Assembly (NCBI GenBank): GCA_965208325.1 | Contig: OZ242326.1 | Location: 384,001-448,000 of the forward strand | Reading direction: 5' to 3' | DNA: 64,000 nt | DNA from: Candidatus Poribacteria bacterium | Lineage (GTDB): Bacteria > Poribacteria > WGA-4E > PCPOR2b | Shown: piece after piece, positions 1 to 64,000 of the stretch | Layout: every line of letters starts with the position of its first letter | Position numbering within the stretch: the stretch's first letter is position 1 | The notes under the pieces: generated by a model | Database searches by the model: none | Told to the model about the DNA's origin: nothing | The model's input: only the letters and a program-made list of their open reading frames with translations | Translations under genes and position numbers: made by a program

Positions 1-579
1 GTTAGTGGTCGGTTGCAAGGGGTTCCCCCTCACGATGGCTATCAAGTAACCGTGCGTAATCTACGAACAGATAACACCATAACCGCGTTTGTGCAGGGTG
101 ATTACTTCGCGGCTGCAACCGCCGACTTGTCGCGCCGCAGCGTTGTTCAAGTCGGTGACGTGGTTGAGTTGCGGGTCATCGGTCCGAGCGGGAATGTCGA
201 ATCACCGACCCTCAATTACAAAGTGGCCCCTGAACACCTGGCAGACGCCGTAATGTCCGTTAATCTTGACGGCGTCGGAAAACCAAAGCTGACCCAGCTG
301 TTGCAGAACTACCCGAATCCGTTCAACCCGGAGACGTGGATTCCGTATCAACTCTCGGAAGACAGCCCTGTATCTTTATCAATTTATGATTCCACCGGTA
401 AGTTGGTTCGTACGCTTTCGCTCGGTTTTCAATCCGCGGGATATTACAATGGTCGGGACCGCGCTGCATATTGGGATGGAAAATCCGAGACTGGAGAGCG
501 GGTTGCGAGTGGGGTATACTACTATCATCTCAATGCGGGCAGCTTTACAACGGCAAAACGCATGGTCATCTTGAAGTAG
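1..579 (+). CDS. C-terminal part of a large secreted protein with an FlgD-Ig/T9SS-type C-terminal sorting domain (5' partial)
   Basis: Frame is open from base 1 (VSGRLQG...). Contains LLQNYPNPFNPETWIPYQL...YWDG...SGVYYY...KRMVILK. The upstream domain is paralogous to 12789-13583. Confidence 0.85.
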   Translation, partial: VSGRLQGVPPHDGYQVTVRNLRTDNTITAFVQGDYFAAATADLSRRSVVQVGDVVELRVIGPSGNVESPTLNYKVAPEHLADAVMSVNLDGVGKPKLTQLLQNYPNPFNPETWIPYQLSEDSPVSLSIYDSTGKLVRTLSLGFQSAGYYNGRDRAAYWDGKSETGERVASGVYYYHLNAGSFTTAKRMVILK

Positions 580-643
580 TTACCCCATTATCAGCTGCGG
601 ATTTCGAGATCGTTTACCCGCATTCAATGGGAGACCAAATCCT

Positions 644-1711
644 ATGCCTGAAATACCCAAACCGATATTGATTCAAAAGGACGAACTTCGTGAATTCGTT
701 GGAACGCTGTATCAGAAGACTGGCGTACCGCAAGATCACGCCAACCTAATGGCAGATTTACAAGTCGAAACCGATTTGCGAGGCGTGTTTTCGCACGGTA
801 CGCGTGCGGTTCCAGGGTACATCGAGAAGCTTCTTGATGGCAAAATAAACCCGACGCCGCGGTTCGAAATTGTCAAAGAGGCGCCCAGCACCGCTGTCAT
901 TGACGGAGACAATGCATTAGGGCATGTCCCCTCCGCGAAGGCGATGGAAATGGCCATCGAAAAAGCCAAATCTATGGGAATCGGCGCCGTAGGTGTCTGC
1001 AACGCTGGGCACTTCGGCGCCGCAGCGTGCTACGGAATGATGGCTGTCCGCGAAAAAATGATCGGCTTTGCCACAACAAGTACAGCGATGCGGAGCGTCG
1101 TCGCACCCGGCGGTGCAACGCCCGTAGTCGGTAACGTGGCGCTCTGCTACGCCTACCCGTCCCGAACCGAACAACCCGTGGTGCTCGACATGGCGTGCGG
1201 CATCTCGGCCTGGAATAGGATTGAAACCATGCGCATGTACAATATCCATATCCCGATGGACTGGATGTTGGACATAAATGGGAAACCGACCAACGATCCG
1301 AGCAAGGGAGAGATGCTCAAACCTGCTGCAGGTCCAAAAGGTTACGGTTTGGCGATGGCTATGACGGCCCTCGCGGGCCCTCTAATTGGCGGCATGATGG
1401 GCTGTCATAAGGACGCTGGTCCATCTGAACACTTTTTCATAGCGTTCAACGTCTCTAGTTTCACCGACTACGATGATTTCATACGTGAAATGGACAGGTC
1501 GGTTCGCACGGTGAAAACTTCAAAGACTGTTGACGGCGTGGACCGGGTTTACCTGCCGGGCGAAATTGAATGGGAAAACTACGAACCGTGGAGCGACTAC
1601 GGGATTCCGCTCCACAAAGACCACTTGAGCGCGCTAGCGGAGACCGCCGAAAAACTCGGCGTTGATGTGTTTTGGGATGTGGGGGGAATAACCGCAGCGG
1701 GAACTCGTTGA
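644..1711 (+). CDS. Ldh_2 family oxidoreductase (malate/L-lactate/ureidoglycolate/sulfolactate dehydrogenase-like)
   Basis: Motifs DLRGVFSHG, IDGDNALG, HFGAAA, VVLDMA, GPKGYGL and VYLPGE. Confidence 0.9.
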   Translation: MPEIPKPILIQKDELREFVGTLYQKTGVPQDHANLMADLQVETDLRGVFSHGTRAVPGYIEKLLDGKINPTPRFEIVKEAPSTAVIDGDNALGHVPSAKAMEMAIEKAKSMGIGAVGVCNAGHFGAAACYGMMAVREKMIGFATTSTAMRSVVAPGGATPVVGNVALCYAYPSRTEQPVVLDMACGISAWNRIETMRMYNIHIPMDWMLDINGKPTNDPSKGEMLKPAAGPKGYGLAMAMTALAGPLIGGMMGCHKDAGPSEHFFIAFNVSSFTDYDDFIREMDRSVRTVKTSKTVDGVDRVYLPGEIEWENYEPWSDYGIPLHKDHLSALAETAEKLGVDVFWDVGGITAAGTR

Positions 1712-1763
1712 CTTAGACGAATTCCTCCTTCTTGCCAAGATGAAGGTAAAGGGGATTTCGTCT

Positions 1764-2573
1764 TCAAACGCCATCCGACACCGAAGGTACGTTATCTTGA
1801 CAATAGACGGGCCGGAAGAGCGTGCGTCTTTTGAACGGCATTTCGGCAAGGTGTGCCGGGTGAGGCTCCCACTTGTGCCACTTGTTGCCAATCACGTTGT
1901 AGCAGTTGAATATGGCGACCCGGTCGGCAGTATCGTCCTCCCAACGGGCGCCTGAGTGAGTGATCGCCTCGGTAAAGAACAACACCGACCCTGCCGGGCA
2001 AGAATAATCCTCCCACAAGGGGCAATCCCGATTCTCAGTCGTTTTTGGCGGTGGAAATGCCGCTTTGTGGCTTCCGTTCAAAAACATAGTGCCGCCGCCG
2101 CGTTTTTTCACTGGGTTCAGCTCCCATACAACTCGCGTCAAACCACTGTGTACCTTGTCCGGATGCATATGATAGGTGTGTGAGTTTCCGGGAAAGTTGT
2201 GCATACCGCGTCCGCCATGAGGTCTAAAGTGGTCTTGGCCTTTGGCTCGAATCGTCAAAAACGTACCCTCCAAGCGAAAACCGTAGCACTCCTCGTTCGA
2301 ATAGCCGGACGCGACAAATTCGTTCATGAATCCCAAGACAGCTGGGTGATCTGTGAGTCTTTCGAGCGGACCGCCGATGGACGAACGGTGAGGCTCTGGA
2401 ATTGACTCGGGCTCTCTCTGCAGACGGTAACAAAACTCCCGCATCTCGACAACCTCATCGTCGTTCAGCACGCCGGGCAGAGCTATCCAGCCCCGTGTGT
2501 CGAAGATAAACTTCTGCTCTTCGGTAAACTCAATTGCCGGCGTTCCAACGGCGTTTGTCGAGGGCATAACCAT
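1764..2573 (-). CDS. PhyH-family Fe(II)/2OG oxygenase (H-G-G variant)
   Basis: N-terminal EEQKFIFDTRGW, GGTMFLNGSHK, and AGSVLFFTEAITH..R. Confidence 0.85.
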   Translation of the reverse strand: MVMPSTNAVGTPAIEFTEEQKFIFDTRGWIALPGVLNDDEVVEMREFCYRLQREPESIPEPHRSSIGGPLERLTDHPAVLGFMNEFVASGYSNEECYGFRLEGTFLTIRAKGQDHFRPHGGRGMHNFPGNSHTYHMHPDKVHSGLTRVVWELNPVKKRGGGTMFLNGSHKAAFPPPKTTENRDCPLWEDYSCPAGSVLFFTEAITHSGARWEDDTADRVAIFNCYNVIGNKWHKWEPHPAHLAEMPFKRRTLFRPVYCQDNVPSVSDGV

Positions 2574-2677
2574 AAAAATAGCCTTCCATTTATTTGTGTT
2601 TCATTGACGACTTACAATTAGACGAATTACAATTACGGATTAAGGGCGGATGGCTTTTGTAGCTCGCCTACCTTCAA

Positions 2678-3565
2678 TCATACGCCCCACCGCTTCCGCA
2701 TCTTCTCCATCGGCACGGTTTCGCCCTGCATCCAAGCATAATGCGCAATCGGCTCATCTCCGATCCAACGTTCATCAACCGGTTCATCCGCGCGTTGGAA
2801 GCGTGTGTCAGCGCTAAGGCGGTAACGGTTCGTTGTGTTGTCCAGCGATCCGTGCATCGTGAACATGCCGAAAATTAACACATCTCCCATCTTAAATGAA
2901 CTCGTACCCCACTGCCCGCCGTAACGGTCAACTAATTCGATTGGATCATTCGAGAACGAGCCGGTCACATTGTCACGATCCACATCCATCTCGCCGTAAG
3001 TCTGTTTAATTAAATCAAAACGGTGGGAACCGACAAGAATCGCCAAAGGGCCCATCTCAAGCGGCAGGTCGCCAATTGGCGTCCAGCAGGTTACGACATG
3101 TTGCGTCCCGCGTCCCATGTAAACGATGTCGTAATGTGCACCGGTGAAGCCGCTCGGCTGTACCACGCGCAGCCATTTATAATCGTACGTGATGACGGGT
3201 GCACCGAAGAAATCTACAAAAAAACCCAAAACTTCAGGGGATTCGACCAGATTCAAAAATTCCGGTTGGTGGGTGACGGCGCTATTGCCGCCCATAAACA
3301 TGCCGCGCTTGCCTTCCGCCGGAATCCCGTCTGATACCGGATGCGCACGGTCGAGTTGCTCGTTCTCGTCCAGCTTCCTGAGCAGAAATCGGCGGGTTGC
3401 CTTGACGTTTTCCGGGTCGTACAATCCGCGAATTAACAGATATCCATCAGCCTTAAACCTAGCATACAGCTCCTCGCGGTCGCCGAGTACGCCATTTGCT
3501 TCTCGCAACCATCCAAGGTACTTCCCGCCCATTTCCATCTCTATTTTGTTCATCGTGAGAATCAC
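2678..3565 (-). CDS. PhyH-family Fe(II)/2OG dioxygenase
   Basis: AHYD (HxD), WTPIGD, GPLAILVGSH, GDVLIFGMFTMHGS and RLSADTR. Confidence 0.9.
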   Translation of the reverse strand: MILTMNKIEMEMGGKYLGWLREANGVLGDREELYARFKADGYLLIRGLYDPENVKATRRFLLRKLDENEQLDRAHPVSDGIPAEGKRGMFMGGNSAVTHQPEFLNLVESPEVLGFFVDFFGAPVITYDYKWLRVVQPSGFTGAHYDIVYMGRGTQHVVTCWTPIGDLPLEMGPLAILVGSHRFDLIKQTYGEMDVDRDNVTGSFSNDPIELVDRYGGQWGTSSFKMGDVLIFGMFTMHGSLDNTTNRYRLSADTRFQRADEPVDERWIGDEPIAHYAWMQGETVPMEKMRKRWGV

Positions 3566-3712
3566 GTCAAATCTCCGTTTTTCTCCGTTAGAAATACGTT
3601 AGCCAACCGTTAATCAACCCGTAATTCGTCCGCTAAAAATTTAATGCTGTGAACACTTGAAATAGTCAGTGCCATGTCAGAAATTTGCGCGGTTGCTTAA
3701 TGTAATCAATCA

Positions 3713-3741
3713 TTGACAAATTTCCAAAATTATATTACCAT
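3713..3741 (+). promoter_or_regulatory. sigma70-type promoter of the FG-GAP/TlpA operon
   Basis: TTGACA (3713-3718), 17-bp spacer, TACCAT (3736-3741), 40 bp upstream of ATG 3782. Confidence 0.65.
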
Positions 3742-3781
3742 CGAATCATAAAGCACACAACAAGAAAAAAGGGAAGGCATC

Positions 3782-6154
3782 ATGTATCGCCAGAGGCATC
3801 TTGTTATTGTTAACCTGATAATGGTCGTTGTGCTAACGAGTTCCTGCGGCATCGGGCGAGTTTTTGAACCCCTTGTATTCAATTCCTATGAGTCTCGGAT
3901 GCAATCGGTCATTGAGCAAGGCACGGTTGTTAAAAATTACTTGAAAAGCCTTGAACGTGCGCTTCGGGATGGTGATGACCGCACTATCGCACTATTGGCG
4001 CCCGAAGCCATCCGTTCGTTTCCACCCTGTGAGGAAGAAATAGAACGCCGGACTGATCTGCCTGGTGTGGAAATTATCCGTTGGGAATCAACGCCGGGAA
4101 ATGGAGGAGGCAATCCTTGGGTAAACCTAGCAGACCACTGGGGAAGCGGATCAATAATATCGAAGAGTTCGTTTAACATGATTCACCTCAACATAATCAG
4201 CGGCGACATCTGCGAGCCAGAAATCCGCATTAGCATACAGGGCATTGATACCGCGGGAAGACACCGCCAAGATGTCAGTTATATGCGGCTCAAGGTAGAT
4301 TTCTCCGGGCACGCCGCTGTCATTCGAGACAGCCTAAAATTTGTTTCCCATTCGCTTATACGCACCGGAGATACGCTATTTAAAGACGAAACGGAGAAAC
4401 GGGGACTGGTATTTCAGCCGCCCAACGTTCCATTTCGGGACGACCTAAAATTTGCGCCCTTTACGGCTACGGGTGGTGGAGTCGCCGTCGCTGATGTAGA
4501 TGGGGACGGATGGGACGATGTATACCTCATCGGCAGCGCGCCGAACACAAGTAGATTTTATAAGAATATTGGTGCCGGATACTTTGAGGAGGCGACAGCG
4601 AGTTCCGGATTAGCAAACCCCCAAGATATGGCTATGGCTGCTGCCATTGGCGACGTTGACCGAGACGCTGATTTGGATATTGTTGTAACGCACGGTTTTG
4701 CGCCGCCTACACTCTTCCGTAACCGCGGCGATACGGTGTTCATTCGTGAGCCGTTCGCGTCTTCAAATGGGCAAACCGAAGAGGGTGCCGCGACGCCCTC
4801 GTTGGTTGATGTCGATAACGACGGGGACCTCGACCTGTATGTTGCATACTACGGTCCGGTGTCAGAATACGTACCGGACACGATATACATTGGACTTAAC
4901 GGTGTTCAAGACCGCCTCTACATCAATGATGGCGCAGGGAATTTCACGGAAGAGGCGCGAAGCCGGGGGATTACCGATTCGCGATGGACATTTCAAGGCG
5001 CATTTGCTGATTTCGATGAGGACGGCGATGCCGATCTTTACCAAATTAACGATTTTGGACGCAACACGCTCTATCTGAATGACGGGACGGGGAATTTTAC
5101 GGATTGCACCCGCGACTGGGCGGGAACTGAAGCCTTTGGGTTCGGTATGAGCGGCAGTTGGGGCGACTTCAATGCGGACGGCAATCTCGATATGTATATC
5201 GCCGGCATTGCTTCAGGCGTGCAATGGTTCGCGGAACAGACCGATGTTATGCGATTTTACCTTCTAAACGCGAAGCGGAGCCGCTACTTGCCGCCCGCGC
5301 AAGTTGACCGCATAACAGCGGAACTTGAACCCTATATGATTTCCGCCGATCATCTGGGCGATTCCTTGCCCGCAATTCGCCAGCGATACTTCCAAGGAAA
5401 TGTCTTGCTTCGGCGCAACGGCAACGGATTTGATAACATCAGCCAACCATCCGGTACAGAATATGGCGAATGGGCATGGGGTTCAGGGTTTGTTGACTTT
5501 CAAAACGACGGACTAGTTGACCTTTACACAACCAACGGTTTTATTACGGGCGAGAAAAAAGACGATCTCTGAATGCCATTTTTCGAATCGGCGGTCCGCC
5601 GGCCTCTCGATTATTATGAAGGCGCATTTTATTCCGCCGATTTTGTTCGCTCCAATTCTTGGAACGGACTGGAAAGCAACTTTGCTTATCTCAACCTTGA
5701 TGGAAGTAACTTCCTTGAACTAGGTTTTGCACTTGGCATTGACAGTACTGCTGACGGACGAAGTTTCGTCGCTTTTGATTGTGACGGCGACGGGGATCAA
5801 GATTTGCTTGTTGCTAATCGGAACGCACCGGCTAAACTATTTGTCAACCGCTGGGCGGACGCTGCGAATAATAATTGGTTGAAAGTTCGTCTCATCGGTG
5901 ACAATGATAGAACCGCAGTTGGCGCCGTGGTTAAAGTTCAAACGGGCAATCGGAAGCAAGCCCAAACGTCCTCCTTGGGCAATAGCTACTTGTCCTGCTA
6001 CGCCGGACCGCTCCTATTTGGAATTGGTCCCGCAACTCGAGTCGATGCGGTAGATGTGGTTTGGCCGGGCGGTGAATCTAGCCGAATCACCGGGATTAAC
6101 GCTAACCAAATGATTGAAGTGCGTTTTCCCGCCGCAGCTCGGACGGACAAATGA
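3782..6154 (+). CDS. CRTAC1-like FG-GAP/VCBS repeat + ASPIC/UnbV lipoprotein with in-frame TGA at 5570-5572 (putative selenocysteine)
   Basis: Lipobox-like LTSSC and several DxDxDGxxD repeats. ORF 3782-5572 ends in TGA and ORF 5573-6154 follows immediately in the same frame, supplying the last FG-GAP repeat and the ASPIC/UnbV domain (WLKVRL..GA.V.V..LLFGIG..VVWPGG). Confidence 0.8.
5589..5601 (+). promoter_or_regulatory. putative bacterial SECIS hairpin
   Basis: CGGC-GGTCC-GCCG stem-loop. The loop G/GT lies 21-23 nt after the TGA, resembling the GGUC apex and spacing of the E. coli fdhF SECIS. Confidence 0.55.
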
Positions 6155-6684
6155 CGCTAATGACGAAACACCTTGGGAATTTACCCTGGCCGTATCTGCC
6201 TTTAGTTCTATCGCTCTCGGTTCTGGCGGGTTGCACTCAGGTCCATCAGACAATCGCCGTCGGTGAAATGATTGGCGATATTGATGTTGTTCAACTATCG
6301 GGTAAAAGAGAGAAACTTTCCTCTCTGTCCAAAGACCGTATCACTTTAGTGGTGTTCTGGGCAACTTGGTGCCAACGTTGCCGTGAAGAAGTTCCGGACA
6401 TCAATAATTTAGCGGCTGATTACGGATCGTCTTTAGCCGTGATTGGAATTTCAGCGGGCGAGACCCTCCACACCGTCAAAGCCCATTCCGCAGGCCTAGG
6501 CATACGCTACCCAGTGGTTGTTACCGAGTTATCCAACTTGGCTGCACTCGGAATTGACAGTATTCCGCGGTTGGTGGTTTTAGACTCGAAAGGGAGAATT
6601 CAGCGGATTGAAAACGGCGTGAATACGTCTTTACGGGCACGACTCACGCAACTCGCTCACGAAAACGAACCAAATCAAAATTGA
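6151..6684 (+). CDS. TlpA/ResA-like thiol-disulfide oxidoreductase, lipoprotein
   Basis: LAGC lipobox, FWATWCQRC (CxxC) and IPRLVVLD. ATGA overlap with the upstream gene. Confidence 0.88.
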   Translation: MTLMTKHLGNLPWPYLPLVLSLSVLAGCTQVHQTIAVGEMIGDIDVVQLSGKREKLSSLSKDRITLVVFWATWCQRCREEVPDINNLAADYGSSLAVIGISAGETLHTVKAHSAGLGIRYPVVVTELSNLAALGIDSIPRLVVLDSKGRIQRIENGVNTSLRARLTQLAHENEPNQN

Positions 6685-7206
6685 TGCGGCGGACAGGTAA
6701 AATATCACCGTATCCTTTTCCCGCTGTTCTGAACATACGAATCGCTTGCACAATACTGAGCGCTCCTGAAAATTTGCGCTCAACCCAACCTATCAGAGCT
6801 ACAACCCCCCATCAAATCGGCAAATGCCTAGCCGCTATTCTCGGTCCGGTTTGCAAATGTATTCAAAACTCTGGCAGTATCCAAAGGTGTCCCCATCAGC
6901 GCGATTGTGTCCCTTATGACACTCACCTCCATCGGCAATATTTTGGTTGATTTTGTCATCTCAGAATGCTAGGGAATCCTGTCACACACTAGCTTTTCGG
7001 CATTTCTGGGCGCACGTAGCAATGCGTCGGCTCGAAGTGCCCTAAAGTGTCCTTTTGTGCCCTAAATTCGGATTCACTTTTTGGGACATTTCTGATGCAT
7101 CGGGTATCATGTCCAGATTGCAGATTTGATTTAATGCCGAGGCGACGGCCGCCAATGCGGATTCCTCGAAATCAAATATCTGATTTTTGCGCACGTTCAG
7201 GTCACC

Positions 7207-7250
7207 AAAAAAAAAGCGAGGCTGCGACTCTTTCAGCGCCCTCGCCTCGC
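7207..7250 (-). terminator. possible Rho-independent terminator for the 7409-7852 gene
   Basis: On the minus strand, a GCGAGGC...GCCTCGC stem followed by 9 T. Confidence 0.45.
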
Positions 7251-7408
7251 CAATGAGAATGTAATCTTTATATTATAAGTGAACCAGTGCCGCCTGTTTT
7301 CCTGAATTATAAACGATGTGAAATGCATGTGCCAAGAGGAAAAGCGGTAGGTACCCCTTGTAGGTTGGGTTGAGCAGGCTTCCTAAAACCAAGGTCTCCT
7401 CTTAATCA

Positions 7409-7852
7409 TTACTCATGACTTCTCAGGTGTTCAATGTGGTTCTGGTTAAGGACGCTCATTTCGTCTCGCACGCCGCTGATTTCAGCTCGCACGCCGCTGA
7501 TTTCAGCTCGCACGCCGCTGATTTCAGCTCGTACATCGCTGATTTCGGTTCGTACATCGCTGATTTCGGATTTAAATTCAATTCGTAGTTTGCCAATCTC
7601 ATTCCGCAGGTCGCTAATTTCAGATCGAGTTTCGTTTCGCAGGTCGCTAATTTCGGAGCGAATTTCGGTTCTGACTTCATCAATTCGATTCTCTAGGCGT
7701 TGTCCTTGCTGCTGAAAATCGTCGTTTTGCTTGTCCATCCGCTTTTCAAGTTGCGCCGTGCGATAGAACAAGACGGCAATCTGGCCAATAAAACCCACGA
7801 CGACAACAATAATAAGGATTGTGTGCGATGGTGACCACGTGCCGAAGTCCAT
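7409..7852 (-). CDS. membrane-anchored coiled-coil protein with tandem heptad repeats (DUF1640/CCDC90/Bdr-like)
   Basis: N-terminal TM segment (ILIIVVVVGFIGQIAVLF), then repeated EIS(D/G)VR(A/T) and EISDLRN units. Confidence 0.75.
   Translation of the reverse strand: MDFGTWSPSHTILIIVVVVGFIGQIAVLFYRTAQLEKRMDKQNDDFQQQGQRLENRIDEVRTEIRSEISDLRNETRSEISDLRNEIGKLRIEFKSEISDVRTEISDVRAEISGVRAEISGVRAEISGVRDEMSVLNQNHIEHLRSHE
7466..7570. repeat. 21-bp coding tandem repeat
   Basis: TCGCACGCCGCTGATTTCAGC x3 followed by degenerate TCGTACATCGCTGATTTCGGT copies. Confidence 0.9.
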
Positions 7853-8002
7853 TGATTGCGCCTCCTGCCGTACTTCTTTCGCTCAACAAGACATTGGGAA
7901 TGCGTGTAAAAGCGTGTTGATTTTCTTAGGGAAATGTGAGCCCGACATGAATCTGTTTTGCGCGGCCATTAGCTTCACGGCATTTTTCGTTAAGCTAAGT
8001 TA

Positions 8003-8031
8003 AGTATATCATAATACCAAACAAAAGTCAA
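8003..8031 (-). promoter_or_regulatory. sigma70-type promoter for the coiled-coil gene
   Basis: Minus strand TTGACT, 17-bp spacer ending in TGn, TATACT. Confidence 0.6.
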
Positions 8032-8228
8032 CATTTTGCGACGGAGTGTGGCTTTTTTAGGTTGGATTGAGATCGACGGAACGATTAGAGAAGGCTTTAG
8101 CGAATACATAACGAGTGAGATATCCTTCTTTAGTTTCTCCCTTTATCAAAACCGCTCAACCAAAGCCGCAATCCAAAAAATACGGCAAAATTTAAACAAC
8201 AGATAACCAACTACTGGTCGCAGACTGC

Positions 8229-8274
8229 CAACGTAAATTTTTACGTTGACGTAACATACAATTACATATATAAT
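8229..8274 (+). promoter_or_regulatory. sigma70 promoter overlapped by a palindromic operator-like site
   Basis: TTGACG (8246-8251), 17 bp, TATAAT (8269-8274). Perfect inverted repeat CAACGTAAA-tt-TTTACGTTG at 8229-8248. Confidence 0.7.
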
Positions 8275-8485
8275 ATTAAGTAATGAGTTGTAAGGTAGCG
8301 GGTATGCGTTAAAACCAGGTTACTAGCCGTACCGTATGTGCCACTGTTTCTAGCTAGGCGGCAAATACGAAAATTACGTGGTAAAGCCTGCAATCGAAAA
8401 TGAAGAAATCTTAAAAACACCGAAGAATCGAAGGAGGGTCGCTTTGACGATTAACGCAGTTGGTCGCAATCGTGGAAGGAAAAAA

Positions 8486-9241
8486 ATGCGCATGAATATA
8501 AAGTTGTTTTGTATTATGTTGGCGGTGTCGTCTACTTGGGCTTACGCAAAACCTAAGTTTGAAGATATAAGAGTATTTGAAGCCTCCAGTCGGGGGGAAA
8601 TTTTTATTATTAATGGAAATGAAAAGGCAATCTTGTCGTCCCCTGCAGGAGTGTTCGACATTAAGTGTTTGCAGCAAGGCATACCTCGAGGCGTCTTTTT
8701 TATTGGGGGAACGAGTATAGTACAGATAGAAGAAACATCGTGGGATAAAAGGAAACAGGGCTATTTGGCGCATTTTGAAAATGAAAGCGTAGTGTTTAAA
8801 CCATTGGATGTTTTTCCGAAGAACACCATTCAAAACGTCAAGTTACTGCACAATTCAAGGAGATTTAGTGTTTACGAGAAAAACGCTTCAGTAGTCGTTT
8901 TTAACATAGATACTAAAAAAGTTGTAGAGCCCGAAAAGAACACTTCCTCTGGAAAATCATTTAGAGATGGGTCACTAACATTTCTGATACTCGATGAAAG
9001 TAAAGCACAAATGTACGGAAATCAGGGAAGTGACTCTATCGAATTTTATAGAGACAAGAATTGCCTAATATTTACGGAAACAACGCCGGTTGGAAGCAAA
9101 CATGTTTTCATAATTTCAGACAAATATGACCCCGGTGAAATGGGCTTCAGATACACCTATGTGAGAAACACTTTGAATATAATCTTCAGCAACGAGTTGA
9201 TTCGCACAACTTCACATGGACTAGTAAAGGTAGATTATTAG
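8486..9241 (+). CDS. AT-rich hypothetical secreted protein
   Basis: The ORF track starts at 8378, but GGAAGG precedes ATG 8486 and is followed by a signal peptide (MRMNIKLFCIMLAVSSTWAYA). No family recognised. Confidence 0.6.
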   Translation: MRMNIKLFCIMLAVSSTWAYAKPKFEDIRVFEASSRGEIFIINGNEKAILSSPAGVFDIKCLQQGIPRGVFFIGGTSIVQIEETSWDKRKQGYLAHFENESVVFKPLDVFPKNTIQNVKLLHNSRRFSVYEKNASVVVFNIDTKKVVEPEKNTSSGKSFRDGSLTFLILDESKAQMYGNQGSDSIEFYRDKNCLIFTETTPVGSKHVFIISDKYDPGEMGFRYTYVRNTLNIIFSNELIRTTSHGLVKVDY

Positions 9242-9558
9242 GTAACTAATCGAGAGGAAGAAAACTCAAATGATGCGCAAGGGAAGCGGCAAATTGCCGC
9301 AATCTAGTATGAACGAAGCCAAAGTACCATATCGCAGCATAAATTCACCATTCGAAAAAAGAGTGCTTAAATTTTGTGATTTGCGCATTACGGCGAACGT
9401 ACACCAAACGCAATAAGCCGCGCCGAATTCATAATCAGCTAATGAAAAATTGCGCTGCATCGTACACTTAATTACGCAATCTGTATTTACGATATGCATA
9501 CGAAACACTGTGCGCGTTTAAATATCTCCGCTCAACCCAATCTACAAACGCTGCTAAA

Positions 9559-9978
9559 TCAAAACATGCGTTCACCGGGTAGAACCGACGCTTGCCGAAT
9601 CCAGCCCGCCAATAACTCCTCGTCGAAAGGATCGTCCTCGTGGATGTGAAAATAGCGCACCGCCTCATGTTTGGATTTAACGGGCGGCACGGGTCGCAGT
9701 GACGCGCCGTTTAGGAAGGTCACCTTGACATACTTTGTGAAGCAATGGAACGAGAGGAACCAACCTTGCCCTTCGATCCCATAGAAGGGTGAGTTCCACC
9801 TCACCGCTTTGCGCACTTCGGGCACGGTGCGCGCGATGAGTGCATCGAGGTTGCGTCCAACGTCCTGTTTCCATCCCGGCATGGCTGCGATGTACGCTTG
9901 GACAAGTGCGTCCCCGTCACCTTTTGGAATTTGCGGGTTGCCCCCGGAGAGAAGTTTCGGTTCGGATGAGTTTTTCAT
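9559..9978 (-). CDS. DUF1801 (YdhG-like) protein
   Basis: LLSGGNPQIPKGDGD, AVRWNSPFYG and YVKVTFLNGASL. Confidence 0.85.
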   Translation of the reverse strand: MKNSSEPKLLSGGNPQIPKGDGDALVQAYIAAMPGWKQDVGRNLDALIARTVPEVRKAVRWNSPFYGIEGQGWFLSFHCFTKYVKVTFLNGASLRPVPPVKSKHEAVRYFHIHEDDPFDEELLAGWIRQASVLPGERMF

Positions 9979-10178
9979 AATTATTATTGTACCATATTAC
10001 GATCATGTAGTCATTGGTGCAAGTTTGAAATAGAGAGTATAACCGGCGTGAACGGAGAGCACTCCACCATGACTTAGCTTCGGCACAAAATTTACCGTGG
10101 TTATGGGAAAATTTCCACCGCTAAGGATGAATTGAGCGCCGAGAAATCATCAATTTTACATAAATCCAAATCGAATAT

Positions 10179-10410
10179 GTAGGCTGGGTTGAGCAATTTT
10201 TTCGGTACTAGTGAAAAAATGCACGAGTTTGGTCTGTTGATTGCATTGAACGCGTGTTTGCGGGAAGTGAAACGCCGCGTTTTTTGGTTTCCTGGACGCT
10301 TTAAACCGTTGGGTTTTGCTGCATCGTGCGCTTGATGAAACCATCCGGACAACTCAAACCGCATAAGGACTAGCGCGCGCTCAAAAATGTTTCCGCTCTA
10401 TCCAACCTAC
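10179..10410. repeat. REPIN-like element (inverted GTAG-family REP pair)
   Basis: GTAGGCTGGGTTGAGC (10179-10194) ... GCTCTATCCAACCTAC (10395-10410). Confidence 0.7.
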
Positions 10411-10415
10411 TAGCA

Positions 10416-12347
10416 CTACCAACCCCACTCAGTAAAATACGGGAAGATTCTGTACACATGCTGCCCGCGTATCTCGCCGAAGATTGTCCATAAACTGCCG
10501 ATAACGTGTTGGCCCAAGATTATGCCAATAAAGAACGGTACCATGCGACGATTGAGCTGAATCCCGCCGAACTTTAGAATTACCCACTTAATCAGCCACG
10601 CGGCAAAGACTGAAAACCAGATTCCGCCCATCATCCAACCGCATGCCACGGCATAACCGACGGGATGGAACGGGAATGCAAGGAATCGTTGATGCAATAG
10701 ACGAAGGACGACAGTGATACCCGCGCCCATCCCAACGTCGCGAAGCATCGGATAGTTCTGATCGCGCGGGTGTTTAATCCAACTGTCCAACATTCGGAAA
10801 CCGTTGTGGCCGATATTGTGGTAAACGTTGTCCGCGCCGAAGCGGTACATGTTGTCGAGCAGCGCCCAAAAACCGGCAAATGTGCCAACAATTGAAGCGA
10901 TAACCATTGCAATTAAGAAATGCCGGCTGCGGGCATTTAGCAGTTGCGCCATCTTGAATCCTTCAATCTGATGACCAACCGGATGGGAGCGGTATGCGCG
11001 GCACATCCAGAACAGATGGCTGAACATGGCGATATTCGTCACCCCGATACGCCGTGAGCCGAATACGTTCAATAGCATCTGATCCGGCCCCATAAACTCG
11101 GCGTCGTGTGCTGGAGGACCTATCTCGGCACGAATGCGAGCTATAGCAACGGCATAGAGAATATATACGAGTAGAAACAGAAGAACGACCCACGCGGACA
11201 TGCGGGCGTATCCGAGGAACGCCACCATAGACACGACACCAAGGACGATGCCGATGATAGCCGATCGGTAGCTCATTGCCTCGTTTGCGGCAGTTTCAGG
11301 CGTTTTGCCCCGGACAACCTCTGTGAACACTTGCTTTAGATGGTTTCGTGCAGACCACAAAGGTAAAATTGCTAAGACTATCCATGCCCCCGCAGTTTGG
11401 TAACTTCGGAATGGCCCTGGTGTTGCCCAGATGCCCACCGCATCTCAATACACTAAGTCCGCCTTCCAGAAAAGATGGAAGAACCAAGCAGAAAACGCCA
11501 GATTCAGCGGCAAGAAATAAGCCATACCGACCACGAAGGGGTAGACCGCCAACGGCAGCCAACCGACAGCATTCCACGGCTTTTCGGTGAAGAATCTGCC
11601 GAGATTGTAGATTGGCGCAAAATTCGGAGCTGCGGGCCACAAGCCGTGCAGCCCGTTGATGAGGTCAAATGCGCCGGCCAGCCCGAATCCTAGCCACAAC
11701 ATGCGGTTGGAAAGCAACCCGGTGCCGCCCTTTGCCATCTCCATCGGTAGTTGTATAACAGGATAGGCGAGTTTTTCATTTTCTGTCCACTGTTTGCGAA
11801 TGATTACGTTGATACACACAATTACGAAGAAGAGCACGATCAGAAAACTGCCCCAAGCTATAGCCGGGATTAGCCACGGCATGAAATGTTCCGAGACATA
11901 GAGAGAGGTTTCGCCGTGATGGTAACCTAGGAGCGCTGCCGGGTCGTAAACGGTTGCCCATTCGGGTACGTGTCTCCCGAAAAGCGTCATCCATTCGTTT
12001 TCTGGCGTCACAAACCAAAAACTCGTGAGGTGCTGAACCATGACGAGCAATAGGTCGTGTCCGAATATGCCGGTCGCGATGGCTGTCATCACATATATGA
12101 TGATGAGTTCTACGGGTTGAAAGGCGGCGCCGGGAGCGTATTTGTTAAGAATGGCGTTTAACACCAGCAGCAGGAATAGGGTGAACGTGACGTTGTAAAA
12201 TAGTGTGAAGAGTGTCGAAAAGACGGGCTGATAAACGGTTTCAGCGAGCGTCAGCCAATACAAATTGATAGGAATGAGGAGTGCGCCGATAATCAGTGCA
12301 CGGTATGAAATACCGGTGGGATTACGAGGGGTCGATCCAGCTTTCAA
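10416..12347 (-). pseudogene. DUF6785/DUF6784-like multi-pass membrane protein interrupted by one in-frame TGA (11445-11447)
   Basis: ORFs 11445-12347 and 10416-11438 are in the same frame (...WKADLVY*DAVGIW...). Together they align end to end with the intact paralog at 27754-29661. Confidence 0.75.
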
Positions 12348-12788
12348 ACGATCACCGGTGCGAGGGTTTTCAAACGTCTTAGCAAAAAGGAGGAATAGGA
12401 CGGAACAACGTTAAAACAATCACAATAACGGAGTGCGTCATTCTAGCACACAAGATTACACTGAACAACATGAAACAGATGTTCCATTGACCGTTCTACC
12501 GGACTATGCTAATCTGTAATTTCTGCGCTAAATGTAACCATTTATGGCTGTAGGCTGGTACGCATTCCGTTTGTTTCAGTAAAACCGAAATTCATTTTTG
12601 CTCTGCGGTAGGTTCGATTTTGCAGCCGAACCGGCATTCATCCATTCTTGTGGGTGCGGTTTGAATCCGCGCCAACCGAAACACATGCAAATACAAATGG
12701 AATTGACTGTAAATCGTAATATATTTGTTTAAATCGAATTTTCAAGGGAGAATGCTGCGCTGGAAATTCTATGACGTAGACGAATGCA

Positions 12789-13583
12789 ATGTTAATTTTC
12801 GCGCTGTTAATTGTAGTTGGAACGGGACTGCAGCGAATCAATCCCAACGCTTTGGGAGAAAGCGGATCAGGGTTACCCGACAATACACTCATCAACCTAC
12901 CGGAAGCGCGAAACGCGGCGTTTGCCGGCAAAGCTTGGGCAAACCAAGCGCAAGCCGCAGCAGCACCAAGCCTAACGCACGACTCTGACACTTGGGCGTT
13001 TGTTGTTAGCGGGCACTTACAAAGCAGTCAAAACCTGGGCGGCTATCTAGTCACGGTGCAAGATTTAACCACAGGCGATGTCATGACAGAAAGTGTGAGA
13101 GACGGCTACTTCGCCGCGGCTACAGCAAATCTCGCACGCCAAAGCGTGGTGAATGTTGGCGTCGCTTTAGAGGTCACCGTCACCGATACGACCGGCGAAA
13201 TTGCTTCGAAGCCGTTAATTTTCACGGTGACGCACAATGCGCTCCTAAACGCAGTACTTCCTTTAGTGCTTGATGGAGTAGGTGTACCGAAGCAGACGAT
13301 TTTATTGCAGAACTACCCAAACCCGTTCAACCCTGAGACATGGATACCGTATCATCTTTCCGAGGCAGGAGATGTGTCGACGACTATTTACGATACGACG
13401 GGCCAACACATTCGGATGCTATCGCTTGGCTTTCAGTCGGAGGGTTACTATCAAAGCCGTTCGCTCGCCGCCTATTGGGATGGGCGAAACGACCTCGGTG
13501 AACAAGTCTCGAGCGGGATTTACTCCTATCACTTGTCCGCCGGCGATTAAACTGCAACGCGGCGGATGGCGATTGTCAAATAG
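12789..13583 (+). pseudogene. fragment of an FlgD-Ig/T9SS-type CTD protein with premature TAA at 13548-13550
   Basis: LLQNYPNPFNPETWIPY motif. Reads ...HLSAGD*TATRRMAIVK(TAG) versus the paralog ...HLNAGSFTTAKRMVILK. The N-terminus appears truncated. Confidence 0.7.
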
Positions 13584-13607
13584 CCCATCTCGAGTTGGAA
13601 AGGCAAG

Positions 13608-14096
13608 TCAACGACCTAACTTGACTCGCGCCCACAGTGTTAGTCGTTTTAAATTTGGACGCACAGAAGACGTTTTGTCGACTGGGTGCCCCGCCTGTTC
13701 CCATGCGAAAAACCCACCCAACAGCACCGCAACATTCTCTGGATTAAAGCCAAATTTATCAATTAGCTGGCGTGCCGCACGGACACTGGTGGCTTCGGCC
13801 GGTCAGCTTCAGTAAAAAACGACAAACGGCTCATTTTTGAGCTCCTGATGCCTCGTGGAGATGTCACTAATCGGCATAGAGACGGCATTCTGAATATGCC
13901 CGTTGTCGTAGGCGCCTTTGATGCGGACATCTATAATCACGACATCATCACCTGCATCCAACCGGGCTTTGAGGTCAGCGACCGTAATTCGCTGCACATC
14001 TTCAGGAGGCGCTTGAGCGGTCGAATGTGATGCGAAAGACGTTTGAAGGAGAAGGACGGTCAACAGGAAGAAAATGCACCTATATGTTTTTTTCAT
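13608..14096 (-). CDS. secreted rhodanese-domain protein with two in-frame TGA codons (Y-U-S-U-P), putative double-selenocysteine protein, 162 aa
   Basis: Signal peptide and IIDVR...YDNGHI motif. After TAC-TGA-AGC-TGA-CCG the frame continues PAEATSVRAARQLIDKFGFNPENVAVLLGGFFAWEQAGHPV (typical rhodanese C-half) to a TGA at 13608-13610. Confidence 0.85.
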
Positions 14097-14184
14097 CGGT
14101 TTTTCTCCAAGTGTTGGGTTTTGACTTTTGTAATTTTAAGGTGTTTTTCACGCCGGTGTCAAGAGTTTTCTGACATTGGTCAAA

Positions 14185-15750
14185 TCATAGGTTTTCCATC
14201 TCACCCGTCATCAGCAGCCCAATTGCCGGCAGTTCATGTCGAAACCGTGTTGCGTCCGCCAGTCCGCCGTTGTACATCACAAAGATGCGGTCGCTGAGTG
14301 CTAGCACTTCATCTAACTCGGTGGAGATAAGCAATACGGCGCGGTGATTCCGCCGCTGCTCAAGAAGCCGCTGCTGCACATAGTCCGCCGCGCTAATGTC
14401 CAGACCGCGCGTTGGGTTGACTGCAAGCAGTAGTTCCGGTGTTTGTGAGAGTTCCCTAGCAATGAGCACCTTCTGCTGATTCCCGCCGGATAAGAATTTT
14501 ACGGGTGAGTTCCGATTAGTAGTCCGGACATCATATCCCCGGATGAGTTCATCGGCATCAGCATTGATGCGTTTTCGATCCAACAACGGGCGCCAACGTT
14601 TAAGAAATTTGGAACCGCCCATGAGGCTGGTTCGATAGTTATCAAGTTGCTGAATGTTAAGAATTAGGTTTTCCGCAACTGTGAAATCGAGAATGAGTCC
14701 GGCGTTTTGGCGATCATCGGGGATATATCCATATTTCAATCGGCGTATTTGATTCGACAATAAGTTGGTGACGAATTTCCCGTTGAATCGAATTTCACCG
14801 TTGCGCGGCATTCGCAGTCCCATAATGGTTTCTGCAAGCTCAATCTGGCCGTTGCCGTCAACGCCGGCGATTCCGACGATTTCGCCTGTATTCACCTCAA
14901 GTGAGCAACTGTTTACAGCAATCTGGCCTCGACTTCCGACGACAGTTAGGTCCCGGATTTGGAGGTGTGCGGTGCCTGAGGCGTGCGGTTCGCGTTCAAT
15001 CTGCGGCGGGTCATACCCGACCATGTGTTTCGCCAGGTCTGGCGGTGATGCGTCTGCCGCATGTGTAGTCGCGACCCGCTTGCCGCGGCGCAAGACCGTA
15101 ATTCGATCGCTAATCTCCATGACCTCTTTGAGTTTGTGGCTGATGAAGATTATCGAGTTGCCTTCTGTCTTTAGGCGCCGCAGGATGGTGAAGAGTTCGT
15201 GGGTTTCTTGGGGGGACAGGACGGATGTCGGCTCGTCAAGCACTAAAATTCGCGGCTTGATGGAATCGTCCATCGTTGGATTGACCAGTGCCTTGAGAAT
15301 TTCAACGCGTTGCTGCATCCCCACCGACAATTGCCAAATTTTGGCACGCGGTTCGATCAACAATCCATAACGGCGGGAAAGTTCAAACACTAGCGCCTCA
15401 ACCGTTCGCCGCTTTAGGCGGAATTTGCCGCGTCTGAAATTATGCGCGATGTTTTCGGCAACGCTCAACGTGGGAATTAATGCAAAGTGTTGATGAACCA
15501 TGCCTATCCCGTGTGCAATTGCCGTGTTCGGCGAATCAATTAGAACTGGCTTGCCGTCAATCCAAATCTCGCCCTCATCGGGTTGGCACAAGCCGTAAAT
15601 CGTATTCATAAGGGTCGATTTACCGGCTCCATTCTCACCGAGTACCGTGTGGACTTCACCGCGCCGTAAAGTTAGATCCACACGGTCAACGGCGAGATTG
15701 TTTCCAAATGCCTTGGTGATGCCGCGAAGCTCTAGCGCGTAAGGTGTCAA
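14185..15750 (-). CDS. ABC transporter ATP-binding protein, nucleoside/sugar (NupA/YufO-like, tandem ABC domains)
   Basis: [37 protein letters not shown] and PTRGLD. Confidence 0.92.
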
Positions 15751-16026
15751 ACTTACGTTCTCCCCTTTTATTTTCGGCTGAAATTCTTAACCCTGGAAGC
15801 GTTTTCTTATGCCCTATCAAACCGGATTTTGTTTCAATAATACCAGATCTGGGTATGTCCCGCTATCAAAAAGCAAGCAGGCATGGCGGTGCGATCAGTT
15901 GTGAATTAGGTGTCTTCGATTGAAAACGGATAATTTTGCAGACAAGGGTAAATTGGTACACGGTCAGCACCGTATGGGCGCCGTTGCGTTGATTCCCGAC
16001 TTCTCCAACACCATGTCCCCGCTCGG

Positions 16027-18039
16027 TTACACAACGACCAGCTTCATTCCCCAAGTTTCGACAGCGGGCAAAACAAATTTATTGTACGCTCCATCCGTCC
16101 CATGGGAGCGGATCACGGTCTTAGCGCAGTGCATGTCGAAGACGCTTATTTCCTTCGTCGTTGTATGGAGCATAAGCGAAACGTTCTCCGCCCGATCGAG
16201 GCATGAATTGGTTACCGCGAGAGCTAGTCTCTCTGTTTCGGTTGTTCTGACCCACATGTTAATTTTGTGGAAGGAACTAATATAGGCCGGCAGGGTATCT
16301 TTTGAAAGCCAGCGTAAAAGGATTTTGAGCTGAGATGATTTAGAACCGTTTTGTAAAAACTTCCACGGATAGTACCCCGCGGCACATATTCTGCCGCCGA
16401 TGTGGTTTTCAAATACGCCCATGCAGCACGGAGCGGTTTCTCGCCCTGTGTAATCCACGATTCGCGCTAGGACTTTCGCGGTTTCACTAATCGGCTTAAG
16501 AACCGCGGCGGGGGACAGCCATGGTAAGAACGATTGGCGTGCATCACGCTTGCGTCCGGCAAAGGGCGCATTTAGCGGATGATTCGTGAATTCTTCGATG
16601 CAATCCTCGTTCAGGAAACGCTCGACCTCAAATCCGGTGAACTCACCGTACCCCATTTCGTTCAGGCAGATTAAGGCTTTCGCATCCATGTAAACCCCCG
16701 AAGACAGCATTTTTAACACTTGCTCGTCACTCATGGCTAAAACGCTGCTTTCGGACAGGGCGGTCACTGAAGCGCATTCCGGTGAATAAGCTGCGGGCAA
16801 TCCAATTTCTAGCAGTTCATCCGCATGCGATGCGCAGATACTTAGGACATTGTCGGCAAGCCAATCGCCTTCTGCCAAGTTGTTCACTGCATAAACATCT
16901 TTTCCCCACCCAGTATAAATTCCTATCGGTTTTTCTCTTTTGAAATGCCTTACCAGTAAATCATAAAAAGGCCTAGTATCCCGTAGTTTTCTCAGGAGCG
17001 GCTCATACTCATCAAGAGGCTCGTCATGTTGAGATAGTACATTGAAGGCGGCGCCCGTGCAACCTGCGGCGATATGCGACGAAGCTTCCAGCGCTGTCGC
17101 GGCGGCGCTTTTCTGCAGGCGTTGATACGGAAAATTCTCTATCTCGGATTGTATTGAGATGATGCTGTTTGGAAGCATGCATACCTGTCTCCCGACATCG
17201 TGGGACTTCCCAGCTAGCCCTCTCATGTAATCATCAAAATAGAAACCGCCCCCCGGCCGCCACATGACCTCTGACCCGTGGTCGCCGGACAAGACTTCAC
17301 TCCAATGGTGGAAATCATACCCCTCAAAAAACCGATCACCCGTCATGAATCCTAGCGGCAAACTCGGCTTCACCCGATGTACTGTGTGTTCTATCAATTT
17401 AAAAAGGCGAGCGATTGTATTGCGATTATGCTGCAGCCACGCCAGGCGCACCTCCAGCTTTTTCGCGGTGGAACCAGTATTAAATGCATCTTTAAGTGTA
17501 TCCCTCGTAAACTTGACCCCAAACTCCTCTTCAAATATGAGTAGGCAATTATCGCAAAAGCAGCCGTAACCAATGGGCATATGCCCAAAGCGTACATCGT
17601 CGTCTATCCAGATATAGTCGGGATGGGCACTAGTTACAATATTGTAAAGCTGACTGATATAAGTTCTCATGCCCTCATCGTTGGGACAAAATGAACCCAA
17701 GCAGATGTTACCGTAGATGTCCGTCATGCGGGTATAATCGGCAGCAAGAGAGTTGGGCAAGTTTTCGTTGTGATGGCCAATAGTGGTGAGAATGTTGATA
17801 CCCGTTCTGTAGCCCATAGACCGCAGTTGCGCCATGCGTTCACTCAGTAATGATACGTGTTCCTCAATTGTCTCTAAATCAAGCGGTGCGTGCGTTTCCG
17901 AGGTAAAAAATGTCACCTCATCGGTGAGTCCTTTGTATTTTTCTAATAATTTAACAAGCGACTGAAAGCAGCTTTCAGGCTGCCACTGGCTTATCCCAAT
18001 TCTAAAGGAAACCACAGCGTTCTGAATTCCGGGTTCCAT
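16027..18039 (-). CDS. hypothetical glycoside-hydrolase-like protein (TIM barrel plus accessory domains)
   Basis: 670-aa ORF with CPND, YIWIDDDVR, GCFCDNC and WRPGGGFY motifs. Function is inferred loosely. Confidence 0.55.
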   Translation of the reverse strand: MEPGIQNAVVSFRIGISQWQPESCFQSLVKLLEKYKGLTDEVTFFTSETHAPLDLETIEEHVSLLSERMAQLRSMGYRTGINILTTIGHHNENLPNSLAADYTRMTDIYGNICLGSFCPNDEGMRTYISQLYNIVTSAHPDYIWIDDDVRFGHMPIGYGCFCDNCLLIFEEEFGVKFTRDTLKDAFNTGSTAKKLEVRLAWLQHNRNTIARLFKLIEHTVHRVKPSLPLGFMTGDRFFEGYDFHHWSEVLSGDHGSEVMWRPGGGFYFDDYMRGLAGKSHDVGRQVCMLPNSIISIQSEIENFPYQRLQKSAAATALEASSHIAAGCTGAAFNVLSQHDEPLDEYEPLLRKLRDTRPFYDLLVRHFKREKPIGIYTGWGKDVYAVNNLAEGDWLADNVLSICASHADELLEIGLPAAYSPECASVTALSESSVLAMSDEQVLKMLSSGVYMDAKALICLNEMGYGEFTGFEVERFLNEDCIEEFTNHPLNAPFAGRKRDARQSFLPWLSPAAVLKPISETAKVLARIVDYTGRETAPCCMGVFENHIGGRICAAGYYPWKFLQNGSKSSQLKILLRWLSKDTLPAYISSFHKINMWVRTTETERLALAVTNSCLDRAENVSLMLHTTTKEISVFDMHCAKTVIRSHGTDGAYNKFVLPAVETWGMKLVVV

Positions 18040-18528
18040 ACCAATGCCTCCCTTTCATTTGATCGCGGTTAATCGGTACAGATTACAAGGTTGTAAAGTA
18101 TAACACATCTGTTAACGCCGCGTCTTGGCAACGCCGTGTCAAAGGTTTTAAGCAATCCCGACCCTAGTTATGGAATTTCATAGCCGAACCAATAAAACAC
18201 TTGACAAAAACGGCGTAGATGAGTTATCAATATATTTGCGTTCGACCGGGGCATCACCCCATTTTTTTTGCGCGTTGCGGATGATGACTTCTTACGGAAG
18301 TGTAGTTAGTTAAAATGTTGAGCTCAATCACCCGGTGCATTGGTTGCGTATGTCAATAATTCTCGTGAAGGAACGAAACCAGAAAAAAAATGGATACACC
18401 CGCGAAATCTGAGTTTTGGGTGTAATCTTCCGATTTTTATTGGGCGTTCTAACGACTAACTATATTATCGGGACACCGCGTTCGGTCGTTCCCGCCAAAA
18501 TTTGCAAATTCGCGAGCAAAAGGCAAAA

Positions 18529-19536
18529 ATGTTATTTCCCAACCGGTACATGCGATGGATCCTGTGTCTAATGGCTCCCATTATTCTCATATCCGGCTGC
18601 GGTGAGGACGATGTTGATAGGTACGGCGGCAATCTCGCGCCAAAAATTTTTGCTTTTGAGGCAGAATCGGACATCGTTGAACCCGGTGCGCAGGTACGCA
18701 TTACACTCGACGCCCGCGATATTGAAGGGCAAAAGGTCACCGTCAGATGGGATGCAGCAGGAGGCGACATCGACGGAGACACTTTCGGCGCCGTTTGGAC
18801 TGCACCGGAACGGGAACGCAAGTATCAGATTGAAGTCAGGGTAAGCGACGGAGAAAAATCAACATCAAGCACCATAGATATCCAGGTGTGGCGGACGCGC
18901 CCCGGAGACTACTATCCGCTGGCAGTCGGGAATATATGGCGGTATCGCGACGATGAAGCCAACGAGATAATTTTTGAGATTGTGGATACAATTCAGATTC
19001 ATTTACAGGACAGTGATCCCGTAAAAAGTTTTGTGCTTGAAAAATACAGTAATGATGAGGATCTTGAAGGAATTAGCAACTTTTCCTATCTTGGCAGGCA
19101 GCTTGACGAAAATGGAGATTCTAGAGGCATTGTTCAGCACGCTCAAAATGTTACATCTGGCGGGCCGGATACGATACTCTTCGTTCCGTTCCTGCCGCTC
19201 TACAACTTTCCACTGATTCCCGGCAACACCTGGAGGACAAATTTTGAGGCGAGGTTAACTGGCGAATTGTTTCCAATTGGCGGCGGGAACGACCAGTTCG
19301 AGGTGGTATCTGAGGAGACGGTAACTGTTCCCGCAGGCACATTTGAAAATGTCTTTCAAGTTCAGGAGACGTTTAAGTGGAGCATTTTTGAACAGGATCT
19401 TGATACAACAATCGCCCAGAAGTGGCTCGCACCTGGTGTTGGTATAATTAAATTCACGCAGTCTCAGACTCGTGCCGGTGTAACCGTTGAAGTTGAATTT
19501 GAACTAGAGTCTTTTGAATTGGCGACTGATGATTGA
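18529..19536 (+). CDS. lipoprotein with Ig-like domain and a YYPLAVGN/TVPAGTF domain
   Basis: ISGC lipobox, WTAP Ig-like segment, DYYPLAVGNIWRY, ETVTVPAGTFENV and WLAPGVGIIK. Start uncertain (18502 or 18529). Confidence 0.7.
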   Translation: MLFPNRYMRWILCLMAPIILISGCGEDDVDRYGGNLAPKIFAFEAESDIVEPGAQVRITLDARDIEGQKVTVRWDAAGGDIDGDTFGAVWTAPERERKYQIEVRVSDGEKSTSSTIDIQVWRTRPGDYYPLAVGNIWRYRDDEANEIIFEIVDTIQIHLQDSDPVKSFVLEKYSNDEDLEGISNFSYLGRQLDENGDSRGIVQHAQNVTSGGPDTILFVPFLPLYNFPLIPGNTWRTNFEARLTGELFPIGGGNDQFEVVSEETVTVPAGTFENVFQVQETFKWSIFEQDLDTTIAQKWLAPGVGIIKFTQSQTRAGVTVEVEFELESFELATDD

Positions 19537-20635
19537 AAAGCTAAGTGTAATTCTAATGCGAACAACGCATGCAGAATCAACGCGCCGCAAATTGCGCGGC
19601 AAGCAACACGAACCGCGTTTATTCGCGCGGCTGGGTGCTATCGTTGTTTTGGTTACGCTCTTGAGTTGGTCAGCAGCCGAGTCGGCAAGCAAATATGCCG
19701 GCGATTTCTTGACACTGGGCGTAGGTGCGCGGCCGTTAGGCATGGGCGGCAGCTTCGCGGCAATTGCGGATGATTCCACCGCAGCTTACTGGAATCCCGC
19801 GGGACTCGGGCGGTTGCGCCACTCCGAAATCGCTTTTATGCATTCCAGCCTCGGTGAGCTAGATAGCTACGATTTCGTCAATTACATCCATCCGCTCCGT
19901 GATAGTGAATCCATCGGACTCAGTTGGTTGCGCGTTGGCATTGATGACATACCAATAACGAGCTTAAGAGTTGCGTCCAGGTCGATAGGTCCGACCAACC
20001 GCCCTGAAATTAAGGGAACTTTCAGCAACACTAACAACGCTTTCTTATTGTCCTACGGCAGACGTATCGGTTTTGACTTATCATCGAAGCGGATAGATTT
20101 ACTCGTCGGCGGTAATGCCAAGTTACTTTACATTTCTGCGTTAGGAAATAGAAATGCGCTCGGGGTAGGGGGGGATGCCAGCTTGCTCTGGACGTCAGAC
20201 CTTCAACGTGCGCGCCGGTTTTCGATTGGCGTTGTCGCGCAAGATTTCTTTAAGACAAAATTATACTGGAACAATCCGCCTGAACATCCGGATCAGGCTG
20301 CGAACACTGATACAATCAATCCGAATCTTAAGTTTGGTGTCTCGTTCGGGCAAGATATCGCGCCGCTAAATAGCCGCGTGTTGTTGACAATTGATACCGA
20401 CAGCTTATACGCCTTTGAGATGCACTACGGCGCGGAGTATGTTTTCGCCAATCTTCTGTCGCTCAGGGCCGGCGTACAGGAGCGCAAAGGTATAAACACC
20501 CTTCGGCTGATGACAGCGGGTGCAGGTTTCCGGCTCTCTTTCTTGACAGGGGCGGCCTTCTCCATTGATTATGCGTTTCTCGGCAACGATGAACTCGGCA
20601 ATAGCAATCGAATTTCGCTGATGACAAGGTTCTAG
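19514..20635 (+). CDS. PorV/PorQ (UPF0164) family outer-membrane beta-barrel
   Basis: AGDFLTLGVGARPLGMGG, DDSTAAYWNPAGL, IDYAF and a terminal F. The true start is probably downstream of 19514. Confidence 0.85.
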   Translation: MNWRLMIEKLSVILMRTTHAESTRRKLRGKQHEPRLFARLGAIVVLVTLLSWSAAESASKYAGDFLTLGVGARPLGMGGSFAAIADDSTAAYWNPAGLGRLRHSEIAFMHSSLGELDSYDFVNYIHPLRDSESIGLSWLRVGIDDIPITSLRVASRSIGPTNRPEIKGTFSNTNNAFLLSYGRRIGFDLSSKRIDLLVGGNAKLLYISALGNRNALGVGGDASLLWTSDLQRARRFSIGVVAQDFFKTKLYWNNPPEHPDQAANTDTINPNLKFGVSFGQDIAPLNSRVLLTIDTDSLYAFEMHYGAEYVFANLLSLRAGVQERKGINTLRLMTAGAGFRLSFLTGAAFSIDYAFLGNDELGNSNRISLMTRF

Positions 20636-20695
20636 GGGCGTCAAGCAAGCGTCATCTACCGCTATTGGCGGTTGCGATTGCGGTTTTCGATATGT

Positions 20696-21949
20696 TCACG
20701 GATCCAGAGCATCGTCCAGCGTAAATCTAATTCGATTGAATCGGCGTGCCAGCGCGATTACCTTACGCCTTAAATCATCGAGATTGTCTCCACGCAGCGC
20801 ATTGATGATGCATTCAGCAATCTCCGGTGCATCTGACGGTGTCATACCGTACCGTGTAACTTCTTGTACCCCAATGCGTAGGCCGTGCGATCCGAGTTTC
20901 GCAGGAACTTCGGCCGATCCGACGATAATATTACACGCCTCAAGCCGCTTAGCTAATGCGCCGCCTTCACCAAATTCATCGACTATGGGTAGGAGCGTAT
21001 GCGATTCTGTGTACCCAAGCTCTGACCCTACAAGGCGTAGTCCGCGTTCGTGCAGCGCCTGCCCCAACGCTTTGGCATTATTGATGATTGCGGATGCTTG
21101 AGCCTTTCCGAACGTGAGCCATTCCAAGAATGTCGCCGCGAGTGCGGGCAAGCGGCCGAGGTGGTGATTCGCAATCAGCAACGGTGTGAGCGCTGATCCC
21201 ATTCGCTCTGCGATAGCCCTATCGTTGGTCAAAATCATGCCGCCTTGCGGTCCGGCGAGGGTTTTATGTGTGCTGGTAACAATCACGTCTGCACCTTCAT
21301 CTAGCGGTGATTGAAACCGTCCACCTGCAATTAACCCCATGACATGTGCGGCGTCATATATCAGATAAGAGTCGGGATTGAATTGGCGCATTGCCGTTTT
21401 GAATTCTCGCACCGGTTGAGGAAAGAGAAAGAGCGCGGACCCAATGATGACGAGTTTGGGACGATGGTGTTGGATGAGAGCAATTGTCCGATCGAGGTCA
21501 ATGTTGTATTTTTCACCATCCCAAGGAATGTCGACGGAATGGAGGTCGACTTTCAAGAAAGAGGAAGCTAACTTGTGCGCGTAACGATGCGCATTATGTA
21601 CTTCTAACACAGTATCGCCCGGGCTGCCGAGCGCAAATGCAGCCGCTATCCCCGCGATGTTGCCTGACAATGGCCGCAGATCGACATACGCCGCACGAAA
21701 AAGTTGCTTCGCCAATTCCTGGGCGGACTCTTCAATCTGTACGATATATCGATTTCCGCGATAGGCGCGTTGGTGTAAGTCTATGCCGGTATAGTAGCCG
21801 TAACGGCGATTGAGTTCATCGGAAAGCAAACGCTCCACCAATGGACTGGGGGAATTTTCAGACGCGATAAGATTGAGACAATCGGCTCGAAAATTTCCGT
21901 GTTTCTGCAAAAGGGATTCAATATCCCGTACATTGGCGGCAGGTTCCAT
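20696..21949 (-). CDS. serine hydroxymethyltransferase-like PLP enzyme (divergent)
   Basis: LNLIASEN, YDAAH, TSTHKTLAGPQGG and GLRIG. Lacks the canonical KYAEG and GGHL motifs. Confidence 0.8.
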   Translation of the reverse strand: MEPAANVRDIESLLQKHGNFRADCLNLIASENSPSPLVERLLSDELNRRYGYYTGIDLHQRAYRGNRYIVQIEESAQELAKQLFRAAYVDLRPLSGNIAGIAAAFALGSPGDTVLEVHNAHRYAHKLASSFLKVDLHSVDIPWDGEKYNIDLDRTIALIQHHRPKLVIIGSALFLFPQPVREFKTAMRQFNPDSYLIYDAAHVMGLIAGGRFQSPLDEGADVIVTSTHKTLAGPQGGMILTNDRAIAERMGSALTPLLIANHHLGRLPALAATFLEWLTFGKAQASAIINNAKALGQALHERGLRLVGSELGYTESHTLLPIVDEFGEGGALAKRLEACNIIVGSAEVPAKLGSHGLRIGVQEVTRYGMTPSDAPEIAECIINALRGDNLDDLRRKVIALARRFNRIRFTLDDALDP

Positions 21950-22001
21950 AGAACTTTCTCAATCCGTAGGGCGTATTGTATTCTGGAAAAATTAGACCAT
22001 C

Positions 22002-22802
22002 CTACTCGTTCTTGGCCTCGGCGGCCTTGGGCGGCATTACTATAATTTCGATGCGGCGGTTTCTCGCTCTACCCGTGGAGGTGTCGTTAGTATCAATTGG
22101 GTGGTAATGGGCGTAACCGACAGCCGCCAAACGGGTTGCCTCTACGCCCGCGTGTTGCTGTAAATAGCGCACCGCAGAAATTGCCCGCGCCGTGGATAAA
22201 TCCCAATTTCCGAGGAGAGCGCCTCTGAATGGGCGATTGTCGGTATGCCCTTCTACACGAATCTCTCGATCGGGATAACGGTTCAAGAACGTCCCCGCAA
22301 TCTTATCCAAAACCTGCTTGCCTTCGGTTTTAATCCGTGCGTCTCCCGAGTCAAACAGAATCTTATCCATGAGGTTGACTGTCAGCTTACCCTGTAGTTC
22401 AGTAATCATGATTTCTTTGTTTTCGATCTCTTGATGCAGGCTATTAACTAAGTCTTGATACTCTTCTTCCCTATCCTTTTTTTCTTTGAGGAGTTTCTGC
22501 TTTTCGGCTTCCACCTCGGCTTTTGCTTTGCTCAATTTCGTGACGTCTTGCTGTACTTCCGCGATAGTGCCTTCAATAATTTTAATACGGTATTTTTTTG
22601 CTTCTAAGTCTTTCTGGGTTTTCTTCAATTCGCGTTGTAAATCCTTGGACTCCTTTCGGGAGGTTGCCAAATTTGCCTGCTCTGCAGCCAATTCGACTGC
22701 TGTATGCTTGAACTTGACGCGGTAATAGCCGATCAAAGCGGCCAGAACAACCAAGATAAGCCCGGCAGCACTACCGGCTAGATATAACCGTTTCTTGCTC
22801 AC
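22002..22802 (-). CDS. OmpA/MotB-family peptidoglycan-binding protein with coiled coil
   Basis: N-terminal TM segment, ILFDSG, VEGHTDN, NWDLSTARA and GRARNRRIEI. Confidence 0.9.
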   Translation of the reverse strand: MSKKRLYLAGSAAGLILVVLAALIGYYRVKFKHTAVELAAEQANLATSRKESKDLQRELKKTQKDLEAKKYRIKIIEGTIAEVQQDVTKLSKAKAEVEAEKQKLLKEKKDREEEYQDLVNSLHQEIENKEIMITELQGKLTVNLMDKILFDSGDARIKTEGKQVLDKIAGTFLNRYPDREIRVEGHTDNRPFRGALLGNWDLSTARAISAVRYLQQHAGVEATRLAAVGYAHYHPIDTNDTSTGRARNRRIEIIVMPPKAAEAKNE

Positions 22803-23097
22803 CTTTCCCTAATCCTCCAGATTTATTATTCAAAAACAGTTGTGATTCATATCAAGTTTTAGAATCAATTTATAATATATGGGACCGCAGATTCAGTGCC
22901 CGAATTGTATTGCTGTGGGAAACTAGTTTAGCACGGAGACCTAGTAGTGTCAAGAATGAACACATTCGGCGGTGCTGCAATAGTAGTTGATCTCAATTGA
23001 GATTTCTGTTACACTTTTGGTTGCCAGAGACACCGGAAGGGTTTCATGATTACATTTTTTTTAGGCGCATTTCATTTGCGTTGGCTGATATTTTCCT

Positions 23098-24252
23098 ATG
23101 CGTATTCTCATGTTCAACTACGAATTCCCGCCAATCGGGGGAGGCGGTGGATGGGTGTCCTATTTCCTCGGAAAACAGTTTGTTGAAGCTGGACATGAGG
23201 TACGGCTCATCACGTCGCGGTTTCGAGATTTACCGAAAGAGGAAATGGTTGAGGGATTTCGCGTGTACCGCGTTCCCACGCTACGCAAAAACCGCTCGAC
23301 ATGCGCCGTCCACGAAATGCTGACCTACGCGATTAGTTCAAGTGTATACGGATTCAAGTGTGTAAAAAGCTTCCATCCAGAAATAATCCAAGTGTTTTTT
23401 GGGATTCCGTCCGGAGGCGGTGCATACCTGCTGCAGAAGGTATTCGGTATTCCATATATTGTATTTCTCGGAGGGCGCGATATTCCGCGCCAGAATCCGG
23501 ATCCGCCTTATTATCGTCTACTGTACGGTTTACTTGCCCCTGTGATTAAAGCAATTTGGGGCAATGCCGCTGCTGTGGTTGCGTGCAGCGGCGGCTTGCG
23601 CGAGTTAGCTTTGCGCACGGAGCCGAATATTGACATCAATACGATTCCGGATGGACTAGATGTTAACCGTTTCTCGCCGATTCCCCGTGGCGCGCACAGT
23701 GAGCGCGTACGGATTTTGACTGTCGGACGGCTCATCCCCCGAAAAGATGTTCAGCTCCTCATCCGCGCCCTTCCGCAACTCATTCAGAACGCAACTCGTG
23801 ATTTCGAAGTCGAAATTGTTGGTGACGGACCTTGTCGTTCGAATCTGGTGAAATTGGCGGAAGAACTGCGTGTCAGTCACAAAGTCCGTTTCGCCGGCTC
23901 GGTTCCGTATTCGGAACTCCCGGAAAAATATCAAAGCGCCGATATTTTTGCTCTATGTTCCCTCGCCGAAGGGATGCCGCTCGTTGTACTGGAGGCAATG
24001 GGATCGGGTTTACCGGTAGTTGCAAGCCGGGTGCAGGGGGTTGAAGATGTCGTCAAGGTTGGAATAAACGGTTGTCTCTTTAACGCCGGCGATGTTGATG
24101 CGTTAGCCAGGCAGCTGGCTTCACTAATTGATGATGACGAGAGCCGCAGAAAAATGGGCATCGCGAGCGTCATACAAGCGCAGCGGTATGACTGGAAAAA
24201 CATCGCCCAGTCCTATTTGAATATATATAAACGCGTAACGTGTGCGAGTTAG
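23098..24252 (+). CDS. glycosyltransferase family 4
   Basis: NYEFPPIGGGG, VGRLIPRK and EGMPLVVLEAM. Confidence 0.92.
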   Translation: MRILMFNYEFPPIGGGGGWVSYFLGKQFVEAGHEVRLITSRFRDLPKEEMVEGFRVYRVPTLRKNRSTCAVHEMLTYAISSSVYGFKCVKSFHPEIIQVFFGIPSGGGAYLLQKVFGIPYIVFLGGRDIPRQNPDPPYYRLLYGLLAPVIKAIWGNAAAVVACSGGLRELALRTEPNIDINTIPDGLDVNRFSPIPRGAHSERVRILTVGRLIPRKDVQLLIRALPQLIQNATRDFEVEIVGDGPCRSNLVKLAEELRVSHKVRFAGSVPYSELPEKYQSADIFALCSLAEGMPLVVLEAMGSGLPVVASRVQGVEDVVKVGINGCLFNAGDVDALARQLASLIDDDESRRKMGIASVIQAQRYDWKNIAQSYLNIYKRVTCAS

Positions 24253-24307
24253 GTCATCTAGGTAGGCATAACGGCTAATTCCGAACGCGGTATTACCGGG
24301 GAATTTC

Positions 24308-25669
24308 TTGATGAGAGTTGCAATCATCGGTACGGGTTACGTTGGCCTTACAACGTGCGTAGCCATGGCATACCTAAACCACGAGGTTGTGGGGGTAGAT
24401 GTCGATCCAAAGAAACTGGAGGCATTACGCCGCGGAAAAAGCCCAATCCACGAGCCGGGAATCCAGAAACTTCTAGACCAAGTCGGCGAAAATGTCTGCT
24501 TCACAGATAAGTTGGCAGATGCTATAGCGAATGCTGACATCATAATGATTGCAGTCGGCACGCCGCCGAAGCGGGATGGAGATGCGGACGCGAGCTACGT
24601 TGAAGAGGCGGCGCGGCAAGTAGCGCAAGGGTTGCAGCCTAAACGGACGTATACCTTGGTTGTCAAATCTACTGTTCCCATCGGGACGAACCGGCGGGTG
24701 GCTAATGTGATCACTCGCGCACTTTCTGAACGTCAGGTAAAAACCAAAATTCATCTTGCTTCGAATCCGGAGTTTTTGCAAGAGGGTTTAGCCTTGCGGG
24801 GTACCTTCTACCCGGATCGAATTGTTGTCGGCGTTGAAGAATCGGAAGGTGTAGAGGCGCTGCGTCGACTTTATCGTCCTATACTTGAACAGACGTTTGA
24901 ACCGCCGAGTTTTTTGCCGCGCCGCGAAGGATACAGCTTACCACCCTTAATTACGACAGACCCGACGAGTGCCGAGATGATTAAGTATGCCGCCAACACG
25001 TTTCTTACGCTCAAGATTAGTTTCATTAACGAAATTGCGGGACTTTGTGAAAAGGTAGGTGCGGATGTGACGGAGGTATCTCGCGGAATCGGATTGGATA
25101 CCCGCATTGGGCAACGTTTCCTCGAAGCCGGACTGGGCTGGGGAGGCAGTTGTTTCCCAAAAGATACTGCGGCGCTCTTGAGTGTTGCAGGCGAATACGG
25201 GTACACGATGCAAATTGTCCAAGCCGCGCGTGAGGTCAACTGGAGACAACGTCAGTTGATTGTTGAGAAACTCCAATCTGCCCTTAAAATTCTGCGCGGC
25301 CGCACAATTGGAATACTGGGGTTGACATTCAAACCCAATACGGACGATGTTCGAGAGGCTCCGGCAATGGACATCATCCGGGCGCTAATTGGACGCGGGG
25401 CGCATGTCCAAGCTCACGACCCAATTGCTATCCCTCACGCCCGGAAACTTTTGAAAGGGCTGGATGTGGCGTTCGAGGAAGACGTTTACCGCCTCGCGGA
25501 CGGAGCGGATGCGCTCGTATTGGTTACCGGTTGGGAAACATACCACTCGCTCGATTTGGCGGAACTCGGCAAGCGGATGAATAACCGCGTTTTAGTCGAT
25601 GGACGAAATTTTTTCGTGCCAGACGACGCACATGCGGCTGGATTTGTATACATGGGTGTTGGCAGGTGA
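24308..25669 (+). CDS. ugd: UDP-glucose/GDP-mannose 6-dehydrogenase
   Basis: GTGYVG, AVGTP, KSTVP, SNPEFL, GGSCFPKD and FKPNTDD. Confidence 0.92.
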   Translation: MMRVAIIGTGYVGLTTCVAMAYLNHEVVGVDVDPKKLEALRRGKSPIHEPGIQKLLDQVGENVCFTDKLADAIANADIIMIAVGTPPKRDGDADASYVEEAARQVAQGLQPKRTYTLVVKSTVPIGTNRRVANVITRALSERQVKTKIHLASNPEFLQEGLALRGTFYPDRIVVGVEESEGVEALRRLYRPILEQTFEPPSFLPRREGYSLPPLITTDPTSAEMIKYAANTFLTLKISFINEIAGLCEKVGADVTEVSRGIGLDTRIGQRFLEAGLGWGGSCFPKDTAALLSVAGEYGYTMQIVQAAREVNWRQRQLIVEKLQSALKILRGRTIGILGLTFKPNTDDVREAPAMDIIRALIGRGAHVQAHDPIAIPHARKLLKGLDVAFEEDVYRLADGADALVLVTGWETYHSLDLAELGKRMNNRVLVDGRNFFVPDDAHAAGFVYMGVGR

Positions 25670-25789
25670 TTACAATCTCGCTTATTTACGCTCGGCGTTT
25701 GGACAATAGTAGCGATGACAGGCATTACGAGACTCAAGATTGACAGAGCCGCATGGATTTTAGCATCTTTACAGGGTATTATGTGAAAT

Positions 25790-27178
25790 ATGAAAATACA
25801 TCAATACAATCTCATTGTTATCGGCAGCGGAAGCGCCGGATTTTCCGCGGCGACTACCGCTAAGGAGAATGGGCTAGAGAAGATACTGCTGATCGAAAAA
25901 CGCCGCGTCGGGTACAGCCTCTGTACGAATGAAGGTTGTATGCCTTCCAAAACGCTGCTCGCGTCCGCCGAAGTGAAGCGAATCATCGAGGAAAGCACCG
26001 ATTTCGGGATTGCGTCGACGCAGCCAAACGTAAATTGGGACGCGGTGCAGAAGCGCGTCCGAACTTTGGTGGAAGATGATTTCTTCGCTGCAAGGCGAGA
26101 CGCGATTCGCAACGCCCCGGTGGATTTAGTCGAAGGGAATGCGCGGTTTACAAGCCCGCACACTATCCAAGTCGGTGACAATACGTATACGGCAGACCGA
26201 ATCGTTATCGCCACCGGTTCTGTCGTTAGTGTGCCTCCCTTTCCCGGATTAAGAGAAACCGGGTATTTGGATAGCGACGGCGCGCTCTATTTGGAGAAAT
26301 TGCCGAGGTCGTTAATTGTGCTGGGGGGCGGATATATTGCGATTGAGCTTGGGTATCTATTTCACAAAATGGGCGTTGATGTCACGATTGTACAGCGCAG
26401 CGAACGGATTTTGTCGAGTTTGGATGCGGATATCAGTTCTGAATTGGAGCGAATTCTTCGGCGCGGCGGTATGAATATTCTCACCGGCGTAGATGTAGAA
26501 TCGGTAGACCGATCGAGCGGTAACAAGCGTGTTCACGCGGCTATCAGGGAAGGGGGACAAACCACATTAGAAGCAGAGGAAATTATGATAGCCACTGGAC
26601 GCGACCCCGCAATAGGGGGTTTAAACTTGGAGCAATTCGGCGTTCAGTTAGATGAGTATGGCGCAATTCAGGTCAACGATTTCTTACAGACATCTGTACC
26701 GCATATCTATGCAGTCGGCGATGTGAACGGCAAGATGCCGCTTGTCTACGTAGCCTCAATGGAAGGCAGGGTCGCGGGGCTGCACGCTGCAGGGGTAAAC
26801 GGCGAAAAAATCGATTACCGATTGGTTTCAAACATCATCTTTTCCCACCCGGAAATTGGTACAGTCGGTCTTACCGCTCAAGAGGCAGAGGCAAACGGGC
26901 TGAACGTAGTATCTGCAAAGACGCCGATGGAAGATATTGGTAAAGCTGTGGCGATTGGGCAGACGGACGGATTCATTAAGCTAGTTGCTGAATGGCCATC
27001 GGGCAAAATCGTCGGGTTACACGTCATCGGGCCGCATGCAACTGACATAATGCAGGTGGCGCTGCCGCATATTTACCATAACGACACGGTGTTTGACGTG
27101 CTAAATATCCCTTATCCCCACCCAACGCTCGGCGAAGCGCTCAGTTATGCCGCCGAAGAGGTCGCAGCGTGCCTTTAA
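25790..27178 (+). CDS. class I pyridine nucleotide-disulfide oxidoreductase (dihydrolipoamide dehydrogenase/MerA-like)
   Basis: GSGSAG, CTNEGCMPSK, GGGYIAIE, YAVGD and HPTLGE. No C-terminal Cys-Cys. Confidence 0.88.
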   Translation: MKIHQYNLIVIGSGSAGFSAATTAKENGLEKILLIEKRRVGYSLCTNEGCMPSKTLLASAEVKRIIEESTDFGIASTQPNVNWDAVQKRVRTLVEDDFFAARRDAIRNAPVDLVEGNARFTSPHTIQVGDNTYTADRIVIATGSVVSVPPFPGLRETGYLDSDGALYLEKLPRSLIVLGGGYIAIELGYLFHKMGVDVTIVQRSERILSSLDADISSELERILRRGGMNILTGVDVESVDRSSGNKRVHAAIREGGQTTLEAEEIMIATGRDPAIGGLNLEQFGVQLDEYGAIQVNDFLQTSVPHIYAVGDVNGKMPLVYVASMEGRVAGLHAAGVNGEKIDYRLVSNIIFSHPEIGTVGLTAQEAEANGLNVVSAKTPMEDIGKAVAIGQTDGFIKLVAEWPSGKIVGLHVIGPHATDIMQVALPHIYHNDTVFDVLNIPYPHPTLGEALSYAAEEVAACL

Positions 27179-27753
27179 ACCAAGCCGCCGATCGTCACCG
27201 GTTTCCGTGCTTTTCCTGAATCTGCCTATCCAATTGCAGCGACGCCTGAACAGCAGCGGCGTCCCCGGATTCAACCAATCGGCGGAGGCGAGTTGCACCG
27301 CAGGTTTCCAGCGATTCTTGCCAGACTGGCTGGTTTTGGCATTCCGCATGCGCTAGTGTAATTTCCGCCGGACGCATACGATCGATACGTTCACGATAGA
27401 TGTTCAATTTTTGCCATCGAAGTACGTCCGAAGACAGCGTGTGAAAATTTTCCGAATCCAACAATACGGACGTCAGTTTAACATCCTGTTCTTGTTGATG
27501 GGGAGGTAGGTGTGCCGTTTGGCTAGCTTTTATTGAGCGGGAGGATTTCGATTCCAACATGGGTAGAATTCCTTTCACATCATCGTCATAACAGCCTCCG
27601 TTGCGCGTTTCAATTAGCGTACATACGTAAAGGCGGCTGAATGGAATCACAGGACTGATAACGATCAATTGAGGGCCCTAACCATAGGAACGAAAAATAA
27701 GGGCGGCGGTTTCCAAAATTTTCAATATTTTCCCGCCGTGCATTAGCAGTAAC

Positions 27754-29661
27754 TTACCACCACGCGGTGAATGTGTAAATCGGTTTTTTTACGACTATAC
27801 TCAATAACGCCCAAAATCCGCCGACGACAAATTCTCCGAGAATGATTCCAAAGAAAAAGGGAACTGCTTTGCGGTACGCCTTTACACCGCCATATTTCAA
27901 GATTAGCCATTTTATGAGCCATGCCACAATAAATTGCGTCCAAAACGTCCGCATAGACCACGTACTGGACACTGCATAACCGGCCGGGTGCAAGGACCAC
28001 CATAAAAACCTGACTCGCATAAACATAAGGAAAATACCAAACAATATTCCGTAGAGGAAGAAGCCTAGACCTGCCATGTCCGTGGACGCGGGAAGTGTCA
28101 GCCACTGCTGCAACCGCGCAAACGGTTCCCTTCCGAAAAACTGCAAGACGACATTACTATGTCTGTATCCCGAATGCAAAATTGCCCAGAAAGCGGCAAA
28201 AGTACCTACTACAGTGGCAATAAGGATAACGCCAAATACCCAACGGTTGTCCATTCGGGCTCTATCAGCCAGCTTAAATCCCTCCAGTTGATGCGGCATC
28301 ACGTCGCTGTAATGCATTCGAGATAGAAACCAAAACAGCGACATGATGGTTAGATTTCTGGGGCCAATCTTTCGCGTGCCTACCGCTCCGATCATGAGTA
28401 TTTCGGGACCGGCAAAGTGCAGGTCATGAAATGGAGAGCCGACTTCCGCGCGAATTCGCGTAATCCCAATTTCCGTCATCAGGTATAGTGCGAAAAAAGC
28501 CCCGGCCGCCCATAGTGACATTCCAGCCTTCCAGCAAAAAAGCAGAATCAAACCAATTCCGCAGATGAGTCCCCAAACGGCAATCCTGTAGTCTAGCAAC
28601 TCGGCAGAATCGTCATGTTTGCCGCCGCGCATGGCGGGCTTCAGTGCAGCCTTGAATACCTGGCTCAAATGACGCCTGCCTATCCATATAGCGATGAAAA
28701 ACAGGGAGATGTGCGCGCCCGCGGCCTGTTCTGAAAGTAATGGCCGGGCGCGCCATCCCAAGGCGCTCTCGAATATTTGCTGTGCTTTCCAAAGAACAAA
28801 GAAGAACCAGCAAGAAAAGGAGATGTCCAACGGAATTAAAAACACCAATCCAATCAGGAAAGGGCGGAATGTAAGCGGTGTGTACCCCACGGCGTTCCAC
28901 GGCCTCCCGGAAAAAAGTTCGCCGAGGTTATAGGGTGCGACGCGTAGGGAGGGGACGGAAGGGAAAAAGAAGTTCAGCCCATTGACGAAGGTCATTACAC
29001 CTACAATAGAAAAACCTAACCACATCAGCTTGTTTTTGAACAACCGGGATGTGCGGTTCGTAATTTCGAATGGGAGTTGGACGATAGGATATGACAGCCT
29101 CTCTCTATCAATCCACTGCTTACGTACGATCACGTTGAAGCAAATCATCACGAACATGAGTACACAGATGAATGCTGCCCAGACCATAACCGGCGTCAGC
29201 CATGCCTCAATGTGCTGTGCGGTATAGAGAGTTGACTCTCCCGTCAATCTCTTGGCAATGTATCCGTCGACTGCCCTCTCATCATTCACAGCCAGCCAGT
29301 GCGGAATATACCGCCAAAAGAGTTCTTTCCATTCGTTTTCGGGCGTTGCAAGTCCAAAAGCGCCAGCCATCGTTGGCGGCAAAATCTGCATCATGCTGTG
29401 TCCCGCGAGTGCGGACGCTTGGCACAGCATGATGTAAATGGTGAGTAGCTCGCCTTGTTTGAAAGCCATGTCGGCAGACAGCCTTCTCAATGGAATGTTG
29501 ACCACTAACAAAACCAACACCATGAGTAAGACGTTAAAGAAGAGCGAAAACAGTGTGGAGTGCGCGACGTAATACACACACTCCATCTGTATCAGCAGAT
29601 AGGAGTTGATTGGAATCAGGATAAGCCCTATAAGTATCGCTCTCCAAGTCACGTTTCTCAT
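27754..29661 (-). CDS. DUF6785/DUF6784-like multi-pass membrane protein (intact paralog)
   Basis: ATPENEW, RKQW..ERLSYP, RIRAEVG.P.HD, HQLEGFK, HPAGYA and PFFFGIILG. Confidence 0.8.
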   Translation of the reverse strand: MRNVTWRAILIGLILIPINSYLLIQMECVYYVAHSTLFSLFFNVLLMVLVLLVVNIPLRRLSADMAFKQGELLTIYIMLCQASALAGHSMMQILPPTMAGAFGLATPENEWKELFWRYIPHWLAVNDERAVDGYIAKRLTGESTLYTAQHIEAWLTPVMVWAAFICVLMFVMICFNVIVRKQWIDRERLSYPIVQLPFEITNRTSRLFKNKLMWLGFSIVGVMTFVNGLNFFFPSVPSLRVAPYNLGELFSGRPWNAVGYTPLTFRPFLIGLVFLIPLDISFSCWFFFVLWKAQQIFESALGWRARPLLSEQAAGAHISLFFIAIWIGRRHLSQVFKAALKPAMRGGKHDDSAELLDYRIAVWGLICGIGLILLFCWKAGMSLWAAGAFFALYLMTEIGITRIRAEVGSPFHDLHFAGPEILMIGAVGTRKIGPRNLTIMSLFWFLSRMHYSDVMPHQLEGFKLADRARMDNRWVFGVILIATVVGTFAAFWAILHSGYRHSNVVLQFFGREPFARLQQWLTLPASTDMAGLGFFLYGILFGIFLMFMRVRFLWWSLHPAGYAVSSTWSMRTFWTQFIVAWLIKWLILKYGGVKAYRKAVPFFFGIILGEFVVGGFWALLSIVVKKPIYTFTAWW

Positions 29662-29900
29662 GGCATCACCTTTATTCGAAGCGGCAACATACGGCAGCGT
29701 TGCTGCGGAAGCGGTTGGAAAATAGCATTTGTATTGACATGCCGCTCCCTTGGCGCGAATCCCTACAGTCGTGCTATGGCCTTAGCTTATCGTGTTTTCA
29801 CTGCTTCGGAGCGGCATGTGAATCGTTGAAAGAAACCGCGTGAGTCAATAAAACTTGGTACGCTCTCATTGAAACATGGGAAATGGCAAACTGTAATCCC

Positions 29901-30539
29901 TTAATCAGCCAAAATCCTGACCGGTGTGCCAGCCGCAATACGTTCATATATTTTTTTGGCGTGATTGGGAATTAGAGCAATGCATCCGAGGGTTCCTTTG
30001 TAGTCTTTAATACCGACGTTCTCCAATATTGCCGAGGCATGAATTTCAATAGAACTTCCTGTCCTACCTTCCTTTTTATCTTCTTCGTTTGGATAGTCGA
30101 GCGCCATCACATAAACATCCTCGCCGCCATAAGCTGCGGTCCACAGCTTTTCATCTTGAGCGATTTTGAACTCCGGCTCAGAAAGCCCGGCATGTTCCAA
30201 TTTTCCGAAATAAAGTTCGGTATCTCGTATGGAGTATGTCTCGCCATCCACAACAAAGCTGCTTTGTCCGCCGGGGTTAATTTTAGGCGGTCCGTTGCGG
30301 CTAACCATCCATTTGACCGAGTAATCCCCAAGCGGTGTTTTCCTGTCCCCTTCTTTTTCCTTTCCAACGCCGTTTTGGCCGATGGCTATCGGAAAACACA
30401 AATGCACTCGATCGCTTTGGACCAGGCGAATTTCTTTAGATTTGCCCAAAACCAACAAACAGAACCCGTTTTCATCTCTGCCCAAACCTTGTAGATAGGT
30501 TACTGCACAATTTGATTTGAATTTCGACACTTCTAGCAC
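29901..30539 (-). CDS. L,D-transpeptidase (YkuD) family protein
   Basis: KEKEGDRKTPLGDY, LDYPN and IEIH...TLGCIAL. Confidence 0.85.
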   Translation of the reverse strand: MLEVSKFKSNCAVTYLQGLGRDENGFCLLVLGKSKEIRLVQSDRVHLCFPIAIGQNGVGKEKEGDRKTPLGDYSVKWMVSRNGPPKINPGGQSSFVVDGETYSIRDTELYFGKLEHAGLSEPEFKIAQDEKLWTAAYGGEDVYVMALDYPNEEDKKEGRTGSSIEIHASAILENVGIKDYKGTLGCIALIPNHAKKIYERIAAGTPVRILAD

Positions 30540-30627
30540 GATACCTTCCTAAATTTTGCAGATATTGAATAAGAGATGTGTTGAATCACCGGGATGCCGC
30601 GCGTGAGGAGTTAAATTTCAACGCAAA

Positions 30628-31953
30628 TTAGATTGACAGCACGACTTCAAACGCATTTTTACCGGACTGCACATCAACGCGGACAAACAACAGGCGATTG
30701 TCCAAGCGGGTAACAGCGTGGGAGTTAGATTTGGCGAGCGTGAGGCCTGCGTGATCGCCCCAAATCGTCAAGCCGTACGGCATGGTTTTAGGGGACTCAA
30801 TCTCGAAGTGCATCCGCAATAGCGACCGTGTGCGAGAAGGCAGAAATTTTTCAATCTTCGGCAAGCTAAATTCTGTACCATCGCGCGATTTCACTGGCGG
30901 CGTAATGTAGTTCTTAACGGCAATCGGTTCCATGCTGTCTGCTTCAAAGACCAACTGGCAGTCTGAATCGTAATAGCATAGCATCGACTGCGGCGGCATC
31001 GACCCAGCATCGGTGGGACTGTCTGGCGTCGTATTGGAGGTTGAATCGCCCGATTCAATGAGGAGGAAGGTGGGGGGCGTCTGATTGCACTCTCGCTGAA
31101 AGTCTTCGATAGCATTCGCAAGCGGTATGGCTTGTGTTTTGGAATATTGAGACACATGTGCGAAGTACGCGTTCAACGCTTCCAGATGTTCCGATGAAAA
31201 TTGCGCTACCTGATCTGCATGGATATGTTGAACGTAAGCGAGCCAAGGATTCCACGCTGCATTTTCCGCATAGAGATTGAAGAAATGGCGTGCTGTTCCG
31301 TTCAAAATTTGGGTACGAAGATCGAGCGGGTCATTTTCTTCAGATTCGGGCGCTTGCGTCGAAGACGGCTTTTGTTTCTCAACGCTCCGTGCCGATGCGG
31401 GATTTGGCGACGCAGCCGGAATTCCAGCGATTTTTCCCGCAGCGGGACCGCCCATATTATGCGCATCTGAGGAGGGGTAAAAAAATCCAAAAGGGCAACC
31501 GGCGTCGCCGCCTTTATCCCCCCAACGATAACCCCAAAGCCCTTTGAAACCAACTTTGCCCAACGCATACAGCAATACATGATTTTTTTCCACCGCACCC
31601 GCTACCGCCGGGCGTGCCCATTCCATTTCCCTCTGGACCTTCTCCCACTCGGATGAAATGAATGGTGGTAGTTTCTCGCGCATAGTCACGATATGCTCGG
31701 CTGATTCAGGCCGGTCTATCGGCGTATCGCTGCTCCAAATGGGTTTCATATCTACCAGCAAGAGCAGATCGTCCCCATAACTTTCGTGCCATTGGGAAAA
31801 GTCAGCAGCGAAAGCTCGCGCGGATACGCGGTTAATTGCCCAAGTTATAGGAACGCCGTGATTGTGCGCAATTTCTGCGAGGAGGCGAACGCCGCGTCTC
31901 AGATTTGTCCTGTCGTCGGAAATCGCAGTGCTAACGAGTGAGTAGGCAAACAT
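30628..31953 (-). CDS. hypothetical protein (possibly carbohydrate-esterase-like barrel)
   Basis: 441-aa ORF starting 3 bp after the cytochrome gene stop. PITWA and GCPFGFFYPS segments. Confidence 0.6.
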   Translation of the reverse strand: MFAYSLVSTAISDDRTNLRRGVRLLAEIAHNHGVPITWAINRVSARAFAADFSQWHESYGDDLLLLVDMKPIWSSDTPIDRPESAEHIVTMREKLPPFISSEWEKVQREMEWARPAVAGAVEKNHVLLYALGKVGFKGLWGYRWGDKGGDAGCPFGFFYPSSDAHNMGGPAAGKIAGIPAASPNPASARSVEKQKPSSTQAPESEENDPLDLRTQILNGTARHFFNLYAENAAWNPWLAYVQHIHADQVAQFSSEHLEALNAYFAHVSQYSKTQAIPLANAIEDFQRECNQTPPTFLLIESGDSTSNTTPDSPTDAGSMPPQSMLCYYDSDCQLVFEADSMEPIAVKNYITPPVKSRDGTEFSLPKIEKFLPSRTRSLLRMHFEIESPKTMPYGLTIWGDHAGLTLAKSNSHAVTRLDNRLLFVRVDVQSGKNAFEVVLSI

Positions 31954-31956
31954 ATT

Positions 31957-33060
31957 TTACTGCTGTACGTAAGTTTTGTTCAAATAATGGGCAATAATCT
32001 CAATATCTTCCTCTAACATGAATAGACCATTTTCAATCATCCGGGCAATGAGTTCTCTGGTTTCCGCTTCAGAGGTGGGCGGCGCATTGTCAACATCCGC
32101 TAATGGATGGCATTGAGAGCAAGTAATTTCAAAAAGTTCTAGTGCCTCTGCAGGGTCATAGCTCGCCTGGTCCGAGCTGGCCGTAACAATGGCATCGGGG
32201 TCTTGAGTAACAATGTCCGGTCCCTGGACGGCGTCAGGTTGCGGACTGAAGGCCGATTGCAGCGCAACTTGTGACTGGCTGGCTTGCATCTCTTCTTTTC
32301 TCTGCTCTTTCACCGAGTTTTGTATGTCAGGCGTAATCGCAATTAAGTATGCCGATACTGTCCACTGTTCTTCCTGGCTAATCGGTTCTCCAATGACGGG
32401 CTTAATCGCCATTCGATTGACCAGCCGAACCCAATCCGGCGGAGTCCGGGGGCGAACAAGAATTGTTCGTAGGTCGTGGCACTGGACGCATTTCTTCAAT
32501 AGTACGTCCTGTCCGTCGCGCAATTTTCGTTTGGAAGCGAGTTTATCCAGCGGTGCATCGTCAGGCAATCCGGCTGTCTGCAACATTTTGTGCGTTCTTT
32601 GCATACCGGCTTCACTAAAGACTTCTTGGGATGTTCGCAGGGCGCGTTCACGCAGTGTGAAAGGCACAGACAAGCCGATTAACAGATAGGTACACAACAA
32701 TAGGGCAGTTCCAAGATACGGCATGGCTTCTTCGAAGTGCCTGAAGAAGCGGAGGATGGCGATCTTGACCAATAACAGCACGCCGATGGTAATGCCAAGC
32801 ATCAAGTGGGCAACAGTGCGCGGCGGGAGTTCAATCTGATAGTTCCACAAGCGGGGCACCATATGCCACATCATGCAGACATAAAGTATCGCATACGAAA
32901 TGCCAATGAGACGGTGTATCAATACGAGCGGCGCAGGAGCGGCGCTTGTGCGGGTTTTTTCATCGAAAGGATAACCCCACAGTTTGTACATTAGGAACAC
33001 CGCGGCATTGCCTAAACCTAAGAATAAAAGGCCAAGTATGGCGCTTGTCGAAGTAGACAT
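31957..33060 (-). CDS. membrane-bound di-heme c-type cytochrome with N-terminal TM domain
   Basis: Four TM helices with His (HRLIG, AHLMLG), CVQCH and CSQCH motifs. GGAGGG RBS precedes ATG 33060. Confidence 0.85.
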   Translation of the reverse strand: MSTSTSAILGLLFLGLGNAAVFLMYKLWGYPFDEKTRTSAAPAPLVLIHRLIGISYAILYVCMMWHMVPRLWNYQIELPPRTVAHLMLGITIGVLLLVKIAILRFFRHFEEAMPYLGTALLLCTYLLIGLSVPFTLRERALRTSQEVFSEAGMQRTHKMLQTAGLPDDAPLDKLASKRKLRDGQDVLLKKCVQCHDLRTILVRPRTPPDWVRLVNRMAIKPVIGEPISQEEQWTVSAYLIAITPDIQNSVKEQRKEEMQASQSQVALQSAFSPQPDAVQGPDIVTQDPDAIVTASSDQASYDPAEALELFEITCSQCHPLADVDNAPPTSEAETRELIARMIENGLFMLEEDIEIIAHYLNKTYVQQ

Positions 33061-33272
33061 ATAGAAGTTCCCTCCATCAGGCTGTGTGGCCAATTTGAAG
33101 ATAGTAGAGTTAGCCAATTGTAACACAAAGCCGTGCGATTGTCACCACTACTTTACCGGCGGGGCTTTTTGCATTGGCACGGTTTTTTATTGTGTGATAC
33201 AATAATCTTAAGTGTTTTTAATTTGCCGGGTGGCAAATTGTCCCAATTAACCCTTGTGTTGTGCTTATTTAG

Positions 33273-33905
33273 TTGATGAAGGAGTTGAATATGAGTAGAA
33301 AACTTCTGTTGATGCTGGCGTTAGCTGCGGTTGTGTGCGGTCTTGTGTTTACCGTACAAAGCCACATGGGCGGGAAGAATGAAGTTCAGCCAATGTACGG
33401 CAGCCTGCTAATTGATGGTTATGATTTTAAGAACGATGTTGGGCCAAAAGGCACCATAATATACGATGAAGACAAAAATGAATTTAGAGGCACCTACATT
33501 GGGCTAAAGATGCCCCAGGGACGCCGCGCTGTCTTCGCATGGCTTTACGATACTGTCAATCAAAAAGCTGAATATCTCGGACCGGTCGGCTGGCTAAAAG
33601 TTGGTACTGCCGGCAAGAATAAGGGGAAGTTCGCCATTAAAGTGCCGGATAAATTTGAGGGCGGTAACTTTGGTAGTTACGAAATTATCGGATTCACAGC
33701 CGAGAAAACATTGCTAATAGCGAACGGTACGGAGGTAGTAGAGAAGCCGGCGAAGCCTGCCGGAAGCAAAATATTAAAGAAATTGGATCCGGCTTTTTAC
33801 TTGTACGCTGCGCTGCCCAACTCAGACACGCCAATGCACTACTGTGGACACGGGGGAGATTTCTTTTTCGCGAAGGATTTGGAGAATCAACTCTGTTACG
33901 ACTGA
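33273..33905 (+). CDS. hypothetical secreted protein
   Basis: Hydrophobic N-terminus. AAGGAG RBS precedes MSRKL. Confidence 0.65.
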   Translation: MMKELNMSRKLLLMLALAAVVCGLVFTVQSHMGGKNEVQPMYGSLLIDGYDFKNDVGPKGTIIYDEDKNEFRGTYIGLKMPQGRRAVFAWLYDTVNQKAEYLGPVGWLKVGTAGKNKGKFAIKVPDKFEGGNFGSYEIIGFTAEKTLLIANGTEVVEKPAKPAGSKILKKLDPAFYLYAALPNSDTPMHYCGHGGDFFFAKDLENQLCYD

Positions 33906-34235
33906 CTGTGCGGCACAACATATTCCAAGTGCAAAGCTGCTGGATTAAAAGCCCACGGCAAATAGCATTTTGAATATGTCCTCGGCTCGTGAAGTCGAGG
34001 TAAATCAGTTTACCAGAAATACCGCAACACGAAAATCTATCGGCTGCCGAATCATATTTGTATGGTTTGAGTTTGACGTAAGCCTGGCGCAATTGAGCGG
34101 AATGCTGGACGGTAGTGATGTCCTTGCCGCGCCGATATTGCATCGTCACGACGCGCAATTTTCGGCGCAACAACAGATGATTGAATGGATGTGCGGCGTT
34201 GATTGAATTTTGAACTTGCTGGGAGGTGAAGCGCT

Positions 34236-34598
34236 ATGGGCTATTGTGCAGCGGTACCAGTCTTGCGTATATTTGACGAGGCTAAAGCGAAGGAATTTTA
34301 TGTCGATTTCTTGGGCTTCAACGTCGATTGGGAACACCGATTTGATGACAATGCGCCGCTCTACATGCAGATCTCCAAGGATAACTGTGTCATCCATTTG
34401 TCAGAGCATCACGGCGATTGTTGCCCCGGCGGAGCAATGAAAATTGAAACGACGGAAATAGATGCATACGAGAAAGAACTAAACGACAAGAATTACCGGT
34501 ACTATCGGCCGGGGATAGACGACATGCCATGGGGCAGCAGAGACATGTCTGTCAAAGATCCATTCGGCAACAGACTGACGTTTACAGACGCGGTATGA
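34236..34598 (+). CDS. VOC/glyoxalase (bleomycin-resistance) family protein
   Basis: PVLRIFD..AKEFYVDFLGF, HLSEHHGD and DPFGNRLTF. Confidence 0.92.
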   Translation: MGYCAAVPVLRIFDEAKAKEFYVDFLGFNVDWEHRFDDNAPLYMQISKDNCVIHLSEHHGDCCPGGAMKIETTEIDAYEKELNDKNYRYYRPGIDDMPWGSRDMSVKDPFGNRLTFTDAV

Positions 34599-34708
34599 CG
34601 TCCGGAAACACGACGATTTGCCGCTCCTTTTTGCTCCAGCCGCTAACCCACCCCAGCGCTTCGGTTTCTTGCGCGCTCGCTTTGTAATCAAAATGTCAAG
34701 GCGTCCGA

Positions 34709-37126
34709 ATGAACGTAAAACAGATTCGAATTTTACACGCTGATGATACGGTCCTGATGCGTATCAGCCGTGAAGGTTTGCTATCACTTAACCTTGCCGA
34801 GATGCAAGCGATCCAGGCTTACTTCGCGGATGTAGGTAGAGATCCGACGGATGTTGAACTTGAAACGCTTGCCCAAACCTGGTCCGAGCATTGCGTTCAT
34901 AAGACGTTCCGGGGGTTGATTGAATATTCCGAAGATGGCAGCGAGACAGTCGTGATCGATGGGCTGCTCCAGACAACGATAATGCGGGCAACACATACCA
35001 TTGACAAAAGTTGGTGCGTCTCAACATTTTCCGATAACGCCGGCATCATCGAATTTGATGATGAGTATAACGTCGTATTCAAAGTCGAAACGCACAACCA
35101 CCCATCTGCAATTGAGCCGTATGGCGGCGCCGGAACGGGAATCGGAGGCGTCATTCGGGACTCGCTCGGCACAGGGCTTGGCGCCAAACCCGTATTGAAC
35201 ACGGACGTTTTCTGTCTAGGGCTTCCAAATATGGATTATGACGCTTTGCCCAAAGGTGCGCTCCATCCGAAACGTGTTTTCAAAGGCGTCGTAGCGGGTG
35301 TGCGAGACTACGGTAATCGCATGGGCATTCCGACGGCAAACGGTGCAGTTCTATTCGATGATCGGTATACTGCCAATCCGCTTGTATTCTGCGGCAATGT
35401 CGGTCTGATTCCAAAAAACCGGTGCGGTAAAGAGGTTATTCCCGGCGACCGCATCGTTGCGCTTGGCGGACGGACCGGACGTGACGGTATTCACGGGGCG
35501 ACTTTTTCTTCGCTAGAGTTAGATGACACCTCCGAGACACTCGGCAGCGTCGTACAAATTGGCAACCCGATTATGGAGAAAAAAATCGTTGACGCCTTAC
35601 TGCAAGCGCGTAATGGCGCACTTTTCCGCTCCATCACGGATTGCGGCGCCGGCGGATTTTCCTCGGCGATTGGTGAAATGGGTCAGCATACGGGCGCAGA
35701 GGTACATTTAGAAAGCGTACCGCTCAAATACGCAGGCCTTGAACCTTGGGAGGTTTGGCTTTCCGAGGCACAGGAACGGATGGTACTTGCGGTTCCATCC
35801 GAAAACCTTGATGCGCTGATGCAAATTTGCGATGCGGAATCGGTCGAAGCTTCGGTGCTTGGAAAGTTTACAAACAGCCGAAAATTGCGCGTGTTATTTG
35901 ATGGGGAAATCGTCGCGGATATGGATATGGATTTCCTTCACGGTGGATTGCCGCGTATTACAAAAAAGGCTGTTTGGGAATTACCTCAACACCCTGAACC
36001 AAATGCGTCAGAACTTGCGGGAACGGATTTCTGTTCTAAGTCGTCGCAGTCAGAAATAACGGAGATGCTCTTCAAGATTCTCGGCAGCCCCAACGTCGCT
36101 AGCAAAGAATGGGTCATCAGACAATACGACCATGAGGTTCAGGGCGGGATTGTCGTCAAGCCGCTCGTTGGAAGTGAAAATGACGGCCCAGGGGATGCGT
36201 GCATCACAACGCCGGTCCTCGGTTCACGACGAGGACTCGTTGTAGCGAACGGTGTCAATCCGAGATATGCAGACATCGATCCGTATCACAGCGCCGCGTC
36301 CGCAATTGACGAAGCACTGCGAAATGTCATCGCAGTGGGCGGCAACCTTGAACGCACCGCTCTGCTCGACAACTTCAGTTGGGGGAATCCCGATAAACCG
36401 GATAGGCTTGGCGGCTTAGTACGTTCGGCGAGAGCGTGCCACGATATTGCCGTCGCCTACGGTACGCCCTTCATCTCCGGCAAGGATAGTCTATACAACG
36501 AATACCGGGATACCACCACCGGTGAGCAACTGGCTATCCCGCCGACACTGCTAATCTCCGCTATTTGCGTCATGCCGGACGTGGGTAATGCAGTTACCAT
36601 GGATGCGAAATCGCCGGGAGATTTGGTCTACATCGTCGGGGAAACCTATTCCGAACTCGGCGGATCGCATTACTATGCCATGCAAGGCTATATCGGAAAC
36701 GACGTGCCCAAAGTACGCCCCAAAGAAGGCAAACGGACGATGACAGCGATTAGCCGCGCTATCGAAAATCAACTCGTCCGTGCGTGCCACGACTGTTCAG
36801 AGGGCGGCATAGGCGTCGCGGCGGCGGAAATGGCATTTGCCGGTGGAATGGGTATGCAATTGGATTTGGCGAACGTTCCGCGCGACGCATCCATCACGGC
36901 GGACGGTGTGCTGCTGTTCTCCGAATCCAACAGCCGATTCGTGTTGAGCATCGCCCCCGAAAACCGTGGAGCGTTTGAGGCGGCAATGGCGGGCATCGCT
37001 GTCGGCCTCATCGGCACGGTGGTCGAAACTTCAGATTTTGTTGTTAAGGGGTTGCGTAGAGAGACTATAATTCAAACGGCTACCAATCAACTCAAGGAAC
37101 ATTGGAAGCGGACATTTCGCTGGTGA
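34709..37126 (+). CDS. purL: phosphoribosylformylglycinamidine synthase subunit PurL
   Basis: QTWSEHCVHKTF, KVETHNHPS, GRDGIHGA, SEAQERM, QYDHEV and FISGKDS. Confidence 0.95.
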   Translation: MNVKQIRILHADDTVLMRISREGLLSLNLAEMQAIQAYFADVGRDPTDVELETLAQTWSEHCVHKTFRGLIEYSEDGSETVVIDGLLQTTIMRATHTIDKSWCVSTFSDNAGIIEFDDEYNVVFKVETHNHPSAIEPYGGAGTGIGGVIRDSLGTGLGAKPVLNTDVFCLGLPNMDYDALPKGALHPKRVFKGVVAGVRDYGNRMGIPTANGAVLFDDRYTANPLVFCGNVGLIPKNRCGKEVIPGDRIVALGGRTGRDGIHGATFSSLELDDTSETLGSVVQIGNPIMEKKIVDALLQARNGALFRSITDCGAGGFSSAIGEMGQHTGAEVHLESVPLKYAGLEPWEVWLSEAQERMVLAVPSENLDALMQICDAESVEASVLGKFTNSRKLRVLFDGEIVADMDMDFLHGGLPRITKKAVWELPQHPEPNASELAGTDFCSKSSQSEITEMLFKILGSPNVASKEWVIRQYDHEVQGGIVVKPLVGSENDGPGDACITTPVLGSRRGLVVANGVNPRYADIDPYHSAASAIDEALRNVIAVGGNLERTALLDNFSWGNPDKPDRLGGLVRSARACHDIAVAYGTPFISGKDSLYNEYRDTTTGEQLAIPPTLLISAICVMPDVGNAVTMDAKSPGDLVYIVGETYSELGGSHYYAMQGYIGNDVPKVRPKEGKRTMTAISRAIENQLVRACHDCSEGGIGVAAAEMAFAGGMGMQLDLANVPRDASITADGVLLFSESNSRFVLSIAPENRGAFEAAMAGIAVGLIGTVVETSDFVVKGLRRETIIQTATNQLKEHWKRTFRW

Positions 37127-37250
37127 TTTCACTTGCACTAGCTTGTGTACAAAAATGGTTGTTTTAAAGTAGTTGACCGATTGTGACGCGAGGTTTAGTT
37201 TGATTGACGTGTGTATGAATCTGCAACAAGAACCAAAGTTGCGTCGGCAG

Positions 37251-38702
37251 ATGAATTCTCACATTTTACGCCGACGTCCCGGCTGTTTTCTACTCCTTGG
37301 GATTTGGATATGCAGTGTACTGGGATGTAATTTTTCGGGCCGAGACCGTACCCCGCCCCAAATTAAACTCACAATCCAGAATACGTTGCCAATAGAGCGC
37401 CTCAACGTTCCCATCGTGCTCACGCTTGAAGAGCTTAGGTCGGTTGCTTCGGATTTTTCGTTTGATATTTTCTTGGTAAATCCTAGTCAACGAGGTCCTG
37501 AAATTCATAGCCAAACCGACGATACTGATTATGACGGCAAAAAGGACGAATTGATATTTCTGGTAGACCTCGCGCCTCGGGAAACCAAAGAGGTTTCAAT
37601 CCTATATGAACCCCGAGACGGCGCCAATTACAGGACGCCGTTGACGCTTGAATTTCCAAAGCGGACAAGATCCGGTATTTTTCCAGAATTAAATGGGTTT
37701 GCAGCGTTGGAGTCTGAGTCAATTGCTTATGTTCTACATGATGACGGGTCGACTCAAGCCTACGGAAAGCGGAAAAAGCTGCTGTTTACAATTGAGCCGC
37801 ATTTTCAGAATGAGTTAGAATACCGCAATGCTGTTTCACCTGAGTTACGGCAAGCATTTGAAAAAAATGGCGTTGGGTTATCTCGGAATATCACAGTTGA
37901 AATTCAGACGCCCGAAAGTGATTGGGTGATTATCGACCAGCAGAGTAAGCAAAAATTCTCAGTCCGGAAAGAAGAAAACCAACTTAACGTCTACAATGCT
38001 AAGGAATTGTCAATCGATCGATTTATCGGCCGGACCGATGGTGCATACGACGATGATCCCGATATCATGACCGCGCTTACTCCGTCCCACGGGTTAATCG
38101 GCTGCGGCGGCTTCGCACTTTGGGACAAAATCAGCCAAGGTCTAATTGCGCCCACCCATGAAAATGACTACACACGAGTGCTTTCCGACGGTCCCATTCG
38201 GTCCATCGTACAGCGGATAATACCCAATTTTCCCTTAAATACGGGTACAATTCAATTGACGTCAACGACTATGATTTATGCGGGTCACCAGTGGGGAGAA
38301 CATCACATCGAAGCGCCCGGGCTAACATCGAGATATTGTATTGCAGCGGGTGTTCCAACTGACGGCTACAGCTTGGGCGAAAACGCAACAGAAGGGTGGC
38401 TATGGACTCGGAATCAACCAGCCCTTACATCACCGCCATCTAAACTTGATATGGGCATCGTTTTCCCGCCAGATCGATTCGAGACATTCAAAGAGTTGGT
38501 CTCAACGAAATCTGATACCAAAACCTACACCGCGCTGATGAACCCGTCTGACAACGGGAGGCTTGTATACCGTTTTGCGTGTGTTTGGAAAACTGATGAA
38601 ATCAAGGCTGAAGCGGATGTGCACCAATTTGTTCAATTTTCGGCGGCGGACTTCCGTACGCCGCCGGTAATTACATTTTTGCCCCAGTCGTCAAAGCGGT
38701 AA
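37251..38702 (+). CDS. DUF4861-like lipoprotein
   Basis: VLGC lipobox, SQTDDTDYDGKKDELIF, YGKR, GCGGFALW and DGPIRS. Confidence 0.6.
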   Translation: MNSHILRRRPGCFLLLGIWICSVLGCNFSGRDRTPPQIKLTIQNTLPIERLNVPIVLTLEELRSVASDFSFDIFLVNPSQRGPEIHSQTDDTDYDGKKDELIFLVDLAPRETKEVSILYEPRDGANYRTPLTLEFPKRTRSGIFPELNGFAALESESIAYVLHDDGSTQAYGKRKKLLFTIEPHFQNELEYRNAVSPELRQAFEKNGVGLSRNITVEIQTPESDWVIIDQQSKQKFSVRKEENQLNVYNAKELSIDRFIGRTDGAYDDDPDIMTALTPSHGLIGCGGFALWDKISQGLIAPTHENDYTRVLSDGPIRSIVQRIIPNFPLNTGTIQLTSTTMIYAGHQWGEHHIEAPGLTSRYCIAAGVPTDGYSLGENATEGWLWTRNQPALTSPPSKLDMGIVFPPDRFETFKELVSTKSDTKTYTALMNPSDNGRLVYRFACVWKTDEIKAEADVHQFVQFSAADFRTPPVITFLPQSSKR

Positions 38703-38783
38703 TGTGTGCAATGGGTGACAGCGTGTGATTGGCGGTTTTAATCGTGATTTCAGCAGTCCAATCAGCAATTCAAGAGACTGACT

Positions 38784-39380
38784 ATGCTTAACAAAGAAGA
38801 TTGCCTTAAAATCATCGCCAAGCACAGAACGGATGAAGTCGTCATTACAACAATGGGGTGCGTAGCCGTTTGGGGAGAGATTTCTGAACACCCGCTAGAT
38901 TTTGCTTCTGTTGGCAGCGCAATGGGGCATGCTGCTGATTTCGCATTGGGGATTGCGCTTGCAAGGCCAGACAAAAAGGTGTTGGTACTAAATGGCGACG
39001 GGAGCATGCTGATGAGCTTGGGCACGCTTGCAACGGCTACCGGGTTGACGAGACCGCCGCACAACTACTACCTATTCGTGTGTGAAAATAGTGAGTATGA
39101 AGTAACAGGCAACCAATCGATACCCGGGGGAATGAACTTTAGCTTCACCGCAGTTGCGCACGGGTCGGGATTTGAGAAGATTCATCGGATCGAGGAACCT
39201 TCAGTGCTGGACAGTGCCGTACCGCGTATTTTGGCTGAGGAGGGCCCTACCTTTATAAACCTTAAAATCGCGTCTTCAAATTCGCAGCCGCCGCATCGGA
39301 GTTCAGCAAATTCGGTTGGGTATTTGCGGGAAACGCTTTCCCAGTCAGCGCGCAAATTAGCAAAAGCGTTGAAGTCATGA
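38784..39380 (+). CDS. thiamine-diphosphate enzyme beta subunit (ComE/phosphonopyruvate decarboxylase-like)
   Basis: SAMG and the GDGSMLMSLG...EN..YEVTGNQ ThDP-binding motif. Confidence 0.85.
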   Translation: MLNKEDCLKIIAKHRTDEVVITTMGCVAVWGEISEHPLDFASVGSAMGHAADFALGIALARPDKKVLVLNGDGSMLMSLGTLATATGLTRPPHNYYLFVCENSEYEVTGNQSIPGGMNFSFTAVAHGSGFEKIHRIEEPSVLDSAVPRILAEEGPTFINLKIASSNSQPPHRSSANSVGYLRETLSQSARKLAKALKS

Positions 39381-39618
39381 ATCTTCTGCGTAGTTCCGTC
39401 CCTACTCGAGCGGCAGAAAAACCCATTTTGGAATACCCCGATTCAACTTGGGCACGGGAAGGTGTTCTACACCGCGCACCGGCAAAATCGACACCTAGTA
39501 GAAGCAGATACAACGCCGTTCGGATTTAAACAAACCGCTTTATGCGCTGTACGTGGAAGCGATTGGCTGCTGATTAGTTTGTTCCACTGATGCGAAAAAC
39601 TTCAGAAGGGAGAATCCG

Positions 39619-40209
39619 TTGAAACGTCTGATTGTTGCAATTACCGGAGCGAGCGGCGTTGTTTACGGGATACGGTTACTGAAAATCCTTGCGCATCAAA
39701 AGGAATATGAGATACATTTGACAATTTCCCGTTCGGGGGCAACGGCGTTGTGGGAGGAGCTTCAGGTACGTGTAGACTTGGACAACTTTGAGCTTGCATC
39801 GCTGATTGGGTTTGACTCAGAAATTGTGGTATACCATCGTGAGTCCGACATTGCGGCTCCCATTGCGAGCGGATCTTTTCGCACACAAGGCATGATAATT
39901 GCCCCGTGCAGTATGGGAACATTGGGGTCGATCGCCGCCGGAATTTCGCGCAACCTCATCCATCGTGCTGCCGATGTCTGTATTAAGGAGCGGCGCAAGC
40001 TGGTGCTAATGCCGCGTGACACACCGCTCAGCTCCATCCATCTCGAAAACATGTTGAAACTGTCACGCATCGGTGCGTGCATTCTGCCCGCAATGCCGGG
40101 TTTTTACCACTTCCCTAAAACTGTCGATGACCAGATTGACTTCGTGGTCACCAAAGTGCTAGATCAATTCGACTTTGATGCCGGACTGATTCAACGATGG
40201 AAGGAATAG
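39619..40209 (+). CDS. ubiX: flavin prenyltransferase UbiX
   Basis: ITGASG, IASGS, PCSMGT, RAADV..KE and PAMPGFY. Confidence 0.93.
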   Translation: MKRLIVAITGASGVVYGIRLLKILAHQKEYEIHLTISRSGATALWEELQVRVDLDNFELASLIGFDSEIVVYHRESDIAAPIASGSFRTQGMIIAPCSMGTLGSIAAGISRNLIHRAADVCIKERRKLVLMPRDTPLSSIHLENMLKLSRIGACILPAMPGFYHFPKTVDDQIDFVVTKVLDQFDFDAGLIQRWKE

Positions 40210-40236
40210 TGGACTTCTTGTATTGAGAAAAAGCGA

Positions 40237-41100
40237 ATGATTTTCCGTAAAATCAAAATCATCCTTGAGATGATTAAGTTCGAGCACACCATATTCGCGC
40301 TTCCGTTTGCGATCATGAGCGCGTTCATTGCCTCCGACGGTATCCCCGCACCCGACAAACTTATTTGGATACTCTTCGCCATGATCGGTGCGAGAAGTTG
40401 CGCCATGGCGTTCAATCGCCTTGCCGATTCCGGTTTCGACAGCGCTAATCCACGGACAGCCGCGCGCGCGATCCCGGCGGGAAGGATTACAAAACGGGCG
40501 GTGTGGGTGTTCACTGTCGTTTCTGCCGCCCTGCTAGTGTTCGCTGCGTACAAACTCAATCCGCTCGCATTTACACTTTCGCCGGTCGCGCTTGCCGTGA
40601 TAGTGGGGTACTCCTACTCAAAACGGTGGACTATTCTCTCGCACTTCTGGCTTGGGCTATCAATCTCTATCGCCCCGATTGGCGCCTGGATTGCTATCAC
40701 CGGCACGCTTGATTGGCCGCCAATGCTGCTCGGTTCGGCGGTGTTGCTTTGGATTGGTGGATTTGACATTATCTATGCTTGCCAAGATTATGAATTCGAT
40801 CGTAAGCACGGGCTTTTCTCAATTCCGGCTCGTTACGGAAAACAGCGTGCATTGCGATTGTCGTCAACGCTGCATGCCGTGATGGTTGCGGTGCTCATTG
40901 GTGTAACTGCAATAACGGACCTGGGCGTTTTCTACCTGATTGGCGTAGGAATCGTCACGATTCTTCTCATCTATGAACATGCAATCGTCAGACCTAATGA
41001 TCTCTCAAGAGTAAACCTCGCGTTCTTCACACTGAATGGCGTTGTGAGTTTGGTGCTCATGGCGCTGTCAGTGGCAGACATGCTGGTTGGTATAAACTGA
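40237..41100 (+). CDS. UbiA-family polyprenyltransferase (MqnP-like)
   Basis: IKFEHTIFALPF, AMAFNRLAD...NPRT and FDIIYACQD. Confidence 0.88.
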   Translation: MIFRKIKIILEMIKFEHTIFALPFAIMSAFIASDGIPAPDKLIWILFAMIGARSCAMAFNRLADSGFDSANPRTAARAIPAGRITKRAVWVFTVVSAALLVFAAYKLNPLAFTLSPVALAVIVGYSYSKRWTILSHFWLGLSISIAPIGAWIAITGTLDWPPMLLGSAVLLWIGGFDIIYACQDYEFDRKHGLFSIPARYGKQRALRLSSTLHAVMVAVLIGVTAITDLGVFYLIGVGIVTILLIYEHAIVRPNDLSRVNLAFFTLNGVVSLVLMALSVADMLVGIN

Positions 41101-41256
41101 TTTTTCGCCGAGTTAATCATCAGTGTGCAGTGTAGTATGCAACCCCTTCCGACGGTATTAAATCACAAGCGCACCACGGTGGGATGCAGAACATCACTGG
41201 GGAAATTGAAGTTGAATCGCAAATGCGCCCTCCTCGTCAAATTACCGCCTTATGTT

Positions 41257-44200
41257 ATGCGGAAATGCCTAAAATTGATGTTATTTTTGGGGATCTTGAT
41301 TTTTTTGCAATCGAACCTGCCGGCCATCGAAGCGCGAAACGAATCCCCAATTGCGGTTGAGCATAATTCTGAAATCACGCCTGGCGAACTCCTGATTCGC
41401 GTGACTCCTGAAGCACAGAAGGACGCCGAGCTGCTGCACGCCAAAGCGGCGATACATAAACTCCACAATCAGATGGGAGTCCAGTCTTTTCGGCGCGTAT
41501 TTCCGTATATTGCCTATCCGAATTTCAATCCGAATTTAGAACATATTTATTTGCTGCGTTTTCAAGTTACGGCAAATCTGCACGCGCTAAAAGCGGCGTA
41601 TGCCGCATCTCCGCTAATTGAGGCGGTCGCATTCAACTATCTCCGCCCGACGCAGGAATCCATAGCGCTGCCCAACGATCCGCTGATTGAGGAGCAGTGG
41701 AATGTACTTCTCACCAATATGCCGGAGGCTTGGCTAATCGAGAAGGGCGATCCGAGTATAGTCATCGCCGTGGTTGACTCGGGAATTGATTATCGACACG
41801 AGGATCTTGCCTCGCAAATTTGGGTCAATCTCGACGAAATCCCCGATAATGGGCTGGACGACGACAATAACGGCTACGTAGACGATATCCGCGGCTGGGA
41901 TTTTACCGATGCGCCAAACGTTGGGGCACAAGGTGATTATTTGGAAGGCGATAACGACCCAATCGATGAAACCGGACACGGTACACACGTCGCCGGTATT
42001 GCCGGCGCGTCAGGAGATAACGGGATTGGTATCGCCGGCGTGGCTTGGAATTGTAAGCTGATGGCTGTTCGTACCGGTCACTCTGTTGCCGGGGTCTCAG
42101 GTTTGCAGGACGATGATTCTTCGGCGGCAATTGTCTATGCTGTTGATAACGGTGCGAGAATTATCAACATGAGCTGGGGCAGCAGTTCAAGTTCGTTTGT
42201 AATTCGAGATGTAATCGATTACGCTTACGCGCGCGGTGTGCTTCTCGTTGCTGCAGCCGGAAATGACTATCAAAATCAGGTCATTTACCCGGCAGGCTAT
42301 CGCAAGGTGATCGCTGTCGCTGCAACCGACCAGAACAAGAGGAGATTTTATCAGTCAAATTTTGGCGCATCCATAGATATCGGCGCTCCAGGCAACGTAA
42401 TATTGAGTACTCAGATAAACAACCAATACCGGCTTCTCACGGGCACGTCCATGGCGGCGCCGCATGTTTGCGGAGCGGCGGCGCTGGTAATGTCGAAGCG
42501 CCCCAGCCTGACGCATGAGGAGGTTCGGAACATCCTCATCACTACATCCGACCCAATTACGGATAGCCCGGAGCTTGTCGGCGCCGGGCATCTGAACGCT
42601 GGGCGGGCGTTGATGGCAAGCGGGTCGCTTCAAGGGCGAATCTTCTCGCCGGAGACCAACAGCGGTGGATCGGACAACATTGAGATAATTGGAACTGCCG
42701 GCGGGTATCGGTTTTCCACATGGCAGTTGATGTATGGAGAATCAAGAACGCCGGATTCATTTGTTCCCATCAATTCACAGAGCAGTCGGCAAAAATCCGG
42801 CGAAACCTTGCTCGAGTGGATTACTTCCGAGGTGCCGGAAGGCATTTATACCCTTCGTCTCGAAGTAACTGGGCGCGATGACAAAAAGGTGCACGATGAG
42901 GTTGTCGTGTCGGTGGACCGAACCGCCCCCGTAGTTCAGAATGTGAAAGTGCGGGAGTTGATTTCTATGGACAGTTATGCCACAGTTATCACTTGGTCGA
43001 CAGATGACTTCACAATCAACACGCTGAGTCAGCGGGCACGCCAAGGACTCGCGCCGTTCTCGCCAATTGAGGAAAACTCGGCGAGCCGGGAACATGTTTT
43101 TTCACTGCCGCTCAGCGCGGGCAGTTACGATTTCTTTATCACCTCTCGCAACGCATCGGGAATTGAGACGGTCGACAACAACGATGGTGATTTCTATAAC
43201 ACCGGCGTAATCGGCGGCACTATTTCGCCGAACGGCTTCATGCAAACGTCGTCTGAGCTTTCCCCAATGCACTTGGCTTCCAACCCGGCGGATTTCGATG
43301 GGGATGGGCGGTTTGAAATCATCGGGATTTCACTGGAGAGTTTGAAAAACCGGACGCTTAAAGGCGTTGAAATTTACGAGCGGCCACATCAACTTCAACA
43401 CGTCGGCAGTACGAATTATAAACCGTGGGAGGTCGGCGACACCGATGGAGATGGGCTGTTGGAAATTTTGGGCAGCACAGATGACCGCACATTTCTAATC
43501 GAGAGCGCAAAGCATGATGGTTATCCGGAAAATGTGATTTGGGAATTCCCTTTTATCTCGTCCGGGCAGATTGCAGACCTTGACGGCGATGGGCGAAAAG
43601 AGATAATTGGACCCGACAACAACAACAATCGCATTCTTATATTTGAAAATCGTGGTAACGACGCCTATGAAGAGGTTATCAGCATTAAGAACAACACACC
43701 CGGAACGAATGCATTTGGAGAAAGGTTTGCTATCGGCGATTTCAACGACAATGGCCGTATGGAATTGATGGTGGGAGACAGTGAAGGCGATTTATTAGTC
43801 TACGAATCCGCGGGAAACGACCTGCTCGTTGAAACGTGGAGGGAAAAAATCGATGCCGAAGATGCGCATCTGCTCGCGGCAGGTGATCTTACGGGGGATG
43901 GAATTCCCGAATTCGTGGTGGGCGGATCGGTATCGCAGGAAAATCTTCCTTCGCTGGCTCCTAACTGGAAATTCCATGTGTTTTCCGCGTTCACTCCTAT
44001 TGATTTCTTAACGTCATCAAATAAACACGGTGATTCACTGTTTCAGTCGATAGCCTCGCAGGAGATCACCCCGTATCTCTTTTACGGTAACAGCATTGCC
44101 ATCGGCGATGTTGACGGCGATGCAGCGAATGAGATTGTGGTTGCGGCGAATCCGAGCATCTATGTGTTCAAGCTGCTCTCGCAAACCACGACTGAGACAG

Positions 44201-45315
44201 GAAAAGGCGTTCTTCCTCCCGTTTCAGACGAAGGTAGGCCGGTTCTCGCCTTAACTCCAGTCTGGTACCATGCCGCCGGAGAAACACCCAGCTTTTTTCT
44301 GGCAGATCTGAATGGCAACGGGTTCAGTGAATTGTATTTTAACGACGAAGAAAATCTCTTGGTATTTGAACATGTACACGCTGGCAACCCAAACGCCGCG
44401 GTTGATGTTCAGCCGTGGGGTTTATCGGCAAATCCGCTGACTGCGCGTGTGGTCCAACTGGAGTGGCACGCACCAGAGGACGCCGCCCGCTTTACAGTGT
44501 ATAGGGCGGTTGGCGCGTCAACAGCGCAACATGCCGACTCGCCCCCCGCCTCTGCGTTTACCGTGGTGGGGCAAGATTTGGATCGCCCGGGTTTTCTTGA
44601 CCGAAACGTTACGAAGGACACAACCTATTGGTATGCAGTCACTGCGTCCAATGAGGAGGGTGTAGAGACTGATAGAACCGAAGCAGTTTCGGTAACGCCG
44701 CGCACGTCCCCAAAGTTGATTAGCGCCGAATATATCCGTTTAAACCAGGTAGTGGTTGTTTTTGATAAACGAATGGGGCCGTCCGCCGGTAATGAAAACC
44801 GCTATCAGTTGCGCGAGCCGGACCAACTTGCCGGCGTCCGTCCAGTTTCAGCAATTAGGGATCGAATGGGGACGCGAACCATCCTTACATTTAGCGATGA
44901 AGACTTAATCCCCGGTCAATCGTATGAGATTTCGGTCGACGGGGAGGTGCAGGACATTGATCGGAATCGAATTGATTTGCGGGCGATAACGCAGGAGATC
45001 GAGATTCCTGTCGAAGCCGAGCCTACCCGCTTAAATGACTTCACGCGCACGATTGTGTATCCCAATCCCATTCAGCCGAACGAGTTTCACAAAAGCGCAG
45101 TCACATTTGATCGCGTGCCTACGGGGACAGAGATTGGGATTTATAATGTGAGCGGAGACCTGCTCGAAAAATTGACTGTGACAGAAATTGACCGTGGACG
45201 CAAGGAGTGGTTGCTATTGAGCGATGGATATTCGGAGGTAACAACCGGGCTTTATATCTACACTATGCAATTTGACGAACTGAAAAAGGTTGGGAAGATA
45301 GCGGTGATAAAATAG
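41257..45315 (+). CDS. secreted S8 subtilase with FG-GAP repeats, FN3/Ig domains and a T9SS-like CTD
   Basis: Catalytic triad AVVDSG / GHGTHVAG / GTSMAAP, DxDGDG repeats, and C-terminal VYPNP...GLYIY...KIAVIK. Start uncertain. Confidence 0.9.
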   Translation: MRKCLKLMLFLGILIFLQSNLPAIEARNESPIAVEHNSEITPGELLIRVTPEAQKDAELLHAKAAIHKLHNQMGVQSFRRVFPYIAYPNFNPNLEHIYLLRFQVTANLHALKAAYAASPLIEAVAFNYLRPTQESIALPNDPLIEEQWNVLLTNMPEAWLIEKGDPSIVIAVVDSGIDYRHEDLASQIWVNLDEIPDNGLDDDNNGYVDDIRGWDFTDAPNVGAQGDYLEGDNDPIDETGHGTHVAGIAGASGDNGIGIAGVAWNCKLMAVRTGHSVAGVSGLQDDDSSAAIVYAVDNGARIINMSWGSSSSSFVIRDVIDYAYARGVLLVAAAGNDYQNQVIYPAGYRKVIAVAATDQNKRRFYQSNFGASIDIGAPGNVILSTQINNQYRLLTGTSMAAPHVCGAAALVMSKRPSLTHEEVRNILITTSDPITDSPELVGAGHLNAGRALMASGSLQGRIFSPETNSGGSDNIEIIGTAGGYRFSTWQLMYGESRTPDSFVPINSQSSRQKSGETLLEWITSEVPEGIYTLRLEVTGRDDKKVHDEVVVSVDRTAPVVQNVKVRELISMDSYATVITWSTDDFTINTLSQRARQGLAPFSPIEENSASREHVFSLPLSAGSYDFFITSRNASGIETVDNNDGDFYNTGVIGGTISPNGFMQTSSELSPMHLASNPADFDGDGRFEIIGISLESLKNRTLKGVEIYERPHQLQHVGSTNYKPWEVGDTDGDGLLEILGSTDDRTFLIESAKHDGYPENVIWEFPFISSGQIADLDGDGRKEIIGPDNNNNRILIFENRGNDAYEEVISIKNNTPGTNAFGERFAIGDFNDNGRMELMVGDSEGDLLVYESAGNDLLVETWREKIDAEDAHLLAAGDLTGDGIPEFVVGGSVSQENLPSLAPNWKFHVFSAFTPIDFLTSSNKHGDSLFQSIASQEITPYLFYGNSIAIGDVDGDAANEIVVAANPSIYVFKLLSQTTTETGKGVLPPVSDEGRPVLALTPVWYHAAGETPSFFLADLNGNGFSELYFNDEENLLVFEHVHAGNPNAAVDVQPWGLSANPLTARVVQLEWHAPEDAARFTVYRAVGASTAQHADSPPASAFTVVGQDLDRPGFLDRNVTKDTTYWYAVTASNEEGVETDRTEAVSVTPRTSPKLISAEYIRLNQVVVVFDKRMGPSAGNENRYQLREPDQLAGVRPVSAIRDRMGTRTILTFSDEDLIPGQSYEISVDGEVQDIDRNRIDLRAITQEIEIPVEAEPTRLNDFTRTIVYPNPIQPNEFHKSAVTFDRVPTGTEIGIYNVSGDLLEKLTVTEIDRGRKEWLLLSDGYSEVTTGLYIYTMQFDELKKVGKIAVIK

Positions 45316-45380
45316 AACCGCCGGAGCTGCGTCAAAAAACACATTTGTAATCACCTACCGCAAATTACAAAGTCGGAAAG

Positions 45381-46223
45381 TCATAGACCCGTTGATACCG
45401 GCTTCGATTCAGGTGATTCGATTTTTTGCAAGGCTTTCGCTGCGCATTCGCGAACGTCATTATCAGTGTCCTTTAACGACCGTGTCAATTCCGGGATGGC
45501 GTCAGAATCGCCAATCACCCCCAGCGCGTTGACGGCATTCCACCGCACCCAATGATGTTCGTCATGCAGCGCCTGCAACAATGCGGGAACTGCAATGGAA
45601 TCTCCGATTTTGCCCAACGCCCCCGCCGCATTCATACGGACATGCTCAACCGGGTCGTTCAATGCCTGAATTAAGGCGGAGATGGCAGTCGTGTTGCCGA
45701 TTTTATATAAGGCGTCACCGGCATTCATGCGGACTCCCTCGTCCGCATCACCCAATGCAGTTACTAAGGCGGGAACTGCGGCGCCATCTCCTATTTGTCC
45801 AAGCGCACCTATGACATTTACCCGCAACGCGGAAGCCTCATCACTCAAAATTTTAACTAAGGCAGCAACTGCTTGACTTGCCGGTTTGCCTATATTTTTC
45901 AATGTTCTTGCCGCGTACGTGCAAACGTCTTTGTCTCTGTCGTTTAACGCCTCGATTAATGCAGGAACTGCCTCTTTAGCATGTACGCCCATCTCGCTCA
46001 TAGTGACTAGCGCGTTTAAGCGAACCTCCTTATCCGGATTATCCAAAGCCTTTATCAATGCTGGAATTTTCTTCACCAACGCTTGTCTCGCTTCGGGGAT
46101 ATCAATTACGCTGCTCAAGACACTCGCAGCGTAAACGCGGACCCTTTGATCGGAATCTCCTAGTTTCTCAATCCATTTCTGAATCATTAAGTATGCTCCT
46201 ACGCTGTATGATTCCAAGTGCAA
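45381..46223 (-). CDS. HEAT (PBS lyase-like) repeat protein
   Basis: Repeated AVPALxxAL.D....VR.NA..ALG.IG. Confidence 0.9.
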   Translation of the reverse strand: MHLESYSVGAYLMIQKWIEKLGDSDQRVRVYAASVLSSVIDIPEARQALVKKIPALIKALDNPDKEVRLNALVTMSEMGVHAKEAVPALIEALNDRDKDVCTYAARTLKNIGKPASQAVAALVKILSDEASALRVNVIGALGQIGDGAAVPALVTALGDADEGVRMNAGDALYKIGNTTAISALIQALNDPVEHVRMNAAGALGKIGDSIAVPALLQALHDEHHWVRWNAVNALGVIGDSDAIPELTRSLKDTDNDVRECAAKALQKIESPESKPVSTGL

Positions 46224-46274
46224 GAAATCACGCCGATCACCGGTTCAAAGTCAAGATGCAGACGGTGTTCAGAG

Positions 46275-48227
46275 TCATTCCACTGCATATTTCAAAATGA
46301 CGCCCCGATCACCAACAATCCAGCCGTTTTCAGCATTAGTCATGGAAATTGAGTTAAGGTTATGTCGGGTTTCGCACCATTGCGGACGCCAGTTTTCGCC
46401 GCCGTCAATGGTGTGAAGAACGATTCCCTCTCCGCCTACGGTCCAACCCTCGTTTTGATTGAGAAAGAAAACATCGTTTAGTGAAGCCTGGATGTAGGAC
46501 TCTTGGCGTACCCATGAATTGCCGCCGTCTGTTGTGCGCAAAATCAACCCCCCGACGCCAACTACCCACCCGGTTAACTGATTTGCAAAATGGACACCCA
46601 GCAACCATACCTCACCGAGATTGGCTTGCAAAGACCATTTTGCCCCGCCGTCCCGTGTATGGAGGATTACCCCGCCCTGACCGACTATCCAGCCATTCTG
46701 CGAATCGGCGAAATGAACCCCAAATAGATGACGATTGACGCCGCTCTGTTGTCGTTCCCAACTCCTTCCGCCGTTTGCCGTATGTAAAATTTCTCCGCTT
46801 TCCCCAACAATCCAGCCCTTTTCGTCATCAATAAAAAAGACACCTAAAAGGTCATTCCTTGATTCAGCCTCCTGCAAAGCCCATGTACTGCCGCCATCAC
46901 TAGTGTGAATAATTGTTCCCCATTCTGCGACCGCCCATCCGAGCCGGTCGTTGATGAAATGGATTGAGCCAAAACATTCCATCGTCCGGCTGTCTTGCGG
47001 ATTCCAACTTCTGCCGCCGTCTTCCGTGTAAAGCACTACCCCGCGATCGCCAACGCCGTATCCGGTTTGGTCGGAGACAAAATGTACGTCCGCCAGGAAG
47101 TAGCTTTGTAATGCCTGAAGCGTCCATGTTTTACCTCCATTCGCCGTGTGGAGGATGGTACCAAATTCGCCGACAGCCCATCCAGTTTGATTATCCACGA
47201 AATGGATACCAAACAGGACACTATCGCCTCCAATATGGGGTGTTGGTCCCCCTCTCTGATGGTTCCATGTATTGCCGCCGTCACTTGTGTGTAAGATTGC
47301 GCCTAAATCTCCGGCAATCCAACCGTGCTGTGAATCCGTAAAGCAGAAGTCATAAAGCGTGAAACTGTGTAAGGGTTCATCACCGGTTTTCAATCGTTGT
47401 CCGTAGACGGTTTCGTGCCGCTTGTTTGAACCGTGTGTGAGATGCTTCCAAGTTTTCCCGCTATCCGTTGTTGCAAGTATTGTGCGTCTGTCACCGACTA
47501 TCCATCCTTTATTGGGATTGGAAAAAAACACATCAGACAACCTATAACGGATTCCTGTATCTTGGAATCGCCAAGTTTTTCCGCCGTCGTTGGTGCGGTA
47601 TGTCAGGCCTTCGTAACTTACCGTCCACCCGTGCTGAGAATCAAGAAAATGAAGTCCACGCAGGGAACTTTCCCCCAGCCCCTGCGCCCGATTCTCCCAA
47701 GTTTCACCGCCGTTTCGAGTATACAGCGCGGTTCCAAAGTCACCTACCGCCCAACCCTCACGCGCCGAGAAAAAGTGGAGATCGAAGAGATTATTGAAAG
47801 TGTTTGACGCTTGTTTATGCCATGTGCCTCCACCATCGCTGGTGTGTAAAATCACCCCGTTGTCGCCGGCGATCCACCCTGTCCGATGATCCACAAAAAG
47901 GACCGATCGTAACGGATGCTGCGTTTTGCTCGCTTGCGGTTTCCAAGTTTCGCCGCCATCTACGGTGTACGCAATTACACTATCAAATTCTTCATCAATT
48001 GTATTGCCTTCGTTGTTGCCGACAGCCCATCCCGTTTTCTCATCAATAAAAAAAACATCATAAAACCGCGTTTCCCAATCCGCGCGTCGAATAATCTTCC
48101 ACCGCCCGGTTTTCTGCCCTTTATTCCTCGAGCATCCAATCGTTCCGAATACGAGGGGCAGTATGATCAGAAGAATCATCCCGCGAATAATATAATGCCT
48201 GACGCATGAGTCTCGAAGGATGTCCAT
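46275..48227 (-). CDS. YCF48/BNR-repeat beta-propeller lipoprotein
   Basis: IGC lipobox and about 14 copies of GW(A/I)VG..G.ILHT.DGG.TW. Confidence 0.9.
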   Translation of the reverse strand: MDILRDSCVRHYIIRGMILLIILPLVFGTIGCSRNKGQKTGRWKIIRRADWETRFYDVFFIDEKTGWAVGNNEGNTIDEEFDSVIAYTVDGGETWKPQASKTQHPLRSVLFVDHRTGWIAGDNGVILHTSDGGGTWHKQASNTFNNLFDLHFFSAREGWAVGDFGTALYTRNGGETWENRAQGLGESSLRGLHFLDSQHGWTVSYEGLTYRTNDGGKTWRFQDTGIRYRLSDVFFSNPNKGWIVGDRRTILATTDSGKTWKHLTHGSNKRHETVYGQRLKTGDEPLHSFTLYDFCFTDSQHGWIAGDLGAILHTSDGGNTWNHQRGGPTPHIGGDSVLFGIHFVDNQTGWAVGEFGTILHTANGGKTWTLQALQSYFLADVHFVSDQTGYGVGDRGVVLYTEDGGRSWNPQDSRTMECFGSIHFINDRLGWAVAEWGTIIHTSDGGSTWALQEAESRNDLLGVFFIDDEKGWIVGESGEILHTANGGRSWERQQSGVNRHLFGVHFADSQNGWIVGQGGVILHTRDGGAKWSLQANLGEVWLLGVHFANQLTGWVVGVGGLILRTTDGGNSWVRQESYIQASLNDVFFLNQNEGWTVGGEGIVLHTIDGGENWRPQWCETRHNLNSISMTNAENGWIVGDRGVILKYAVE

Positions 48228-48287
48228 TTTCTAAACCGAGCGCATAAAATTATAGATTGTGATTCTCACATTTAGTCGGAGCACCAT

Positions 48288-49262
48288 TTACACGCATTGG
48301 TCCAAATCTGCTTTAACCATCATCTCAACGAGTGCTTCAAAGCCAACACTCGGTTTCCAGCCCAATATTCGTTCCGCTTTAGTGTAATCTCCTTGAAGGA
48401 TATTAACTTCCGCGGGCCGGTACAGGTTCTCATCAATTACGACGTAGTCTTCGTAGTTGAGATTAACGTAATCGAAGCATATGCTTACATAGTCTTTGAC
48501 GGAGTGAGTCACCCCGGTAGCGATGACATAGTCATCCGGTGCGGGTTGCTGCAACATAAGCCACATGGCGCTCACATAATCGCCGGCGTATCCCCAATCT
48601 CGTTTAGCCGCTAGGTTCCCCAAGCGTAACTCAGCGGCAAGTCCGCGTTTAATTTTTGCCGCTACGCTGGTTATCTTTCTCGTCACAAACTCGTAGCCTC
48701 GCCGCGGGGATTCATGGTTAAACAGAATCCCGCTGCAGGCGAAGATATCATACGCCTCGCGGTAATTCCGCGTCAAATGAAAGCCGGCTACTTTAGAGAT
48801 TCCATAAGGTGAACGGGGATGGAAGCGAGTATCTTCATTTTGGGGAGTCTCCTCGGCATTTCCGAACATTTCACTCGACGCGGCAAAATAGAACCGGCAC
48901 TCCGGAACATTTTCCTTGATGGCGGACAAGACATAATGCGTTCCGTTAATGTTTGTATTGATCGTGGAGAATTCGTCTTCAAAGGAGTAGCTGACAAAAC
49001 TTTGGGCGGCAAGATGATAACACTCATCCGGCTTCACATCTTCAATCACCCTAAATAAACTCGCGTAGCTCTCCAGGGACGCCGTGTGTAAATTTAATTT
49101 GTCAAGGATATGCTGGATTCGCCGGAGTCTATGTTCAGGATCTTCAAGCGCCACCCGCCTGATTATTCCGTGGACTTCATATCCTTTGGAAAGCAAAAAT
49201 TCGGCGAGGTATGAGCCATCCTGCCCTGTAATACCCGTGATTAACGCCTTTCTCCTTCTCAT
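48288..49262 (-). CDS. gmd: GDP-mannose 4,6-dehydratase
   Basis: ALITGITGQDGSYL, LAAQSFV, SPYGISK, NHESPRRG and RDWG. Confidence 0.95.
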   Translation of the reverse strand: MRRRKALITGITGQDGSYLAEFLLSKGYEVHGIIRRVALEDPEHRLRRIQHILDKLNLHTASLESYASLFRVIEDVKPDECYHLAAQSFVSYSFEDEFSTINTNINGTHYVLSAIKENVPECRFYFAASSEMFGNAEETPQNEDTRFHPRSPYGISKVAGFHLTRNYREAYDIFACSGILFNHESPRRGYEFVTRKITSVAAKIKRGLAAELRLGNLAAKRDWGYAGDYVSAMWLMLQQPAPDDYVIATGVTHSVKDYVSICFDYVNLNYEDYVVIDENLYRPAEVNILQGDYTKAERILGWKPSVGFEALVEMMVKADLDQCV

Positions 49263-49313
49263 GATTCCACCTCTGTTCGATCAGGGACAGCTAGGGATGG
49301 GATTGAGATGTGA

Positions 49314-50150
49314 TTATGGTGATGGGATTAAATTGCCTGTTCCGAACCCGATTTTCAGGCCCCTGGCCATCAGTTCCTGGCAACGGGGACCTCCGTTGGC
49401 AAGCAAGCCATCGCTGTAGATTATGCCGTGCCCTTCGGTAATGCCGTTAAGGTATTGAACAAGCCAATCGTAGTGCTCTCGGTTTTTTTCGGGGGTTGTA
49501 TTCTGGACACAAGTGACTCGGAGGATTCGCCTGCCGGGCCGCGGTTTCAAGGAGGCGTGGTATAACTTGTGATTCATAAAAATCACGTCCCCGGGCTGGT
49601 TCACGAGCGGATATTGGCCCGGCAACTCTGACGCATTGATCCCCAACTGGTTGCTGTGCTGGAAGTTTCCTACTGTATTGACAAGTGCATCCCGAAATTC
49701 TTTAAAATGGCTTCCCGGAATGACTGTTAGGCAGCCATCCTCAGGGCCAAGCGGGTCGAGATAGAGCGCCGCCCGCATACTAAAGAAGCCTTCGGGCGCC
49801 ACGGTATCATGATGCCATGGCGTCCCGCCGCCATAGATTACCGCACTGTGAGCCGCCATGATGTAGTCGCTGCCCATCAGTTGCTCAAACACATCAAGGA
49901 TGCGTGCATCATCCAACAGCGGGTAAAACGCATCGGGGTCAGTGTCAAAGAACGGTATTTCGTCCTGGCTCGCTGTCGAATAACCGTGTTCATCTTGGTT
50001 AAGCACCGGTTCTGGTTTTCCGCCGCGTTGGCGTTCCATCGCCGCATCGAAAGCCTCCGAGAGCGCCTGAATCTCATTGGGTGAAAACAGTTGCCTACAC
50101 TGCAGGAAGCCCAACGTCTGAAAATGGAGTACTTCATCCTCTGTTATCAT
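49314..50150 (-). CDS. PhyH-family dioxygenase
   Basis: WHHD, GCLTVIPGSH and GDVIFMNHKLYHAS. Confidence 0.88.
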   Translation of the reverse strand: MITEDEVLHFQTLGFLQCRQLFSPNEIQALSEAFDAAMERQRGGKPEPVLNQDEHGYSTASQDEIPFFDTDPDAFYPLLDDARILDVFEQLMGSDYIMAAHSAVIYGGGTPWHHDTVAPEGFFSMRAALYLDPLGPEDGCLTVIPGSHFKEFRDALVNTVGNFQHSNQLGINASELPGQYPLVNQPGDVIFMNHKLYHASLKPRPGRRILRVTCVQNTTPEKNREHYDWLVQYLNGITEGHGIIYSDGLLANGGPRCQELMARGLKIGFGTGNLIPSP

Positions 50151-50273
50151 AGTTCTGGTCTCCTTTCTATATCACCACTAAAGAATTGCGGTGCGTTCAA
50201 TCTAAATATCAGTGACTCGGTCTGTTCAATTTATCAACCGATTCTAACACCGCGATGATTTGGTTGGCTTGAT

Positions 50274-51095
50274 TTAGGTCAGGTCTTGTAAGTGGGTGAC
50301 TCGCCCAGTGTTGCCAAATCCCAGTTCAATCGCCCGGTCCAGCATCTTTTTGCGGCGTGGACTTGCAGTCCGAATAAAACGATCGCTATAAAACCTGCCC
50401 CATCCGTTAGTCTCCCCGTTGAGAAAACCCATGAGCCAATCGAAATGTTCGGTGTTCTTTTCGCGAGTCGCATTCTGGGTACAGTTGATATGGATAGCCC
50501 GCCGCCCGGGCTTATCGCTCAACGCGGAGTGAAACGTCTTGTGGTTCATATAAAGCACATCACCCGGTTCGTTGACAAGCGGATAACGGCCGGGTATATC
50601 TTCAGGACCTACCCCCACGTTGTTGATGTTGCTAGCAATCGCGTCGCGGTACTCCTTCATGTGGCTTCCCGGGATGACGTTTAGGCAGCCGTCTTCTGCG
50701 CTAAGGCAATCTAGATAGATTGCCGCCCTCATGCTAAAGATTCCTTCGGGTGCGCAGGCGTCATGATGCCAGCCGCTGCCGCCGGTATGGAGAATTCCTT
50801 CGCTGACGGTAAGGATAAAATCCTCACCCATCAGTTGTACCAGCGGCTCGACGATACGTGCATCGTCCAGGAGCGGGTAGAATGTCTCGGGATCGTAGTC
50901 AAAGAAGGGTACAACCTGTTGTCTGGCTTCACCTGGTTTCGGTTTTGGTGCACCATCCCGCGCCTTTTCCATGGCTGTGTCGAAAGCATCGGAAATTACC
51001 TGCATCTCCTCTTTCGACAGTAGCCCTTTGCACAAGACAAAGCCTAACGTACGAAAATGACGAATCTGTTCCTGAGTCAACATGTTAATCTCCAC
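50274..51095 (-). CDS. PhyH-family dioxygenase (close paralog of 49314-50150)
   Basis: WHHD, GCLNVIPGSH and HKTFHS. Confidence 0.88.
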   Translation of the reverse strand: MEINMLTQEQIRHFRTLGFVLCKGLLSKEEMQVISDAFDTAMEKARDGAPKPKPGEARQQVVPFFDYDPETFYPLLDDARIVEPLVQLMGEDFILTVSEGILHTGGSGWHHDACAPEGIFSMRAAIYLDCLSAEDGCLNVIPGSHMKEYRDAIASNINNVGVGPEDIPGRYPLVNEPGDVLYMNHKTFHSALSDKPGRRAIHINCTQNATREKNTEHFDWLMGFLNGETNGWGRFYSDRFIRTASPRRKKMLDRAIELGFGNTGRVTHLQDLT

Positions 51096-51252
51096 GCGGT
51101 AAAAGTGTCATATCAATTTTTCTTTCGCGATGCAGCAATGCAGATGGCCACTGCAACGGCGAATGCATCTGACGAAATGCAGCTGTCATATTCCATCAAA
51201 ATTGAACCTCTATTTTCGCGTTTTGGACGATTAAAGCACGGTGTTTCTTTGT

Positions 51253-52434
51253 TTATTGATTGCAAAAGTTTGTAATCAATTGCAATGCGCCGTTTTCCTC
51301 CGCCTCTAACGTAATTTCGTCAAGGCGAATCTCGCACCTTTCTTGCGCTGAAAGATAAGACGCAAGAATGTAGCGTTTAATCTCCATGGCATTTTCTCCC
51401 GAGTAAATCGGTTCCTCGCCCTCAATGATTGACTTTATGAAATGGCGGGTGCTTGCCACAAAAGATGTGGACCAGTTACGCTCAGCCAACGATATGTCCG
51501 CCAAGTAAGAATCAACGCGGCCGTCAATGAATACCGCAATCGGTGGAAACACCGGGCTAGAAGACATTTTAAAATTTTTGTACATCTCTCGATTTCCGGC
51601 GGCGTCACACTGGTTAATCCACATTATCCCTTTATCACCGACGATTTCAACAAAATCATCAAGCCAGAAATTGGATGGTATCGACATTTGGGGCGAAAAC
51701 GTAAAGTCAATCTGTGCATACTTTGGGGATTCGTTGGGCGCAGTGCGAAACTTCGCACGGATGAACGCAGGCGCGTCTAAACGTGTATCCGAATCTATCC
51801 AACAGTCCACTGTTTCAAAATCTCGTTCCATAAACCATCTGACGAGCGAGAATCGGTGATATCCGTGATCTCCAATCAGCGGTCCGGACCCAGCCGTTTC
51901 AAGATTTCCCCGCCAGCTTGAAGCAGACCACGCCGACGGCCACTCGATGCCTCCTCGGATGCCTACCATCGTGCACGAACGTATGGTAAGCAATTCGCCA
52001 ATTAAGCCATCGTCAATCAACTCCTTGGCTTTGCTATAGATTGGATAGAACAATACATTTTCATAGACCCTGAGTTTTGCCCCGTTAACCCGGCACGCCT
52101 CAATCATCCGGTTTGCCTCGCTCAGATTAAGCCCCATCGGTTTCTGAACGCTGATGTTTTTCACATTCGCCTCGGCGGCTTTCAACACCATAGGGCAATG
52201 CAAATTGTGCGGCGTCAAAATTTCAACGAGGTCTAACTCTTCCTGATGGAGCATGTCTTCAAAATTTGTATACAACGCCACGTCGTATGGCAAATTCCAT
52301 TTCCGCAACCGAGCTAGCGCTGTTTCTTTATCAATATCAGCCGCGGCGACAATCTTGGCATCCTCGTTGCCGATGTAACCCAACACGTGTTCGTCGCTTA
52401 TAAATCCGAGGCCGACAAATCCAACCTTCAACAC
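51253..52434 (-). CDS. Gfo/Idh/MocA oxidoreductase
   Basis: GFVGLG, ILTPHNLH, VQKPM and DHGYH. Confidence 0.88.
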   Translation of the reverse strand: MLKVGFVGLGFISDEHVLGYIGNEDAKIVAAADIDKETALARLRKWNLPYDVALYTNFEDMLHQEELDLVEILTPHNLHCPMVLKAAEANVKNISVQKPMGLNLSEANRMIEACRVNGAKLRVYENVLFYPIYSKAKELIDDGLIGELLTIRSCTMVGIRGGIEWPSAWSASSWRGNLETAGSGPLIGDHGYHRFSLVRWFMERDFETVDCWIDSDTRLDAPAFIRAKFRTAPNESPKYAQIDFTFSPQMSIPSNFWLDDFVEIVGDKGIMWINQCDAAGNREMYKNFKMSSSPVFPPIAVFIDGRVDSYLADISLAERNWSTSFVASTRHFIKSIIEGEEPIYSGENAMEIKRYILASYLSAQERCEIRLDEITLEAEENGALQLITNFCNQ

Positions 52435-52503
52435 AGTCGTTTCACCTTTTTATCAGTTGTTGCAACTCTTTAATGATTGCCGCGCGGCATATCGGACATC
52501 AAT

Positions 52504-53394
52504 TTACGGAATTCGGTATTTGTCGTAAAAAGCGCGGTAATCTTGAAGCCCGAGCACTTCATAGAATTCGTCATCTGTGGAAATGTGATCGGCAATCTCG
52601 TTCCAATCTCCCGTTTCGTACAATTTCTTTAGACCGTCTAGCAGCCCTCTAACATACATATACAGCGTCGCAATCGAACCGATAGTCATCGCGTAACCAG
52701 TTCGTTCGAACTCTTTAATCGCAATCGGTTCCATGGGCGCGAAGAGACCCACCCTCAACCCCTTAATGCGTTTAGCGAAATATTCCATCTCAGCCACGTT
52801 TAGCGCCATAAGCATAATACCGTCCGCACCCGCGTCGACATACGCGTTGCTCCGCTCGACTACATCTTCAATCATATTCTTCTCGTAATACGTTTCGAGC
52901 GGTACCGTCCCGATTGTGTCGCATCGTGCGATAATCAGAAAATCGGGGTCCTGGCGCGCATCAACAGCTGCCTCAATTTTGCCGCACATCTCGTCTACTG
53001 AAATTAGTTGGTTGCGGGGGATGCCGGGAAGAAACGGACACTTACAAGGAAGTTGTTCGTCGTCAATGTGAATCCCTGCAACGCCCGCATCCTCAAAATC
53101 TCGAATTGAATCCATGACACTTATGGCGTTACCGTATCCTTCCTCCATGTCAGCTATCACCGGAACATCTACTGCTTTAACAACATTGCGTACGAGTAGA
53201 AGGCGCTCGGTTTTGGACATGAGCGCCAAATCCGGTTTGCCCAAGAATGAGGCTTCAGTGGAATAGCTGCCAACATACACAGCGTCAAAACCTGCCCGCT
53301 GAACTAACAATCCAGACAGGGCGTCTTGGGCGCCGACGCCAACAACCGTCTTGCCCTCGTTAATCATTTTGCGCAGTTTTGCAGTTTTTTTCAT
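52504..53394 (-). CDS. isocitrate lyase/PEP mutase superfamily enzyme
   Basis: AGFDAVY, PVIADMEEGYG, GIHIDD, IIARCD and AYVDAGAD. Confidence 0.88.
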   Translation of the reverse strand: MKKTAKLRKMINEGKTVVGVGAQDALSGLLVQRAGFDAVYVGSYSTEASFLGKPDLALMSKTERLLLVRNVVKAVDVPVIADMEEGYGNAISVMDSIRDFEDAGVAGIHIDDEQLPCKCPFLPGIPRNQLISVDEMCGKIEAAVDARQDPDFLIIARCDTIGTVPLETYYEKNMIEDVVERSNAYVDAGADGIMLMALNVAEMEYFAKRIKGLRVGLFAPMEPIAIKEFERTGYAMTIGSIATLYMYVRGLLDGLKKLYETGDWNEIADHISTDDEFYEVLGLQDYRAFYDKYRIP

Positions 53395-53484
53395 AATAAC
53401 CTCAACGCGGATTAATGTACGAAAATCGAGTATTGCCTGATTCGCAAAACGCGAAATTTACCATTCATATTATCGCTGAGGTTC

Positions 53485-53512
53485 ATTATATCATAGACAC
53501 CAATTTTGTCAA
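53485..53512 (-). promoter_or_regulatory. consensus sigma70 promoter of the ICL/Gfo/PhyH gene run
   Basis: Minus strand TTGACA, 16-bp spacer ending in TGn, TATAAT. Confidence 0.75.
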
Positions 53513-53857
53513 TTTTTTCTCCAGTAACGATTCTTTATCCAAAAGAGGACGTTGTTAGATGGAGAGGTTAGTTATCGAAAATGACGGGCAGCAACTGATT
53601 GGTTAATATTCCCATTTTTATTTAAATAGGACTTACGCCGCAAGTTCAAGAATCCACCTGATAAGGGATCCAAGCGAACGAATAGTGAGGCATCAACCGA
53701 CCGAATAGGGAGGGCGATACTCTATAATCTTAGGGAGGGTCGCCCCCTTTTTGATCGGATTAATATGTGTAATTTTTAGCTACAGCGATTATAGCAGTTC
53801 TCTTTGAATTCGTGGATTATTCCAGCCATGCAATTTTTTCTCAGGTTCAAAGTCATA

Positions 53858-53887
53858 TTGACATTATTCTCAATTCAAGTGTATACT
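53858..53887 (+). promoter_or_regulatory. sigma70-type promoter with no adjacent gene
   Basis: TTGACA, 18 bp, TATACT. Confidence 0.45.
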
Positions 53888-53901
53888 AAACAACAATCAA
53901 T

Positions 53902-54252
53902 TAGGGCGTGTTGACATTTATGTAAAGCTGCCTGTAATCGTAGGGGCGAGGTCACCTCGCCCATTGACCAACGCGGTCAGGGAACTCCCAACCATACAGG
54001 TTGAGTGAATTGTACGTCAAGAATCATATCATGACAAAATAACAGGCGTGTTGCACCATAGTCTTGGCACAATTAAGCCGGCATTATGTACTATATTCTA
54101 GAGTATTGTTGATTTTGGCCAATCAACCTACAGGAGTCCGAAATCGTGTCTGATTGTAAACAAAGGGTTGGGTGACCCAACCCCTACGAAACGTCATGTA
54201 TCAGTGCACCGATCTTGATTGTCCGGTTGCGATGAAATGTCAACAGAACCTA
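53902..54252. mobile_element. MITE-like element with TA-bounded imperfect terminal inverted repeats, containing a REP pair
   Basis: Left end TAGGGCGTGTTGACATTT versus right end (reverse complement) TAGGTTCTGTTGACATTT, 15/18 identity. Internal GTAGGGGCGAGGTCACCTCGCCC ... GGGTTGGGTGACCCAACCCCTAC. Confidence 0.6.
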
Positions 54253-54835
54253 GGGTGTGCGAGTCATTAACTATGGTTTGCCGATATTGTCTCGGAAATT
54301 CTAATTGCACAGATCTAATCTAAAACTGATAGGACTTACACAGTTGGGCAGACACAAGGGTTGAGCCTTGCTACGCCTAATCCTAAAAGTCCGCGATTCA
54401 GACAAAAAATCCAAAATATGTGATATTTTGTGAGGTTTTGTGATTTCCGTTGAAGATCCATCAAAATTCAAAACCCTTTAAACCCGCATGATAAGCGGAC
54501 TTCAGCCGATTTCACAAGTACCGTTTCGCACATCACAAATACCTCACAAAATGTGATATATTGTGACATATAACTGTGAATGTGGTGTATTCAAAATTCC
54601 TTTGAATCCGCATGACAAGCCGATTTACACAGGGTTCATAGCCAAGAGTTAAAATGTCACAAGTTGCCTCACAAAATGTGACATGGTGTGATATTTTGTG
54701 AGGTTTTTTTTGTGTTAAACATAGAATCCGGCAGATTTCTACCAAATCAAACTATAGCCATTGCCACTAAAAATTATACATTTACTCATTGGTCTGTGGG
54801 AGAGGCTTCCTAGCCTCGATTATCAATCAGCTTTC

Positions 54836-54939
54836 GTAGGTTGGGTTACGCTCCATCCATCAAATCCCGATCGTGGTTAACCTGCCGATCGATTCGTAAT
54901 AATGAACATCATTCGTGTAATCCGCTTAACCCAACCTAC
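54836..54939. repeat. REPIN-like element
   Basis: GTAGGTTGGGTTACGC ... GCTTAACCCAACCTAC. Confidence 0.7.
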
Positions 54940-54972
54940 AAAAGCTATTGGAAAGTCCTCCCCCTGGCTAAG

Positions 54973-56626
54973 CTTACTATTACCCACAAGTCTTCGGAGG
55001 TAGTGGTTTTCTATGTTAGTGCTAAGAACTATCGTTCAATTCGACACTGTGAAAAAGGCGAAAGGTGTCAGAAATATCTCTTAACCGCTGCCACCCTCGC
55101 CAGATAACAGTCACCCCAGGCTCACCGTCGGACCTGCGCGCTAAAAAACCACCGAGCTTGGCAATCCAAATCACTACCTCAGAAACGGTAGGAACTTGCT
55201 TGGGCAAAGTGCTACGCCGATGAGACACACAATAGAGCGCTTTCCACTCATCAGATGTTAGCACACACCTACAATCCGCAGTCGGGGCATGGCGGTTCAT
55301 CATCGTCAGCCAGTACAACCGCCACGCAATCACACTGGTTAGCGCAAAGTATCGTAAAAGCCGACTTTTAGTTTGCAGACGGCACGATTCGATTTTGGTG
55401 CCGGATTTGAGGACCTTGAAATAGACTTCAATTTGCCATCTTAAACTGTACCAACGTATTCGTTCCAGAGCGTCCGAAAAATTGGCCACTTCTACATTCG
55501 TGATTAACAGCCATTCAATCGGGGTTGCCCTCGCGGGTGGATTCACCTCTGCTACCCAGATGACATTCACCTCAATTGCAGGTAGATTTGGCGATTGTGA
55601 CGCCTGCGAACGATAGGGAGGAACCAGCGTCGTTGCCGTAAAATGAACACTGACCGTAGCCTCACGAGATGCTTGGTTCCCACGAGCGGGTACCTTAACA
55701 ACTAGCATACCGGAAGCAGGTTGACTTTTGACCAAGGGATTGAGTTTACCCAGCTCATCATCAACAATTCGATTCTGAACCGCTCGAATCACGAAGGGTG
55801 TGTCTTGTGATTCAACAAAAAATTCATAAATATCGGCTTCACGGTCACAGATGGAAATTACCTCAACCCCTGCTGGAGTTTGCGCTTTGATTTCATTTAA
55901 CGCTTCAATCCATTTGTAACTCTCTTTTTCAGTCAGTGGCGGATTGGTTTTGCGAACGGTTTGCTCGGAATCTTCCCGGACCCAAACTTTATCCGTGAGT
56001 CACCCCAATGGCAATCCCGACTCAGTGAGCACTAGCGTCGTGTGTTTGACAAACCCGTAGATTTGCTGCGACTTTGTCCCAATTGGACCTAAGCCCTCGG
56101 TCAACGGGTGATGCGTGTAATTCAGATAGGTCGTATCCTGTACTGCAAAAACACGTTGATGTTCACTCATTCGTTCAACAGTACGTTGAAAGTGAGGCAC
56201 TAGAATTTTTTCTGCTGTGACCTTCTGGTTATCAAATAAACGATAAGCTGCTTTTGTGGCTGCCCAATCACCACAGGCAGCGTTGATGGAGGATTGCGGA
56301 TAGCCTGATAATTCTTCGGCGACATCAATCAGTCGCTCAGTGAGACGTTTATCTCCCAAATGAATCGTCCCAAATTCTTGGCGACTCCAAGGGAGCTTGA
56401 ACTCATCATGGTTTGAAGGCATAGTTGACTCCAATTTCGTAGTGAGGTCGTTATGATTTTCGGTAACCTAGCCCCTCGAATTTATCACATTTGCTTTCGC
56501 CAAGCAAATACTGATTCTCGATTCCGAAATGTTACCCGCCTAACTTGCAGGCAATCATGTTAGTCAAATAAGAGACGCAAAAAAACCATCACCTTCCAGA
56601 TTACCTGACTTGTGGGTAATAGTAAG
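54973..56626 (-). mobile_element. IS4-family (IS50/Tn5-like) insertion sequence, 1654 bp
   Basis: Perfect 20-bp TIRs CTTACTATTACCCACAAGTC (54973-54992; reverse complement at 56607-56626). 10-bp TSD CCTGGCTAAG at 54963-54972 and 56627-56636. Confidence 0.95.
55022..56422 (-). pseudogene. IS4/Tn5-like transposase with one in-frame TGA (56000-56002)
   Basis: LGDKRL, AAYRLF, QDTT, ...PLG*LTDKVW..., DREADIYE, Y..RWQIE.YFKVLKSG and KLGGF, all in one frame. Confidence 0.88.
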
Positions 56627-56683
56627 CCTGGCTAAGGGGGAGCTAGAGGGGGTCAGGAACTTTTCACCTCGCAGAAGATAAAG

Positions 56684-59600
56684 ATGAACCCATCCAAAGA
56701 CAAAATCAAGACTGCCCTACAACGCTTCACCGATGGACACCTCACCGAAAACGCCCGCCATCTTCTCAACACCCTCGGCTACCGCAGCCAAAGGACGCTA
56801 TCCCTCGAACCGAACACCGCCGACGGATTTATTGAGCACTTCGACACGCATAATACTATGAACCGCGAGCGGGGGCAGTTGAATGATTGGGAGTCCATCG
56901 ACTTCCTGTTTCAACTGACAGACGACGAAATCAATCAGAGCGCTCAGACTACCTTTGGCGTTGAAGGGACCGGAATAGACAAAAGCGTTTATGAATCCTA
57001 TCTCTTCTTCGCCCTAAAACTTCAGAATCGCGGCTACACCCGCACCCAACTGTCGGACATCGCCCGCGAAATCAACAAACTGCTCATGATACCCGCCATG
57101 GTCTTGTTCCAGCACGGGGATGCCCTCACCTTCGCCGTAATCGACCGCCGGCTGCACAAGCGCTACGAATCCAAAGATGTCCTTGAAAAGGTGGCGCTCA
57201 TTAAAGACATTGATTTCGCTAACCCCCACCGCGCCCACATCGACATCTTGTTCGACTTGTCGCTTAGTGAGCTACACCACCAGCATCGTTTCACCGATTT
57301 CCCGGGGCTTCATGAAGCTTGGAAATATACGCTCGACACCGAACTGCTCAACAAGCAGTTTTACAAAAAGTTGTTCAACTGGTTTGTATGGGCGGTCGAA
57401 GAGTCAAAATTTCCCGATAAAGAGAACAGAATACTGAAACCCGAACAGCATGTCATCCGCTTAATCACGCGCTTGCTTTTCGTATGGTTTATTAAAGAAA
57501 AGAGACTGGTTGCCGACGAAATATTCGACGAAAAGCAAGTTGCCCCCTTGCTGAAGGACTACAGCCGTAACACCGGCGATTCCTACTACCGTGCGGTGTT
57601 ACAAAACCTGTTTTTCGCCACGCTAAACACCGAGATTGAGAAGCGTAAGTTTAGCACAGAGAAAAACGCTACACACCGTAATTTTTCACGGTATCGTTAC
57701 AATAGCCAAATCAGTCATCCGAATAAACTTCTAGGACTATTCGCCCAAACGCCGTTCATAAACGGCGGGTTGTTCGACTGTTTGGATAGCGAGGAGGCGA
57801 CAGAGGGCGGCGGCTACCGCATTGACTGTTTTTCGGATAGACATTACAAGCGGTTGAGTATTCCCAACCGTCTCTTTTTCGACGGGGACGACGGTCTGTT
57901 CCCCCTACTGAAACACTACAAGTTCACCGTTGAGGAAAACACGCCGATTGAGCAGGAGGTCGCCCTGGATCCCGAACTCCTCGGCAAGGTGTTTGAGAAC
58001 CTGTTGGCAGCATACAACCCGGAAACTGGCGAGTCTGCCCGCAAACAGACCGGCTCATACTACACCCCGCGTCCCATAGTGGACTATATGGTAGAAGAGG
58101 CGTTGGTAGCAACGCTGGCGCAACAGGTAAACCCATCGGACGGAGATGTGAGTTTTTGGGAAGAGCGCTTGCACTATCTGCTAGACTATGCGAAGGCATT
58201 CGACGACGCGAGCGAATGGTTTGATGACGATGAGAAAGACGGACTTGTACAGGCAATTTCGGAGCTCAAGATACTAGATCCCGCGGTCGGTTCTGGCGCG
58301 TTTCCGATGGGTGTGCTGCACAAACTGACCCTCGCGCTGCGGCGGCTTGACCCGGATAACAAGCGCTGGGAACAGTTACAGCGGGAACGGGCAATACAGC
58401 GAGCGGAAGTCGCATTCGATACGAAAGATGACAGGACACGGCGCGAGGAACTCGTCGAGATTGACGAAACTTTTAAGCGGTATCGGGATTCGGATTTCGG
58501 ACGGAAATTATACCTGATTCAGAACAGTATCTTCGGCGTGGATATTCAATCCATTGCTTGCCAAATCGCCAAACTCCGCTTCTTCATCTCCCTTGCGATT
58601 GAGCAGATGCCGGATAAAGACGCGGAGAACTTCGGTATCAAGCCGTTGCCGAATCTGGAGACGCGCTTTGTTGCAGCGAATACGCTAATCGGTCTTGAAG
58701 GCGAACAAACCCTGATCAGTCCCAATGCGATAGCTTTAGAGCAAGCATTGGCTGACAACCGCGAGCGGCATTTCCATGCAACGACGCGTCCGCAAAAACT
58801 GGCGTGTAAGCGAGAGGACATAAAGTTGCGGCGGGAATTAGCAGCAGAATTAAGGCATATCGGCATGCCTGACGATGATGCCGAAAGAATTGTCCATTGG
58901 GATCCCTACGACCAGAGTGAAAGCGCGGAATGGTTTGATTCAGAATGGATGTTCGGAGTCACGGACGGGTTTGATGTGGTGATTGGGAATCCGCCGTATG
59001 TTGATTCTGAAAACATGACGAGGACTAATGCAGAGGCGAGACGATTTCTTGCCGAGAAGTATATGACTGCCAAAGGGAATTGGGACCTTTATATTCCGTT
59101 CTGGGAATTTTCACTTAATTTGATTCATGAAAAAGGTGTTGCAAGTCTCATTACTCCTAATAAATGGTTATCAATCAGCTATGGAAAGAGTTTGCGACAG
59201 TTTTCAAGGCCTTTCGTGTACAAAATTGTTGACTATTCTCGTTTTAGAGTTTTTGAACAGATGGGTGTTTTTCCCGTAGCTGTGTTTATGAGTTGCCGTG
59301 CTTGCAATTATGTACATATTGAGCGTTATTCCGAGAATCACAATCTAATCTCAGACCAAAAATTACCTGTGAACCTTTTAACTAGCAAGTTTGAAAATTG
59401 GGGCATTCTTTTGTCTGAAAATATAGACTTAGTAGTCGCGATGATGGAAAGAAGCAAAAAGTTGTCGGAGTATTGTCGGGTGGAGGCGGCATTTACAGTT
59501 TCAGAAGCTTATGAACTATCAGAACAATTACGTGAGTTTAGTTCATCAAAGCGTGATGTCTTCAGATTTGTTAATACAGGAACAATTGACCCTTATGTAT

Positions 59601-60132
59601 CCTTGTGGGGAGTAAAGAAAACAACATACTAAAAGCAAAATATAACAGACCTGTAGTTGATCGTGAGAATTTTAGAAAACGCTTTCAGAAAAGGTATATT
59701 CAGACAACTTGCTCCAAAATCATTATATCGGGCATACGACATTTTGAGGCTTTTCTTGACACCGACGGGGAATGGATTGCAGGAAAATCAACGGTGATAC
59801 TGAGGAATTTTACAGGAATTTCTATTGAACTGATGGCCGGTATATTGAACTCACGCTTAGTATCCTTTTTTCTTCAGCAATGTTTTGGAAGCCTTGCAAT
59901 GGACGGTGGTATTAGCTTTTCCCCTTCAAATGTGTCCGAAATCCCGATTCCAGATGTTAGTAAAAACAATTGCGATGATATTGTGAAGAAGGTTAATCAA
60001 ATTATCACCGCTAAATCGGTTGATATTGCAAGCGATACCTCTGAGCTCGAAAGTGAGATTGACCAGTTGGTATACTCACTGTACAAATTAACCCCTGAAG
60101 AAATGGAAATTGTGGATGAAGCAACAAGGTAA
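56684..60132 (+). pseudogene. type IIG/Eco57I-like restriction-modification enzyme (N6-adenine MTase + TRD) with -1 frameshift near 59630
   Basis: GSYYTP, ILDPAVGSGAF and VIGNPPY. The TaqI_C-like TRD continues in ORF 59605-60132 (ILNS.L...IPIP...IDQLVY.LY.LT.EE). Confidence 0.85.
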
Positions 60133-60349
60133 ATTGTCTGAATCAGAATATTCAGGATGGGCAGTTAAACAGAGTAAGCAAGATGGCGTATATGAGGCGG
60201 CCATGCATCTTGCGGAGGCGTGGTTGCGGAAAACATGTAGTTTGCAGAGGTAAGCATTAGATTTGTCTTTAGCCAGTTTTCTTTATGAGCAAATTGTGCA
60301 CATATTGTGTAAAAATCACTCGAATACACAAGATCTAGGGCGATTTCGC

Positions 60350-60378
60350 TTGCATTCCGAAGCTGGGGCGGGTATAAT
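60350..60378 (+). promoter_or_regulatory. sigma70 promoter of the small ORF-thsB-thsA operon
   Basis: TTGCAT, 17 bp, TATAAT, 31 bp upstream of ATG 60410. Confidence 0.7.
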
Positions 60379-60409
60379 TCAACATTCTTAAACAAGGTCG
60401 GTGATTCAA

Positions 60410-60541
60410 ATGCCTAGCAAACAAATTACGGCTATCAAGCTCGGACGCGATGCAAAGACAGGTCGGTTTATTTCTGTAAAGGAGGCACAGCGCCGGAAAA
60501 AGACTGCGGTAGCCGAAACCATAATTAGCATAATTAGATAG
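60410..60541 (+). CDS. small basic protein, 43 aa (not in ORF track)
   Basis: MPSKQITAIKLGRDAKTGRFISVKEAQRRKKTAVAETIISIIR*, with GGTGA RBS and an upstream promoter. Confidence 0.7.
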   Translation: MPSKQITAIKLGRDAKTGRFISVKEAQRRKKTAVAETIISIIR

Positions 60542-60561
60542 AAAGGAAAGCAGGTGATAAT

Positions 60562-61065
60562 ATGGCTTACAGAAACAAGACATACGTTTGTTTTGATGGC
60601 GATAATGACATCCACTACTATCGGTTAATGAAGGCTTGGAAACAAAATGATGGTGTCTCATTCAATTTTTTTGATGCTCACGATTTGAATACTGCGCGGG
60701 ATACAAGTTTAACACAATCGATCAGGAATCAACTTCGAGAGAGGTTGAAAAACAGCAAAATCTTAGTGGTTTTGATTGGGGAGCAAACACGGTATCTTTA
60801 TCGCTTTGTGCGATGGGAAATGGAACAAGCCTTATATTTAGGATTGCCAATCGTTGGTGTTAATCTGAATGGACTGAGACAACAAGATTCGACAAGATGT
60901 CCACCGGTAATACGCGATGAACTCGTTGTGTATGTTAGCTTTAACGCTGCTATTTTACAGTATGCTTTAGAGGATTGGATCGTGACTCACTATTCCCTCA
61001 AACAACAGGGCGAGTCGGGGCCGTATTATTACAAACAAAGTGTTTATACTGGATTGGGCTTATGA
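60562..61065 (+). CDS. thsB: Thoeris ThsB TIR-domain protein (DUF1863-like)
   Basis: MAYRNKTYVCFDGDNDIHYY.LMKAW, F.DAHD, L.ER...SK..VVLIG..T and VRWE (catalytic Glu). Confidence 0.9.
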   Translation: MAYRNKTYVCFDGDNDIHYYRLMKAWKQNDGVSFNFFDAHDLNTARDTSLTQSIRNQLRERLKNSKILVVLIGEQTRYLYRFVRWEMEQALYLGLPIVGVNLNGLRQQDSTRCPPVIRDELVVYVSFNAAILQYALEDWIVTHYSLKQQGESGPYYYKQSVYTGLGL

Positions 61066-62003
61066 AATTTTTTTTCAAATGCTCGCTTTATTTTTCTAAG
61101 ACGTATTGGAAGTATAATTGGAAAAACGCTGGGCGCGATTTTCTTCGATTTTATGGTATCTTTTGGCTAATTGTTGAGCCTTCTTCAATTTTCTTCCCTG
61201 AAATTACAGACTGGACTCGTGGTAATTGGAAATTATTTTTTGCATATGTGGCGCTTGCGCTATTATGCGCAATATGGCGTAATAATCCCGCGCCCGTTGT
61301 GAGTTGCAGATTAAGCGGCAGAGATGTTTCGATAGAAATTAGAATTAGCAACATCTTCAATGTTAAAGGGGCGGCATTTGTCATCGGTACAAATTCCACG
61401 TTTGATACGAGTATATCAAGAGGGTTGATTTCTGCGAAGAGTCTACAAGGGCAATTCACAAAAGAATATTATGATAAAGAAGAGCATCTTGACAGCGATT
61501 TGGCAGAAGCATTGGCAGAAGAAAAGTCTATTTTGTTGCATGACGATGATAGAAAAGGCAAGAAAGAAATATATGAGATAGGCACTGTGGCCAAGGTATG
61601 CCCTAAAGGGCAGCTCGTCTACTTGGTTGCAATTGCTCACATGAATAAAGAGGGAAGGGCAGAAAGTAACTTTGAGGAGGTGGTAGAGAGTCTTGGAAAA
61701 CTTTGGAATTCCATTGCTGAACGGGGTGAATTAGAACCTCTTGTAGTACCTGTTTTAGGAACAGGTCTTGCGAGGCTAGTGGAAGTTACAAGAGAGGAGA
61801 TGATCAGAGAGATTATTAAGTCGTTCATTCCTGCATGCGCGGTAAAGAAATTTTGTGAAAAATTGACAATTGTAATTTCCGAGCGTGACTATCGCGAGTG
61901 GGAAATAGATTTGCGAGAATTAGGTGATTTCCTTAGACATCGTTGTAAATACACAGATCTAAAAAACACGACAGATTCTGGAAAAGGAAAAGCAATCCCT
62001 TAA
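61062..62003 (+). CDS. thsA: Thoeris type II ThsA effector (2 TM + macro domain)
   Basis: ATGA overlap with thsB, two N-terminal TM helices, VIGTNSTFDT, SLQGQF, YEIGTV and PVLGTG. Confidence 0.85.
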   Translation: MKFFFKCSLYFSKTYWKYNWKNAGRDFLRFYGIFWLIVEPSSIFFPEITDWTRGNWKLFFAYVALALLCAIWRNNPAPVVSCRLSGRDVSIEIRISNIFNVKGAAFVIGTNSTFDTSISRGLISAKSLQGQFTKEYYDKEEHLDSDLAEALAEEKSILLHDDDRKGKKEIYEIGTVAKVCPKGQLVYLVAIAHMNKEGRAESNFEEVVESLGKLWNSIAERGELEPLVVPVLGTGLARLVEVTREEMIREIIKSFIPACAVKKFCEKLTIVISERDYREWEIDLRELGDFLRHRCKYTDLKNTTDSGKGKAIP

Positions 62004-62121
62004 TGAACTTCGTCTCAAATACGCAAGCGTTAATGACTTCGCGGAGAAAACTAGGCTTCATTTACCAACGGACATTGACGCCATGCTGACGCCACCGCAG
62101 TCTTGAATAATGACGGTTTTT

Positions 62122-62313
62122 GTAGGTTGGGTTGAGCCAACGGCGAAACCCAAAGCTTTTAGCATTTTTTCACCAGCATCGCTCAACAAAACGTTCGTAA
62201 TGTTTAGAAAAGCGTTGGGTCTCGCTACGCCAAACAAATCTTGAACGCAATTAACCAACAAACCGATTCGTTATAATTCACTAGTCTCACCATGACCGCT
62301 CAACCCAACCTAC
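62122..62313. repeat. REPIN-like element
   Basis: Perfect inverted pair GTAGGTTGGGTTGAGC / GCTCAACCCAACCTAC, plus inner IR GCGAAACCCAAAGCTTT / AAAGCGTTGGGTCTCGC. Confidence 0.8.
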
Positions 62314-62576
62314 AAAATCTGCCCGATTGTGTATTGGCGAGCGATTTAGCTATCGCCAAGAATTTAGAATGTGCGGAAGCAGATGTGAAAACGGGAAGGC
62401 TAAAGCCTTTGGGGTGATGTTAGACAGGGTCCTTGAGGTACAGTTTCCTGATGGTGAACGGCGGCAGCCCGATTTTACGAAACGAAGCCAATCGTGATGG
62501 AGTTTTTTCCATCCGTGTCATCTTTATAATCCGTGATTCAGACAATGCACAACAAACAGAACGATAGGAGAATACT

Positions 62577-62912
62577 GTGCGAAAAGTAGACCTACAACAG
62601 CGAGCGGTTGAGTTAATCAAACAACTCTCGACAGAAAAACTGAAGGCGGGGGTTGACTATCTGACCTACCTTCAGGATATAGATGCGTGGAAAGCCACAC
62701 ACGAATTGGCGAGCGATCCAGAAATCGCCAAGCGTTTAGAGTCGAAATGGACGGGCAAAAATCCAATTGTACAACGTATCATTGAAGCTGTCGAAAAATC
62801 ACAAGATGTGACACTAGAAGATGCAGAGATACTGCTTCAGGTAATTAAGGAAAATCAGATGCCTGTGCGATTCGATTCACCATTCACGGCGAACAATCAA
62901 GAAAGTCAATGA
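62577..62912 (+). CDS. putative antitoxin
   Basis: 111-aa ORF with AGGAG RBS and an ATGA overlap with the PIN toxin gene. Confidence 0.6.
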   Translation: MRKVDLQQRAVELIKQLSTEKLKAGVDYLTYLQDIDAWKATHELASDPEIAKRLESKWTGKNPIVQRIIEAVEKSQDVTLEDAEILLQVIKENQMPVRFDSPFTANNQESQ

Positions 62913-63328
62913 TTAGGTATCTGTTGGAAACATCAACATGCAGTTATCTCATGGCCAATCATACACGGGTCAAAGATTGTCTCACATCGGCTCAAATCAC
63001 CGATTATCCCTTCACCTGTCCGATTGTGCGTGGTGAAATCCTATTTGGTATCGAACTGTTGCCCGCCGGACGTAGACGACAATCTTTAGAGGATCAAGCC
63101 AACAATCTGTTTTCTGGACTGATATGCGACCCAATTCCAGAAAGGGCAGGTGATTTCTACGCAAAGATAAAACGTGCGGCGCAAGAACTGGGTACGCCGT
63201 TAGATGAATGCGACCTCTGGATTGTTGCGACAGCCCTAGCGTTAGATGCAATTATGATAACCTCTGACAGCGATTTTCATCGGGTACAGGGATTGTTTGG
63301 ATTTCAGTTAGAAGATTGGACGACCTAA
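62909..63328 (+). CDS. vapC: PIN-domain (VapC-like) toxin
   Basis: YLLETS, GEILFG, DLWIVATA and TSDSDF. Confidence 0.85.
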   Translation: MIRYLLETSTCSYLMANHTRVKDCLTSAQITDYPFTCPIVRGEILFGIELLPAGRRRQSLEDQANNLFSGLICDPIPERAGDFYAKIKRAAQELGTPLDECDLWIVATALALDAIMITSDSDFHRVQGLFGFQLEDWTT

Positions 63329-63535
63329 CAGAAGTGGAGGCGGGTGCAATTGTCTGTATCAGCGGCAATCAGACAATTACACTCAATGGCGATGGCTGAA
63401 AGAATTGCGTAGGAAAAAATAAAATCTGTCAAATTTTGTAAAGTTTTGTCAAATTTGGATTTTTGAGTTTTGTCTCCATTCTTATCTAGCTCTGTTGAAA
63501 TGTCAACAGAACCTAAACAGGTTACCAAATAAAAT

Positions 63536-64000
63536 ATGGACTATTTTTACATCAACACCAACCAAAGCAATGCCCCCGACCAATTCCCCGTTTGGTTAGA
63601 CAACAACATGGCATTCGCACATGGCGAGGACTGGGGGAAACAACTCAATAACCTCTCACCTGGCGATATCTGTCTGATGTATATTAGCGGGCAAGGCGTG
63701 AAAGCAGTGGGCGAAATACTCAAAAATCGGGATAAGACACCGTATCGCAAGCACATGATTCGCAGGAAAGAGAGACTCCTTGCAAACGAATATCGTATTG
63801 ATGTCCTTTGGTATCTTGTACTCCCAAAACCAATTACGCCCGAAGTGCTCAGAAACAGGTATGGGCTTGAACCTTGGATTGGCACTGCTAGGCGCATCGT
63901 AAAGAATAGGCATAAAGCCGAAGAACTGATTCGCCACCTGGAGGAAGAATACACGCGAATCCCACAGGAAGTTGACGAGAACGAAATCGCTGAATCATAT
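63536..64000 (+). CDS. 3'-truncated protein with EVE/PUA-like N-terminal domain (possible modification-dependent nuclease; not in ORF track)
   Basis: Open frame from ATG 63536 to the window end: MDYFYINTN...LNNLSPGDICLMYISGQGVKAVGEI...EYRIDVLW. Confidence 0.6.
   Translation, partial: MDYFYINTNQSNAPDQFPVWLDNNMAFAHGEDWGKQLNNLSPGDICLMYISGQGVKAVGEILKNRDKTPYRKHMIRRKERLLANEYRIDVLWYLVLPKPITPEVLRNRYGLEPWIGTARRIVKNRHKAEELIRHLEEEYTRIPQEVDENEIAESY

Follow-up and report, generated by a model that had tools for sequence, protein, structure and literature searches.

An in-frame TGA divides a CRTAC1-like lipoprotein gene

The window, a 64,000-nucleotide stretch of a Candidatus Poribacteria genome, contains two open reading frames that follow one another in the same frame with zero spacing and are separated by a single TGA (Table 1). 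The upstream half carries five stretches matching FG-GAP_3 (123.6 bits; cut-off 26.9), and the downstream half carries a further partial FG-GAP_3 match together with UnbV_ASPIC (53.4 bits; cut-off 23.4). Read through the TGA, the product thus has FG-GAP/VCBS repeats and, after them, an ASPIC/UnbV domain, both above the Pfam cut-offs, which places it among the CRTAC1-like proteins, a family with 3170 matches at E ≤ 0.001. Full-length homologs cross the junction in database comparisons, and the Asp and Gly columns of the propeller repeats are invariant in the homolog alignment. No NCBIfam model matches the whole 790-residue protein. The N-terminal domain gave no match in Pfam or NCBIfam and only unnamed clusters in the ESM Atlas. 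Judged by the usual lipobox rule the product is presumably an exported lipoprotein, and homologs likewise begin with a lipobox (...GILSC, ...LLSSC, ...LALGC, ...AVAAC) or a membrane helix.

Table 1. Features of the locus in window coordinates
Feature	Position	Strand	Remarks
Sigma-70-like promoter match	3713..3741	+	TTGACA-17-TACCAT; 10/12 consensus positions
Predicted selenoprotein gene, CRTAC1-like	3782..6154	+	790 codons, then TGA stop 6152-6154
Upstream ORF	3782-5572	+	596 aa; C-terminal ...GFITGEKKDDL, then TGA
Predicted signal peptide with lipobox	3782..3847	+	...VVLTSS-C22; read from translation
N-terminal domain	3848..4381	+	~180 residues; matches no known family
FG-GAP/VCBS repeats with DxDxDG (propeller blades)	4454..5536	+	PF13517
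In-frame TGA	5570..5572	+	Codon 597; motif NG-x8-D-L-[U]-x-x-F
Downstream ORF	ATG 5573..6154	+	193 aa; begins MPFFESAVRR
SECIS-like hairpin	5588..5602	+	UCGGCG-GUC-CGCCGG; GGU = nt 24-26, U of UGA = 1
ASPIC/UnbV domain	5915..6115	+	PF07593; residues 115-181 of the 193-aa ORF
TlpA/ResA-like thioredoxin-fold lipoprotein gene	6151..6684	+	ATGA overlap with the predicted selenoprotein gene
Lipobox LAGC, Cys28	6232-6234	+	In the TlpA-like gene
WCQRC motif	6370-6381	+	In the TlpA-like gene

A prior sequence-only reading had described this arrangement, namely two in-frame halves that are each an incomplete piece of one architecture, a hairpin whose apex falls 21-23 nt after the TGA, and a TlpA-like lipoprotein gene with CxxC joined by an ATGA overlap, and each of these elements was recovered. 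Its further claim of a good promoter upstream held only in part. A match does precede the gene, but 12 sites of this 10/12 quality occur between 3400 and 7400 compared with 4.5 ± 2.0 in shuffled sequence, making it weak evidence.

The TGA column is conserved and alternates with cysteine

Alignment of homologs around the D-D-L-x position, the comparison that the sequence-only reading had proposed, identified TGA at column 597 in 22 distinct homologs from all fetched loci, a count that overstates independence because these sequences are kin and fall into about four clades. Neither TAA nor TAG was found at the column among the fetched loci. The source records of the TGA forms include Poribacteria, Myxococcota, Planctomycetota, Verrucomicrobiales and others, and conservation of the TGA reaches down to about 25% identity. 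Within the Poribacteria, six copies in five genomes (100 to 33% identity) each contain exactly one TGA, always in this column. A metagenome scan returned no close orthologs (best identity 35%), though distant TGA forms did turn up.

Eight forms encode Cys at the column, comprising five database proteins (P0016, P0017, P0019, P0020 and P0021) and three Bryobacterales loci, and it is Cys, not Trp or Gly, that occupies the column in the nearest full-length relatives. Among 96 full-length database homologs, Asp is present in 55 and Glu in 3. The column is part of a motif common to the family, D-[LIV]-[U/C/D/E]-x-F-W-R-x-V-V, and the homologs with Sec or Cys at this site contain no second conserved Cys.

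A covarying hairpin follows the TGA

The hairpin downstream of the TGA has 6-bp arms (5588-5593 and 5597-5602) closing a GUC loop and can equally be drawn as CGGC-GGUCC-GCCG at 5589-5601; in either form the GGU lies 21-23 nt beyond the TGA. Taken as a single sequence the hairpin is unremarkable, with an energy of -7.7 kcal/mol and Z scores of -0.18 (25-mer) and -0.37 (61 nt), and in the minimum-energy fold of the 61 nt its bases pair otherwise. Rfam gave no match for the whole window at the gathering threshold or for 5500-5700 at E ≤ 10. What significance the hairpin has derives solely from its comparison across homologs.

Homologs were scored for a hairpin with a stem of at least 4 bp and, in its loop, a GGU beginning at nt 21, 24 or 28. 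Such a hairpin is present in 20 of the 22 TGA forms; of 36 homologs without TGA, just one has it after the matching column. The background is 6.8% (1278/18915) of all codon positions in these genes. The two remaining TGA forms (L147 and L169) have other hairpins with only GU in the loop. Covariation was evaluated on an alignment of the tetraloop clades, with clade A (the window's genus and L121) left out. Stem positions pair in 84.8% of cells in the 15 tetraloop-clade sequences, whereas shuffled sequences average 63.5% ± 3.3 and none of 500 reaches the observed value; six of the seven pairs show changes in both partners, and pairing in slid controls is 19-49%. The covariation score of 0.547 compares with 0.179 in the shuffles and was likewise reached by 0/500. 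In clade A, a compensatory change from G-C to A-U between G000 and G001/G003 can be read directly from the sequences. The GGUC of one clade occupies another reading frame. Both the conservation and the covariation that a SECIS element would predict, and that had been suggested as a check, are therefore present in these stems.

The genome encodes the selenocysteine machinery and uses TGA as a stop

The Poribacteria genome encodes a tRNA-Sec (77.5 bits; gathering score 47) adjoined by both selB (373.5 bits; cut-off 242) and selA (588.7 bits; cut-off 268), as well as a selD (376.8 bits) that itself contains an in-frame TGA. A selB above the cut-off was detected in 15/15 genomes carrying a TGA form and in 4/10 sampled genomes with non-TGA forms only; within the order of this Poribacteria it is found in 60 of the 61 genomes searched. 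Elsewhere in this genome TGA is a normal stop codon: it closes 1546 of 4272 frames that stay open for at least 150 codons, as compared with 1604 for TAA and 1122 for TAG. Read-through without selenocysteine, by a reassigned code (TGA as Trp or Gly) or by near-cognate decoding, is supported only in that such codes would keep the frame open, and is extremely improbable given the use of TGA as a stop, the complete machinery and its presence in every carrier genome, the Cys (the classic counterpart of Sec) in the nearest full-length relatives, and the restriction of the SelB-type hairpin to TGA forms.

Three more genes in the genome have a Pfam domain spanning an in-frame TGA, one FdhA-type and two AhpC-TSA with UxxC, and hairpins are present at nt 21-25 in all of them. 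A genome-wide screen for TGA codons between open frames gave 484 candidates, 45 with a hairpin, and is mostly noise. Pfam was applied to nine of its candidates. In four, namely the three genes above and a DUF6785 gene in the window, a domain extends across the TGA; the remaining five are two junctions between two genes, one case with domains to a single side of the TGA, and two cases without a match. The window's DUF6785 gene contains a real nonsense TGA; five of five relatives have CGA (Arg) at that position.

The TGA does not behave as a nonsense codon or a gene boundary

The TGA could instead be a nonsense mutation or sequencing error in a pseudogene, or the boundary between two genes, the second initiated at ATG 5573. 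Gene callers do split the locus, 19 out of 120 listed relatives in the database stop at this point with a length of about 600 residues, an ATG immediately follows the TGA in this genus, and the DUF6785 gene demonstrates that true nonsense TGAs occur in the same window. That control behaves differently, however, in that its relatives encode Arg, whereas the TGA at codon 597 is kept across phyla and never replaced by TAA or TAG. Constraint is equal on the two sides of the codon, with dN/dS between G000 and G002 of 0.118 upstream, 0.113 downstream and 0.04 in the first 40 downstream codons. An independent assembly from another study has the identical TGA, with 0 differences over 5300-5613, and among the 40 of 261 differences listed over the sequencing runs, none for runs X6 and X7 falls at 5570-5572. 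In other clades the TGA is followed by CTG, AGT, AGC, ACC or CCA. These are not start codons, which argues against the restart at ATG 5573 that the sequence-only reading had named as an alternative. We consider a nonsense, erroneous or split gene very unlikely. Taken together, the conserved TGA/Cys column, the covarying hairpin and the encoded machinery indicate that TGA 5570-5572 is almost certainly the selenocysteine codon of residue 597, and the earlier picture of a Sec-containing propeller lipoprotein of about 790 residues is upheld by these comparisons.

Many TGA forms are linked to thioredoxin domains with an intact CxxC motif

The product of the overlapping downstream gene matches Thioredoxin_8, AhpC-TSA and Redoxin above the Pfam cut-offs and combines a thioredoxin fold, a CxxC motif and an export signal (the LAGC lipobox), as do TlpA, ResA and DsbE. 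Its scores lie far under the NCBIfam cut-offs for ResA (64.4 vs 170 bits), DsbE (39.4 vs 123) and TlpA (38 vs 230), which identifies it as a distinct subfamily. The association extends to homologs, as the sequence-only reading had anticipated: of the 20 distinct TGA forms that could be assessed, 11 have a TlpA-like domain with an intact CxxC, encoded separately in an adjacent gene in three and fused in eight; it lies on the same strand, 580-780 nt downstream. The fused form, in which the domain is at the C-terminus, is seen in planctomycete and verrucomicrobial relatives. Every one of the 11 thioredoxin domains that accompany a TGA form keeps its CxxC, as against none of the 76 fused thioredoxin-like domains of non-TGA database homologs, which are of the Asp/Leu type. 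This pattern of retention and loss points to a redox relay between Sec and CxxC, and the selenoprotein and its thioredoxin-like neighbor probably form a redox pair.

The proposal that this neighbor is a dedicated reductant partner agrees with the linked domains in these 11 forms, but such a partner is not universal, as seen in genomes G001 and G003 (59% orthologs) and G009, where the Sec gene is present but no TlpA ortholog was found and the best candidates are generic thioredoxin folds at about 30% identity. In nine of the 20 assessable TGA forms there is no nearby thioredoxin domain, and none is fused to the five Cys forms from the database. These exceptions favor another reading, in which Sec597 is real but binds a metal or serves as a catalytic nucleophile while the TlpA-like protein has a different purpose such as general periplasmic reduction. 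The predominance of Asp, with occasional Glu, at the column in full-length homologs would fit a metal ligand or an acid or nucleophile as well. The abundance of Ca-binding DxDxDG motifs in the family is consistent with a metal ligand, and in enzymes of the DMSO-reductase family Sec, Cys, Ser and Asp alternate in coordinating Mo. The strict co-variation of the TGA with an intact CxxC weighs against this reading, and without a shared redox function it is hard to explain why the two are coupled by ATGA here and fused at the C-terminus elsewhere. We regard a Sec597 without the relay as the less probable arrangement, although one with an appreciable chance of being correct.

Relationship to known selenoproteins

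In E. coli fdhF, SelB binds a SECIS hairpin within the ORF whose apical loop, GGUC, lies about 20 nt after the UGA. The window gene resembles fdhF in having an in-frame UGA with a hairpin directly downstream inside the coding region and G and U in the loop, and its genome contains selA, selB, selD and tRNA-Sec together with an FdhA-type gene that has the same kind of hairpin. It differs in that the stem is short (6 bp), the bulged U was not seen, and the protein concerned does not belong to the oxidoreductases of known fold. The loop also varies between clades, being a GUC triloop or GGUCC pentaloop in the window's genus and a GGUC tetraloop in the others. Thioredoxin-fold UxxC selenoproteins (Prx-like and thiol:disulfide-interchange-like), two of which occur in this genome, are likewise exported or periplasmic and rely on the same machinery. 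In those proteins Sec replaces the first Cys of a CxxC inside the thioredoxin fold, whereas in the window protein Sec would be situated in the linker between propeller and ASPIC domain and the thioredoxin partner retains an ordinary CxxC.

Human CRTAC1 (PDB 9etn) also combines an FG-GAP propeller with ASPIC/UnbV and matches profile A2 with E = 5.3e-43; it aligns with profile positions 222-356 and 633-764 but not with the stretch that contains the Sec column, and is thus uninformative on the site. We know of no redox function for CRTAC1. The neighboring protein resembles TlpA, ResA and DsbE, which are fed by CcdA or DsbD, in its lipobox, its WCxxC and its Redoxin/AhpC-TSA/Thioredoxin_8 matches, and a DsbD_TM homolog is encoded in the genome; it is unlike them in having relatives that occur as fusions with Sec-containing CRTAC1-like proteins.

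The selenoprotein reviews and databases that were searched do not include the CRTAC1-like family, and a literature search linking selenoprotein or selenocysteine to FG-GAP, ASPIC or CRTAC1 found nothing relevant. ASPIC/UnbV FG-GAP selenoprotein candidates are nevertheless listed, unexplained, in S9 Table of Kim et al., 2016 (PLoS One, PMC4807772). Each is annotated there as two adjacent genes split by a TGA, and bSECISearch predicted a SECIS in 3/4 (PMC4807772). In that paper the closest match has Gly at the column, neither a thioredoxin link nor a family survey is presented, and the main text leaves the candidates undiscussed (PMC4807772). They resemble the window gene in domain description; the window gene differs in being poribacterial and in having its thioredoxin domain in a separate, overlapping gene.

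A proposed periplasmic redox relay

The reading that best accounts for these observations is a single exported CRTAC1-like protein of 790 residues in which Sec597 is inserted by way of SelB and the hairpin and is served by a TlpA-type relay; we assign this reading as a whole a probability of roughly 0.88. As the comparisons show, codon 597 is almost certainly decoded by SelA, SelB, SelD and tRNA-Sec, with the hairpin 18-32 nt downstream recruiting SelB through its GGU(C) apical loop. Sec597, the sole conserved Cys/Sec of the protein, is predicted to be redox-active and may exchange electrons in the periplasm with the CxxC of the TlpA-like thioredoxin domain. That partner would be the translationally coupled downstream lipoprotein here and the C-terminal fusion in planctomycete and verrucomicrobial relatives, and a membrane protein of the DsbD/CcdA type would hold it reduced. 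This chemistry may have been lost in relatives whose column holds Asp and whose fused thioredoxin domain has AxxS.

We offer the hypothesis that U597, Cys74 and Cys77 constitute a periplasmic redox relay; a redox or catalytic role for the Sec597 protein, as the sequence-only reading had supposed, is what this arrangement suggests. A broader and more speculative extension, which we think has the odds against it, is that CRTAC1-like proteins were ancestrally extracytoplasmic selenoenzymes and remain so in these lineages. The linker Sec would be recycled by a dedicated TlpA-like CxxC domain while the propeller holds an oxidised substrate, and the much commoner Asp/AxxS forms, and by extension the lineage of animal CRTAC1, might be redox-dead descendants that retain binding alone.

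The result bears on annotation: the window gene, like at least 19 database clusters closely related to it, is recorded as a protein cut short at about 600 residues. For a large family with no assigned enzymatic function, a Sec/Cys site whose retention or loss goes in step with that of a thioredoxin CxxC motif provides a first concrete handle on chemical activity. For the sponge-associated Poribacteria, the protein would add one more predicted exported selenoprotein to their use of selenium.

A single gene across an in-frame TGA

The sequence-only reading had joined two open reading frames, together spanning 3782-6154, into one CRTAC1-like gene followed by a CxxC TlpA-like lipoprotein gene, and had placed a hairpin beyond the TGA between the two halves. 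All three elements are present (see the table). The frames abut in phase and the domains are split between them: the first half contains five FG-GAP_3 (VCBS) stretches (123.6 bits, cut-off 26.9), and the second a partial FG-GAP_3 match and an ASPIC/UnbV domain (53.4 bits, cut-off 23.4). Read through the TGA, the gene encodes 790 residues with the TGA as codon 597. The TlpA-like protein matches Thioredoxin_8, AhpC-TSA and Redoxin, all over cut-off. The promoter described as good ahead of the operon exists as a 10-of-12 consensus match, but such matches are common in that stretch. The window belongs to a single-contig genome of 4.7 Mb, and the stretch is found in sponge metagenome runs. A contig from a different study matches 5300-5613 with zero differences, which rules out the TGA as an artefact of one assembly.

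Coordinates of features in the window, elsewhere in its genome (G000) and in a second Poribacteria genus (G009)
Feature	Position	Strand	Remarks
Two PhyH-family (phytanoyl-CoA dioxygenase-like) genes	1764-2573, 2678-3565	-	directly upstream of the Sec gene, divergent
ORF, first half of CRTAC1-like gene	3782-5572	+	596 aa; ends in TGA 5570-5572
ORF, second half of CRTAC1-like gene	ATG 5573..6154	+	193 aa; same frame, zero spacing
Hairpin UCGGCG-GUC-CGCCGG	5588-5602	+	-7.7 kcal/mol
TlpA-like lipoprotein gene	6151-6684	+	ATGA overlap with the real stop of the CRTAC1-like gene; LAGC lipobox; WCQRC
147-aa protein	7409-7852	-	N-terminal membrane helix, tandem heptad-like repeats (EISDLRNETRS / EISGVRA)
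DUF6785 + DUF6784 membrane protein gene, negative control	10419-12410; TGA 11445-11447	-	PF20581, E = 2.5e-144, domain across the stop
Other selenoprotein genes: FdhA-type, two AhpC-TSA/Redoxin, selD	G000:C1 1502024-1504801, 4184195-4184839, 4409303-4410805, 4481278-4482201	-, +, +, -	
Tandem Sec CRTAC1-like genes, another genus	L041 (G009:C617) 3510-5951, 6192-8726	-	both keep TGA and GGUC hairpin

Conservation of the TGA codon and translation beyond it

Nineteen of 120 database matches listed (97 down to 44% identity) are 442-628 residues long and stop short of the TGA position, whereas proteins of 807-821 residues, at about 41% identity, span it. Exactly one TGA is present in the gene of the window's genome (G000) and in its counterparts in G002 (91%) and in G001 and G003 (59%), and each of two tandem paralogs in G009 (35% and 33%) likewise has one; all six fall in one alignment column. 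A local tblastn with residues 530-669 was run against all loci retrieved from relatives, metagenomes and species-representative genomes; only matches that span the column were counted, and the duplicate locus L025 was dropped. This yielded 22 distinct TGA forms, two of which (L142 and L169) were placed at the column after a shift of 1 or 2 residues, and 36 distinct non-TGA forms. A stop at the column is always TGA. Record titles of the carriers name Poribacteria, Myxococcota, 'Deltaproteobacteria', Planctomycetota (Mariniblastus), Verrucomicrobiales/Akkermansiaceae and one 'Patescibacteria group' bin.

Outside the window's genus the TGA is followed by CTG, AGT, AGC, ACC or CCA, and the conserved x-x-F-W-R-x-V-V lies upstream of any possible restart. 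The dN/dS ratio between G000 and G002 is 0.118 for the part preceding the TGA, 0.113 for the part following it and 0.04 for the first 40 codons of the latter.

Scoring homologs at the D-D-L-x position, as had been proposed, also uncovered Cys at the column, in five database proteins (HDL-C-LDFAR) and three Bryobacterales loci (KDL-C-SFFWRQVV). Of 96 full-length database homologs extending across the column, 55 have D, 13 L, 5 C and 3 E, with the remainder scattered. The refined family alignment gives the motif as NG-x(8-10)-D-[LIV]-[U/C/D/E/S/K/L]-x-F-W-R-x-V-V; Sec/Cys is thus a trait of particular clades inside a conserved family motif. A FastTree phylogeny, built with a random 20 of the 57 D forms and without segments shorter than 400 aa, resolves the TGA forms into three groups; Cys forms sit next to these or within them.

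The negative control, the DUF6785 gene 6 kb away, has CGA (Arg) at its TGA position in 5/5 close relatives. Sec was rejected there, and that TGA is read as a nonsense mutation or sequencing error. TGA 5570-5572 is regarded as a genuine, conserved selenocysteine codon.

A conserved hairpin follows the TGA

To count as SECIS-like, by a rule fixed in advance, a hairpin needed a loop of 3-8 nt with GGU on its 5' side, 4 or more stem pairs, and a first G lying 16-34 nt from the UGA's U. Such a hairpin follows the TGA in 20 of the 22 forms, where the first G falls on nt 21, 24 or 28; at the corresponding site it is present in 1 of the 36 non-TGA homologs. The background rate within the same 22 genes is 1278/18915 codon positions (6.8%). 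The remaining two, L147 and L169, form different hairpins, whose loops contain GU. The loop is constant across clades as GGUC (G-GUC-C in the window's genus) and the stems differ (ucggcg/cgccga, gucgacg/cgucggc, gcgc/gcgc, gugc/gcac, gaacguc/gacguuc, cgcac/gugcg, ggcgcgc/gugcgcc). One clade has GGUC in another reading frame (GUC GGU CGA), so amino-acid conservation cannot account for it.

Of the tests proposed for this element, those of conservation and covariation both came out positive. The two G009 paralog hairpins are one compensatory pair apart, U-A versus C-G, through two synonymous changes, and G000 differs from G001/G003 by G-C versus A-U. A formal pair count covered 15 tetraloop-clade sequences; clade A (the window's genus and locus L121) was omitted because its triloop register needs gaps to fit. 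Paired cells amounted to 84.8%, versus 63.5 +/- 3.3 in shuffles (0/500 reach this), and the covariation score was 0.547 versus 0.179 (0/500). Six of seven pairs are changed on both sides, and slid controls are 19-49% paired. All these figures overstate independence, since the sequences are kin from roughly four clades. The window hairpin alone is no thermodynamic outlier, its bases are paired differently in the 61-nt minimum-energy fold, and Rfam gave zero matches.

Selenocysteine decoding in the window's genome and in other carriers

In this genome, open frames of 150 codons or more end in TAA (1604), TGA (1546) or TAG (1122); TGA is thus an ordinary stop, which excludes a reassigned code. 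A tRNA-Sec scores 77.5 bits (gathering score 47) and is adjoined by both selB (373.5 bits) and selA (588.7 bits); selD (376.8 bits) has an in-frame TGA of its own. Three more genes have a Pfam domain across an in-frame TGA: an FdhA-type molybdopterin oxidoreductase (CSRA-U-HAPTV) and two exported UxxC proteins of the AhpC-TSA/Redoxin type, one of which carries a fused Big_9 domain. In all three, and likewise in selD, a hairpin loop starts 21-25 nt from the UGA. Given this machinery and the three domain-spanned TGAs, Sec decoding is judged to be in active use.

Above the curated cut-off, selB occurs in 15/15 carrier genomes (G000-G003, G009 and ten others) and in 4/10 sampled genomes with only non-TGA forms; within the Poribacteria order it is found in 60/61 genomes and does not discriminate there. 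Comparison shows 3782-6154 to be one gene, with UGA597 read as Sec via SelB and the downstream hairpin.

A putative thioredoxin partner and a possible role for Sec597

Six-frame segments of every locus were searched iteratively with a profile built from the window's TlpA-like protein. Of the 20 distinct TGA forms that could be assessed (two more loci were too short), 11 have a related domain 580-780 nt past the TGA on the same strand. In G000, G002 and L121 this domain has a gene of its own; it is C-terminally fused in L062 (two copies), L147, L063, L180, L102, L098 and L104. All 11 keep the CxxC (WCQRC, WCSRC, WCKSC, WCAAC, WCPNC, WCTAC, WCPAC, TCASC). A C-terminal thioredoxin-like domain is also present in 76 of 96 full-length non-TGA database homologs, with an intact CxxC in 0/76 (WAPPS, SAPPS and similar; two retain one Cys), and the sole locus-derived non-TGA form with such a domain has ASPSC.

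This co-variation of Sec with CxxC is the strongest argument that Sec597 and the CxxC may act together. The mature protein would be a periplasm-facing lipoprotein; its lipobox was assigned by eye from the lipobox rule. Its one selenol, situated where a linker joins the propeller to the last blade plus ASPIC domain, would alternate between reduced and oxidised states, and the CxxC of the co-translated TlpA-like lipoprotein would recycle it. A second conserved Cys column was looked for in the U/C group and none was found. A DsbD-type membrane protein is encoded elsewhere in the genome and could feed the TlpA-like protein. Alternatively, Sec597 might coordinate a metal or serve as a nucleophile, at a position normally occupied by Asp or Glu; set against the co-variation with CxxC, we consider this unlikely.

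The dedicated reductant partner of the sequence-only reading stands in part. Thioredoxin-fold co-occurrence and fusion are real, but 9 of the 20 assessable TGA forms have no such domain nearby, an ortholog of the window's TlpA is absent from the Sec-gene carriers G001, G003 and G009, and none of the five database Cys forms has a fused thioredoxin domain. These cases disfavour an obligatory Sec-TlpA pairing.

Neighbouring features

In G001 and G003 a PhyH-like gene, judged by eye, follows the Sec gene in place of TlpA. Among the differences listed, the repeat protein at 7409-7852 shows indels of 21 and 42 nt in other sponge-metagenome assemblies, so that repeat number varies between strains. 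At 9580-10007, summed contig depth is several-fold over the flanks in sequencing runs X2 (104-142 versus about 5-15), X6 and X8 and about twofold in X7, and many short contigs end there, which suggests a repeated or mobile segment. A genome-wide screen for TGA-joined frames also found five identical copies of a TGA-joined pair of 156 and 326 codons (...ESGLPLG-TGA-LTDKVWV...), at about 56002 on the minus strand of the window and at four other genome sites; these resemble an insertion sequence whose transposase is split or recoded.

Relation to described selenoproteins

Literature full text yielded no relevant report linking selenoproteins or selenocysteine with FG-GAP, ASPIC or CRTAC1. S9 Table of Kim et al. 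2016 (PMC4807772) lists four candidates of this domain description, each entered as a pair of neighbouring genes divided by TGA; SECIS is 'yes' for three, and Gly stands in the closest match. The passages of that paper's main text that were covered do not discuss them. FG-GAP, ASPIC, VCBS, CRTAC, propeller and UnbV do not occur in the main texts of recent reviews, tools and databases (PMC13188914, PMC12013277, PMC13326102, PMC9312934), nor do FG-GAP, ASPIC, VCBS, CRTAC1 and UnbV in the supplementary files covered for deep-Sep (4) and BSepDB (1). A Poribacteria single-cell paper reports numerous VCBS and ASPIC/UnbV domains; 'selen' is absent from its main text. The CRTAC1-like selenoprotein family is barely documented, and the local twist is a thioredoxin partner encoded as a separate, overlapping gene.

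Follow-up and report, generated by a model that had tools for sequence, protein, structure and literature searches.

Sequence evidence for a predicted exported rhodanese with two selenocysteines in its active-site loop in Candidatus Poribacteria

In this study, we describe a gene on the minus strand of a 64,000-nucleotide stretch of the genome of a Candidatus Poribacteria sponge symbiont (positions 384,001 to 448,000 of contig OZ242326.1, assembly GCA_965208325.1; referred to below as the window, in whose numbering all coordinates are given) which very probably encodes a genuine exported rhodanese carrying two selenocysteine (Sec, U) residues in a Y-Sec-Ser-Sec-P-A-E loop, with both UGA codons served by one SECIS. 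By comparison with its relatives, the second of these residues, Sec98, is the predicted counterpart of the Sec that is invariant in a widespread group of C-x-U rhodanese selenoproteins, and Sec96 takes the place of the canonical catalytic Cys. Judged from the codons of its orthologues, U-x-U is the prevailing state in Candidatus Poribacteria.

RESULTS

The gene and its predicted product

When translated with table 11, the open reading frame that starts at the ATG at 14096 ends after 95 codons at ...FVVFY. The loop codons on the minus strand are Y-TGA-AGC-TGA-CCG, and reading through both TGAs gives ...FVVFY-U-S-U-PAEATS... An earlier note on this DNA had proposed that the in-frame TGA-AGC-TGA is followed by the remainder of a rhodanese domain, and this was borne out, as the Pfam Rhodanese match spans both TGAs. 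The frame is open up to the stop at 13608-13610, as the note had claimed, although its count of about 65 sense codons past the TGAs has to be corrected to 64 after the second one. The features of the gene and of the protein are the following:

14133..14162, minus strand: sigma-70-like promoter TTGACA-18-TAAAAT upstream of the gene (consensus match only, 11 of 12 positions)
14105..14108, minus strand: Shine-Dalgarno-like GGAG, 8 nt before the ATG (read from the sequence)
13611..14096, minus strand: predicted selenoprotein coding sequence of 162 codons with Sec at codons 96 and 98 (frame read from the ATG at 14096)
14010..14096, minus strand: predicted Sec-type signal peptide, residues 1-29 (identified by eye from the basic MKKTYR start and the core CIFFLLTVLLL)
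13695..13985, minus strand: Rhodanese domain, residues 38-134 (Pfam PF00581, E 4.3e-16, 59.6 bits against a cut-off of 22.2)
13809..13811, minus strand: first UGA, predicted Sec96, at the canonical catalytic-Cys position of rhodaneses (aligned with the Cys of ...YC... in 6mxv and 3nhv)
13803..13805, minus strand: second UGA, predicted Sec98, the family-defining Sec of the CxU motif (TGA in 48/48 phylum orthologues)
13611..13664, minus strand: basic amphipathic C-terminal tail V-x-P-K-x-K-R-x-T-L-W-x-R-x-K (from the orthologue alignment)
13608..13610, minus strand: true stop codon TGA, at the end of the read-through frame

The AF2 model of the protein has a pLDDT of 86 overall and of 90-97 over the rhodanese domain, and the nearest solved folds found with Foldseek are the single-domain rhodaneses 3nhv, 6mxv and 3gk5 (probability 1.00). 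In a profile search of solved structures, the residue aligned with U96 in 6mxv and 3nhv is the Cys at the start of their active-site loops; together with the presence of Cys at this position in nine orthologues, this upholds the proposal that the first TGA falls on the rhodanese catalytic Cys. The six-residue active-site loop is closed by an invariant Glu (E101). The solved rhodaneses BH2092 (3nhv), the Francisella protein (6mxv), GlpE (1gmx) and PspE (2jtq) share the fold and, at 21-30% identity, have the catalytic residue at the opening of the loop after the central strand, but in all of them this residue is Cys and there is no second redox residue at +2. Among them, PspE is periplasmic.

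We infer that the protein is exported through the Sec-type signal peptide and works outside the cytoplasm. The candidate signal peptide has a hydrophobic stretch of about 15 residues, no RR motif, and cleavage-like sites, found by eye, after SFA (before S) or after AQA (before P). A basic-hydrophobic N-terminus with A-x-A sites is present in 22/22 aligned orthologues, and the AF2 model sets an N-terminal helix (residues 3-24) apart from the domain. A hydrophobic stretch also precedes the domain in 72 of the 80 loci from the wider scan described below, some of which resemble membrane anchors rather than signal peptides. At the other end of the protein, the basic tail has a nearly invariant W155 and is modeled as a helix over residues 149-159 (pLDDT about 60). 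It is specific to the Poribacteria clade and absent from the loci of other phyla.

Conservation of the two UGA codons in Candidatus Poribacteria

Orthologues were sought with a six-frame search that reads through stops, in close genomes and then in 176 Poribacteria species genomes. Orthologue-level matches were found in 31 of the 41 close genomes, with two TGAs in 26 and one TGA in five. Phylum-wide, there are 48 orthologous loci in 47/176 species genomes. With the genome of the window left out, the gene is present in 24/28 genomes of family f1, 11/11 of f3 and 6/7 of f4, and no orthologue was found in f2 (0/112), f5 (0/3) or f8 (0/8); single genomes of f6, f7, f9 and f11 and one of the two f10 genomes carry it as well.

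Codon 98 is TGA in all 48 phylum orthologues. Codon 96 is TGA in 39 of them and TGT or TGC (Cys) in the other nine, and neither codon is TAG or TAA in any (0/48 each). The two-TGA loci have protein identities of 37-91%. The codons scored as ORF ends are TGA in 30 loci, TAG in nine and TAA in nine, where one of the 30 TGA endings is an internal third Sec codon and no stop. The earlier note had called a chance origin of the paired TGAs unlikely, and the recurrence of the same two TGAs in 39/48 orthologous loci agrees with that view. The loop consensus of the orthologues is Y-[U/C]-[S/T/G]-U-x-[A/H/R/S]-E-x-[T/S]-S, and in a 22-sequence alignment the residues E101, S104, L111, G116, G127, G128, W132 and G136, all past the TGAs, are invariant. 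Moreover, purifying selection is found downstream of the TGAs, where Nei-Gojobori dN/dS in nine pairs is 0.11-0.49, similar to the 0.13-0.31 upstream.

The wider C-x-U group

One-genome-per-species public contigs were scanned for the DNA pattern [TGA/TGY]-NNN-TGA followed by a GAA codon and the hairpin. At least 120 stretches were found, and all 80 that were fetched lie in rhodanese ORFs, 75 of them CxU and five UxU. Judged by their record titles, the CxU loci come from Acidobacteriota, Chloroflexota, Desulfobacterota, Nitrospirota, Gemmatimonadota, Rokubacteria and others, and the UxU loci from four Candidatus Poribacteria and one uncultured Chloroflexia (U-T-U). As the scan demanded the hairpin, it is no independent proof of it. 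In a quick maximum-likelihood tree of 121 domains, built with position 96 masked, the majority of the UxU genes, 38 in all, lie inside one Poribacteria clade of 47. At least six Cys/Sec switches are needed at this position, against an average of 34 with shuffled labels, and three of them are forced by well-supported branches. The second Sec has thus been gained or lost repeatedly.

The expectation that homologues carry Cys at the first position was confirmed, by the nine phylum orthologues and by 75/80 loci of the scan. The CxC-type loop onto which the earlier note had mapped the TGA pair finds no counterpart; no CxC homologue was seen, and the ancestral motif is CxU. In a profile search of 1.84 billion representatives, the best 150 of about 62,000 matches were mostly multi-domain rhodaneses, and none of the three single-domain matches opened among them had the CxC form. 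A back-translated protein-alignment pattern with Cys codons, which is blind to TGA, returned zero related loci. At the Sec98 position, no Cys was found among the 48 orthologues and the database relatives inspected, one of which (P0074) has Arg there. For a selenoprotein, the lack of any Cys homologue for a Sec position is unusual.

Among the NCBIfam models, NF041203 (rhodanese_LYCAU, 'rhodanese-related (seleno)protein') matches the window protein best, but with 81.8 bits the protein does not reach the cut-off of 115. Against this model, other proteins of the main Poribacteria clade score 70-78 bits, and loci from Acidobacteriota, Chloroflexota and others 59-86 bits. The cut-off is passed by only 5/16 sequences tested, namely Desulfobacterota- or Nitrospirota-type loci and one Poribacteria locus, so that NF041203 represents only one narrow clade within a CxU group of far greater breadth. 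By these scores the window protein is a relative of the NF041203 family and not a member. The family is listed in review tables as 'rhodanese-like form 3, CxU, 1 Sec' (PMC13188914) and as 'COG0607 form 2, CxU' (PMC9312934). It shares with the window protein a single rhodanese domain, a Sec two residues past the catalytic position followed by P-x-E-x-[ST]-S, and the same SECIS hairpin, identically spaced. It differs in that the review tables give it one Sec per protein, whereas the window protein would have two; the U of CxU is kept, but in U-S-U the catalytic Cys itself would be Sec. The Poribacteria clade is further set apart from the family by its extra conserved basic C-terminal tail.

The SECIS-like hairpin

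Two RNA elements downstream of the UGA codons were considered:

13772..13786, minus strand: SECIS-like hairpin with a 5-bp stem GUGUC/GGCAC and a 5-nt loop CGUGC (RNAalifold on 43 distinct sequences)
13791..13800, minus strand: possible 3-bp mini-helix GGC-NGAA-GCC directly after UGA2 (pair counts in orthologues)

The hairpin put forward in the earlier note is also RNAalifold's own prediction. From an alignment of 43 distinct 78-nt segments the program predicts exactly one helix, which pairs columns 29-33 with 39-43, that is, 13786-13782 with 13776-13772. The stem begins 16 nt downstream of UGA2 and 22 nt downstream of UGA1, and the loop 21 nt and 27 nt from them; the loop G at 13780 is the 23rd nt after the second TGA and the 29th after the first, exactly as had been proposed. 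Pairing of the stem is complete in all 43 sequences (215/215 cells), against 20-66% for slid controls, and compensatory changes are present. The second pair is U-A in 41 sequences and C-G in two, both sides of the change being synonymous (AGU to AGC, GCA to GCG), and the fourth is C-G in 28, U-G in 13 and U-A in two. The covariation score was reached by none of 500 shuffles, although few events lie behind it (two sequences with C-G and two with U-A). The loop consensus is N-G-[U/G]-[G/U]-C. In the metagenomes, additional contigs from other organisms share with the window no more than positions 13771-13822, which run from the TGAs to the hairpin, in agreement with strong nucleotide-level constraint on this segment.

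The published bSECIS model requires a loop of 3-9 nt with a G within its first two positions, a stem of 4-16 bp, a UGA-to-loop distance of 16-37 nt and a minimum free energy of -7.5 kcal/mol or lower (PMC13188914). The loop size, the stem length, the G at loop position 2 and both spacings of the hairpin fit the model as given there. The 15-nt hairpin of the window itself reaches -3.7 kcal/mol against the -7.5 of the model, and those of genus g5 reach -6.8 to -8.0. The single-sequence fold of the 76-nt region of the window is no better than shuffles (z +0.35), and a search with Rfam over 13500-14200 gave no family, the sole match being a chance snoRNA (E 7.3). The support for the predicted hairpin is comparative, not thermodynamic.

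In four other candidate Sec genes of the genome, a small and hand-picked sample, the stem begins 11 nt (FdhA-like), 10 nt (AhpC-like), 15-16 nt (Prx-like) and, by eye, roughly 12 nt (selD) from the UGA. By this comparison the spacing appears normal for UGA2, and the decoding of UGA1 from 6 nt further is the least certain step of our reading. Usable experimental figures for the tolerated UGA-to-SECIS spacing were not found in the literature searched. When the whole genome was scanned in a crude way for a TGA with a hairpin, 147 candidates were obtained, which were mostly noise, and the recurrent 'YSVAU' matches in it proved to be dispersed repeat DNA and not genes. In E. coli, Sec recoding has an efficiency of about 30-40% per site (PMC4513850), and two successive recodings should consequently be costly.

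One way to account for UGA1 would be a signal of its own, with the mini-helix acting as a second recoding element in place of a single shared SECIS. The mini-helix is almost confined to UxU genes, being fully paired in 35 of 39 UxU orthologues, in one of nine CxU orthologues of the phylum and in none of the 75 CxU loci of the wider scan. Its outer pair covaries, with six standard pair types (GC 23, CG 7, GU 2, UG 2, AU 1, UA 1, other 7) and a score reached by 0/500 shuffles. However, a pair of Ala codons (GCN...GCN) accounts for two of its three pairs, and its variants are grouped according to clade. A stem of 3 bp has hardly any stability, its loop shows neither the G-U nor the G-G typical of bacterial SECIS loops, and the element was not predicted by RNAalifold. 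Moreover, the UxU gene from Chloroflexia, outside the phylum, has only one of the three pairs. The mini-helix also begins 8 nt after UGA1, too close to exist during decoding of that codon; with UGA1 in the A site of the ribosome, a helix 8 nt past it would sit in the mRNA channel. A second recoding element is, in our view, unlikely.

Another way would be that UGA2 alone encodes Sec and that UGA1 mostly terminates translation, giving a 95-residue stub, or is decoded by a near-cognate Trp or Cys tRNA. This would suit the distance of 22 nt between UGA1 and the stem, compared with 10-16 nt at the four other candidate Sec genes, as well as the single-Sec CxU state, which is ancestral and far commoner (75/80 loci of the wider scan). 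It does not suit the behavior of codon 96, which remains TGA in 39 loci from several families, at identities down to about 39%, whereas the true stop changes between TGA, TAG and TAA. Reading as Trp or Cys predicts free replacement by TGG or TGY within clades, but on the tree whole clades are uniformly TGA. Purifying selection acts on the downstream half, whereas a stub without the catalytic loop and with half a domain would be of no use, and the loop distances of 21 and 27 nt both lie inside the 16-37 nt of the model. We consider the one-Sec explanation improbable, and retain the decoding of both UGAs as Sec through the shared hairpin as the preferred reading.

Selenocysteine machinery, genetic code and integrity of the gene

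The set of genes for Sec insertion, a check suggested in the earlier note, was found in full in the host genome, which is a single 4.7-Mb contig. It has a tRNA-Sec gene (selC; 77.5 bits, anticodon TCA), an adjoining gene for SelA (521 bits), a SelB frame of 648 aa that also adjoins selC (SelB wing domain, 66 bits) and a selD that carries an in-frame TGA of its own. SelA is present in 171/176 Poribacteria species genomes. The neighboring upstream ABC ATPase gene terminates in TGA (14185-14187) as does the rhodanese gene, which indicates that the genetic code is standard.

In contigs from three other sponge-metagenome studies both TGAs are intact, with 6-9 differences per 600 nt, the nearest of which to the TGAs is a synonymous GCC to GCT change at 13797. 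TGC or TGT at the TGAs, a possibility which the earlier note had raised, is absent from all assemblies of this lineage, these independent contigs included. In protein databases, the homologues from Poribacteria genes are N-terminal stubs of 95-115 aa, one of them titled 'hypothetical protein', and two full-length relatives (P0028 and P0050) are stored as ...YWSWP... and ...YWGWR..., evidently through a table in which TGA is Trp.

A pseudogene or an error of assembly, with two nonsense changes in a former CxC rhodanese, would agree with gene callers halting at the first TGA and with such database forms of about 95 aa, but has a negligible probability: both TGAs recur in 39 species-level genomes and in metagenome contigs of independent origin, dN/dS past them is 0.11-0.49, and neither the pattern scans nor the inspected profile matches contained a CxC form. 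A reassigned TGA, read as Trp or Gly (codes 4 or 25) to give WSW or GSG, has in its favor only the two relatives called WSW and WGW, and is equally negligible given the TGA stops of the ABC ATPase gene and of this gene and throughout the window, nearby ORFs of 521 and 670 aa that are open under table 11, the complete selABCD set, and a position 96 that alternates with Cys and never with Trp or Gly. Taken together, the recurrent TGAs, the dN/dS values and the independent contigs lead us to exclude a pseudogene, a sequencing error and a code change.

DISCUSSION

The U-x-U rhodanese is not without precedent. Zhang and Gladyshev (2007) reported that a rhodanese-related sulfurtransferase of an Olavius algarvensis symbiont had gained a second Sec in a UxU motif (PMC1976440), and the rarity that the earlier note attached to such a motif was thus overstated. 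The phenomenon is the same and the Olavius organism is also a symbiont of a marine invertebrate; however, that protein is deltaproteobacterial and known from metagenome contigs, its agreement with ours in family and position is deduced from the motif, and the passages on it describe neither clade-wide conservation nor sharing of a SECIS. In the literature searched, nothing links a UxU rhodanese to Poribacteria or reports experiments on the UxU form. Within this literature the UxU rhodanese has been known since 2007, and the clade-wide set in Poribacteria appears to be new. Two Sec residues are also listed for TsoB (NF045694), a rhodanese/DsbD fusion-like selenoprotein with a UxxxxU motif (PMC13188914), which likewise combines a rhodanese domain with a link to extracytoplasmic thiol:disulfide chemistry. 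TsoB differs in its Sec spacing and in being a large fusion, and the window protein scores 32.3 bits against the TsoB cut-off of 805.

Our proposal for the pathway is as follows. SelB with Sec-tRNA(Sec) would recode both UGA codons, 6 nt apart, under the direction of one small SECIS hairpin inside the coding sequence, and after cleavage of the signal peptide the enzyme would work outside the cytoplasm. Sec96 would act as the nucleophile, either taking up sulfane sulfur or selenium or attacking a di- or polysulfide, and Sec98 would resolve the adduct as an intraloop diselenide, or as a selenenylsulfide in the CxU relatives. An extracytoplasmic thiol:disulfide oxidoreductase may then re-reduce the loop. 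Attack by Sec96, resolution by Sec98 and recycling by an oxidoreductase make up the best functional reading that we can offer for this loop, and it is a tentative one.

It is possible, though short of probable, that the full picture holds: one minimal SECIS that directs two Sec insertions 6 nt apart, giving a natural intraloop diselenide in an exported rhodanese, a very low-potential and oxidation-resistant site that is fixed across most Poribacteria, with Cys and Sec having been switched at least three times in different phyla. The conservation across the clade shows the UxU rhodanese to be no metagenomic oddity but a state stably maintained by selection in a whole symbiont phylum. The gene offers a natural system in which to ask how a single bacterial SECIS can serve two UGAs at 16 and 22 nt from its stem, and what the candidate diselenide does beyond a selenenylsulfide. 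There is also an annotation gap, since databases hold these genes truncated to about 95 aa or with a 'WSW' motif, and their scores do not reach the threshold of the one curated model, NF041203; the CxU group appears far wider than this model.

Two further observations hint at a redox partnership. In one member of the phylum (genome G048, locus L052), the UxU rhodanese is fused to cohesin, HEAT and AhpC/TSA domains, the last with a W-U-G-Y-C motif, so that the predicted protein has three Sec. Compared with the host genome, the C-terminal part of this fusion gave domain-level matches only (40% identity over 68 aa), so that no Rosetta-stone partner can be named. The neighborhood of the gene is not conserved between genera and is of little help with its function. 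Within genus g5, in which 19 genomes carry the orthologue, a gene for a FAD pyridine-nucleotide-disulfide oxidoreductase directly follows it in 7/7 loci examined.

Sequence context of the UxU loop

In the minus-strand rhodanese gene, a possible small helix lies between the second in-frame TGA codon and the SECIS-like hairpin.

13791-13800, minus strand: mini-helix GGC-NGAA-GCC

This mini-helix, whose outer pair covaries, is nearly limited to UxU genes. The 52 nt from the TGAs to the hairpin (13771-13822) were the sole part of the window matched, at an identity of at least 85%, by extra contigs from other organisms in four sponge metagenomes, and these contigs diverge from the window on either side of it. 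In the database relatives P0028 and P0050, the loop is called as ...YWSWP... and ...YWGWR..., respectively, evidently with TGA translated as Trp; the latter call implies a U-G-U form. The loop of a third database relative, P0074, reads ...YCSRP..., with Arg at the place of the invariant Sec.

C-terminal tail, fusion and neighboring genes

The rhodanese domain is followed by a conserved basic tail which is kept in nearly all Poribacteria orthologues and is absent from the loci of other phyla.

13611-13664, minus strand: basic tail P-K-x-K-R-x-T-L-W-x-R-x-K

The tail may form an amphipathic helix that binds the membrane, or serve as a sorting signal. At one locus of the same phylum (L052, genome G048), the UxU rhodanese is part of a longer fusion with three Sec codons, and in genus g5 the rhodanese gene is followed by a flavoprotein gene, listed here for two of the loci.

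L052 309-2099, plus strand: fusion gene, one frame with three in-frame TGAs
L025 1951-3420, plus strand: class-I FAD pyridine-nucleotide-disulfide oxidoreductase (GGDCLWTGC)
L027 1-1470, minus strand: class-I FAD pyridine-nucleotide-disulfide oxidoreductase (GGDCLWTGC)

The fusion frame, whose stop codon lies beyond the contig end, carries a signal-like N-terminus, the UxU rhodanese, a cohesin domain, HEAT repeats and an AhpC/TSA domain with W-U-G-Y-C. In all seven genus-g5 loci examined, the oxidoreductase gene shares the strand of the rhodanese gene and begins a few bases past its stop codon; this adjacency is absent from the window's own genus, and in the window the gene downstream of the rhodanese is convergent.

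12789-13550, plus strand: convergent gene with a FlgD-Ig/Por_Secre_tail-like domain at its C-terminal end

In two same-genus relatives an SBP_bac_5 solute-binding domain adjoins this tail-like domain: L020 has both in a single frame, whereas in L021 the solute-binding domain forms an ORF of its own.

Other in-frame TGA codons

Another gene of the window is interrupted by a single in-frame TGA (11445-11447).

10416-12347, minus strand: DUF6785/DUF6784 membrane-protein gene

The family is greatly expanded, with 25 matches in the window's genome and 10-50 in relatives. The closest orthologues compared (G002, G001, G029 and G032, same phylum) have no stop at this position, and the TGA is probably a pseudogene mutation or an error in the window's genome rather than a Sec codon. 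Elsewhere on the same contig (whole-contig coordinates), other TGA-containing frames were found.

4699369-4700475 (approximate), 1016336-1016677, 4040657-4041352, 4479120-4479485: dispersed or tandem repeat DNA
1503673 (minus), 4184540 (plus), 4409564 (plus), 1378360-1378605 (minus): FdhA-like gene (C-S-R-A-U-H) and three AhpC/Prx-like genes, in-frame TGA

The recurring '...RAPYSVA-TGA-SPST...' strings from the crude genome-wide scan were rejected as selenoprotein candidates, their source being translated repeat DNA. The FdhA-like and AhpC/Prx-like genes are likely to be further selenoprotein genes; a hairpin lies 10-16 nt past the TGA in each of the three scanned for one (1503673, 4184540 and 4409564).
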